Notes: generated by a model from the letters alone, not told the origin. A DNA stretch of 63,083 bases, filler included, from Platydemus manokwari (GCA_037951405.1; 5 parts of 5 records of this genome joined end to end with filler, not necessarily neighbours in it), one strand, 5' to 3'. Positions 1 through 63,083 are shown, numbered from the whole stretch's first letter. Numbers and translations are program-made.

Positions 1-944
1 AAATTCGATTCATTGTGTTATTTTATAAAATTTACATTTTCATTAATAATTTTAAATGCAATTAATGAAACGGTTGTATTAGTTTTTTAAATTCATTTTC
101 TAAAGATAAAAAGGTAGTAATTGCAATTATAATTGTAATGATAATGTGGGCTTGCTGATAGTGCAGTAAATAAATAAAACGAAATATTTGTGCCCTTTAC
201 TTTTTAGTGCACTTATTTTTTAGCTCATAACTGCTGATCTCTTCGCTCCAAATATTTTGTCATCGTCCGCGTGAGTATGATTTGTTGATTTCAAATGAAA
301 ATCAGTTACAGCTCACAAATATTTTACGCAATTTCTATGAAAATAACTGCTTCTCGGTTTTAGTTACGTGGCAGAAGACGTAGTTATCGTGCTATATCTT
401 GATGATCTTGTAATCCATTAGCACAATTACACGTGTATTACAATTTTTAAAAAATCAGTGAATTTTTTAGATAAAGTCAGATCATTAGTTGTAGATATTT
501 TTATTATAATTATTATAATGATTATTATTGTAAGTACTTTTGAACAATGTTTAAGATTTATCACGACTCTAGAGTTTTAATAACCCAAGGATTCCAATTA
601 ACGTTAATTTATTATGTTTATTCGCCTTTATCACTTTTAATTTATGTATGAGGACGAGATGGGAAGCTCTATAAATTGGATTAATTAATTTATACCTATT
701 TATCAAATGTTTAATCTTTAAGTATTTCAACTGCTCCTTACCAAAAGGTAATGAAATGATTCTGAAGGTGATAGTGTTAACTAAAATGATAGGAAATCTT
801 ATGTCGTGATAATATATTATTATTATTTTATGAAAAATTTTATTATAGGGAAAATTTTCAATAGGTTTTTCAAACATTGTTATGTTATATTATTTTGATA
901 AATATTATAAATATTAAACAAACTTGTTTAACTATATTTTTAAG

Positions 945-1130
945 TTCTGGCTTTATTGATTTTATTGTTTTACTAAGCATAATTTTATTTGATATCACCA
1001 TTGTCTTAATGAGTCTCTATGACCTCTTGAACAACGGATGTAAAGTGCCTTATTTTGTTGACCCTTCACCTCGCACAGCCTTACCATATGAAAATACAAG
1101 GTGTGGTAATAGCGATATATCTTAATTATC
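945..1130. repeat. Dispersed repeat family D (probable retroelement internal fragment)
   Basis: caccattgtcttaatgagtctctatgacctcttg matches the reverse complement of ~35330-35510 (caagagctcatagagactgattaagacaatggtg) and ~46950-47110 (cactgtagtcttgatcagtctcaaagagttctgg). Here and at ~47 kb it lies just upstream of family A. Confidence 0.7.
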
Positions 1131-1229
1131 TTAATTACCAGTCTCAAATTATATAACCTATTTAAATTATTGACTATGCTGATATAGTTAATTGATATAT
1201 AATGAACAATTATTTTGATTCACATTTAA

Positions 1230-2045
1230 TAAATAACTAAGATTTGTTTCTACAAATGTTTATTAATGATTGACACCAATACAAATTGATTAACAGATAA
1301 TAAAATAAAAATTACAAATGTATTTTAATATCGTTTACTATACATCAACTCATAGCGGATCAAGGCAACTCCTGGATAAAGAACGGTAAACCTACTCCTA
1401 CCCGTGGAGCAGAACCAAATACCTTTCGAGATGTTTGAGTAAAAACTCGATAATGAAAGATAAACGATAAAATATATAATATAGATTATTTTACACGAAT
1501 GGATCTTCCTGTGGGGTCTTCCAGTAAAATTCTGGGCATATGAGAGTCCTGTTCTTCTGCATTAACTGGCCAACTACTATGCGTTGATTGAATGTAAAAT
1601 AATGTCTTCTCATGTATATAACAATCTATTGTCGTGTAACTGCGACTTCAGTAATGTAAAAATAGTGGAATTATTGCGGTGTTAATTGTGACTGCTGCAT
1701 TATATACGCAGTGTTGAATCACTGGCAGATATTTTCTGCGATTCAATTATGGCAGTAAATTCATTATTTTCTTATTGGAATTAATTTATAGGAGAGAAAT
1801 TTTCTCCGTACGATAATATATGGAAATTTATTTGTCGATGTTATTGCGCGATAATATATTGTGCATTGTTATTTTATAAATTAATTTATTATTTAACGAA
1901 TTTCAATGGATTTGTTCTAGGTGGATTTTACTAATATTATTATTTTACATATATATAAATAATTATTATTATAAATACCAATATACTATAATATTTTAAG
2001 CTGGTTTTCACGCAAAAGTTTTTAAGAGTTGCTAAAATATAAAAA
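1230..2045. repeat. Dispersed repeat family A copy (LTR-like, ~0.8 kb)
   Basis: Shared blocks (ctggataaag, ctcgataa, gtgtaactgcg, ttaattgtgactgctgc, aatttatttgtc, ataattattataaata) recur at ~27500-28035, ~29750-30465, ~33925-34455 (reverse) and ~47190-47500. Boundaries are approximate. Confidence 0.75.
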
Positions 2046-2779
2046 ATACATGTACATATTGCCATATGCTGTTATAGAAATTTATACAATGTTACACATA
2101 GTTTTTCAGTGTGAATTAATTGTCGGGTGAAAACCCCAATAATATTTTTTCAGATCTAATTTATATTGAATTTATATTAACCCCAGAACTTCTCTAATTT
2201 ACATTAAAATATTCAATAATATTTCATGCAAAATTTTTTTATATGCCTAATAATACGCACATTGATGTACAACTATTATCATGTTATTGATATTTTTCAT
2301 ATTATTAATAGCCAAAGTCCCAACGAAAGGCGTACTTTGTTCCTCAACAGAAGCAAATACTCCTCACTTGTCGTCTTCTTGGAGCAATTTTAAAAATAAA
2401 TGTTAGTCTTTCTGCCAACTTCATTTATTACGATGTTTAAAAATTTCCTCACCAATACGTGGGATTAAATGTTTCACAATAAGTGTCGAACTTTGCGGTT
2501 TTTAGTTCGATTTCTGTTCTACGAACAATATTTTTAAATAAAATGTTGTAAAATATAATGTGGTGAAATTTTTTTGGAAGGCAATCAATTTGAAAATTTT
2601 TATATTGTACTGCTAAATTAACTTCAGTTTATACTGACAATTTTAATAATAACCTAATATATTGTAACAATTAAGCCCATACTATATTCTAGTATCTAGT
2701 CTAATGTAATATATCATGAAGCTTAAAAATAGTTTTGAACTTTAAATGTGATATATTGATCTTATTTCCATTAAACTAG

Positions 2780-3130
2780 AAGCTTAACTTGTGTTACCAT
2801 TTTGAACTTTCTTTTGAGTGATTGTCTTTATCGACATAATCAAATGCTACCTTTCCCTAATTTTTTCTGAGAAATCATTAGGTACACTTACCACTGATCT
2901 TCATTTTTGAATTCCGTATTTCATGTCCCACAGAAATATAATAAGATTGCTTAAAGAATTTAGTAAAATAGTAACTAACTTGGTTTTATACCTCATGATA
3001 AGGATCATTCTTCCCCGTACATATTATAATGCATTCATTTATTTCTTTAGAAATATGTTTGGATTCAACAATTACTATAACACATCAACCCTTCCAATTA
3101 ATAGACGATTTTTCTGCATAAGATCTTAAC
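2780..3130 (-). mobile_element. Possible piggyBac transposase relic
   Basis: Minus-strand fragments YFTK and YFCGT* resemble the piggyBac DNxF(T/S) and YxCGTxR motifs; TTAACCC occurs at 3351. Highly decayed. Confidence 0.25.
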
Positions 3131-4682
3131 TTTAATTTTCTCTATTAATCATGATTCAAAGACTAAACATTAGTGTCAACTATTTAAATTCGACTATTTT
3201 ATGTACAACAAATAAAATTAACTTATTCTCCTTTAGATTTTTATTTCTAATTGCACAACAAATGAAGAAAGACTAGCTAGAGAGCAGTGAACCTATCAAA
3301 TCGTTATAGAAAGTTTAAAATATTTAAAAATAATTTATATTATTTTACTATTAACCCTAGATTCGCATTTTGTCTTTAATCAAATTATTCCACGAAAGTT
3401 GATTCTAGGCATAAGTTATCATTTACTGCTCTCAACAGTCGTTTCTAGGAAGTCATTTTGTATTATACTCAAATGTTATTAAGAATTTCTCTTGGTTTTA
3501 TCAACCATTCTGAATTAATTAACTTTATTTATATAATAATCTTATGTTAAAAACTCAATGTTGGTTATTAAAATAATTAAAAATTCGTTCCAATTTTTGT
3601 TAATTGAATCTCCTTTTTGCACTAACATTTTATAATATTTTAAATTCTGAAAAATAATTCCACCAAATTTCTTTTAAAATTACAAATTTTTATTTAAAAT
3701 ATAAAATTATTTTAATTTATAAAACTAATTTTGCTTCGATATTTAACCTTCAAATTTATTCAATAGTCAAATAACCTTTTTAATTCTTTTAATTTATCAA
3801 TTGGTAAAGTTAATAAATTATAATATTTTAACTTTTTAGGTAAATTATTCTAGACCTTGAATTAATACAGTCAGTATATATTATTATAATTTACATTTGA
3901 TCACATTAATTTTTAGAGTATAATAATTCATATCAACAATTCACGTAATGAACCAGAATGCCAAACTTAGAATCACTGAATTGGAGAAGATGGTTCTGTA
4001 ATTCAGAGATTGACTAGAGTTGACAGTAAGAGTTTGTTAAGGTTTTCCAAAATTTAGATTTGTGAGTTTATGGGCATTTAATGTGTTTTCGGGACTATCA
4101 AGAACTGCTGGTGTGTGGGTGGATTAAATGTTTTTACACTTGTTGGTTTTGTTTTTGTTAAATAAATTATTAACTTTCCGGCTTGTTTTATATAACTCTA
4201 GACCATTGAAATTCTGGTGGTCGGCCAATATCCACCTGATTCATTAAATCAGATTGAAGTTCAACGTTTCTTTAAATAGGATATTCTATAGAATATATAG
4301 TTTCTTGGGGTTTTGAAACGCTTTACTGATGATGTTTTTCATACTTTTTTTGTTCAGGTAATGCTTTAAAATAATGCTTTAGAAACAAAATGGACATGAT
4401 TCTTTTATAAATAAAATTAAAGTTATTAAGCCACCGTCCATATGAAATTGTTAGTACAACAATGATTATAAGGAACTGCAAAAAAATTCAATCATAAATA
4501 AAGAGAATAAATCTTGCTTCTTTATCTATGTGTTGTATGTATATAATTTTCTCAAATCCCTTCATTTGCTAATGTCTCACTGATTGCTGCTTCTGTAATC
4601 ATAATTGAATAGGGTTGATCAGAAAATGTTGATAAGTTTGAATACTGTTATTAATAAAGAATTTTTATTCAAACATACAAAG

Positions 4683-4986
4683 CAGTGTTCTTCAAAAGGA
4701 GGGGGAGAGAAATTTCATTTTCGACACTGACTTATTAAGACAAAAGATTTTACAGATCTGGAATTAGTACTGAGATCGGCCATCACCGAAATAGATCCAA
4801 GATTTGATGTTTTATGTCAGAATATTTAAAGTCGTTGTTATACAAAGATTTATTTATACAACATTTTAATGAAAAACTTTTTTATTAAAAAAATTTACTT
4901 TATTATTTTTATTTTGGTACTCATGGGTCGCGAGAAAATTTGGACTCAGAAAGTGGGTCACAACACAAAAGGTGTGAAGACCACTG
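4683..4986. mobile_element. hAT (Charlie/Buster-like) non-autonomous element, ~304 bp
   Basis: Termini CAGTGTTCTTCA...TGAAGACCACTG are inverted repeats; the 8-bp flanks atacaaag and ttataaag match 6/8 (diverged TSD); a subterminal gggtcgcg motif is present. Confidence 0.7.
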
Positions 4987-6599
4987 TTATAAAGAATAGA
5001 TAGATCATTGATAAATAAATCACTAAAAATGTTTATTGTTGGAAGATTGCATGGTACACAGTTCAATGAAAATCGGTGAAATTTCACAATTTTAATAGCA
5101 AAAATTAATATTCTAAGCTTTGTGTTGCAGTCATATTTTTAAAAATTTATTGAGCAAACTAAACCCCTATATTCTTTCTAAATGAAATCGTTAGTTGACA
5201 TTTAAATGCTCAATTATTGAATAATGGGTACAAGATTTGACAGTTTCAATGATTTCTTAAATTTCAAATAAAAGAAAGATTAGATAGTTTTTGTAAAACA
5301 AGCTACCACTATGTCCATTATTTAGAAATTCAGAATGCTTTGAAATACTTAAATTCATTTTGAAGTTATAAAATTATGCTTGAAACCATTATCGAGCCTC
5401 AAAATTCGGAAACCAACGCATTAACTTAGAAATACGAGCTTATTTAAACTAAACTATTTCAATTTTCTAATATAATTGTATCTTGATTAAAGACTTCGTT
5501 AACGTAAAATGAAAGTTTATTTAAAATTTAAAATGAATTAATAAATGCTTTCGAAAATCTTCTTTCAGTTACGCTATGTAAATGAAAGAAAATTTAGAAT
5601 CTTAAAAATTCATTTTAAATGTGAGATTATCTACTTACAATAGAAAGTATATTATTCCCAGTAATATAATCTTGTGAAATTAAAAATTCTTATAATTTTA
5701 AAATTCGAATTTTTAATTTTATTTAACTCTGTATTTCAAATTTATCAATATGAAAATAAGAATTTTAAATTTCAGAAAATTATTTGATTATTCAGTATTT
5801 GGCTCAATGAAACATATTTATTTATTAATATGTTATGAAGAATATTTACAAGGATACAAAATTGTTATGAATTATTACCAAAATTTCATCTTTATGTTTC
5901 TTTTATTTGAAATAAAATCGTGCAATACATATAAAATGGCATGGGTAGCATTTTAAACAATTTATCCAGCGGCAAAACGTATGTATATTAATAATTTTCA
6001 AAATTGAATTGCTAAAGATCTCTTCCGATTAACTACCTGAATAATTTTAATTGAAATCATTTATGAGTGAACATTATTATCCTCATGATCTGTCATTTAA
6101 TTGTCATCGATTTAATGCTTAAAGAGGCAATTAGCAATATATGGTGTATCGACAATTCAGTTATATCGTGATATTTTTCTGTAATTAACGTATTATTATT
6201 CATTCTTTTGGTTGTGCCATAATTTTTCCGAAACTCTGCCCTCGTTATCAATCAAATTACTTAATTGAAACAATGATGTACTTCATAAAATATCAAAACT
6301 CTCGATTTTCGTAATTGTCTTTATGCTTGCGATAAATATTTGATATTATCATAGTCTTTTGAAAATCATTAATATTTTTTATAATCTTCATTGGATCAGT
6401 TTATTCAGTCTAATTATAAATTTAAGTTTTATATTATTGTATATAGTTAATTGGGAAAAGCGTATCTGAATTATGAAGAGCAATAGTGTATCTGGATTAA
6501 AACCTAAAATATAAATTATAATTTATAAAATAAATTTATTAAAAATCAAATAAAATATTATTAAATTCAGTAGAAAAAATATTATTAAAGAAAATACAA

Positions 6600-9290
6600 C
6601 TAAACTAATATATTGATGGTATTTTAAAATGGTATTTGTAAACACCTTAACAATAATAATGTCAATTACTGAATTAAGTTTTGAAATAACAAGAGTTCAA
6701 CAAAATGTTAATGAAAGATTCGCCAAATTCGGGTAAAAATAATTGGTAGATTATGTTATGAATTCAGGTTTGACGTGTGAAACAATCGTTAAAGATATTG
6801 TTTCTATGTGAGGGCGAAATATAGGACTCGATGCAACTTTTTTGACAGGGCCAGGTTTGAAATGTCCTTAATTCATTCCATTTCCAAGATCAATGAAAAT
6901 AGAGAAGTATCTCAACAAGTTTCGGCTTTTGCAAATATAAATGACTTACAGAGACCAACCCATTATCGAGTTACAGGGAATAATTTTTGTCAGAGGAATT
7001 TTGGAAGTAAAAGAGTTTTATAGAAAATTCGAAACAAAATGAAGGAGGAAATCACAAGCAAGAAGCCAGATTCAGGGACTCAAAACCAGTAGTAAAAGAC
7101 GATAACAATTTAGGATCAATGAAGCAGATTTCCGGGAAATTTTAGAATAAAAGATGCGGTATGTCAGAGGAGAAAGACAAAATTTTAAACCGGGGGATTA
7201 TTTTCATTGTGGCGAAAGGGACTATCCTAAATATCATCCTCAACTGGTAATTCCTAATGTATGGAAATGAGGGCATCCTTTCCATGATTATAACACGCTG
7301 TTCGGCCTTAATCAACTGCTGGAAAACCGAATTTCATGTATCTATGAAGAAACTCAAAGCCAATACGATGATGACGACGAACATTTAATGTGCATTAATA
7401 GATTATATAAAAATTGTTGCTTACATTTCCTCATTGGATCGGATCAATTAGAAGTGATAACAACAATAATCGAAATGTTCAGAGAAGTGACGTGATGTAC
7501 TGGAAGAATGATGAAAGAGAATGGAACGTTATGCTAGTTAATATTGTCAAATTAAAGACACTGTGAAACTCATTGCTTCCATTAGCGTCATAAATGAAGA
7601 CTTTTGTAAGAAAAAAGGTATAATGATGCTAAGTGGAGTATTTTCTACAAAAAAAGACTCATCAAGAAGTTGTGTCATAATGTCAGTTACTTGGAAGAAC
7701 AAAGAATTAAGTATAAACATTATCATCGTAAAACATATTTTTCTCTTCATTTATAGGAGGCATAGATATTCTGGGGAACCATTCGAGCCATACCCAAGCC
7801 ATTTAAGAACCAAATAATTATAAACAATAAGTGCAAAAAATTTTAAATTAAAATAGAAACAAAATTAAATTTTTAAAATAAAAATTTTCAAATTAAGTAT
7901 TTCATTAAATATTTCCATAAAAATTTTGAAATTTATTTTATCATATAAAAACTAAAATTGTTATGGCTATCGGACTCAACAGGGAGATATGCTAACTTTA
8001 ATTGTTGAAAATTCATAACCTTATCCGTCCAGGCCAATATCTGAAATATTTACAGAACTATATGGTTAGATATGGCTACAATCAATACTGCCCAGTAAGA
8101 ATACGATGTTAAGATTGAGACATATGCATGTAAGGTTTGCAAAGATAAAGCCAGCAAATCCGGTAAGAGAAAGCAAAGATTGGTAATTTGGGGACAATTA
8201 TGTGATTGATTAATTAGGGATGATAGTGATAATGATGGTGACAGTGAGAATTATGATGTGATTATTAGGGGTTAAATAGTTGTGTTGATGGCTTAGGATG
8301 GAGATGTAAAGATGCGATTGTTATTTACCTTGTTGTGTTAACACTGCGGATGTGACTCAAGTAAGTATTGTGGGCAGACCGGGTCACTTGTGCGATTAAT
8401 AAATTTGAAAGTTTATTTATAGTCATTTTATCGAAGCTTAAAAAATTGAAAGCCTTATTGTTTTGAGAGACCCAAGAACCAAAAATACCAAGATTTATGA
8501 GGTCAAATGAGAGTCGTGTCGATTCCCGCAGATATCGACAGTGAATTGTGTATATTTATCTCGGTTATTGGAAAGATTCGTCTGAAAATTTAATAAGCTT
8601 GGAAGTCTAAGTGATTTTTCTGGAAAGGATGAAAAGCACATTTTCAAGGCAATCGTTAATTCTTGGATTTATCATTTCGGGAAATCAAAAGACATTTTGT
8701 TACATTAGTGTAAACAGTAAGAAAATCAATTCATTGAAGAAGAATGTGCTTAATTCGAGGTTTGCCAGAATTTTAGCTTGCCTTCTCAGCATGAATCAAA
8801 CGGATTGAAAGAACAAATCATTTGTACAGTTAGAAACATGATCGACACCTACCTTAAGGTGGCATGTAGTGAGCGAAACTATTTTGAACTCTTATCAAGA
8901 ACTGAATTTTAATCAACACTATTCAGTAAGATTCGATGAATTTCTGTCCTTTTGAAGTCGCTTTTGTACTTGAGATCAATCTTCACTCTGAAAGTGACTA
9001 CAAAAATGTACGGAAGTGCATAACGAGAGAAATGGTACTCACAATTTCTGGATGATTGGGTTCAAATATGTATCCAAATGATATCTTAAAAAGAGAACAC
9101 AGAGAATTCAAAGTTTGGGAGAAAACATTAGTTCGAATAGGCCCCAACAGAATATTTGCATGTGGTTATCAGTATGAAGGCCCTACGGAATTATATGTTT
9201 CAGCTCAGAACGTCAAGTGGATATTCAATTTAAAAATGCGATCAAGCTCAAACGAAACAAAGAAGTGATCTGGACATTAAGTGAAGGATA
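6600..9290 (+). mobile_element. Degenerate Ty3/gypsy LTR retrotransposon internal region
   Basis: Motif remnants occur in the correct order: zinc knuckle FHCGE (~7200); retropepsin ASISVINEDFCKKKG and GGIDILG (7563-7780); RT PYPSRPISEIFTELYG and GYNQ (~8020-8085); KSTF...LGFIISGN (~8630); C-terminal YEGP (~9175). Many stops and frameshifts. Confidence 0.65.
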
Positions 9291-9978
9291 ACTTGTTTAA
9301 TAATGTTTTTAAAATAAATATTTATTTTGACATTTACTACGACAGTTACAATAATGTTTGATTACAAGAATGTTTTTGGTAAAAATTACAGTAAAATTTT
9401 TATTTAAATTTTATTATGTTTACTATTAATAACTTTAATTTATACAAAAATAAAATAAAATTCAAAACAATCATGTAATAAAAAATTCATGAGCAATAGA
9501 ACGTTTTATAGTAAAATATTCATCATTACTTCAGATTTTTTAATATTTCAGAATTCCCAAACTTACCGAAAGATCTAATTTAACGAATGGATTCAAAAAT
9601 TTCAAACCAGCTTCTGTAAAACTTACTCAAATAAGATAATATTTAATTCAATGGGCAATTCTATTTTTAGAAATTTTATAACAAAGGTATGTCAATTTGT
9701 TTGTTTTGGAAAATATATAAACAATAAAAAATATAATGCTTAATTTATATAAAAATATCGGTTTTTATATCTAATTTATTTTCATATTTGTACATTTGCT
9801 GTCTTTGCTTCAGATGGATTTACAATATATTAATAATCTTTTAATTCCATGTTCATTTCTGTAATTTCTTGAATGTAAATACATAAATTAAAAGGTAAAA
9901 GCATTTTCTATGTTTCTTCTCTTTTAAGTTTAGTTATATTAGCTAAATATAAGTAACAGAAAATAAAAATATACTTGT

Positions 9979-10017
9979 TACCAGGTGTGTCGGTAATTCC
10001 TTTCCGGTTTTTTCGCT
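9979..10017. mobile_element. Possible mariner-like terminal inverted repeat at the contig end
   Basis: TA-CCAGGTGTGTCGGTAATTCCTTTCCGGTTTT resembles mariner TIRs; no partner end is seen. Confidence 0.3.
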
Positions 10018-10055
10018 AAACAAAAAAAACAAAACACAAACAAAACAAAATTTAT

Positions 10056-10155
10056 NNNNNNNNNNNNNNNNNNNNNNNNNNNNNNNNNNNNNNNNNNNNT
10101 TAATTAATTAANNNNNNNNNNNNNNNNNNNNNNNNNNNNNNNNNNNNNNNNNNNN
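10056..10155. other. Artificial contig spacer (44N-TTAATTAATTAA-44N)
   Basis: Exactly 100 bp with a six-frame-stop linker; identical to the three other spacers. Confidence 0.97.
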
Positions 10156-11704
10156 AGTTGCTAAAATAAATTTATTTTTATTTAATATCATTATTAAAAT
10201 ATAATTATATGCAAAAAACACATTACAAAAATATTTAAACAATTTATTTTGTTTCTTTTAACTCAAAATTTTAAACATTAAATAAATATTAAATTAAGAA
10301 ATCATTGATAAATATTTATTTTTGATGTGAAAATATCAAGCCACTGGCAAAGATGTTGCAGCATAATGTTAAAAGAAACCAATATTTATTATTTATTAGT
10401 GCTTCCGAATAATGAAAATTAAGAAATTATAGACTTGTAAAGCAATCGTAAAAGCTAGTTATCAAATATTTTGTCTTTTGCAGTTAGATTAATAAGTAAC
10501 AAGTATTATTGTCCTCCACCCCAAGGGACTGGATTTGTAACTTGAAACTGGTTTTTTTATAATTCCAAAAGATTAACAAAGATATCCAAAGATTTAATTA
10601 GAAGTTTATTTTTAAAAGAACCACACTGGCTGCTAGAATAGACATTAACTCGGTCTTTGCGCGGGATAATATATCTCTACACTTATCATAATATACATTC
10701 CAGAGTTGGGTAATTTCTTTGGTTAGTATTAAACAAAGAACAGATGGTACACGAAAGTTAATAAGTAGAATTAATAAATAAATAGAAAACGAATCAATTA
10801 AACAACACAGGAAAATAAAATTGTATCGATTGATATCCGAAAATAAAAATTATGTGTGCTAACATTCCCATGAATTATTTAGTAAAATGTTTACGCGAGA
10901 CATGCAAATTAACCAACAATGATTCAAATTTTCTGTTTAAGGTTTGATTTTAATATCATCAATAAGGGATATCAAAAACAGATTCAAATCGAAATTGAAA
11001 GAAATTCAAAGAGAAAGAAAAACAAAATAAAAAATTGTTGTCTATGTTTGATTGGTCAAAGTTATAAATTTCAGCATGTTACGGTCAACTAAACCTCTTT
11101 GAATTGTTTATATGATATCGTCAATAGAATGTAATTAAGCGTTCAGTTCTTTCTAATAATCAATATTGAAGAGAGTGTGAATTGATTTGTTTAATACCGA
11201 AAAACAATCCAAATAAAAAATTCGAAAATAACAATATTAATTCAATGTTTTACCTAAATCTTCAAATCCGGAAATAAAAAATCAATAGTATTTATAAAAT
11301 ATTAAAAGTAATGTGCATTATATAAACAAGAAAATGTAAATAAATAATAAAATGTAAATAATAATAAAAATTATAAAACAAATAAGAAGAAATGTACATA
11401 AAATAGAGAAAAATTAATAATTTCAAATTTATATTGAATAGCAGTACCAATTCCACTTTTTGAAAGCTATGTAACAATCAAAATTTTATTTTACGTGAAA
11501 ATCTTTTCTTTGATTCTGATTGGTCGAAGTTTAAATTCTTAACCGCGTCCTATACAATGAAATAAAAAATATTTTATCATTTTATTGCGTGATAGCAAAT
11601 GTTGATTTATAGATTTTTGTATTTGATTTCGGAATTATATGCTCGAAATGGTATGATTTTCATTAAGTATAAAATTATTAAATTTTATCGATTAAGTTAT
11701 ACTT

Positions 11705-12537
11705 TTATCGAGAAATAGACCAACATTAGCATCGACGCAATAACGGAATTATACTTCAAGAAAAGCTGTTGATGGTAAATACGATGGAAAAATGAGAAAT
11801 GGTATTGATTTAGTAATTATTTCAATCATATTTGTTATTATTACAGGCTATTGTTATCACAGTTCGGATAAAAATTACACCAATGGTGGATGGTGATTCT
11901 GGATGCTCTTTCAGTAATCACAAAAGTTGACATTTACAATAGAATGGATTTGGCCAGTTTGTTATATTTGCTTTGAAAATATGCCAATTAATAAAATGTA
12001 GCTTATCGAATTGAAAAACTGTCATTCTTTGGTAGTCATAACAACATGTTTAGATTTTCAAAAAACATGGCTAATGTTTACAATATAAGTTATTTCAAAG
12101 GTCCTGTATCTAAAAGAGTCAAGATAACTAGAATCAATTTCACCAGATTTGTATTGATATCATTTTTATTACAGTCTCATAAATATGTTTTAAATTTCGC
12201 GAACATTTATCATATGGAAACCGATCAATGAGGAATCGATAAATATTTGTGAAGTTGAAATTTTGGGTCACAGATTTGTGAAATCGAATCAAATGATTTG
12301 TATTGATTTATTCTAACTTGGAATGCATTTAAAAATGATTAAGATAATAAGTACGAGTCAATGCCATATGCAAATGGAACTCATTTCTTGGATCAATATG
12401 TGGATTTGGAAGTCGACTGCGGATCGATTTGTTTGAATTGTGAAAAATGTGTTTCATTTACAATGGAACCAGATATGAACTGCTTGTTATATGATCGCGG
12501 CGGTGGAAAATTCTTTGCAAGCAGTACAATTTATTAA
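11705..12537 (+). pseudogene. F-type lectin (fucolectin) + C-terminal PAN/apple domain gene, disrupted
   Basis: Spliced translation (45-nt introns 11802-11846 and 11957-12001): LSRNRPTLASTQ*RNYTSRKAVDG...GYCYH...WWMVILD..ITKVDIYNRMDLATYRI...INICEVEILG, then DCGSICLNCEKCVSFTMEPDMNCLLY. There is an in-frame TAA at 11741 and a frameshift near 11880. The 5' start is unresolved. Confidence 0.75.
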
Positions 12538-13792
12538 GAATAATTTGAAATGATTTCACAAGTTCATTGATGCACATAAATCGATAACCAAATCTAATTT
12601 ACTATTTGTGTTTATTTTATATCTTAATTAATAGCTATAATCAGTGTTTTATTTTTCGCTTTTGTAGATGTGTGCTCGAATAACTTCATTTCACGTGTGA
12701 TTTATTTTATTATTTTCATTATTTTTATTAACTAATTTATCAATTTAATTTGTAAGATTATTTCCTCTGTTTGAAAAATTTAATTTCATTAATTTCATAT
12801 AAAATTATCTCAAATAAAATTTTATTCCAGTTTTAATTGCTATTTATATTATTCACCCTAAAACAACATTTTGATTATTTAACGAAATCACTGGCATTTC
12901 ATGATAAGATTTTAACTAAATTATATTTAAATTATAGTTATTAATAATATCGTAATGATTTACAACCAATACTGCTTTACATAATCTAGCTTTCACGTTA
13001 TTGAATCTAATGAGCACAAATTTGAAACCATAAAATAAGATATGAAGTTTATGATTGAAGAAATTATTCATCAGATGGATTAATTGTCTTTTTTCTAAAT
13101 TTTGGAAAACCTTTTGAATGATGATCATTTTAAAAAAAATTTTCAAGTTGTTTCGACATATGAATATTAAAATATTTATAAGAGATGTTTAAACATTTGT
13201 GGTAACCATGCTGAGTGATACAGAAAATTTGTGTCTCCTGTTTCATCTTATCTGATATTTCTCGTTTTTGTGTTTAAAATGAAGCAGGTAATTTTTCTAT
13301 AAAATATTTTGTCTGCTTATCTTTAAGCAATCAAAAATATTATTCTCCTTAATAACATTTATTTCACTCGATAATAATTTATATTATTAATGAAATGTTC
13401 AGCGATGGTCCCAATGAAGAATTGATTTCAATATGTGATGAATTAACTCAATGAGATATATCTAAAATGTCTCGGTTTTGTCATCGAAATGAAGTTTTTA
13501 TTTAATCGATATAATTGAATATGATGGCGCGATGAAAGTGTTAAATATTATTTATAAATTCCTTGAAAGTAATACATGACTGATTATTTATAAATATATT
13601 TTTGAATGAGATGAACTTGATCTTTTTCCTCTCCACTTTATTTATCAGAGATGCTAAAGAGATCAAATAAAACAATTTCTGAAAAGAAAGTACTTCATTA
13701 CTAGTAATATAAAGTATGCTAAGATCATTCAATTCAAAGTTAAATTTTTTAATATCAAATAAGGATGGCTTTATTGTTGTATTTAGAATATA

Positions 13793-14103
13793 CTGTAAAA
13801 TCATGAGTATAAGCTGCATCTAATACGTACATAACGGCAACATTTTTGAATTGCAGCTAATACAACTAAAAAACAATTCAAATCGAAGATAAGATTATTT
13901 ATTTCAATTTTCAACATCACACTTCTGGTTATTGTCACGTTGAAATTTGTTTTTAATGATAGATTGCTGATTTTAAAATCATGTGTTTTTAACGCAAATG
14001 GTGCAGCTAAACGTGCTGTAGTTTATACGACTATAAAATACATTTTTATAAAAATGTCATCTGCAGCTAATACGCGCTGAAGCTTATACTCGGGATTTTA
14101 CAG
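13793..14103. mobile_element. pogo/Tigger/Tc2-like MITE, ~311 bp
   Basis: TIRs CTGTAAAATCATGAGTATAAGCT and AGCTTATACTCGGGATTTTACAG are flanked by TA on both sides; internal GCAGCTAA(T)AC subrepeats are present. Confidence 0.8.
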
Positions 14104-14105
14104 TA

Positions 14106-14225
14106 GTAATAATAATTAATAATAATAACAATAATCATGATCATAATAATAATAATGGTATTAATAATAATAGTAATAATAATTAATAATATTAACTATA
14201 ATTTATGATAATAATAATAATAATA
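14106..14225. repeat. Imperfect (AAT)n microsatellite
   Basis: Run of aat/taa units. Confidence 0.85.
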
Positions 14226-14821
14226 TCGGCCAATTTTAACACCAAGCAGGTATTTTATGCCATTAAATTAAATAAAACGGTTAACAAATTCTCATATATT
14301 TCTTCACTTATGTTATTAGATAATATTTAACGAAATGAAATCAAGGATTTTAAAGTAATAAATTTATCATGTAATAATACTTATAAACATGTAAAAATGT
14401 TCTAAAAACATAATTCATAATGATTATAATTCCAGTTAAAATTATCTTTACCGAAATCGATATCAACATTTCATTTTTTCTTATTAGCATTCGTGTAGAT
14501 TTTAAAATTAAAGTGACGAAAGCTTTTTAATTTTTTAAAAATTTTGATATCCATATTTGAGTTATGCCTTCTTCAGTAGTTGATATGAGAAGATTTGCTT
14601 GTCTGAGACTATTAAGGATAATAATTCTGTTTTTCATACTTTGTCTGATAATAAACTTTTAAAATTTATTTTCAAGATTTAGTTCAATAAATTTAATGAA
14701 AAGTTTCAAAAAGTAAAATTATTGTTAAAATTGATATTTTTATTCCATTTGAATTGATTTATTGAGTTCATATTTTCAAATCAGTTTCATCAATCCAATA
14801 ATGATATTAATCCAATAACTA

Positions 14822-15304
14822 GATGATTGGAACGATAGGCTTGTCCGATAGAAAATAATATTTATTTAACCAATAAAGACAATTTGTAAATTGAGACATA
14901 TAAACAAAACACCTTCATGATAATGCTCGACTGCTTAAGGCACGTTTAACTTAAATTAAGCTTGCTGAGATAGGTTTCACGTTGATACCGTATCCATCAT
15001 ACTATCCAGACTTTGGCCCTGTTTTTTATTATGAAAAACTAACTTCGTGGGAAAACGTATCACTTCACTGAATAATTTAACAATTATTTCGAAAAGTGAC
15101 TTGCTTCAAAACATGGGGAATTCTATGAAAACGACATAAAACAACTTCCAGAACGCTGTTAATAGGGCGTGGAGATTAAATGTGACTAATTTCAACATTT
15201 CAGATTTACAGACGATTAATGTTTTGTTTATATTTCTCAATTTACATATTTTCTTTATTGGTTAAATCAATATTATTTTCAATCGAACTTTTGTTCCAAT
15301 CCTA
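14822..15304 (+). mobile_element. Internally deleted mariner element with ~80-bp inverted termini
   Basis: gattggaac...tttaaccaataaagac...aattgagacatataaacaaaa mirrors ttttgtttatatttctcaattt...ctttattggttaaa...gttccaatc. The interior reads HDNARLL...IPYPSYYPDFGP and FYENDIKQLPERC, matching a mariner C-terminus. Confidence 0.85.
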
Positions 15305-16367
15305 TAATATTGAATTGATTGATTCAAGGCCATATTGATTAAGGATGAATAGAAACAACAACAAAATCAGTATTTGTCACTATCATCAGTTTCACTGAAA
15401 ATCATTATAAAAACATAAATTAAAACATCTTACAAAGAACCAACCAGTTATATTTTGTACATCACATGTCACCTTGACGTAATTTCTTGATATCAAACTA
15501 ATAATTTAATTTCAAAAATAAATAAACGTTTCCAGTTCTAACGATAGATAATCAAAACAACACTAAAATATCGCTCATATATTTACATAATTTCTGTTTT
15601 TGTATAAAGAAAAATATATAATTTATTTAATTGCTTTGATAAGAATGAAAATTAAAAAAAATTATGAAAAAATCTTTTATTCATAAATGAAATTGAGTAT
15701 TATAATTTGCCATACAGACGAACGGGGGAAAATTATTGCGATTCTTATGGAAATATTTTTATGAGGAAAATAATCGATAAAACTTTTTCCATTAAATTTT
15801 AATTTAATTCAATTTGGCCAGGTTGAATAAGTTGAAGTTTGTTTTATTAGGAAAATAAATAAGAGTTTATTTTTATGGATTTCTGCAACCTAATAGCGTA
15901 TCAAATATAAAACATGGGCAAAATATTTTCATATATTTTTATGGTCACACCAAATCATGTATTGAAATAGCAATTATAATTAATGGTTTGGAAAAATTAT
16001 TGTGATTAGAAACATACCCGACTGGCATCGACAAATTTAGGCATAATATCCCGGTTTTGGATGTCAGGATTATATCATATCAAACATGATCATAACTGAC
16101 AGTTGATTGCTGCTTAGTCTCTATAAGAAAAATCATGAGACAATTTTTATACAGATTCAATGAAACAAGAAAATTATAGGTTAAGCAATTTTATTATATT
16201 GAATAATACATTTATTGTTATACATTTTTTTATATGCATTATATTTGAAAAAACATTAAATCATTAATTAGGATTATCTTAATTAATTTAATTGATTATA
16301 TGTTAAGCAAGATTACTTCTTTGGATTTCCAAACTGAGCATTGTAGAATAGTTATTGAATAGTCATC

Positions 16368-18470
16368 ATGGTTGAACATATAAGCAGTAATAAACTAAGT
16401 GAACCAACATCGGCTCAAAATTCAATAGATTCAGGACTCCATACGAATCTATCTGTACTAGCCGCCAGTAGTTCAAGTAAATTAACAAGATCTTTAGACT
16501 ATTGGAGTAAACATAATCCATTGTTGATGGCGGAAGAAATATTTTTCGAATCTCGTGAACATTGGACTGGAGATTTAGATTTTATATTTTCATGCATCGG
16601 TTATTCATTTGGTTTGGGGAATACTTGGAGATTTCCATTCAATAGTGTAAAACATGGCGGTGGTTCATTTTTGGTAGCCTATTTGGTATTGATGATTGTA
16701 GTTGGTTTACCAGTCCTTTTTTTGGAATTATGCTTGTCTCAGTTTACTAGTAAGAGCATTACTGAATGTTGGTATTTTGTACCAGGATTCCGAGGTATTG
16801 GCTATTCAATGATTTTAATGAGTTTATTTTGTTGTATTAATTATGCATTAGTCCTTGGTTGGATTTTATTTTATGGTATTAATAGTCTGAGGCTTAAGTT
16901 ACCGTTTCTAACTTGCGACAATCCTTGGAATGATGTAAAATGTGTTCCTTCTGGAAGTGTAGTTGTTAATTCGACCAATAAAGAATCGTCATCGGAACAG
17001 TTTTGGATAAGATTTGTAACAACTCGAGTGTCGTTTGATGGTACCACAATTTATGAAATTTCTGATGGACCACAAACTTTGATTTGGTATTCTTGTTCGT
17101 GTATGATTATATCATGGTCGATAGCTGCGGTCATGCTTATAAAAGGTGGAAGGGTGATAGAAAAATACTATTTGATATCAATGATTTTTCCATATATTTT
17201 AATGATAAGTATCATTATATTAGCTTCAAATTTGACAGGTTCATTTCAAGGATTTCTTCTTTTTATAGTTCCACAACATAGCCATTTAATTAAAGTCCAT
17301 ACTTGGTACGCTGCTTCGGAACAATTGTTTTTCTCCTTAGGAATTGGATTAGGAGGTATGTTAACAATGGGAAGCTTAAATGATTTCCATAGTAGCATAC
17401 AAAAGCATGTTTTACTAATTGGTTTATCGAATTTTTTCACTGCATTATTAAATAGTCTGGCATTGTTTCTGGTAATCGGATATATGATACACAAATATTC
17501 TTTTACTAGAGAAAATTTGTTTGAATTAGCTGGTAATGGATTAATATTTTTCGTTTTTCCCGAATGTTTTGGTAGTTTTAGGTATTCTCAACTGACATCT
17601 AGTCTATTTTATTTTACCATATTTATATTAGGCATCGATAGTATGCTTGTAATGATAAACTCAGTCATTGCCGGATTTGCTTACATATTTCCTGCAATTG
17701 AACAAACTAAATATCATCGAATATTATTCGTCTTAGCGCTCATCTTTGGTTGCGTAATTTTTTCATTGCTATTTGTGACAAAAGTTGGATATAACTGGTA
17801 TAAAATACTTGAAAAATATTCTGTATCTCTGAATCTCATCATTGTCGGTTTAATAGAAGTGTGTCTTGTTGCTTATATTTATGGAATAACAAATTTTTCA
17901 CGTGATTACAACATGATGTTATCGAAAAACATGCCTCTGGTTTGGAAGCTTTTGTTAATTTTCGTCACTGGTCCTATTCTTTCTGTGATCGTGATTTTTG
18001 CTCTCATTCAATGGCAGAGAACAAATTTAGGTTATAGTTTTCATGCCCATACTTTCCCAATTTGGGCAGACATTGTGGGTTTTGAAATATTAATTTTAAC
18101 TTTACTACCAATTCCTGGATATTTTATCTGGTACTCATTGGAACAAATGAACGATGATGATATAACGTTTGTCCAAGGTGCTCGACATGGAATTTCACCT
18201 AATTTTCAATGGGGACCAATGAAAAAACAAAATTGGATGCTACACGTATACTATAAAGAAAGATTAACGAAAGTTAAGGAATTCAGCGAGAATTATCAAT
18301 GTGGGGTTGGTATTGCTAGGAAGAGCATTGTTATGCCAAAATGGTTTGAAATGTCTAAGAAAGAAATTTTTGATGATGATTATTCTGAAAGACGTTCTAA
18401 AAAAGTTGATTCAGCTTCTTCTAAATTTACTAACCGAATATTTATAAGACGTCGCAGTCAAAGCAAATGA
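16368..18470 (+). CDS. SLC6 / sodium:neurotransmitter symporter family transporter (amino-acid type), intronless, 700 aa
   Basis: Motifs REHW, SCIGYSFGLGNTWRFP, GGGSFLVAY, GLPVLFLE, CDNPWN, QLFFSLG, GIDS and YIYG..NF..D; about 12 hydrophobic segments; Gly rather than Asp at the TM1 substrate position. Confidence 0.95.
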   Translation: MVEHISSNKLSEPTSAQNSIDSGLHTNLSVLAASSSSKLTRSLDYWSKHNPLLMAEEIFFESREHWTGDLDFIFSCIGYSFGLGNTWRFPFNSVKHGGGSFLVAYLVLMIVVGLPVLFLELCLSQFTSKSITECWYFVPGFRGIGYSMILMSLFCCINYALVLGWILFYGINSLRLKLPFLTCDNPWNDVKCVPSGSVVVNSTNKESSSEQFWIRFVTTRVSFDGTTIYEISDGPQTLIWYSCSCMIISWSIAAVMLIKGGRVIEKYYLISMIFPYILMISIIILASNLTGSFQGFLLFIVPQHSHLIKVHTWYAASEQLFFSLGIGLGGMLTMGSLNDFHSSIQKHVLLIGLSNFFTALLNSLALFLVIGYMIHKYSFTRENLFELAGNGLIFFVFPECFGSFRYSQLTSSLFYFTIFILGIDSMLVMINSVIAGFAYIFPAIEQTKYHRILFVLALIFGCVIFSLLFVTKVGYNWYKILEKYSVSLNLIIVGLIEVCLVAYIYGITNFSRDYNMMLSKNMPLVWKLLLIFVTGPILSVIVIFALIQWQRTNLGYSFHAHTFPIWADIVGFEILILTLLPIPGYFIWYSLEQMNDDDITFVQGARHGISPNFQWGPMKKQNWMLHVYYKERLTKVKEFSENYQCGVGIARKSIVMPKWFEMSKKEIFDDDYSERRSKKVDSASSKFTNRIFIRRRSQSK

Positions 18471-19449
18471 AATAATATCCTGCTTTGTGATTTTGAAAAT
18501 TTTGTGCTTTATTTTTTATTAAATTTCAACAAGGTGCTAAGATTATTTATAAGGAATTCGATTACTTAATAGAAGTAAATCAAAAAATAATAAAAGCATA
18601 TTTGACTCGATTATTTATTTATACTTTTCGGATTATATTATTGTCACTGCATTATTACAGGATTTTTACATGAAGTTAAAGGTGATTGAAGTTATTTTTT
18701 TATTTTTAACCAGCGCTGGAAGTTGTTACTTGATATAATCAATGAATTTAAGAATTCTAGTTGGTGATAATTAGTGTATTTAGAGGTCTATATCCCAGCA
18801 AATTTATATTTTATATACTATTCTACTACTGTAATATACTATTCAATTAAGAATGGTTTTGATTGAGGTTGAGTTGAATGATTCGGATTGAATTTTATTT
18901 GACAACGACTGTATTGTGTCGAATTAATTAACCCAGTCTAAAATGAATATGTTTGAAGTTATTTTGTATTATTTTGTTTTTCATTTCTTTAATTTGAATT
19001 CTAAAATGGGTTTCAAGTACGGAATAAATCAAATCTCTTGATGGATGATTATAAAAAATGGTTTTGAGACAAACTGGAAACAGTAGATGATCATAATACT
19101 AGTGATATTGTGTTGAGATTGAGAATTAAAGCACGAAATAGATCAATTATCAACGGATTACCTACATTTTACTTTTGCATATCTAAAAGGACTTAGCCTT
19201 GAAATATTTTTTAATTTAAACAGTATAATATATTTACAATAAAATCTGTATTAACTTGTTACTTTCTGGGCGTAATAAACTTTAATTTATAATAATTGAC
19301 TTGCTGACACTCAACTATTTATATTGATCTCGGGAGTAACAATGATTCTAGGGCAGTAATTAACCTCTGTATTAGCATTTTTCTTCGCTTCAACTGTTCT
19401 TTTGATCGTAGGAAGATGAGTTAACAGATATTTGGACAATGTATTTATG

Positions 19450-20100
19450 AAGAATTATGTATTTAATCTAATTTGTAAATCTGTGAAGGCATCCCACACC
19501 TCCATTACAATAATAGTGTTCAATGGTGTTACAATTTCAGAGAATAGGCAATTCAATTTTATTTAACAAATTTACCTTGTTGATTTCGATAATTGAAATG
19601 ATATTATAAATCTTAAAGGCACGATAGATAAATAAAACATTTATTACGAATATACAACTAATTAAAATGTCTTTATTCATTTCTTTTATGTACTGAAACG
19701 TTGGACAATAGTTACAAAAATTCTCAGAGGTTTCGTAACCGATATGCTTATTCGTAACTTTTTTTTCACCAGGATAAAGTTACCTCTATAGTTATGGAAG
19801 AATAAGAGATTATAGATTGCAAATAATTTTACACTAAACTATCTTACTTGCTTAGAACATTTTAATTCTTTTTCCAATTCGACGCCGGTAATATACAAAT
19901 TTAACTAATAATAAGTAAAACTTCATATTTTTATTTTTCAGCAATGAAATAATACCGATAACAAATCACTTTCAAAGATTTTAATATCATTACCAATAAA
20001 AGATCAAATCAATATATTTTCAAATAAATGTCATACATTCATGTCAACCATTCAGTTTTCGTTCACGGTTTTCGAGGGTTGAGATTTGTTCTTCGGGAAA
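19450..20100 (-). mobile_element. Possible piggyBac transposase relic
   Basis: Minus-strand IEHYYCNGGVG (~19490-19525) resembles YNxxMGGVD; upstream TVNE...IKIF resembles TVDE...GIKI. Very decayed. Confidence 0.22.
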
Positions 20101-20809
20101 AACTGCTGATAATTCGAAGATTGAGAAGATTGGTGTTTCTGGTCCAACAACCTTTTACACATCAACAAGTTATCGTAACAACTTGTTTTTTGATTTTTTA
20201 ATAAGCTTAATCAATATATTTTTTATTATGGGAAATCTTTCAATATTTTTAAACGTTGGGATCACCTACTCAACTTTTCATAAATAATATAACATAATAT
20301 ATTCCCCCACTTCGAGTACAAATAACACAGTATATATTCATAATTCACAATAAAATTCATTACAAAGAAATGTATTTGCATACACAATAATGCATTGATT
20401 GTAGGCGAGAAGAAGCCAAATTCAAATCAAATCCTATTCGAATCAATCCAATTGAAATTTACAAAAAATACAGTAAACAGTGAATAGATGTTTATCTGTT
20501 CAAATATACATTGATAAAATGATTGTTTGACTTTGAATAAGTATTATTGTAGCTTGTGATAATCAGTATTAAATTCTAAATCAACATAACAGCAGAGTAG
20601 ATTTAGCATACCTTTAGGGTAATTCAGTTGATCAATTCCGTAAACGTCGTCATAAATACCCGTTTTTGAAATCCCCTGAGAATCAGAGGAAAGTATAATG
20701 TTAAAATGCATAAATAAATCATCCTTAAACAAAAATCTATTGGGTCTATAACTTAAAAACCGGAATTTTTTTAGAACAATTGAGTGTTTATTAAAGAAAA
20801 TCTTGTACA

Positions 20810-20909
20810 NNNNNNNNNNNNNNNNNNNNNNNNNNNNNNNNNNNNNNNNNNNNTTAATTAATTAANNNNNNNNNNNNNNNNNNNNNNNNNNNNNNNNNNN
20901 NNNNNNNNN
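20810..20909. other. Artificial contig spacer
   Basis: Same 100-bp 44N-TTAATTAATTAA-44N linker. Confidence 0.97.
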
Positions 20910-21618
20910 ACTTTATACATGGTCATCAAATTATCTAAAAATATATTTTTTTTGTCGTATTGATGGCACACATATTTCCTGAAATCATGTTATCATGGCC
21001 AAATGAGATACAAAACAAGTTTATTAAAATCTGAATTCGTGAATTATATTATGAAACAATAAATTTAAAGTAATTTTTATAATTATTATGCATTATCATG
21101 CGTTATATATATCATGCGATGATATTATTGGATATTTATTTAAAACATATATTTTTCGATATTGATATGATGTAACCAATGAGAGAGTAATATTTGATGT
21201 ACCTTTATAAATGGCTTTATCAAATAAAGAATGCAGTAGACAATGCAATAAAATGGCAACAGATATTCCAATAAATATTATATTGAACGGATGTGATGAA
21301 AAATGATAATTGGAACCGTTTATTAGGAATCAATTTATGAAATTATGAGTTTCGATTAATCGATATTCATATTTTTCTAATAAAAATTGAAGTGTTCATA
21401 TCGCCAACATTTTATTAACCCACAGGAATACAAATAATTCAATAGTTCCCCTAATATTAAACCGGTTAAATTGAAGAGGTTATGTTCCATTTAATTTTAT
21501 CCATTCATCAATAAATGACATACTCACTGATATTTTGACCAACTTTATACATGGTCATCAAATTATCTAAAAATATATTTTTTTTGTCGTATTGATGGCA
21601 CACATATTTCCTGAAATC
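20910..21618. repeat. Perfect 77-bp direct duplication (20910-20986 = 21542-21618)
   Basis: Identical sequence; the first copy abuts the contig start. Confidence 0.9.
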
Positions 21619-22056
21619 TTCACAAGGTTTGTTGAGATTTGAAATCTCTGATCTTTCGTTCTTTATCGGCAAAGATTCTAAATTAATATAACATATATTT
21701 CAATTTAAAATAAAAGATATATCTCGTTAAAACAAAACATTTAAAATTTCCTTCAATATTTTCATATAAATTACTTTTTTTTATTAATATCTACCTTATC
21801 AATATGAAGTGCTCATCAAGTTTAATTTAACTTTTACTGGTACGATTTGAAAAAATATTATTATAAATTACTTTCATCTCTACATAAAATAATATTTTTG
21901 ACTGAATATTATCATGTACACAACACACAGCTAGAGAGAGTATTTTATCAATAATATACCAGATAACATTCAATAAAATTACTCACTAGAAAGGAAAAAG
22001 CCAATTTGCAAAGCAATACAAATCACTCGCAGTGAGTTGTCAAAGAAGTGTAACAT
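20990..22056 (-). pseudogene. Neprilysin / M13 peptidase-like gene fragment
   Basis: Exon 22056-21987 encodes a hydrophobic N-terminus MLHFFDNSLRVICIALQIGFFLS followed by a gtgagt donor. Exon 21677-21528 has NKPCEDFRKYVCHQY (cf. M13 DPCEDFYxYAC). Exon ~21376-21203 has GISVAILLHCLLHSLFD (cf. GxVIGHEITHGFD) and one in-frame TGA. NLFCISFGH lies near 21000 (cf. QLFFISFAQ). Confidence 0.45.
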
Positions 22057-23499
22057 TTCACTAAATTCTGCCACAGAACCAGAAATATATACACGATTTT
22101 TGCATGCAGGAACAGCCAAAAATAATTAATGTAAAAATTGAGTATATTTCTTTTAATTTTATCCAATCAAACAAACAAAAAATCATTATTAAGTACCATT
22201 AATATTTATAAATGAGTTATCAACAATTTTTCAGTATATCGCAATTTAATTTTGGAAATAATTAAAAAATAGTGAAAAATCAAAATTTATTGAAAACATA
22301 TTGATTGCAAATTAACTGTTGTCTTTGAATATTTTAAAACAGACTGTAAATTACGAGTATGGTGTGTAAAGATTGAAGATTATTAATGTATTAAAAAGTA
22401 GCAAAAATACAGAAAATCTAAAAGAAACCAATACGAGATATTTTTACATTATACACTGAGAACGTTTTTAGGCACTGCTACCAAGATCTTCTGAGTGTAA
22501 AATTTAAAATATGATTTTAATTTAAAAGATAATTTAAAGTGTGATTAGTGCTTTCGTTTATTGCATTACATAGGTTGTTGCGGTGAGCTTCATTTCGATT
22601 ATTGCAAGAAAACTTTATTAGCTCAATTAAATATATCGATTTTAATTAGGAACCATATCCTAGGTTGTGTAAATTAACAGAGTCAGTGATGACCACGAAA
22701 TTACATAAAAAACAAAAATTAATTGAACGGTTTTACAAAAATAAGCTTGGATATTTATTGCTTCAGTTGAGCTTGAAAAAATGGAACAATGTGATAGATA
22801 TTTATTGACCATGCTAGTAACAGTAATCACGACAATTTTGATAATATTATTCATTGAGTTTCAAGATGTGACTGATAGGACATAAATTGGCTATTAAGTG
22901 TCGGGACCAAAAAAGAAAAGAAACTCTGATGATGAGCTTTACAACATTTTTATCAATAAAATGAGGTAAATATTGCAAATCAAGTACCTTTTTGTCGAAA
23001 TAATTTTCAATTATAAAAGTGTTTTGTTATAAAATTATAAAAATTTATTTTAAATCTATTTTATTACTTACTTATTATAAATAGATGATATGGAAATATT
23101 TTTAAATTTTGTAACATCAATCTCGAATATCTTTTCGAATATTATTCCGATTTTTATCCTGATAGCTGATTCGTGATCAACAATCTTTTCCCTTTAAATG
23201 GATATATTTTCCATCAAATTTTATTTTCAAAAAATTAAAGTTTCTCGACAATTGAACCCCACCTCGATGAACCCCTATAATATAAATAATAACATACGTA
23301 TTTTTTATTATTAATCTTAAATTAGAGTTCACCGCGTTGAGCTACTACAACAAAAATATTAATATTTGAACTTATTTTATTATAAATCTAAAAAGAGCAG
23401 AAACATAAATAAAATAAAGACTCACTCTTAAAATGCATTATATATTTATTTCATTGTATGTTAAATTAAAAACTTATTCTTGCCGAATTATCAATTACC

Positions 23500-25245
23500 T
23501 TTGACCAAAATGTTGAACCGACAACTGAAGTTGACCTAGATCAAACACCGGAGATCAACTTAACTCCACCAAAGCAAAATATTATGATGAAAACACCGTA
23601 CAGATGGGCTAACTAAACAACATCGCTAAAAACAATGATCTGATCACCAATTTGAAAAGGGGCATGGATGATATTAAAAGCATTCTCCTAGTCACGCTGC
23701 AAGAAGTTAGGTATGTAGAGAAAAGAAGAATGAAGACGAAGACGAGACAACTGAGGAACATGGCGAAAACATGCGGAATGTTGAGCAAATACGACAATCG
23801 CAACCACAATCACAACCATAACATCACAATAATGATTCTCACCGCTTACTAGAACTTGTTTATTAAGTAGAAGCCCGCATTACATTTCAGGCCAAAAAAG
23901 CCTCTAGTGTTCATCAAGAAATTTCCAAAATTTTCAGAAAAATTACAAATTAAGACCTCGAGTAACTAAACAAGACTGACGGAGTAGCACTGACAGCAAC
24001 TCCGGTAGAATAATAAGAATGCAGTCAGAGTAATGTAATCCGCTTTGGTTCAACGGAGACAACATAGACGATTACATAATTAGGAACATCAAAACAGAAA
24101 TATTATGCTACTTCAAATCCCATGTCACAGAAACTATTATTCTTCATACTCTAGACATAGTGAAAGCCTGGATTTGTCAAGCTACTCTCAAGAAATTTCG
24201 CCTCATTGTCACTCCAATCAACATAAAAATCTGCATTGGGCACTACCAGTCGGATCCAAAAATGAAGTCGATCCATCAGGAGACCAAAGTGCATTCTTGT
24301 GTAGACCAACCGCATAAGCTAGCACATTAATCAAAACAATTAAATATTGTAACAATTTGGGCCAATACAACGATAAATGAACCGTTGATGCAAGACTAAT
24401 AATGACGACTACGAACCCTTGATATGCGGATATGCAGTAGACATCTTCCAAAAGAAATCAATTAAACGCACCAACGTGGAAAATATTAGATTAAACATGA
24501 AAATTAGCAGCTTCAGTGAAAGGGATATAAATATCAGAGAAGTCCAGGCAGAAAACCCACATTGAAACATAGGTAGATGAGCACCTTCGGCTTTCTAAGA
24601 GACACGTGGTCGTTTTATACGGAATGTTTTTAATTTTAGTCCTGCCCATAAACAAATCATTAGCCACCATGAACATCGCGAAAATCAAAGAAAACCCTTC
24701 TTTCAGATACTTTAACAACACAGATATCATCGTCTGCCTATACTCCTGAAGTGCAAAAAATGGATCCTCATAATTACAACTATTAGCAACAATAAAATTG
24801 CCTTCCGAGACTCAGAAGGAAATTTAAAAAACAACGAAAATACTGAAATACTAATACTTTAAAAGACAACTTGTCCCATATTATGTGGTAGAAATATAAT
24901 CTAGAAATCAATGAAATGAATGAAGACAGACTCCTGCAATCCAACTTTGGAGACAGCAGACCTTGGTATTTGAGCACATCACTTACACACCTACAATATC
25001 AAGTTAACTTAAATCAACGAACGATCAATAAAAGAGAATGCGAATACAGCGCTCCACTACCACCAAAAACGTATCAAAAAAAACAATAATTACTTGCAAT
25101 ACCTAACGATGCTCCTAAGGATACCCTGAAAATCAGAAGTAACTTAGAGGACGATTTGGCAAAGAATCTTAAAGAAGAACTAATCAACGAAACATTTCAA
25201 ATCATCTGTGAATATGTAAAAATCATGTCCATAAATAAATTATAA
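23500..25245 (+). mobile_element. Degenerate long ORF with two Ulp1/C48 cysteine-protease-like domains; probable 5' part of a NeSL/R2-type non-LTR retrotransposon
   Basis: WFNGDNIDDYII...LIVTPINI/KNLHWAL (24046-24245), NNDDYEPLICGYA (~24400), then TDIIVCLY/KWILIITTISNNKIAFRDSEG and LQSNFGDSRPW (24720-24970). Stops and frameshifts are present, and GC is higher than in the flanks. Confidence 0.6.
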
Positions 25246-25899
25246 TTCAAATAAAATTAAGATTAATAATTAAAAATATTTTTAAATGATTATTATATTG
25301 AGAATATTTAATATTTGTGTTTAAAAAATGGTAAATTTTAAAAAAGTATTTTTTGTATTATTTTATTTAGATTATTTTAAGAGAAATTTTATACAAACAT
25401 TGAACAGTTTAAAATGTGTGGATTTTCTTTTTAAAGAATGTTGAAAATAATCAAATATTTGTCTAAAATGAATGTATTATAGAAATATATTATTAGTGCG
25501 GTGAAATTATGTCTTTTGAATTAAACATGAAAAATGAAGAAGTTTTAGCAACCAACACCCTTAATTAGATTCAGTATGGACCAATTAAAACGTAACATCT
25601 CGTAAAGTATAATGTTAGTCATCTCAAACTAATCAAAAGAAAGAAAAAAATTACAAAAAGGATGTATAATTGAATTGAGCAATCCTAATCTTTGAATTTC
25701 GATTTAATTGTTTCAATTCACCGGTTTTGAATAATCACTTTCTATTTTGCCCGAAAGTCGAGCGATCTGAACAATTATTAACCCCTATTCTGCCAGAGGA
25801 TCGGAGATGATAAAGCCAGATTCTTTGGGAATTCTAATGAGTAGATTTTGTTTTGCACTAAGACTAGCGAGTATTGAAGACTAATCTGAAACTTAGAAA

Positions 25900-26060
25900 C
25901 TCGGGAAGTAAAAGACAGAAACGCAAGTTGAATAGGATCGTTCTTTTTAATCTAAGGTCTGAGAGGTCAAGATTGAAATAAAGAATTATCGATTGAAAAA
26001 CGATAATCCACCGTTATAAATCATGACCGACTGAACAATATAGATTTTATAGCAATGATA
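25900..26060 (+). mobile_element. Gypsy integrase C-terminal relic
   Basis: GSF...KNYRL...TVINHDRL resembles the GPF...Y...VHxDRLK motif. Confidence 0.4.
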
Positions 26061-27499
26061 CTAGTTTGCCGTTGAAGACCGGTTTGGAAAAAATACAGAA
26101 CATCGCTGTTCATCCAAAAATCTTCTGCGGGAATTACTCGATCATGCCCGTTGTCTTCTTCTAAATAGACCTTAGATTAATGTTCTTGCTTTTTCTCGAC
26201 GCTTTCAACTTATATAAAGGTAAATAGAACGGCGTAGATAACAATTTATTTTAACTTAAATCCTATTCCTGCTACTATACTGCCTCAACGATGTTATTTA
26301 TTAGTATCAATATTTATTCACTATCAATTATTTACTTTCAGTCTCAATTGATTTAATAATGCGCCACATCAATTTGAAAAGGTGATGAGTGATAATTAAA
26401 TATTTAATGATAAATTTGTGAATCCAATAAAAGCTAAATGAATATCAAAAATAATTTTAACACCAAAATATGTATTACAATTAACTATTATAAATTTAAT
26501 GCTTTTATGCAATTATATGATTTAAATTCTACTTAAATATCCTAATCCTAATCACAGGTAGTGAATGATCTTGAATGTTGCGTTATAGTTATTCTTATGT
26601 AACAACTCTGGAAATAATGATTTCAGTCACTGCTTTATATAGGCAGAAGTGAGTCATTGAATTTTTATGAATTATTTTGAAGGCAGTGCATATATGTTTA
26701 TTGCATTAGGTTTTATTGTATTCTCTGCGATTAAATGCATGGTTATTATTTTATTTAATGATTAGCTAATATTTTATTCTATCTGGATATTTTATTTACT
26801 ATGCGCGATAGATTATTATTATTGATTATTTCATCGATAAATTCCTTGTGTATCGTTTGAATGAGTGAATTTATTATATGGTAATTTTAATGGGTTTTAT
26901 TAGTGTCGGGTTATTATGAAGATTATTATTTGGGGTTATTAGCAATATATCTCTCCGAATTGTTCAGCAGCTTCACTATGATTCAAAGTTTCATTATGGT
27001 TTGTTATTACCGAAAGTTTTAAAGTGAATTGTGATGGAAATCCATCAGCTTATATAGATGCTGAGATTCGGTACTTTGTATCTAGGATTTTCCATCACTT
27101 TTGTAAATTTTTAATCGTTATTTTACCTTAGACCCTTATTAGCCATCTTTTTAAAAGTTCTTAGTCTTAAAATTATTATTAAATTGTCTGACCTTATAAA
27201 TTTTATTATCAAATAATTAACTAAATATTAAATTTCTTTTTCACTCATTATCTCATTCCTCATCTGATTTATAAATAATAATGTATATTTTATACACTTC
27301 TGATTACAATAATTTATATTTTTTATTTTGTATTTTAATATCATTTATTTTTCACATATCATATCATAAAAATAATGTCATATAAAATTAATCATTTCAA
27401 ATAATAACATTACAAGTGCTTTACAAATCAAAAGATGCAAAAGTCAAAAATAGTCAAACTCTAGATCAAGTTATAAAGGTTATATTATCATGATTAGAA

Positions 27500-28035
27500 A
27501 TCGTCAAAATCAAACTCGATAGTAGGAAATAGGCGATGTGTTAATATTTCATAAAATGTACCTTTTTGTAGAGTCTTCGAGTAAAACAATGGAGTAAAAT
27601 ATATGTAATTCTGATATCCGACACAGAATGATCTTCTCCCGTGCTGTTATTAATTACAAAATCGTTTCCTATCCTTGTGTATAACATTTGTACCTTAACT
27701 CTCTCTGTAAATTGTGTTAAAGTGTCCGCGGTAATTTCAACTGCTACACTATATAAGAAGCGATAGGTCACTCGTAGAAATTTTTGCTTATAATGCTGGA
27801 ATCTATTATTCCGAAGAGAAATTCTCTCGGATTAAATTTAATCGACTGAATATTTTATTCACTGAGAGTATTTATTGTACACGATAATTTATTTGTCAGC
27901 GTTATTACGTGATAATATATTACGAGTGATTATTTTATGGATAATTCATTTTAATGGATTTTTCTTTAATGAGGATTTTCAAGTATTATTATTGTGATCA
28001 TTAAATATTTATCGAAGATAATTATTATAAATTTT
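27500..28035. repeat. Repeat family A copy
   Basis: acagaatgatcttctcccgtgct and cgtagaaatt are shared with 30066-30200; aatttatttgtc and ataattattataaat are shared with the 1230-2045 copy. Confidence 0.7.
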
Positions 28036-29749
28036 TCTACGAGTGACTCAACTCATCGTTGCCTATACAAGGCAGTTATTATATGCAGTTATTACAATAC
28101 GTGTTCAGGCTTACAGTACAAAATCGCGATAATACATAACATCGAGATTGTGAGGAGAGGAAGATCAATTGCATCAAGATCCGGAATCTATATATGTTCA
28201 AAACATGTAATGGAAGACTCAATGCTATAAGAAGATTAAGTAAAATTTTAAAGTGTAAAATCATCAACTATTCAAATCATCAACCTCATATTCTTCCTAT
28301 TTATCGGGTTGCATTCCAAGATCATTGAACACTATTTTTATTCCTTTTTGGAGTATATTAACCATAGATCTTCCAGAATTCTGCCCAAAGTTCTTTCCGT
28401 TTGTGTGTATATAAGTATATAAACCTACTGTAATAGCAGTTAAATTGCGTTTGGAACATAAGTGTTTTAATATTGCCGTTGGCAGGTGTCATACGGTCTC
28501 ACATAAATTCAGTAAATATAATCTTCTTCAAAATCATCTAATTATTCTTTGGTGAAGCGCAATGAAGCTAATTATGAGTTAATTGAAATTTTTTCAATAA
28601 TCAGTTTTTAGACGTTTGGGAAGCTCTGGTGTAATTAATATTTTACTTAAAACTACTTCAATTCTTTTCATATTCTTAAAACAAAAATTCAAAATATTTT
28701 TCATGAATATAATGAAACAAATTATTTATTTTTTTACTATTACACTTTACACATTAAAACTTTTATTTTAGGAATATCTTTCTTAACTTTAGTCGTTTAA
28801 AATTAAGAAAGTTTTCAGTAATAATAAATGGTGACTATTATTAAAGGTTAATTAATTTATTTAAATTTATTAATATTTCAGATCCATTATAATTTTTATT
28901 TATTTATTATGACTTGTTCTTATCTTAAATTGTATAGAATATTAAAGCCTGAAAGTGGTAATGAGGAAATAAACAGTGTTTCTCAAGTTTAATTGGTAGA
29001 AAGATTGTAGAACTCTTTAGACTAACAAATTTATTTCTTTTGTGTTGGCAGGAATTGAATTAATACAGATTGTTCCCAGTTTTAATAAGGGCTCCGTGTC
29101 TGACTGAAGAATAAAATTCATAAGAGCTCCTAACAATCCTCAAATATCTGTGGCGCGTTATAGTCAAACTGGGATGATATTATTCTTATCATTAATATCA
29201 GTTAGGATAAAATGTAACGGAAGTGCAATTAATATAACTAGCTAAGAAATATTAAAATTTAATTTAATTAAAATTTAAATACAAAATTTACATCTCGAAA
29301 CAGTAAATGCAAAAAGAATTGTACAATCGCAAAATTAAGTCAAAGTAGTGATTTGAGCTCTATTAAGAATTCTCTGAGAATAATTGGAACTGCATAATTA
29401 TCCTACTTATAATTAGACATCAATAGATACAAAAATATTTATATTTTGATACTTATATATTTTGGATGAATGATAATTTAGGATAATAAAATAACATTTT
29501 CGTATCAAGTATTATTTGAGAAATTATAATCGATTTAAGAGATTTAGTTTCGATACAAATATCATAGAGCAAATAATGTTTTAATAAATAAGCTGGGTAT
29601 TATATCTATCATATTTACCATATTGGATAAAGAAATTGCAGAGTGTTTAATTTTTTTGAAAAGCCTTGCAACAGAGTTGATCTGTACTTTAAGGAATCAA
29701 TAAATTAACGTTTCAATCAATATATCATGGATTATGTTATGGATACTTG

Positions 29750-30465
29750 ATAGTAGCTACAATAACTAAAGTTTATTACTAAAAATATCAATGATACAAA
29801 TTGGCTACTAAATAAAATAAAAATTACAAGCTGATTTTAATGGTACACATACACTAAACATTACGACAAACCTTAACAATTCCTGGATAAAGCTAACGAT
29901 TAATTTACGGCACATGCTTGGAGAAAAACATTTAAGATATTTGAGAAAATGCTCGATAACTTAAGTTAAAATAACATGTAATATTGATCAGCAATTTATG
30001 AAAATGTATCTTACTGCAGGGCCTTGAGTAAAATGCTGGGGATAAATGGAATCCCTAACTCGGAAACAGAATGATCTTCTCTCGTGCTATTCTAATTTGC
30101 AAATCGTGTCCTGACTCTATATATAACAATTGTGCATTCCATAACTATGACTGCTGCCTTATATATATACAGCGATTAGTTATTCGTAGAAATTCTCTGC
30201 GATTATTATTAAAAATCAAATATTTTTTGTCTTTTTGTTGTAATTTATTATCGCAGAAAATAAATAGTCCACAATTTATTTGTCAGTACTATTGGCCGAT
30301 ACGAGTTATTTCTTATATTATTTTATGGGGAAATTTATTATAAAGGAAATTATAATGGATGTTTCAGATATTATTGTATGATAATTATTATAAATATCCG
30401 ATATTTTATAAACATCATTTTTAATTAACTGACTTTACAAAAACTTTCCAGAAATTGTCACATTT
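29750..30465. repeat. Repeat family A copy
   Basis: Colinear with 1230-2045 (atacaaattg, taaaataaaaattacaa, cctggataaag, gactgctgc, aatttatttgtc). Confidence 0.75.
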
Positions 30466-32479
30466 TAAAAATAAATATTAGTCAAATTCAAGTTAAAAGG
30501 AATATAATAAAAATTGATACATAGGGCAAATGTCTCGTCATGCACAATAATTAAACTGAGACATCATTTCATTCAAAACTTGGTTTAATTTAGTTATTTT
30601 TTCAAAACCCTGACATAAGGTGAAAGTTTTTTTAATAAAAAAATTATTAATCCAATTTAATTATAAGTAGAATTGTATTAAAGTCATCTATTTATATTTA
30701 TATAGAGAAGTTAGATAAAAAATGAGATTTGTTTTAATATTAAAAACAAACGCTCGTGATTTTTAAATAAAAATAAAAGATTGATGGAAACAACTTATGT
30801 TTTTACTGGCGATCACAAATATTCTTATTTCGTGTTTTAAACTATTTTTTGGAACTATTGTTAAGTTTAGAACTACTCTAACTTAACGGCTTGGTCTTAT
30901 CCTACTTTCCTAACTCCTATTCAATTTTCAGTGCACGCTAAGTAAAAACAGCTACCTGATTAAGTTATATTTATATGACATTTTACACCGATAAATAACA
31001 TTGAGGTATCACAAGTCCCTTAAGAAGTTATATTAATAAAACTAGGACTAAGTTCTGATAATTCTGTCGAATACCTTGTCTCAGAATCTAATATTACACA
31101 ATAATTATTTGCTATACTGATTAGCGCACTGCTAATACTAAAACAAAATATTTCTAAGATACTTTTACTCCCGTACAACTACACTTGTCTTAGAGCAATC
31201 TACTATAACAGAAATAGCATCTTACTCTTGAAGTTTTCTGCTTGAATGAATGAAAGTAAAGAGGTAGCTCGCTCTTTGTATACTTATTTTCACTATGAAC
31301 ATCTATTCTATGTGCGTCCTGTTCATACTTAATGAAAATTAAGGTGGTATAATTTTACTCAAATCAACAATTTATTATCGATGGTTTAAGGTTTTTTTAG
31401 GAGTAGATCATTGATATTTCTATCAAGGATCAGACAACTATTAGATAATTAGGTGCGTGTACTAAGTCAAAAAATTAATAACGATAAACAACATAATATT
31501 TATATTCATTATACTACAAATTAATAAATGTTCGATGTTAGATTTTTGAAATAAGCAAGTGTTCTAACCTCAAGTTAAATATTAATCGACGAAGAGAAGT
31601 AACTACACTTTCATTCGATATAAAAACAATAAAACGATAATTTAAGGGTTCCAGCAACTTCCTTTTGGATTTTGTGAGAAAATGATATAGAAATTTTTAA
31701 CTAATCTTTCCCCGGAGATCGAAAAGAATTGCAAGAAAATAAAATATGAATAATTTACTACGATAATTCCGACATGATAACTGAAACAAAATATATGAAC
31801 CAAATTCATGTGAATAATGTTCACTAACAATGTCAGCGTATAAGTCTGAATACTGTCTTCATATATGAGTATGAGATGCTTTCATGTTAATGAGTACGGA
31901 TATGAGATCACTCGATTATGGTTATAAAATTATTTTGTGATGTTCTTGTTTTTGTTTTGTCTTTCAGTATTTCTCCATTGTGAGTGTTTTGATTCATTCT
32001 AAGTTCCTTTGTAAATTTCTATATTTATTTAGCATGTTGGCATAACGATTTATCTTTAAGTTTTAAAATTATATAGATTTTCATAAAATCACTACGGCAA
32101 CGGAAATTATTCATGGTGGATAAGCTAGTGACTTGAATTTTATGTTAATTATTTATTTCTACAATAAAAATAATCCATAGTTTAATTTATTTATGTATTA
32201 TACCGATCATGTCTCTCCCTTTATGATTTTCGTCACGAAAATCAAAGTATGAAAAGAGAAAGTCAAGACAGGTGATACACTACACATGTTGGGTTTTGAG
32301 AAAAAGACATTATTTTGCATGAAATTTTAAGTGTATAAAAGTAGTCTGTTATTGCTAATTATATTTTTATTCTTTTTATCTTTTATCTTTCCGGACAAGT
32401 GGATTAAATGAATTCTTTAATAATATAAATAGCCTTATAAATAAATTAAAATTATTAAAGATTAGAACCATTTAATCAA

Positions 32480-33308
32480 CCCAAAATAAAATTAACCCTG
32501 CAAATTTTCACCTAACAACTAAAAAATAGCCCTTATAAAAAATACCCTGAAATAAAAATAGCCCGCATAAAACAAGATCGAATAATGAAAATCACCCGCA
32601 TTAAAATAAGTTACCCGTATAAATTCGGTTGGCAACAAGAAATAAAACCCGAATAAAAATAAATTCCCTTACTAAATAATAAAGGAAATCAAATTTCACC
32701 CGCATTAATGGACTGACAACCTGCAGTCAAAAGATATTCGTTCAGATTAAAATGAAAAGAGCCCTCATTTTAATCGAAAATTCATCATCAATAAAATCCA
32801 GTATAATTAGGCCTTGCCCATTCGAAAAACCGAAACCACTGGCGTAGTGTGCCCGAACTCAAAATAAAGTTGTTTGTTGCCAATTCGAAGAAGTCGAAAG
32901 CCATCATTTGGCGTTGCCATTTTATACCCAGATTTATCTGGAAGAAACACTTTTAACGATTGTTTACCGAATTCAATAGGAGATTGCGCAAGGATAAAGT
33001 AAGATCAATTCATATAAAATCATCGTTTATCTACACCATAAAAAGACGCATATTCTTCTTATTTATAGGGCTAGGCCTAAATACCTTTAACGAACGGTTC
33101 TACCTCTCTTGGAGGCATTGTTACCGCAGCTTGTCTGGAATTGTGCTATAATTTTCCATCGTTTCAGTGTATAAAAGTATTGTTATATTTAAACATACTT
33201 GTTATAATCGTATAAAAGTAGTGCTAGTTGTATAAAAGTAGTTATTTTTATTTTGTTAATTGTAATAATTCATATTAATAAACTTTTATCAAAGAAATTG
33301 TCTCCACA
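32480..33308 (+). repeat. Solo-LTR-like segment with periodic AAAAT-N-CCC(G) subrepeats
   Basis: About nine A-tract + CCC units at 32480-32710; gcatattcttc(c/t)tatttat is shared with ~28290 and ~39400; AATAAA at ~33277; ends ...CCACA. Confidence 0.45.
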
Positions 33309-33462
33309 AATCATTTTCAGTAAAAATTATCATCATCAAAAATCATCTTATCACCATTTTGGCAAGATATAGTTAAGTGCCATTAGGTTCCACAAATCAT
33401 TTTCAGTAAAAATTATCATCATCAAAAATCATCTTATCACCATTTTGGCAAGATATAGTTAA
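33303..33462. repeat. Perfect 74-bp tandem duplication with 12-bp spacer
   Basis: 33303-33376 is identical to 33389-33462. Confidence 0.92.
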
Positions 33463-33499
33463 AGCAGTTAACAGTTAATAATAATATAAATCATTATAG

Positions 33500-33700
33500 C
33501 AATATCTAGAGCCACCCATCCCGTCTCCATACGTGGATTGGTGTGATCGAGGCGAAGAAATATCAAAATATTAGGTTTAGTGATTACCTATAGGTCAGAC
33601 GGACTCAGAGAGCTGATTAGACTCAGATATTGCCAAACCAAACAAAAAATTCAAACTTTGAAATTCAAATAAAATAAAACCACATACCCCCGAAATCATC
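33500..33700. repeat. Repeat family B copy
   Basis: tcgaggcgaa...cggactcagag...(t/a)agac is shared with ~39040-39220 and ~39895-40075. Confidence 0.7.
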
Positions 33701-33924
33701 AATAATATAAATTTCAATCTATTTTAACTAGCTCATCAAATCAATAATCATAGTTAATTCAAATTTTAGATGGAACTATCACATATGTTGGGGGTTTGCC
33801 CAAATAATTAATTCAGATTAAAACTATGTGCTACATTGTATAAATTTTTATAACAATCATATTTTTTTATGTGTGACAATACGTATGATATGCATTATTT
33901 ATTATTATATTCATTTTTATTTAA

Positions 33925-34455
33925 TTTTTATATCTTAACAACTCTCAGAATATTTGAGTGAAATCAGTTTAACATAGTATAATATATTAGTATTTATAAT
34001 AATTATTAACTGTAAATATCTGAAATAATGATCCCTAAAATCCCCATTGAAGAAAAATCACATTAAATTCCTAAATATTAGGTTAATAACAACACGAAAC
34101 ATGTTATCGCGCGATAACATTGACAAATAAATTGCCATCTATTATCGCGCACATAAATTTATTCACTGAATAAAATTCTTAGTCGCTTTAATTTAATCAG
34201 AGGAAATGTTTCTTTGTATAATAAATTTAATCGTAGAGAATTTCTCTCTCCGGTAAATAAATTCCAACCAGAAAATAATAAATACACTGGCATTAAATTT
34301 AATCGAAGAGAAAATCTGCAATTGATTCACCACTGCCAATATAAAGCAGCAGTCACAATTAACACTTCTACAATAAGAAGACGCAGTTACACGTAGCATC
34401 AATTGTTATATTTTAGGAAAAGACATATTATTTTTCATTCAAGAACCGCATATTT
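33925..34455 (-). repeat. Repeat family A copy, inverted
   Basis: The reverse complement aligns by eye to ~1580-2045 (ttgaatg.aaaataatgtctt, cgtgtaactgcg, gtgttaattgtgactgctgc, agagttg.taa.atataaaaa). Confidence 0.8.
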
Positions 34456-34939
34456 AGTAAATTAAATAAGTCATATAAGTGGAAACTAATGGTTAAGTTA
34501 GTTGAAATTGTTACAGAGCATGATCAATAAACCCAGCATCAATATCAGAAGATCAAACCAAAACTCCAATCATCCCAATCAACCTCTAATCAAAGCCTAC
34601 AATGCAAGTGGAAACTCGGACTATTTCGTGATTTATTGACCTAATCTGGCTCTTTTGACTCTTATTAATTTTTGCATGATTTATTTGTAAATTTTTTGAA
34701 AATTCTTTTTGTAAAGGTTATTGTATAAAAACAATAAAAAATTATCAAAGAGCAAAAATTTATATTTTTGAAATAATATGCAAAAAAACTATTTTTAGAA
34801 AAAATTATGAGAAATAATAATAATATCATGAAAAAATGAATGAAATAAATAAAAAGAAAATAATTTTTTAATAATAAATCCCATAAGAAATAATAATTGG
34901 ACGAGATAATAAATAATAAAATAATCTCCATAAATAATA

Positions 34940-36400
34940 ATATAAATTATAAATGCGGCGAAAATTGATTATTGAAAATGTGGGCGTATTTGTGGACGAA
35001 AATTGGAATTTTAAATGTAGGAGACAAAGAAAAGATTATGAATAATATGAGTGAAAAATAAATATGTAAAATAATTTTAAAATTCAATAGACAAAAAAGA
35101 AAATAATAAACAAAAACGATTATTCAGAATCCGTCCTAAAAATATAATATAAGGAATGGCAAAATCATAAGTTTCACTCTCACTAACAGATATCTAACTG
35201 CGACTTAGCTTAGAAAAATTATTAAAGGCAAGAAACATAAATAGAAGGAAATATAAATTTATTAAAAAGCGGAAAAAGAACAAAAATGTGTGAATTTTTA
35301 AAATTATATATATAAGTCTAATAACCCCAACAAAATATATCACTATTGCCACATCTATTGTTCTTCACACAATAAGATTGTGCAAGTTGAAGATTCAACA
35401 ACATAATGTAGATTACACCTGTAGCCTTTATCAAGAGCTCATAGAGACTGATTAAGACAATGGTGACATTAAGTAGATTTGAGCTTAATAAAACAACAAA
35501 ATCACTAAGGCAATATTTGGTTCTCCAAGTGAGGATAAAATCATTTCAAAAATAGCTAAAAGCTAAATACTATAACCAAAAGTATTAATCAAATAATTCG
35601 TAATAAAAAAGCAATAATTGGGCAATTAAAGAACCAATAAAAAATTATTTAATAAAACATCAATTAAACAAAACTAGAATCTCTGGAAGTCTTAAAAAGA
35701 TTGAAATTGACCTGAAATAATAGAATTAAAAGTAATAATTAAAAAACTTAGAAAATACCTAAGCCTTTGAAAAGCTGCTGGAAAAGTGAATAAAATAGGA
35801 ATAGTGGTAATAGTAGTGATTATAAAAATAATAACTACGATAGAATAAGAGAAAGGAGTAAGAGCTCATTTGAAAGAAAAGAATATAATTTAGAGTTGGC
35901 AAGATGTATATCAATATGATAATTTAAGTAAGGAGCAATATAAAAATCATCATAATCCAAGAGATAGAAACGTTGACGAAAATAGAAATAGTTTGAGCGA
36001 GACAAAGATAGTGCCATATGACAAAAATAGGAGTCAATTAAGAAAATGTTAATTAAAAGGAATCATTTGAAATAAATGCTTTGTGCGAACATTTCAAATA
36101 CTCGAGTTAAAATTATAGTTGAAGTATCGATACTCTTTGCAATTCTAATATATTTGATATGGTTGACACAATTTAAAAATTATAAGAAAAAGTCAAAAAA
36201 TTCTTTATTTGAAATCCCATAAATATTTCTACAAATAATTTGAATAAAGCAAGTTCGATTAGTTTTTCAATGAATTAAAATATGTGAATACAATAAAAGA
36301 TAGTTCCTAGAATAACAGCATGTTATTCTGGGGTTGAAGCAAGAAACTCAGGCACCAAACTCCTTTTCTAAACATTTGGCAATTGTGTTAAGCTGAATGT
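34940..36400 (+). mobile_element. Possible degenerate gag-protease region of an LTR retroelement (contains a family D copy)
   Basis: KCGE...CGRICG and HTIRLCK knuckle-like pieces; SIDTLCNSN protease-like piece; many stops. Confidence 0.3.
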
Positions 36401-36598
36401 TACTCGTACCCTCATAGATACACCCTGAAAACAATCCAATTTTACAATGAAAACTATTAAACTAATAACGTATAAGATACGGATACCGTTCAATGATGAT
36501 ATTCGTGCAAAGTCAAAAACGGAATATAAATAACAAGTAATTTTATGTAAAAGCCGCAGTCGGTTAATATCACGTATCCCGTTTGTAATTGAAATCAA

Positions 36599-36600
<2 letters not shown>

Positions 36601-36644
<44 letters not shown>
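36601..36644. repeat. Compound (AC)14(AT)n microsatellite
   Basis: Directly visible. Confidence 0.95.
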
Positions 36645-38249
36645 CCTAATTAGAATTAAGTTATCTACATATTTTCACTTATATTTTCAATAATATTACT
36701 AAATGAAGTGAATGAAAATATTTGGTTCCTTTTACCTTAACTATACTAATATTTAAATTTCAGACTGCTTTTAACAGATTCTTATTGGTATTAATGATCT
36801 GTTAAACACATTATGATCTTAGTGAGAACTCCTGTAATCAAAAAGTTTGTCGTTATAATTATTATTTGATGACGCAGAAGTCCATGTTCAAATATTATTT
36901 TAATATTATTATAATTATTATTTTCATTTGTTATTTCTAAAGAATTGTGATTTGCATCATTTCTTTATTTATTAAAATCAATAATTTTTTAAAATAATTT
37001 AAAAATTATTCATGAATGTGCTTTTATTTGGAAAAATTTTCATGGAGCCTATAAGAGAATAAATTTATTGCAAAATAACACCTGTGAACATCTAAATTTA
37101 TTTTTGTTTTTCACTTGTTGCTACTAGTCGTAGCAATATCATCTAAATTATCCATCATTTAACCAACAATAATATTGTTTGACATCTGGGGATTTTATAA
37201 TAAATTGAAATTTGAAAGATTTTAAAACCAAAGTTTCATAAAGAATTTATTTCTTTAAATAATGGAAATTTCAATATAATTTTGTGTTATGACTTTTCAT
37301 TTAGTTCCCAATAAGTGATTTATTAAATGGAACCGGCTTAAATGTCTACTGCACATTTTGAAAGCTTATTTGTGAAAGTCTATGATGTTGAGTAAAGATG
37401 AAATCTCAAAAAAAAGATTTAAAAAAACTTTAGCATTGCATCACTACACAGTCATTCAGGCATAGCAACGGACCAATCACAACTGACTTAAATGGAAAAT
37501 TCTAATTAGCAAAATGAACATGACCAATTTCGACTACCACTTGAAAAATAAAAAAGAAAATTAAAAAAATGATTCAAAAATTACACACAAATCTCATTTA
37601 TAAATACCAATGTAAAGATGCTCTATTCCCAGTTCGAAGTCAAGTTTTATGTTGTTGTTTGATATTGATTTATGAAATTTTTGCTGAATTTTACAATCAT
37701 CATGTGTCCTTGTAAATTAGTTAGATTTAATGAAATTTAAATTACAAGTTTTTATTCTTTTGGAAGACAACAATGCTATGAAAGTTTATAATTGAAGGAG
37801 ACAGATATAAAGAAGATATAAATTAAAGATAAGAAATAGAACTTTCCATTGAGATGAATACATAGAGAATTTGATAGAGTTAATTAACAATACATAGAAT
37901 AATAAAGATTTTAAAGATAAGGAGTGTGAGGATTTTAAAGTAGATTCTATTTGAAAGATTTTAAAATAAGATTTTTGAAAAGATAAACAATAATTTGGTG
38001 TCTTGACTTTTTAGTTCATTTATGAAATAGTAGCAGCTTGCAAAGCACACATATTTATAAAAATATCAATTTATTTTATTTATTTATACAAATATTAAGT
38101 TGTTAAAAATAATATTTTCATAGAGGTTTAGATAATATTTTTTTTAATTAAGATAATTTTAATTTGAATAAATTTAAATCTGGTATTTATAAAACTAATA
38201 TTTTTAACAATCTGAACATACATTATCCGTTTAATCCAAGCTATATTTA

Positions 38250-38690
38250 ATAATCACGAAAAAATTTCTTCATCTTTTAAAATATTAATTGTTGAAAATT
38301 CTGATTGTGGCAAAACACAATTACTTTTTCAAATGTTATTATCCCTTTACATTTTAAACTGCAAAAACTGTATGAAATTCACTTAGACTTGAGCAATAAG
38401 TATATTAAATTTCACTTAAGGTTTTCAAAAACGATTTAAGCAAAGAAATTATTAATAAAATATTTGATGAATAAAGTGAGTTTCATAAATATTTTGTTTA
38501 GGTTATATATTGGTTGTTATTTACAGAATACATGCTCAAAGGAGTTGATAAATCTCTAACAATAACGCTGTAATATAAACCTAATAATATAAAGAACTAT
38601 TCTGAATAATTTAATAATTTTTGATGATTGTCGAGAAATCATGAATGCATAGAGGAAAAGATTAATAAAATATTTTAATTTAGAATATCA
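38250..38690 (+). mobile_element. Polinton/Maverick-type (A32-like) packaging ATPase relic
   Basis: SFKILIVENSDCGKTQLLFQMLL (decayed Walker A), LSKEIINKIFDE, and NLIIFDDC (Walker B, ~38608-38630); frameshifted. Confidence 0.65.
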
Positions 38691-38821
38691 GTCAAGATTT
38701 AGCAGATGATACTACAGTCCCTGGTTATCAACATATTGAACGTGTAATCCCCACCGTTTTTATTTCCCAAAATGGGTAAACAAATCGACAGTATTTAAAA
38801 TTACAGATCAAAGCAATAGTT

Positions 38822-38921
38822 NNNNNNNNNNNNNNNNNNNNNNNNNNNNNNNNNNNNNNNNNNNNTTAATTAATTAANNNNNNNNNNNNNNNNNNNNNNN
38901 NNNNNNNNNNNNNNNNNNNNN
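38822..38921. other. Artificial contig spacer
   Basis: Same 100-bp linker. Confidence 0.97.
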
Positions 38922-40075
38922 TATATCATTATCATTCATCACCAATTTTGGGAGTAATTTTGTTGAGTAGAGACTGATAAAACGAGTGAGGAAAGTAGTA
39001 TTAAAATCAAAAAACGAAGTTTAAATTCAAATATCGATTTCTACGCCGATCCACTTATCTCCATATAAGTTGCGATCGTCGAGGCAAATAAATATTAAAA
39101 CGTATAAGGTCATAATACTACATGAAGATCAAGTCGGACTCAAAGTACTGATAAGACATAGAATTCGATCGATCAAAAGAGAGAATAATAAAAACCATAA
39201 AGTGCGTGACCCCCAAACGTATCAATTAAAACTCACAATACAAAACCACAAGAACACGATAGGCAGATTTTTACAAGGACCCGAACGTAACATCGACGAT
39301 TCATTGCCGAGACAGGGATTAGTATATGCCCAGTATTTTCTACTGGAAAAACAAATAGTAAGATAATACATTTAAAATCGTACATTCAATTATATATAAC
39401 GCATATTCTTCCTATTTATCGAGCTGACCTCTAAAAATACTCTGAAGAAACGGTCACTGGCCCAATAGCACGAAGGGTAACTGTTGGTCCTCAATCTGCT
39501 TCCCTGAATTGTATATAAATCCCGTCACTTAAGTTTATAAAAGTAGTTGTATAAAATCATTGTATATCGCAGTAATTTATATTCATTTTTAATAATTCTA
39601 TATAATTGTCATATAAGTAGTAATTTATAGCCTTAATTGTACAAAAAATAGTAATTCATAATTTGGTGTATAATTGTAATTAATAATAATCATTGTTATA
39701 CAAACATTGAGTTGGGTTTTAAATCTACCAGTTGGCCTAGGACAACACAATTTCATTATACATAAATTTCATTGTCATTCATAACCTTTTAAAATTATTC
39801 TAGTGCATTATTAAATGAGACTGATAGTATAAACCAATAATATCAAAAATCAATACCAAAAATAGGACGATAATAGAGACAATTACCAAAATAAAATCGA
39901 TTTATACACCGATCCGCTTATCATTATATAAGTTGCTATCGTCGAGGCGAAATAACGTCAAAACATATAGATCATATTACTACCTAAGGGTCAATACGGA
40001 CTCAGAGTACTAATAAGACGCAGACAAAAATAATAATAAAGAATAAAAAGAGAATGACACCCAAAACGTAATACT
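38922..40075. repeat. Two tandem diverged repeat family B (LTR-like) copies
   Basis: ccgatcc(a/g)cttatc...tataagttgc(g/t)atcgtcgaggc...cggactca(a/g)agtact(g/a)ataagac occurs at ~39045-39160 and ~39908-40020. Confidence 0.75.
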
Positions 40076-40464
40076 TACTTGACATCATGAATTTCATCTG
40101 AAAATTCAGAAAAATATTTTCTTTAAAAGAAGTACATGATTAATTGCTTTGATAAAATAAATTTGCATTTTTGCATATTGAAAAAGTCTCATATCTAACA
40201 ATAAGAAGTATGTGATATATACTATTATCTGAAACACTGGTGAAAATCATAAATTAAATAATAAATAAATTGTATTCCTAATAACTTAATTCATGTTCAT
40301 AAATTAAATATTATTCTTACAAATTTATTTTTATTAAGATAATTTTGCAATAATTTTGCTTAATAAAATAGTTTACGTTTATTAAATGAAAACAATAGAA
40401 TAAGAATCATTGTTCATTCGCGTTTGTTTAATTACAATATTTGATAACCTTCATTTTCTAAAAC

Positions 40465-43041
40465 ATGAAATTTAAAAATTTAGAAAATGAATCTCTACTT
40501 GTAGATATCAAAGAAGATGATAATATTCAGCAAGTAATTACGAAATTGGCAGAAAAGCTTTCAGTAGAATATGAAGACATCATATTGATGTATAAAAATG
40601 TACGTCTTGACATTGATAAATGCTTAACTCAGTATAATATTGGATATGAGGATTTTGTTTTGGTACTTCAAAACAGGTAAATTAAAGGGATGTCATTTTA
40701 TGATTGCTGCTGTCTATAATTTATTTATATTTATTTATGATTTAATTGTTCTTGTGGATTATTGGTCTTAAATATGAGTTCTTACTTTATCTAGGTAGTT
40801 TAAATAATTATTTTGTACAGCTTTGATCATTGGCTTGAAAAATCATTAATATTTTAATAATTTCTTAATGTTTTAATGCATTCTAAAACCTGCAGTCGCA
40901 AGCACTCTAGAAGTCCCGTTTCCGTTAAAAAACCATCTCAAGTTTTAAAACATGTAAAGAAAATCGATAACGATTATCCTCAAATGGAAAGTGAGCACGA
41001 TCTCGGAGACATTTTAAAGTAATTGTTCAAGGTATGATTTATGTGACAAATAAATAACAGGAAAAAAGAAAAATCGAATTTGTCATTATCATTAAAGTGT
41101 GTTAATCCAAATTATAAAGCTTTTAAATTCAAGATGGAAAAAGGAAAGAATATTGATTATTTTTTAGATTATTTGTCGAAACAAATCAATGTTCCATCAT
41201 CTAATATCAAAGTTTTTAAGGATAAGAATCTAAAAGGTGCTGTCAGTGACAATATAGATATTAATAAAATATGGAAATCAAATAAATTTAAACAGAAACT
41301 TTATTATGATATTATACCAAGGTAAAATTATAACTTCAACAAACGTTATTAAACGATTCTCAGTGTTGATAATCTCATTAAACAAGAAATGCTCGGTCAA
41401 GGAGCATTTGGACGAGTTTACAAATGCGTCGAAATCGGGTCTCAAAAAGAATTTGCTTTGAAAGAATTTCGAATATCACAACAGAAATCGTTTGAATTAT
41501 TAAAATCTGAAATCGATATTTTATTAAAAATCGGTGATCATCCAAGGATTGTCAAAGTGATCAAGAAAATTGAAAAAGAGAACAATTTATACATATTGAT
41601 GGAATATGCGCCCAGAGTATCATGATTGTGTTTGTATCGATTGTTTGTGTTGAACTATTTGTAGGGATCTCTCGGAAGATATTGTAAAACTGTAGGTCCT
41701 TTGAATGAAAATAAGATTTCCAAATATAGTTATCAAATATTAGAAGCTTTGGAATATTTGCATAAGAAAAAGGTTCTTCATCGAGATATCAAAGGTACTT
41801 TGTTTATAAATCATCATTTATTTACATTCACATAGAATCGAGAGATTTCAAATTAATTTTTTTTAGATTTTATCTCATACAACTAATAAGCAAAATAATG
41901 AAGAAGTCACAGAGCTGAAATATTGGTAATCTCAAATAAAAAAATTGAAATTTAGTCTTTTGTATTTAAAATGTATTTTCTTATGTGAAATACAAGATTT
42001 GTATTAATTTTTTAAATTGTTATTATTTTTCGAACTAGAATTCATCGAACTATTGATTTGTTACTGCAAATGTAGTATTGATGTTGTAATTAATGATGAT
42101 AATTTATAAGTGAATTTAAAGAAATAAGTAATTGCATCAAATAATCTAATAAAACGATTATAATTTTTAACTTAATTTTTAAAAAGTCGTTAGTTTTTTA
42201 TTAAATGTGGTAACTAATAATTTTTGTTTATTACTAATATATATATATATATATATATAGTTTTCATAAATTAATAAAATGAAAGATTTTTATTAGCATT
42301 GATTATATCTAATAAATTTCCAGATAAGCGATAAAATCAATGAAATTTTATGATTGCTTTCAGAATATCAAGTCTGTTCAGATAATCCACTGAAGAGCAT
42401 AAAGCTGAAATATTGATAATCTCATAAAAAATTTGCAATTTTATTCTAGCAAAATTTCAAGAAATCAATATTAATTGAAACTTCAGACGAAGCACCTGAT
42501 CACTTTGTTAAATCTAATGTAACATTGACTCCTGCATAAATTGTTTCCTTGAATAGTTTATTTAAAATGTAGGAGACAACATCTTGATATTTGAAGATGA
42601 ATGTTTAAAATTATGCGATTTCGGTTTGGCAAAAATATTGACAGATATCGCTAGTGCCGATTTATTGAATGGTGTTGCGCAATCGAATGTCGGTACTGCT
42701 AATTGGATGGCACCAGAAGTTATACGTGAAGAAAATTATGGATCTTCTGCAGATATTTGGTCTTTTGGTGCTACAGTTGTAGAAATGTTAACCGGTAATT
42801 TGATGATAGAATGAAAATGGTTTTGAATTTATTTATAGGAATGCCTCCGTATAATGGGTTGAGTTTATATCAAATAGTTTACAAAATTTGTCAGGACAGG
42901 AAGCTGGAATATATTGAACCTGAAAATCTGAGTCGGCAGTTGAAATCATTTTTAGATTCTTGTTTGCAAGCTAATCCACGTGACAGACCTCAGGCATCAG
43001 AACTATTAAAACATGAATTCGTTACTGTTGTCAAGAGATGA
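40465..43041 (+). CDS. STE11/MAP3K-like Ser/Thr kinase with N-terminal ubiquitin-like domain(s), 7 exons, 467 aa
   Basis: Exons 40465-40676, 40896-41018, 41061-41321, 41364-41616, 41665-41794, 42573-42794 and 42839-43041 join with GT-AG introns into an open 1404-nt frame. Motifs: LGQGAFG, FALKE, MEYAPRGSL, HRDIKGDNIL, DFG, GTANWMAPE, DIWSFG, TGMPP. Confidence 0.93.
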
Positions 43042-45049
43042 TTTATTCTATCATTTTTTTTAAATAAAATAATTTTTTATTGATATAAGTTGATTGAATG
43101 CATAAATGCCAAATATTGATTGATTATATTATATTTTGTTTAACTGGGCCTGTATAGATAATTAATGCACTTTTGAAAAAAATGTAAATCTAGACTCTTA
43201 ACTATTAGCGATAAATGGTCACATGATTGATTTGTTGTATGTAACAGGATGTTAACTGTAAATTTTCGCCGATTTTGTTGAATGCAGCAGTGAAGTATAA
43301 AAATAATATAAAATATTTTTTGATAAACGCAAGAACTAATTTTACAATCTTAGAATTATTAATAAACAATATATCTAATTTCGTAAATATCGTTCCTTTG
43401 TTGTATTATAAAATACTGCATCTTTTTATTAGTTGTGACAAAATGTTGATATCCATTACTTCTTTGATATGAATGATGGATTTGCGAAATCATAGTTTTT
43501 TTTTTAAACAAGTATTGTCTTTTATTGATTAAATAACGTAATTAATTTCAATCAATTGAGTAAAAATAGAAATGTATTACTAATGGTGACAATATTTAAT
43601 AAAAATCTTCAAGTATGCTCTATTGACGTATTAAGTGATAATAAAATGTTATAATTTTAACGTTGACTAATTGTGTGTAATTTGATCACTAATAAATGGA
43701 TTGTTGATTAAAAAAGTTCCGGTGCTAAGATGCAACAACTTAAACAAATGTATTCTTATTTGTTATTTTTTGGATGGTTTATTTAAAAATATGATAAATA
43801 ATTAAAATTAACATAAGATTAAAATTATAAAAACTTGAGTTAAAAAATATTTTACAAAAAACTATATTAAAAATAAATATACGATATTGATATTTATAAA
43901 ATGATCTGGCTTTAAAAAATTACTTTTAACTTCTCTATTTTGAAAAATTATTAAAATTATTAAGAGTAATTTTAAATTAAAAAAGATGTAAAATAAAATT
44001 GTGATCATTTTTAGTTGAATTAAAGAAGAAAAATCAGATGGAAATAAATTTTAAATATATTTTTGTGCTGGTGAAAACATGACTTTTGGTTGAAAAATTA
44101 AAGACGAAGAAATTTTGGCAACTAATTTTTTTAATGGATCTATGATATATAATTCTGGAAGGAGATTAGTTGTTTCAGGTATGTGTACTTGAAAGTTCGA
44201 TTTATGATAGTTATCGGATATTTTATTATAAATAACTGTCTCATCCATTAGGTTACCACAGTAATTATAAAAAATTATGGTCATGGTGGTTCCTGATTTA
44301 AAATTTTGTGATTTGAGTAGGATTGTTTTTGACATACTTTATAATAATATTTCTTTGATTTAATCACTCACACACAGATCTTAACTTAGATTTATTTTAA
44401 TTCAACTTTAATTTTTCTATTAATTCATTATCTACGTTGAATTATTTTTCAAATATCACAAAAAGTGAGAATGAAAAAATTACTGTAACAATAATATCTA
44501 CAGAGATGTGGGTAAATTCAATGCTTTGTAAGACAACGCTACTTAGAAAAATGAAAAAATAAATGAAATAAAATTTTTTCCCTGAATAATAATCGGTAAT
44601 AGAACATTCTTTCAATTAGAAAAATGAACAAATTGAATTTAAGCTGACAGAATGTAAATAGTGGCATCTATCTGTAACCAAATAAATTAAATCATCTAGT
44701 AGGCTCCTACTAATCTAGTCTTATTTTAGATTTGAACACATACGATTTTCCAACTATTTTAATATTGCGCAGTAATTTTGAATTCATGTGAATATTAAGG
44801 TTGGAATATTAGTAAATTACTCTTTCTATACTTTCATTCATTACAATTTGGTGGCATTAGTTCCTTTCATGTCTTTTTCAGCAGTTTTATGCAGGTTTAT
44901 TATAATGAAATAAAGAACTAGAAAAGACTGGAAGAACACCAACGAAGAAAATTTTGTTTGCTGAAATAATCTTCCGGAATTTTTAGTGTCTTATTATTCA
45001 AAGATAAATTTTGCAACTTTAATTTGCTAACGTTATCATTAAACAAAAT

Positions 45050-45960
45050 GTTTATTAACAAAATATTTATTATTAATATTAATGAAAAAACATTGGCAAA
45101 ACAAAGCTACTTTTGACCCAAGAATTCAACTAATATGCTGGTTTAATGAATTTTCAAAGCAAGGACTAGTACAGAATAATGGGTTATTTGTTAAAGATGT
45201 TGAAAGTTATGGAAGAATATATTTTAGAATCTTTAACTTATCTGGACTCTAACAGATAAGAATTGTTGCTGCAAATTAGTCCCCAGATCATATTAAAAAT
45301 TGTCTTTAAAATATAAATACTAATCATAAAATCAAACAAATACAAAATTATAGACTATATTTGATTTATTGAAATAATTTAATAACACCAGCAAGAAAAA
45401 TATAACGCTATTGTATGAGCACAATACTCTCAAGATAAAAGCAAAAGGCTCGTTGTCTAGGTGTTGGTACAGGTCTCCCTTTAAAAAAGACGGTGGGGAA
45501 GCAAGTTTGTGTATCTTATTGGATTAGAAAAGACCACAAGGCCAAGAGTTTTGAAGAATCAAAGATACGAAAAAAATTTCCTTGAAGCTTATCAAAGAGT
45601 ATTAAAGATGTCTGAACCGCAGATGTAATACAATTTTTTTTAAGATATATAGTAAAAGTAATATTGTTTACACGCTTGAGGAGCTGTAATCATATCAAGT
45701 TATGTACTAACATACAAGGAAATGTGATTGTATGCTCAGCAGTAGTCCTTCGGCCAGTAACGCAGAATTGTCCTTAGGGTAGATCCAACGTTGTTGATAT
45801 CCAAACTTATATTAAGGGCTTGGCTCTAGTGTGGATACCAATTCGATAAAGTTGTAAAGCTTTTATAAAAATCATTTTTAGTGAAGCATACCTGATTACT
45901 TATTTGGTGTCGAATGATTTGATGGAAACTTGTTTGGTGATGATTGATAGTGAATCAACG
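45050..45960 (+). mobile_element. Degenerate gypsy protease/RT relic
   Basis: KATFDP (protease-like) and LKKDGGEASLCI (~45480; cf. KKDGxxRxC); many stops. Confidence 0.35.
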
Positions 45961-46039
45961 ATTTTTCAACCGTTAATTAACTATATATTTAAATGAGTTG
46001 CTGTGAGCTAGAGATTGATGTTCCCACCAATATCTGAAA

Positions 46040-46760
46040 CTTCACAGATTAATAGGTTGCGTGAAATGAGTTATGTAATAATATGAATAAGAATAACAAT
46101 AATATGATAACAATACTTTATTATAGTAAATATTAACAAATGTCTGATGCTTTATGGTTAGAAAGAGTAAGTTGTTGTGCCCGGAAGTTTTATCAGTAAA
46201 TATCAACCGCCGGAGGGAACTAAGTGGCGCCCCATTGAGGTATGAAAACTAAAGAAATAGTGATTTTAAACTCACAAACTCTGTTACGATTTTGTGAGGA
46301 TTTAATGTTCACTGACAACAAATCTCCTTTCGGAGAATGATATCAGGTGAGTGAAACAATAACAAATTTTTACCATTTGAATAATATTTGCACTGATCAA
46401 GAAATAACAATTATTGCCGGAGGCTTGAATGAATGCTTGATTATTTGCTTGTTAACTTGAAGTTGAATCCCGAATTGAATATTTGAACTGAAATCCCGAA
46501 CTAGATACTTGACTTTATAATCACTGTGTCGTGAGAAATTGTGGCGAAAATACTGAATTTTACTTCAGTATTTATACGGATTTGGAATGTGGGTGAATGA
46601 TTAATTTTGTTCCTGATTTGTGGGTTTCCTTAGTAATATTCACCGTTGTCATGGCAATTTGTATTTAAATTTGAATTTCTATGGCTATATTTCGGATTGC
46701 CATGACAACGTGGATTAATAATTTGTCGAAAAAATTTTATATCTATTATTAATATCATTC
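46040..46760. repeat. Repeat family C copy (LTR-like, ~0.7 kb)
   Basis: Colinear with the reverse complement of ~58180-58900 (acagattaa.aggttg, tctgatgc, gaactaa, atgaaaact, aatctcct.t.ggaga, atgattaattttg, aacgtggattaat). Confidence 0.8.
46624..46710. promoter_or_regulatory. Cluster of RFX X-box-like motifs inside repeat family C
   Basis: GTTTCCTTAGTAAT, GTTGTCATGGCAAT, ATTTCTATGGCTAT and ATTGCCATGACAAC compared with the X-box consensus GTTGCCATGGCAAC. Confidence 0.5.
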
Positions 46761-47189
46761 CACCCACACGCCTACATTTTAATTAATGTGGGTTTTCAGT
46801 TTGATTATTATTATTATTATGTATTATCTATTATTATGTAATTTATAGGCTTGCAGCCTGCATGGGTATTATCCCGTCAGTAGGACGAATATTAGGTTTG
46901 GTGAAGTTAAACGGTAAATAAGTTGGGTGGGTAATCCCAACAATTTTAATACTATTTGAGTTTATCTTATGATCACTGTAGTCTTGATCAGTCTCAAAGA
47001 GTTCTGGTTCAAGTTCACAGGTACAGTTATTAACCGTAATTTTTTGTATTTTCCCTCACGCAACAATATTATATGATGACAGTATGTCCAGCAACAATGA
47101 TACTACATATTTCAATTTAACAGCCACAATATATACGGGCACCCTTATTTATATCAAATTTAACTAATATTAACTTCTTAATCAATAAA

Positions 47190-47500
47190 AAACCACTTGA
47201 ATACTCTGAAGTTTATTGAATAAGACACCGATTACAAATAAAAATATGAAAATTACACTTAACAATGATTTTAAAACGATGGTATACACTTAACTTTAGA
47301 CGATAGCTTTAACGAAGTTCTGGATTGAAGAATGGTTGGTAAACTTCTTCTCCTGGGGCAAAACCAAATACTTGAAGAGTTCTTTTTGAGATAAAGCTCG
47401 GTATTAAAAAATATACGATAAATATATAGTAACGATCAGTTGGTTACAATAAAGTCGAACTCACATTTACTTGTAGGCTTTGCAAATATATCTGCCATGC
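47190..47500. repeat. Repeat family A partial copy
   Basis: gtttatt, gacacc, ctggat, ggtaaac, aaccaaatac and acgataaa are colinear with ~1255-1480. Confidence 0.6.
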
Positions 47501-48947
47501 AAATTTACGAAGATAACACGTCTTCTGCTGGTTTCCAAAATACACTAGGGCAAACCTCTAATGATTTTAACCCATATTTATATATTCTGATGATCAAGCT
47601 TTATTTTGTCTCATTATTTGTTCATTTTGTTACCATTAATTTTGATCTTTAATTCTATTGTTATTATTTTTTTGAATATTGTATAAATACTAAATTATTG
47701 CTGATATTTTCTTTTTAGCAATAATAATGAACTAACTGAATTTTGTTATTGTTGTCTTTCTTTCAATATTATTACAAAATATTACTATAATTTATTAACT
47801 ATTTATAATAATAATTATTATTTTTCTAATTAACTTCTTACTAATTATTCAAACCATACGATGTCACGACTTTTCATAAATAAATAACACTAAAAAGTTT
47901 TAATTCGATACAATTGTGGATGTTCCAATTACCAATGTACAGGTAACAATAATTGCTAACAAAATGATAACCGGAACGATCGATGGCCTAGAATGTTTCA
48001 TATAACCAGAGTCAGATGATGAAACGAATAACCAGTGGGAAAAACGAACATATCAATCACGAGATACTGTGACAGTGTTAGTAAGTGTATTATTAGCAAA
48101 AATCTCGTTCTAATAAAAATTATTTCTCCGAAGGTACCTTGCAGTAGATTTATTTTATTCGGAAATTTTATTGTCAACTCTGAAATGCTTAGTGTTAAAT
48201 TTTATTTTATTTCCAGTAGAAGTGTCATTTAGACGAATTTTAAATTTTCTCTGCATATTTCAGCCATGATAAAATTGATAAATGAAATCGGGTTTATGAG
48301 TATAATTTTGATTTGAATTCAAGGTGCTAATGTAATGAACAGGATTGATCAGCAACTTTCAGAAATTATTTTACAATTGAAAAACAAGGTTTTTAATTAT
48401 TTGTGGGTGTTTTATTAATAAATATTATAAAATTAGCCTTAATTTGTTTTTTCCTTAACGAGAAGGTTCTTAAGGAATTCAATTTTGAATAACTTACTTT
48501 TATATTCCAAATTACATGTAAACTATTTATGATATTATAAAAAAGTTATATTTGAGTTATGAAGTTCTTCAGTAAATCAGGTAATGATTTAAATATGTTT
48601 ATATTATCCACAGGAAAATTCCGCTAAATATGAATATAATAAAATAAATTTAAGACATGAATACTAAAAAAATAAAATAATTAAATGATGAAATATTTGG
48701 TTGTAAAAATTCGATCTACCCCATAAACAATTTAAATAAATAAAATATTTTATAATAAAATTATTGATTATTTTATGTAGTAAAATAATTTATTTAAAAC
48801 GACGAAAAAATTTCCAATGATTTCATGTATTGAACTTAAAAAAAATCAATACAAAAGTGACAAGACAAACAACTTTCATCAAATTCTTAAACTGAAAATA
48901 ACCTTGAATAACACTGAATAAAAATTGGCATCAAAATATTACAAGTC

Positions 48948-49142
48948 TCATTGTGAACTATTTATATTGTTTGAAAAATGACAACATTCACCATCATAAT
49001 AAGATTTCTTGCTTAAATTTATTCCAACAGCCTCCACAATGAATCCGATTGACTTCAATTCTTGATGGTCCAAAATCAATCTCCCGTCGAATATATATGG
49101 AGGATGTTTCATCTTTTCGTAGACTTGTTTAAAATCAACACT
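48948..49142 (-). CDS. UGDH: UDP-glucose 6-dehydrogenase, terminal exon only
   Basis: After a ttag acceptor it reads SVDFKQVYEKMKHPPYIFDGRLILDHQELKSIGFIVEAVG...*, matching the UGDH C-terminus (LDYxxI...MxKPAFIFDGR..LD..L..IGF). Upstream exons were not found before the contig end. Confidence 0.88.
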   Translation of the reverse strand, partial: SVDFKQVYEKMKHPPYIFDGRLILDHQELKSIGFIVEAVGINLSKKSYYDGECCHFSNNINSSQ

Positions 49143-49688
49143 CTAATGAATTACCGTTATCAGTGAAGTATGAGAAATAAGGTATTCCATGAATATAAAC
49201 ATTTATGTTAAAATGTGTTTATTAAAGGTTTTGACAAAAAGAATTACATACGAATTATGACAAATATAATTCTAGAATATATTTGGAATTTTAAACTGTA
49301 AGATAAATATTAAAACAGCTAAAAATAGAGATTTCAGTGCAAATATACCAGAAAGTTTTAAAAATACAATCATGTTTTGATAATAAATTAGATTATAAAA
49401 TTTTGCAATAGAAATAATAATATGAATCTTCAAAAGAATTTCAATAGTCGTTCGAGAAAGCATTTATTTAAAAGAAATGACGAAGAACTCTTAAATGAAA
49501 GACTGATAGAATATCATTTGTTTATTAGTTGATCCAAGGTCAATTGATCTCACTAATTTCTTTGGTGAAGAAGTTAATTTCAACATATTAATACTTATAA
49601 AAAATAACCTATTGGATCAAGTGAGACATCATATTATTGGTTGAGTTATATCAACAAAACTTCATCGATTATTTTAGTATAGAATATA

Positions 49689-50966
49689 TAGGGGCCAGCA
49701 AAAAACATTTCGTTTTTATCAGTAAGAAAATATCTGAAGATCAAAGTTAAAATTTTCTAGGTAGATCATTAACAAGACTAGAAAGTTCAAGATTTAAATT
49801 TTAAAAAATCGATTAGAGTTGGTTATATGATTTAGCCTGAAGGCAGAGCAATGCGACATAAATTTCATCGTTGCAACTTTAACAAGAAATAACTTTCCGG
49901 TCTCCGAAATCCATTGCTTTCTTGTCGAAAGTTGAGTAGCAGAAAACGCTGTCAGCCTTCGGAAAGTACAGCAGATTACCAAAATGTTTGTAGGAGAACG
50001 GCAAACACTTTTCGAGTGAAAAGAAGGTTCAGAAAGACTAAGAACGAGCACTGCAGAAGAGAATGTAGTTATTGAGCGTTAAATGATTGAAGAAAATTGA
50101 CACATAAGCTGTCTAGCCATTTCAAGAGTCACTGACATTAAAGAAACGACTGTTCGCCGCATATTGAAACGAGAACTTTAAAGAAGTCATTTTGCAGCAA
50201 ATGGATTTCTCACATTCTGACGAATAATAAGAAGAGAGTCACTCACTGTTAAGAAATGTTGAATGTTTATTTGACAAGAAAGACTAAGGAAAAGATCTTT
50301 GTGATTGATGAAAAAGGATTTACCTTCGAAACGTACCTCCAAAAGAATGCAACCGTGTTTTGGTGAATGGCACAATATCTGATCGTAAAGTTCTGATTAA
50401 TGTTGCCAGCAACTATGCAAAATCACTCACGTATTTTGAAATTCTTCACGATGGTGGATTCATCAACACTAAGAGATACCTACAATTCTTCAGAATATGG
50501 TTTTAAACTTTTAAACAAGACTAACTGCTTCGGAAATGATCATTCAGCATGACAATGGCGGGCCTCATGCAGCGCAGTTGATTCGACTTTGGCTTGAAGA
50601 ACATCGCGTGTCTCTGTTAAAACAGCCGGCTTACCCACCCGACACAAGTCTCGTAGGTTGCTTTATCTTCAGGAACTAAGAGTGCTATCGACATGGAAAA
50701 ACTTCAAAAATTCAGGAGAAGTGAGCAACCATTTCGCCAATATTTGAAGTCAACATAGAAGGCCAAGCTCACAAGTGAGTTTCAAAATTTTACACGTCAC
50801 CTTCAGAGCGTCATTGAAGCTGATGGAGACTATGTTTAGGCTCTCTTATGGTTTGCTAACATTTTTAGTATAATTGCACATGTGATTTTCACAAATAAAT
50901 GTTTTAAATTGTATTTTTTTTAGATTTCACCGACATAGAAAAACGAAATTTTTTTGCCGGCCCCTA
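49689..50966 (+). mobile_element. Full-length but inactive mariner (DD34D) element, ~1.28 kb
   Basis: TIRs TAGGGGCCAGCAAAAAACATTTCGTTTTT and AAAAACGAAATTTTTTTGCCGGCCCCTA with TA flanks. Transposase pieces: VIDEK, QHDNGGPH...QPAYPPDTSLVG (34-residue spacing, third D changed to G), VIEADGDYV*. Confidence 0.92.
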
Positions 50967-51227
50967 TATTTATAACTTCTATAATATTTTATTTTGCTAG
51001 TCATTGAGGATTTAGTTGAAAAATATTGTGTTTTTTGTTAATAAATATTATTAATAACATTCCATGAGCCAAGTATTCAATCTAATTATTGCATTATTTA
51101 TATTTTAGGAAATCATTTTTCATTTTTCAAAAAACATTAAACTCGAAGTTTAAAAATTTAACTGTAACTCATTCGAGACTATCTGTCTAAAAATCAGAAA
51201 AAATAACTTTAAAAGAAAAATTCTTAA

Positions 51228-51327
51228 NNNNNNNNNNNNNNNNNNNNNNNNNNNNNNNNNNNNNNNNNNNNTTAATTAATTAANNNNNNNNNNNNNNNNN
51301 NNNNNNNNNNNNNNNNNNNNNNNNNNN
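51228..51327. other. Artificial contig spacer
   Basis: Same 100-bp linker. Confidence 0.97.
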
Positions 51328-54300
51328 TTCTTTAAAAACATTTTGAATTTTTTTATTTAAGTACTTAAGAAGAATTTTAGTTGTTTGAAATCAAATATTA
51401 AATACACTAGAGCTTCGAAATCTCCTAAAATTTGATTATTTGAAAAATGAAAAAAGTAAGTCGAATTGCAACTTATTGAAAATTAACGAGGACCTCTTTT
51501 TAACATTAGATATTCTCAAGTTTTACAATTATTTTATAAAAATAAGCAATGATATTATTAAACATGTCTGTAATTAACTAAATCAATTTAGAATTATAAA
51601 AATTTAAAAGTCCAAATAATCATATAGAAGTGCTGTGATTAGAATGGGAATTTGGTTTTAAAATTATGTTTTTGTCACTATTAGACATCTTAAAAAATGA
51701 GATATTAACTGAATTATACGAATAAATCAAACATAGCATTTATATGTAAAATTAAGTTATAAAATTATCTCATGCGCGAAAATTCATTATAACAAAACTA
51801 GGTCAAAGGACCACTTTCTTAACTTATGCCAAATTATTTTAATTAATTCTTTTAATAATACCGATTAATAAATAAATTTTCATTTTAATAGACCTACTAT
51901 TATTATCTAATTATTATTATTATCTTTATTATTATTAATTTCCATATTCATTATTATATCGATTATTAATAAAAAATATTATCAAAGTCAAAAAATAAGT
52001 TTATTTTTTGCTCATAATATCCACAAACTAATTATCAACTATCGCTCTCCATTACTGGGCCTCACTGGGATATGTTGCAGTTGAATTTCTTGTTTTAATC
52101 AGTATGTGTCACAATCAATATCGACTTACCGTCGATTTATTATTATATTAATAATATCATCATTAAGGTTTTTTTTAGTTTTATTGACATTATTATTTAT
52201 TTAATCTTTAAAATTAATAGTGTCGTCGATAATGAATTCGTATATTTCAAAATGTCAAGCCAACCATTTTCATTATTACTAACATTTTATTGATAATTCA
52301 TATTATTTTGGTTTCAAATAAATAATCAATATTAATGAATGATTATCGTGTTTATTTCATTTTTAATACAGAATCACTGTTCGATATCGTATCAAGTTTT
52401 TCTCCTTTCTTACAGTCTTAAACAAACCTTTGAAATGCAAATAACGAAAATATAACGAAATGTGACAGAGAAAAATAAATCGGCTTATTTACTCCGCGAC
52501 ACTCATTCAATTTTTCAATGGATTGATTTACAATCTCTCATCTCATCACTTTATGTTTCATATTTCTAAATTTCTAATAATAGAATCCTTTTCTCTCACA
52601 AACGGTGACGTTTAATGTTAACAGATATATTCTTATTTTATTCTTGACAACGCATATTCGGTACAAGAATGAATAATCAAAGGCCTGGTTGTTTCTCGTT
52701 TATCTATAATCGTGCCACACCCAGCACCGAATGAGCCCCAAATTCAACATTTGGTGCACAATCAAGTTTTTATTTTAACTATAATTCAAATTATATTTTG
52801 AAAAAATATTATCTAACAAGGCGCCGAAATGGTGAATAATTGATTGATTGATTTTATTTTTTTAACATTCCATTTGGATTAATTTTTACAAACCCATTAT
52901 AGTAAATGTGCATATGTGTTTCTTAGTTGTCACAATCACTATTAAACCATCGAAATTTACGTTATTAATGTCCACAATTAGAACTTTATCTCTAAGAATA
53001 AAAACTACGTGACAAAGTCCAAATCAGTAAAAAATATTTTTCATTATAATTCGTTATTAATAAAGGAGAAAATAGATTTTATTCAAATAATTTTTATTAT
53101 TTTAAACGATAATAAAATTTATGATTACAATTGTAAGGTGGTGACCGTTGAATGATTATCTATTACTCATCATAACCAGATAGACTGTCGAATTCGTAAT
53201 TATATGATGCGCTTAGTGGCTAATAAAAAACCGAAACCACTGTACTTAATTTATAACTTATCTCTGAACTGAGAGCACCAACAATGATGGGATATCAACA
53301 TTATAACAATAATAATTTTATAATCGATAACAATAAACAATCCAAATAAACAAGCTATTCATTTCAATAATCGCTAGCCAAAAACAATGACTCGATTTAT
53401 GTGGTTGATTTGAAATATTTTATGAATACATAATGAGCATTCTAATTTAGATTGAATTTGTCAGATTGAAATTTTAATGACCTTTGGAAATCTCATTTTC
53501 TTTGAGAATACAAACAGATTCGATTGGCAAATCGGCTATTAGAGAGAAAATATGGCAAATTATACCGACGAAAATGCGAACATCAATTTGAAAAATTTGA
53601 TGCCAGAATAGAAAAAATTAGAGACAATTTTAGAGATATGTTATTAGATATATGAGAGCTATTTATTTACGCAATTTACTGTGACATACAGTTTTCAAAA
53701 ACAATGTATTGGAAAGAATTTGAAATGAATAACGATATTCTAGTGGAAATCTTTTCAAATCTAGGATAGCCAATTCATCATCACTCCACTTTAGATCAAA
53801 ATATGGATAAAATAAAAAAATAATCAAATAAGTAAAATTAATTAGGATATCTTGATAATGTATAATCAAAGTCGTAGACTCAATGTTGGATAATACACAA
53901 CTCTATTTTTAGACTTGAAATTAAAAATCGAAAAAATAACAGGCTGCTATTACTCATAGATTGCAGATAGATTTCTCGTCCAGTATCAGGAATAACAGTT
54001 TAAAACGAAATTTATCAATTTTGATAAAGTCGACATGAGGGATTGTCCTACCGCGTCCTGAAGACCTTGTTTATGTGAAATGAATATTGATATTTTTGGT
54101 GCTTTTTTTCACTAAGATTGATTTTATTATCTTATATTTTATATTTACAATTACAATTTTGTCATCAAATGAAAACATTGCCATGATTCACACATTATTT
54201 TATTATTCCGAGAAAAATAAATCAATAAATCAATACTAATCGATAAATGTTAGAAAATCAATATATACGAAATATCAATGAAATAATCGATGAAACATTT

Positions 54301-55329
54301 CAAAAATCCTCACATCTGATACGATTTTATTATTAGAGCCAAATAGAAAATGAAATGATGGGGAATTGATTATAAAACAGATCATTTGCCATCGTTATTA
54401 TTTTATGAGAAATAATTAAGGTTAATAAAATGGGAAATTAATAAATTTAATCGGCCGATTTGGTGTAATTATCCCTCGCTTCTTATTAATTACAAATTGA
54501 TTAATCGAGGAAATTATATTATAATTATATTTTAATTATATTTAATACAAAGGGGGTATATTTACAGTATTTGATGGATTTTATTTTCTTGTAGCAGTTG
54601 TAGAAGGAAAGTATCGTTTGGAATTGAAATATGACGGCAAACACGCAGTAAATAAATTCCGAAAAATAAGAAAAAATAACCGAAAAAAGAGGAAAATCAT
54701 AAAATAAACGAAAAAAACAAATCCTTTTTTGTGAGTTTGTTTTGAAATACAAAAATATCCCCCAGAAAATCAATTGAAACCCTTATCAAAGTTAATCAAT
54801 CAAATCCTCTTTGTCCTCTCCTAACAAACTTGAATATCAACCCAACTTATCCCATAAATGGAAATCTATTAATCGTATTGAAAATCAATCTAAACCCATT
54901 CTCACCTTGATTTTCTCATTGACAATTGCTGGAAATAGGCTTCGTAAATCGACGGAATTTTTCGAACTGCTGAAAGCTTTGAGCTGCGTGCTGCATGGAA
55001 TGCAAATAAATCCAAAATCAAAAATCAAACTCGTTTGAAAGAAACGATTTATTTTGTGATTTGTATTTAATTTTATGTTTATCATTTCAACAAAACAAAC
55101 ATCAAGCTAATAAAAATTATCAATGACACACAGAATCATTAATGGCATCGTCCACAACAACAGCATCAACAGCACACATACCGCAGAAATCACAGATATT
55201 CATATTATTGTACTGACTAATAGAAATATTTCACAAATTTATCTTAATAAACAATCGCACAATACAATATTTATTTAATTATTTTCATAAAATATTCTTT
55301 AAACAAATATTTAATAATAATAATAATCG

Positions 55330-55780
55330 TACCAATTTATTAGACAAGTCAAATCCAAAGCCAATTCTAAATTTGTAACTTCATTCATTATCAAGCCAAA
55401 CTGATCTTTTATCTACATCAAACATATCATTTAAATCCAAATCAATATTTAGCTGGTACTTGAGTAACTAAATATCGAATCGTTAATAAAGAATTCGCCA
55501 AAGCAACATCGATATTCATTGGATATACTTTAATATTTAAGTAAAGATCCGCCGTTGCCAGATACAATCTCAAATGACACCATTGTAATTTTTGACAAAG
55601 AAAATTTCGATTGTGAATAAATTTCCGATGTTTTTCTTCTATTTGCAATCCAAAACATGTCCAATCATAATCCTCGGTTAAAACTTTTTTGATAATATCC
55701 TGAAATATGATTTTCATGGTGAAAATATAAACACTCTTTGCAATCGTTTTCTCACATTGACAGTATCTGTTAGAAGACAT
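55330..55780 (-). pseudogene. Unidentified coding-like ORF continuing past in-frame TGA stops
   Basis: A 112-aa ORF with protein-like composition; the same frame continues LDLNDMFDVDKRSVWLDNE*SYKFRIGFGFDLSNKLV. Confidence 0.35.
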
Positions 55781-56559
55781 TTTATTTTAACATAACCAAT
55801 TAATGTATTGATGCCAACTATATCAAAATCAGTCATCTAAAAATACTATTATAATTTTGAATAAAGACTTTAATTTATAAAAAAATTTTAGTCAATTTTA
55901 ATTAAAATTGTACAAAATAATTTCAAATTAATTTATTTTAGTTGGGAATAAATAAACAAACACGTTTCATTGAATCTAAATTAACATTTTACTTTTGTCA
56001 ATTCTGTTTGTTTATGATTTTCAATAAAATTAAAAATTTATTTAAAAGATACATTTTTTTAGTAATGCCAAATTCACAAGTAAATTAGTGCTAAAAACTA
56101 AAAAAAACTTATTATTATCAAAGTTTAAAATTTCCGTTTTTTGCTCCAAAGTTTTAATAGATTATTTTTAGCCAAGGAATAAAAGACTATAACTCCTAAA
56201 CTATTATTATTAACCTGAAACTTTTGTATAAATACAAATTAAAATATTAATTGATTAAAATTATTTAAAATGTTATGTGGTTTTAAATAAAATAATCCGA
56301 TGTTAATTTTTAGAGGATTTGCTATAGAGATTGCAGACACGAAAACTAATACCATTATTAAGTATTTGTATTAGTTTGTGCAATAATGTAAATACGACGA
56401 GAAATACGACACGGTAAATAAATTCCTTGGCTCTTCCATCCGTCATCAGACAAAACTTGCTTCTCGAAAAATCAGGAAGATTAAAATTTACTGTGAATTC
56501 AATTATCATAATGATCATATCCAACTAATAGTTTTTGTCTTACCTTACAACACATACTT

Positions 56560-57680
56560 TTTCTCAGAAGATGGCCGTGGTAGATTTTCAGATATTTTAC
56601 ACGATTCGGTATCCTTGTCCTTCTTCAACCATTGGTCCACAATGAAAAAACAAGGTTAGCTGGTCTGTGTCATCTATCTTATAAGCCATTAAAGAACTTC
56701 CGTCTAACACCGGAAGTTTGAATAGACAGCCACCAAGCGCATAACAACCTCGTACTGCTCAATTATACTCCTTACTTTACCAAGGCAAACAAATCAACAC
56801 TCTGCCGGTGCTGCAACATAAAACAAAAGATTGATGATAATATTTTTATCCACTGCCAGGCTGTTCCTAAACTAGCTTCGAAAATTTAGGTGATAATCTT
56901 AGATCATTTAGGAAATTATCTGCAGTCACTAGGCTTGGACATGGACAACGATAGAACACCTCCGTAATCTGTGAGTCTTGGTGATCAGAACTTGGTGGTC
57001 AGAAAGAAAAATAAACATCAAGCCTACATCTTCGACCTCAAAATTTCTTTTGATAAGAGCAACAACTTCCAGCATAATCGACCCCACAAACACGAGAACT
57101 ACAGAACCATTGCCAAAGACATCTGCAGGAAAATGAGACTGTAAACTCACCTCGATGTTATCTGCAAATCACGTTTATCTCGGAGTTCCTTATAACGGCA
57201 TTGCTAAGAGATGACTGCGTGACTTATAAGGCAAACCAAAGAAAACCAAAGAATGTCTGTTGGGATAGAGTACTAGCTCTCCAGAACTGGCCAACCAAAA
57301 CAGCAAGTGTATAATAGAGCAACTCGGCAATGTTGCAAAGCAAATGAGAAGACTTCAAATAAAGAAATCTTGAATCAGAATATCAGAAACGTCGATCTTA
57401 ATAATTCAATTTAAAAGTCGACAAGAGGACTTGTGCTACCCCGTCAGGAAGACTAGTATGTTTATGTATAATACATCTTAATATTCTATTAATTTAGTCA
57501 ATGTAATGACCGGGCATTAGGTGAACTTGGGCTAACACCCTAATCATAATCGGACTTAACCACACTTTGAATCATTACAACAGTCAAAGGGTATTTTCAC
57601 ATGTATCCCCCACATATTACGGGAAAGCCCTTTGACTTTCTGATTTTGCCTGATCCTTTGGACTGTAAACAATAAAGACT
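56560..57680 (+). mobile_element. 3' fragment of an R2/NeSL-type (RLE) non-LTR retrotransposon
   Basis: TLCRCCNIKQKIDDNIFIHC (decayed CCHC, from ~56800), then QNLVVRKKNKHQAYIFDLKISFDKSNNF...KHENYRTIA (restriction-like endonuclease); a 3'UTR-like tail carries a hairpin and AATAAA at 57671. Confidence 0.75.
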
Positions 57681-58179
57681 AGTAACTGTCTACTGTAATA
57701 GTGTATGGTCTTTTCTTAAATTTTTAGTCTTTTTTTGTTTATCTGACTTTTCTCTTTTCTTCTTCTCTTACTGATAAAAATTTCGCACTGGTAACACACA
57801 TGCATGTACATAGACATGTATACAAATGCAGCCCCACTGGTTTGTCTCTAGTTCAACTTACGTTTAAATACTGGATTTCTCATTAGGGTTAAGAAGTATG
57901 GGAAATGTTGGACTGGATTGAGATCTAGTTAAATATCACAGTGCATATAATTCATAGGGTTGTACTTTTGGTTTTTTATATTTCATTAATTTTCATTAAC
58001 TTAGTAGAACAGGTGTAGTGTTGTACACTGGCTTTTATATTTTGCGGTCGCAATCGCTTTTTAAAAAAATATTATTATTTATAAGCTCATGGGTGCACCA
58101 TACAATGAATAAATGAATATAAACATATAAATAATGCGTAATAATAATTTAAAAACAAATACAGGCAGAAAAAATTATG

Positions 58180-58900
58180 ACTAATAAAAATGATTAATCC
58201 ACGTTACCACGATAATACCATAGAAACCCAATTTTAAATTCAAAAACATTTAAATCATCATGGTAACCTAAGGATAACCAGTAGAAAAATCATAAAAATT
58301 CAAAATTAATCATCACATCCACGAAAGAGAAACTATAAAAGCAGGCATAACGAATCACGAATTACAGCACAAAATTTTCGTACAAGAGTTACGGCACTAA
58401 GTGAACCGCATGAGTTCATCTCGGACAAAAAGGCACTATTTTATCACGCACGTTTGCGTACAAGTACTCGGACGCAGATCGTCACTCAAATAATTCTCAT
58501 TCAATTGGGACAGGGAAATCTCTAGGGATTAATTTTCATAATATTTAACATGGAATTATTTTCAATTAAGATAGCAAATATTGTTCTCATTAGCATATTT
58601 TTGCATCAATCTCCAACAGGAGATTCGTTATAAATTATTAATCAATTCAACCCACAAAGTCTTTCCAATTTTGTCGGGTAATTAAAATCAAACAGTTCTT
58701 CAGTTTTCATTCGTAGTATAGTGTCATTAGTTCTCTACGGCGATTTTCATATCTCCAGAGCACCATAGCTTGCTATCTTTTAAAATATTGCATCAGATAT
58801 TTGATAATTGTTATTATAGTATATTTTACTATTATCAGACTCGTTATTGTTATCGTTATTTTATTACAGTTATTACACACAACCTTTAATCTGTTAAGGA
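58180..58900 (-). repeat. Repeat family C copy, inverted
   Basis: Reverse-complement match to 46040-46760, including X-box-like motifs at 58203-58279. Confidence 0.8.
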
Positions 58901-60153
58901 GTCAGATTTAATATTTGATAATTATAAAAAAATTTTAAAATTTGTATTGTTGGTTGGCAAGTTAAGATTCCAAAAACTTAACTTACATTAATAAGACATT
59001 TAGAATTCCTGAAAATTGTTTCAGTAATCACAATTTTCTTCATTGATGATATTGTAGTCTTCTCCATTGAGTTCAAAATTTTTCTCCACTTCTCTTGCCA
59101 TTAATCAGGAGTTTTTCGGTAAGCTTTTATATGTTCGATAATAAAAAAACCATACGTCGGTAAAATATTATGATAATAATTCGCATCGCAAATTATATAT
59201 AGACCTTATGGTATTGGATTGAAAACGTCCATCACTCGATGTCGGGTTCTTCCTCGATGTCACCTTGCTAATCTTCATGGCCATTATTCATTTTGAGAAC
59301 TCTCAACCTTTGTTGTACTTCTCTTCCTGATGTGGAATCCATACCGGAGGAAACTTGGTTGTTGGATGAGATCCAATGGTAATTCTATTGATTCACTTAT
59401 AGCTGAACCCTGAGTATCATGACTGGGTATTTTCTTATTGTATTCCATAGGCTGGGTATATCGACAATGAAGATGTAAAGTTCAACCTTTCAGTCATATT
59501 GAGCTTTCTTTATTGATTTTTACTTTCATCATATTTTGCAGAACTTTTGTCAATTATTCTTTTCATTAATTTGGACTCGTCAATTTTAGATTTGATATCA
59601 ATTTTGAAGATATTCATTGACAATTTTAAATTTTTCTTCTTGTGGATTCGGTAGTAGTCAATTTTGATAATATCCTCGGAGATAATACCCATTGTTTTGA
59701 TATAGAACAATAAAATTTATGGGAAAGTACTTAATGAATGCATGCGTTTGGCGTTCGATATGATATATTAGAAAAAATTGTTACGCTATTGATATAACTC
59801 TTGAATTAAATTTAAGCGAATTTCATAACTTTATATTTCATGGAAGAATTCGACTAAAATAATAAAAATACATTAAAGATTTCTTGAATATTTACAGTTT
59901 GATTGTAAATTCTCTTTTGCTACAAAAGTTCTTATTGTGACTTCATATTGTATATTTTCATTTATACTAATATTGAGCAAGAGCAGAATGTTGACCACAA
60001 ATTTCGACAAATAACTGAATAAACCAACCAGCTGTGGCATTCTTATAGTTAAATTAGATTTATTAAAATTCACTGCTATAAAATGGTCAAAGTTTTTCTC
60101 CTGGAACAATGAAAGAAGTAAACATTTACTGACTACATAAAATTTCGATTTTA

Positions 60154-61002
60154 TTAATTATAACAAGCAACCTCCATCGATTTCAATTGGGTGAAGTCCG
60201 TAAATTTGACATTGGAATCTTGAAAAATTATACTTTCTCTTAAGGAATCCGGTAAACTGTTTTTACACTTCAAAACAGCATCTCTATTAGGCCCATCTAT
60301 AATTAAAATTTTTACAATTGTTCCCCGGTAGAGAAAAGTTTCAATGCTAATTTTTATTTGGCATTGAGTCATTCTTTCGATAACCAACAGAGTCCTATAT
60401 TTGACAAGCTTTGCTATTTTCGTCCAACCATCTTTCGAATCTTGTGGAATTAACATTATCAATCGTAATTGACCACTAGATTTTGGTCTACAAAAACCCA
60501 ATTGATGATTGGCAATTATCTTTGATTGGGAAAAGTTCAATGCCTCATGGTTTTGTAGTTGATCAATGATTTTTTCCGGTCGACAGAATTGTGGTAAAAT
60601 GCCTTGTTCTATTTTCAATACGAAGAAATCGTCAGCGGGTAATTCGTTTTCAAAATTTGATAACACCGACGAGTTTTTAATGATAGAGTTATTATTAGAT
60701 GAATTCTCTACTCCTGAATACTTATTCAAACCTTTGTCATGCATTTGAGAAATGGATGAAAAAACTTCACTATTATTGGGTTTTACTGAATAAATATTAT
60801 CGGTAATTAAGTCAGAAAACGTTGAAGATTTCGTCGAGATAGTGTCAATGGAAAAAGTTTTGCAAATATTTGAATATTCTGACGATATCGTAATCGGATC
60901 TGGATCAAATTGAAAAGTTTTATTCAATTGATAAAGACTTTCTCCAATAATATCTGGAGGCGAACTATTTCCTTCATTATTATTGATAAAACAATTCCCC
61001 AT
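60154..61002 (-). CDS. 282-aa single-exon protein with an MGNC acylation motif, a Ser/Asn-rich linker and a C-terminal KH-like domain
   Basis: Long ORF in AT-rich DNA. The C-terminal LIMLIP...LVIERMTQCQIKIS...ILIIDGPNRDAVLKCKNSL pattern resembles a type I KH domain but lacks GxxG. Confidence 0.75.
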   Translation of the reverse strand: MGNCFINNNEGNSSPPDIIGESLYQLNKTFQFDPDPITISSEYSNICKTFSIDTISTKSSTFSDLITDNIYSVKPNNSEVFSSISQMHDKGLNKYSGVENSSNNNSIIKNSSVLSNFENELPADDFFVLKIEQGILPQFCRPEKIIDQLQNHEALNFSQSKIIANHQLGFCRPKSSGQLRLIMLIPQDSKDGWTKIAKLVKYRTLLVIERMTQCQIKISIETFLYRGTIVKILIIDGPNRDAVLKCKNSLPDSLRESIIFQDSNVKFTDFTQLKSMEVACYN

Positions 61003-61411
61003 CGATAACTTATCAATGGATATAATTTATTATAAAATTTTATTACTTATTGTTTTTATTTATTTTTGTTAACGTCGCTTAAAAACCTTTCTGTTTTTCG
61101 AAAATTCCTGGTAGTCCACGACAACAATGTTGTAATATATAGTTGCTAAATATTTGAACAGAAATTTTCCAAATTTTTCATTCTCTTATGTACGCACAAC
61201 GACTTACCTTGTAAAGTAATTCCATCGGTTAATAAAGTACATGTGCAGCATACATTTCGTTTACAAGCTTGTATTGACAGTTGAATTGAACAGGCGATCG
61301 ATGATCGCACTACATATTGGGAGTGTGCGAATGCGAGATCTACTGGTTCTTGTTTTCTATGTATAAATATATTTGAGGGAAAAATAAAAATCATATACCT
61401 GAATTTCATCA

Positions 61412-62375
61412 ATGTCTACTGCTTTTGATATAGCAAGTTGTGAGGATGAAGATCTGTTGGCTCAAATGGTGAGTCGTTTATGATCAAGATCATACAAATT
61501 ATCAACTAATTATTCAGATCTCGAAAACTGATGATATTAATCTGAGAAAAGAAATCAGGGCCAGACAGAAAGAGCTCAGGGAAATAGCTGCTTGTAAGTG
61601 ATCGATAATGAAATGGAAATATTTATATGATTCTTTTACATTGTCGTATAGCTAAAGTTGCTGAACGACAAAAACAAAGAGAAACAATCGGCACTAATCT
61701 CGACAGTGTAAAAACCCGTAGTTTACAAGCAGAAGAGGAAAAACAGAAGAAAATGAAAGCATATCAAGAACAAAGCAAATTAACGATAGGAGCTGCCAGC
61801 AGTGTTGATCCGGTAAAGGCTCAGAAGGAGCGAGCAGAACTGGAAAAAGCGGCCCAATTGAGACAATTTGATGAAATGGTATTGGATTAGATTATAAAAA
61901 ACCAAATAGTCAGATTGATTTCTGAAATCTTCTTTTCTTTTCTTTACAGGCAAAGAGTGGAGGAGCAGCTTCGTATCAAGGAGGTATTGAGAAAATTAAT
62001 CAACTCGAAGCACACCATAAGGAATTGGAAAAGGAAAGATTGATGAAACAATTCGACGATATGCAGAAAAACTATTCAAAAATCGGTTGATAATGATAAT
62101 AATATTAATAAAATTATAAATCCTGCATGTTGGTTGGTATGTATAAATTTAATATACATATGCATATATATAAATTACTTGTAATAATATTATCGAACTG
62201 TTGATTGATTGATTGTAGAGATTATTATATTAATTCTCTAATAACCATTAATTGAGGGCGTTGTAACTAACCTTTAGCTACTTCAAAATCAACTCAACCA
62301 ACTCCAAAAAAACCAATGAATGTTTTCAAAGCAATGGATAAAACCGCCAACCCAACTGGTGCAAAGTCGAAGTAA
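61412..62375 (+). CDS. Smoothelin-like protein (5' exons; possibly 3'-incomplete)
   Basis: Exons 61412-61468, 61518-61593, 61652-61878, 61950-62085 and 62278-~62371 splice in frame. The N-terminus DIASCEDEDLLAQMISKTDDINLRKEIRARQKELRE matches the smoothelin motif (DExxLxxML..TTDFEERxxIRAxxRELR) and is followed by coiled-coil repeats. Confidence 0.8.
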
Positions 62376-63083
62376 ATTTTAAAACCTATTTTTTTGTTTT
62401 TGTTTTGTTTTGTCAAACAAATATCAGGTGCTTTGGAATTGGTTTTTTAACAGGATGATATCAATTATGATAACTAATAGGTTTTTTTTAAAAAAAACAA
62501 ATTCTAGTACAACCCCCTCAGTTTTTTAATTGTTGGTGTGCTCGATTTTTTGAGTTTCTTTTGTGGAATGTTGCATGGAATCTTTTGGTTTTCAATCATT
62601 TGCAAATGATTGTCTTCTAAATGTCGATGGAAAATAAATAATAAAATCCGCCTACGTTTTGATTCTTTACTAATTCCAAATCACCTGATTAATTTTTATT
62701 TTATTTTTTTTTATTTAATAATATTTTCTTTTTAAGAATTTTAATTGTAAATTTTAAATAAAAAAGGAGAAATTAATATAAATAAATTCTTATACGAAAA
62801 TAAATAAATAAAATTGTTAACAAATTAATCCCACAAGATCTTAATTATATGCAATATATCTTGTAATTATTTACTGGCATCGTAGTCTATTATTGGGATA
62901 AATAACGAACATATAATTAATTTAGACGTTTTAGAAAAAATTCTTGTTAATTACGTGCCGGAAAATAATTATCTGATAAAAATTATCGAAAATTTTATTC
63001 AATATAATTCACAGACTCTATAAAATTTGCCTGGAACAAGCTAGTATTCACATTAAATTTTATGCAACCAATGAAAAAGAAAA

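Follow-up and report, generated by a model that had tools for sequence, protein, structure and literature searches.

Gene structure and surrounding sequence

The window analysed in this work, i.e., the whole stretch of 63,083 nucleotides from Platydemus manokwari (GCA_037951405.1), contains at positions 38922-51227 the piece of real sequence surrounding the gene described here, an AT-rich piece whose GC content ranges from 0.19 to 0.38. Between positions 40465 and 43041, on the plus strand, seven exons with GT..AG borders throughout can be joined in frame to give 1404 nt with one terminal stop, which corresponds to a spliced frame of 467 codons and to a predicted protein of 467 residues. The start ATG is located at 40465, with an in-frame TAA about two to three codons upstream and no acceptor in between, and the TGA stop codon ends at 43041, with an AATAAA at 43063, 22 nt past the stop. 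The joined frame was assembled locally for frame, length and motif positions, and the searches and the folding were carried out exon by exon. The boundaries given in the initial annotation, as well as the peptides quoted in it, were found to be exact, and its description of the gene as intact is in agreement with the seven exons, their consistent phases and the single terminal stop.

Exon 1 (40465-40676) carries the start codon and a first ubiquitin-like unit (UBL1, residues 1-70), assigned to the ubiquitin family through Pfam PF00240 and an alignment with ubiquitin, and lacking a C-terminal Gly-Gly. Exon 2 (40896-41018) has an AG acceptor and a GT donor, is open in the frame of exon 1 and encodes a 41-residue basic linker rich in Lys, Ser and Pro. 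Exon 3 (41061-41321) encodes a second unit (UBL2, approximately residues 112-198), a predicted divergent ubiquitin fold placed directly before the kinase and recognized by AF2, Foldseek, VIA and a match to UN_NPL4. The kinase domain is distributed over the remaining exons: exon 4 (41364-41616) encodes the N-lobe with the Gly loop GQGAFGRV, the FALK lysine and helix C (Pfam Pkinase, E 9e-17, profile positions 3-81); exon 5 (41665-41794) helices D-E and the first part of the catalytic loop, HRDIKG (Pkinase, E 2e-10, positions 83-125); exon 6 (42573-42794) the remainder of the catalytic loop, DFG, the activation loop, APE and DIWSFG (Pkinase, E 2e-20, positions 127-192); and exon 7 (42839-43041) the end of the C-lobe (subdomains X-XI) together with the stop, with a Pkinase match to positions 217-263. 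All seven lie on the plus strand. The introns measure, from 5' to 3', 219, 42, 42, 48, 778 and 44 nt. Exon 4 cannot be extended upstream because of an in-frame TAA at 41350-41352.

The flanking stop frequency is 0.081 per codon and, on the basis of this rate, exons 1, 2 and 3 would remain free of stops in their frames with approximate probabilities of 0.003, 0.03 and 0.0007, respectively. The Pfam search with the linker encoded by exon 2 returned no family match, and the GC content of this exon is 0.37 vs. 0.23-0.26 in the flanking introns. Since its length (123 nt) is a multiple of three, exon 2 could be skipped with the frame kept, and it is possibly a cassette exon; its inclusion is nonetheless likely, given the open frame and the higher GC content. 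On these grounds we consider the gene to be real and intact, and predicted to encode a soluble Ser/Thr kinase, its exon joins being predicted ones, above all in the case of exon 2. Within the piece 38922-51227 the gene occurs only once.

As for the sequence surrounding the gene, a 128-bp direct repeat whose copies are 80% identical (39030-39157 and 39893-40019) lies upstream of it; no coding signal was found in this repeat, which probably represents two copies of a dispersed repeat. The sole long intron is intron 5 (41795-42572; 778 nt, GC 0.21), in which two directly repeated 41-bp stretches (41913-41953 and 42403-42441) share 88% identity and a (TA)n run occurs near 42237-42260; its length and its repeats, in a gene whose introns are otherwise short, suggest that it holds a small insertion. 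The downstream 6.6 kb (43042-49685) yielded no convincing gene, none of the tested ORFs of at least 40 aa having a Pfam match. A mariner/Tc1-like element of about 1284 bp follows at 49686-50969, with 32-bp terminal inverted repeats (49686-49717 and 50969-50939) that share 94% identity; stops and frameshifts interrupt its transposase frame, and only a weak match to DDE_3 was obtained (E 0.054, 50536-50676).

The ubiquitin-like units and the kinase domain

The comparison of UBL1 with the Pfam ubiquitin family (PF00240) gave 31 bits and an E of 2e-7, above the cut-off of 25.4 and with 67 of the 72 profile positions covered; UBL1 also passes the family cut-off of Rad60-SLD (25.8 bits). Residues 4-64 can be aligned without gaps to residues 6-66 of ubiquitin, and in this alignment the hydrophobic patch is represented by L6 at the position of Leu8 and M42 at that of Ile44, and L68 falls on Val70 only if the gapless register is extended by four residues. 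The much lower E (1e-27) obtained for exon 1 against the PDB was discounted, being inflated by the summed repeats of poly-ubiquitin (11-12 bits per ubiquitin unit in poly-ubiquitin chains and 17-18 bits for stand-alone ubiquitin chains), so that the Pfam score is the valid evidence. The unit begins at residue 1, as in Rad23-type UBL proteins, and ends with ...FVLVLQN, running into the linker with no Gly-Gly, which implies that it is not a cleavable modifier; Gly-Gly is also absent from UBL2, which runs into the kinase. Both units are thus predicted to be built-in, non-conjugatable ubiquitin-fold domains.

UBL2 is far more divergent. It lies below every Pfam cut-off, its sole match being the ubiquitin-fold family UN_NPL4 (E 0.009, 16.9 bits, with a cut-off of 21.9). 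The PDB sequence search returned no match, a language-model search pointed weakly to clusters of Rad60-SLD/ubiquitin, and no match was obtained when the exon 3 peptide was used in a word-index search of proteins, a result of little weight, since the length filter of this search excludes full-length relatives. The structural comparison is more informative. The AF2 model, built on a two-sequence alignment, has a mean pLDDT of 76 and shows the order beta-beta-alpha-beta-(short alpha)-beta (E6-13, E21-26, H31-42, E49-52, H67-72, E77-84). The best 38 Foldseek matches of this model are all ubiquitin-like domains (TM 0.56-0.74), as are 36 of the 36 matches at E <=1e-3 (TBCE UBL, SUMO, FAT10, UBL4A and ubiquitin), and the PB1 domains of p40phox and p67phox appear only at ranks 39 and 43. 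VIA-align gave a Z of 9.4 and an rmsd of 2.1-2.5 A over 73 of 86 residues (2.1 A vs. ubiquitin and FAT10), and the best fold matches obtained with Foldseek and VIA are ubiquitin, SUMO, FAT10 and the UBLs of midnolin, Get5 and TBCE. This supports, with moderate confidence, the idea that the unit encoded by exon 3 is a ubiquitin-like beta-grasp. It ends about 10 residues before the Gly-rich loop. The profile comparison of UBL1 with UBL2 revealed no similarity, so that the origin of the two units through a tandem duplication finds no support.

The initial annotation had described the first domain as ubiquitin-like and devoid of a terminal GG, and had proposed a second beta-grasp in exon 3 as a possibility to be checked with AlphaFold and Foldseek. 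The former statement is confirmed by the PF00240 score above the cut-off and by the way in which UBL1 runs into the linker; the latter gains support from that very check, run on exon 3, in which ubiquitin-like domains top all the matches, from VIA, and from the equivalent unit of the homologue described below.

Concerning the kinase domain, the Pkinase matches on exons 4-7 together span profile positions 3-263, and the motifs GQGAFGRV (residue 210), FALK (229), HRDIKGDN (322), DFG (342) and APE (373), as well as DIWSFG, are all recognizable. All the catalytic motifs of a eukaryotic protein kinase are therefore present, and the enzyme is predicted to be active, in agreement with the earlier description of a catalytically complete STE kinase directly following the ubiquitin-like units. 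The protein ends about 12 residues past subdomain XI with no C-terminal extension, and the predicted layout of the whole chain is UBL1, a basic linker of about 45 residues, UBL2 and the kinase, with nothing C-terminal to the latter.

The assignment of the kinase to the STE group is secure on the basis of the exon-wise comparisons, since STE kinases (MAP3K2, OSR1, MST3/4, PAK, SLK and TAO2) dominate the matches of exons 5, 6 and 7. The best PDB match of exon 5 is MAP3K2, followed by MAP3K14 and MAP3K5; the matches of exon 6 include MAP3K12, MAP3K2 (rank 4), OSR1 and MST3/4; those of exon 7 are headed by TAO2, MST3 and PAK1, with MAP3K2 absent from the top 60. MAP3K2 also ranks fourth with the N-lobe profile, although the N-lobe alone does not discriminate. 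It is known that MAP3Ks, e.g., ASK1 and MEKK, typically have the Gly of HRDIKGxN. Hence the sequence HRDIKGDN and the MAP3K2 matches provide a lead towards MAP3K (STE11), even though the summed exon bit scores of STE11 and STE20 tie. The earlier label of "MAP3K-type" kinase is in this respect sustained in part: it is favored by HRDIKGDN and by the position of MAP3K2 (first for exon 5, fourth for exon 6 and for the N-lobe), and it is not favored by exon 7, whose best matches are STE20 kinases.

A single close homologue and the breadth of the family

An exhaustive search of 1.84 billion representative proteins with the N-lobe peptide of exon 4 revealed one close relative, P0002 (UniParc UPI00060C3DBD), and no protein identical or nearly identical to the one encoded in the window. 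P0002 is a fragmentary record of 285 residues whose N-lobe is 55-56% identical to that of the kinase studied here, and its chain is continuous, an N-terminal unit of some 75 residues, a UBL2-like unit and the kinase following one another; the linker of exon 2 is absent from it. This continuity gives independent support to the presence of UBL2 and kinase in one chain.

The UBL2-like unit of P0002 is evidently homologous to exon 3, with which it shares 25% identity (phmmer E 8.6e-8) and the motifs IDY, LSK.IN.P and NI..F. When compared with the Pfam ubiquitin family it gave an E of 0.001 and 19.2 bits, under the cut-off of 25.4. The first unit of P0002 is only 11% identical to exon 1 and has no Pfam match; a language-model search led from it to ubiquitin clusters, at a level below that of trust. 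The AF2 model of residues 1-158 has a pLDDT of 59, with the second unit modelled well and the first one poorly. UBL2 is the better conserved of the two units in P0002; UBL1 is not recognizably conserved there, which makes a conserved docking role for it uncertain.

The P0002 sequence jumps from the end of the N-lobe to the activation-loop/APE region and lacks HRD and DFG, i.e., the catalytic core, as well as a start Met. The record thus resembles a gene prediction that is partial or mis-spliced more than it does a natural pseudokinase.

No unit similar to UBL1 or UBL2 was found in the other 149 of the best 150 matches of exon 4, and a word search with the whole P0002 matched only P0002 itself. 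A metagenome scan with the N-lobe alignment retrieved 14 loci, all of them generic kinases with 29-50% identity and none with a UBL1- or UBL2-like sequence. The cluster names of ten near kinases proved uninformative. Since one relative among the best 150 exhibits the layout N-terminal unit/UBL/kinase and the metagenome scan retrieved no other, the family looks narrow in the collections searched.

Possible role of the protein and comparison with known systems

A question concerns the role that two ubiquitin-like units might play ahead of an STE kinase. It is known that the N-terminal UBLs of Rad23, Dsk2 and UBLCP1 dock on ubiquitin receptors, and that the ULD of IKK-beta and TBK1 regulates the adjoining kinase. 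By analogy, UBL1 would most likely dock the kinase on a ubiquitin-binding partner (a UIM, a UBA or a proteasome receptor), an idea based on the hydrophobic residues at the positions of Leu8, Ile44 and probably Val70, and UBL2 would most likely pack against the kinase domain, tuning its activity or its choice of substrate. The kinase might then phosphorylate the partners brought near by UBL1, which may include a MAP2K if the kinase is truly of the STE11 type. We regard this scenario as a whole, in which a non-conjugatable UBL1 docks, UBL2 tunes and the STE kinase phosphorylates the docked partners, as the best explanation of the data and as a reasonably probable one.

A bolder proposal can be built on the same scenario, namely that the gene represents the founding member of a narrow group of kinases directed to ubiquitin receptors, in which UBL1 delivers an STE kinase to proteasome receptors or to UIM/UBA shuttle factors that are then phosphorylated. 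We consider this rather unlikely at present; if true, the protein would match, as a kinase, the UBL-phosphatase UBLCP1, and would have converged with the plant UbDK on the basis of another catalytic fold.

The alternative that best withstands the analysis is that the two beta-grasp units are not ubiquitin mimics and that they serve as a scaffold or adaptor of the PB1, RA or RBD type, tethering the kinase to a MAP2K or to a small GTPase. The PB1 domain of MEKK2/3 pairs with that of MEK5, and the RBD of RAF and the RA domain of Byr2/Ste11 bind a small GTPase; in fact, beta-grasp modules placed before MAP3K kinase domains usually act in this way, as in MEKK2/3 and RAF. The MAP3K-like features of the kinase (HRDIKGDN and MAP3K2 as best match for exon 5) and the appearance of p40phox and p67phox PB1 among the fold matches of UBL2 fit this idea. 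However, neither unit has a Pfam match to PB1, RA or RBD at E up to 1, UBL1 passes the cut-off of the ubiquitin family, the fold matches ranking best for UBL2 are ubiquitin itself, SUMO, FAT10 and UBLs, and no acidic OPCA-like cluster is visible by eye in UBL2. A scaffold of this kind appears improbable to us.

A different objection regards the gene model itself: exons 1-3 might be a separate small UBL gene, or non-coding, with the kinase starting within or before exon 4. An ATG does occur three codons ahead of the Gly-rich loop, at 41389, and, as the protein of the window or a nearly identical one is absent from the collection searched, no outside annotation backs the model. Nevertheless, the first beta strand would be missing from a kinase begun at 41389; no stop codon occurs within exon 3, which is closed by a good donor and lies just 42 nt from exon 4, the six joins (six of six) keep the frame with canonical GT..AG borders, and P0002 links a UBL2-like unit and a kinase in one chain. 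In our opinion, an artefact of this type is very improbable. The view that the gene is a lineage-specific duplicate, decaying or not expressed and intact in looks only, is scarcely credible in spite of its location among repeats and a dead mariner-like element, of the near absence of the family from databases and of a sole homologue record with no kinase catalytic core, given that 467 codons are free of stops where stops run at 0.081 per codon, that every catalytic motif is kept and that an AATAAA is found 22 nt past the stop.

Returning to the docking and tuning scenario, several known systems can be compared with the predicted protein. Like it, MEKK2 and MEKK3 (MAP3K2/3) are short proteins in which a beta-grasp module at the N-terminus accompanies an STE-group kinase, MAP3K2 being the best or near-best solved match for exon 5, exon 6 and the N-lobe profile. 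Their single module, however, is the MEK5-pairing PB1, whereas two units are present here, the first of which is a true ubiquitin-family domain. An orthologue of MEKK2/3 was rejected because no PB1 domain was found in exons 1-3 at E up to 1 in Pfam, in line with the initial annotation, which had not regarded the protein as a plain MEKK2/3 ortholog with one PB1.

In IKK-beta and TBK1 a ubiquitin-like domain is likewise part of the same chain as the kinase, which it contacts and regulates, but its place is C-terminal to the kinase, with a helical scaffold/dimerisation domain after it; in the protein studied here both UBLs precede the kinase, with which the chain ends. DCLK1/2 resemble it in having two tandem N-terminal beta-grasp domains followed by a Ser/Thr kinase; theirs are microtubule-binding DCX domains joined to a kinase of the CAMK group, whereas here the kinase belongs to the STE group and no Pfam match to DCX was found in the exon peptides. 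UBLCP1 and Rad23/Dsk2 share with it a non-cleavable UBL at the very N-terminus, which in their case docks on proteasome receptors; the UBL of UBLCP1 is combined with a phosphatase, while the effector here is a kinase.

The plant UbDK proteins are similar in that an N-terminal ubiquitin-like domain lies ahead of a kinase domain. The UbDK/type II PI4K-gamma enzymes UbDKgamma4 and UbDKgamma7 have tandem UBLs and phosphorylate RPN10 and UFD1, and protein kinase activity of UbDK was reportedly described by Galvao et al. in 2008. A published account that cites this study describes the catalytic domain of these plant proteins as being of the PI3/4-kinase type and endowed with protein kinase activity, with a UBL N-terminal to it (PMC3741686). 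Their catalytic domain is thus of the PI3/PI4-kinase type, in contrast to the one encoded here, which is a Pfam Pkinase domain, that is, a classical eukaryotic protein kinase. Owing to the absence of PB1 and DCX, the N-terminal position of the UBLs and the Pkinase domain, the gene lacks the defining features of each of the kinase families compared.

It is worth considering what such an arrangement would mean, as the modules that position and gate a kinase go a long way towards defining it. A ubiquitin-family domain located before an STE kinase would wire the ubiquitin-receptor machinery directly to a phosphorylation cascade. Should the UBLs dock on proteasome receptors, the protein would represent an independent invention of the solution adopted by plant UbDK, of which UBLCP1 would be the reverse in animals; if they only scaffold a MAP2K, it would indicate that ubiquitin-family domains can replace PB1 in the wiring of MAP3Ks. 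The case consists of one gene and one homologue, and with its 467 residues the protein is a small, intact one that could readily be expressed.

In the literature searched, whose coverage was incomplete, no description was found of two ubiquitin-family UBLs ahead of an STE kinase. The statement of the initial annotation that the architecture was not a recognized one agrees with this result as regards the exact combination; as a theme it was overstated, in view of the PB1 of MEKK2/3, the RBD of RAF, the DCX of DCLK and the plant UbDK. The theme, a beta-grasp module together with a kinase, is a known one, and what appears to be new is this particular combination, which is rare but not revolutionary.
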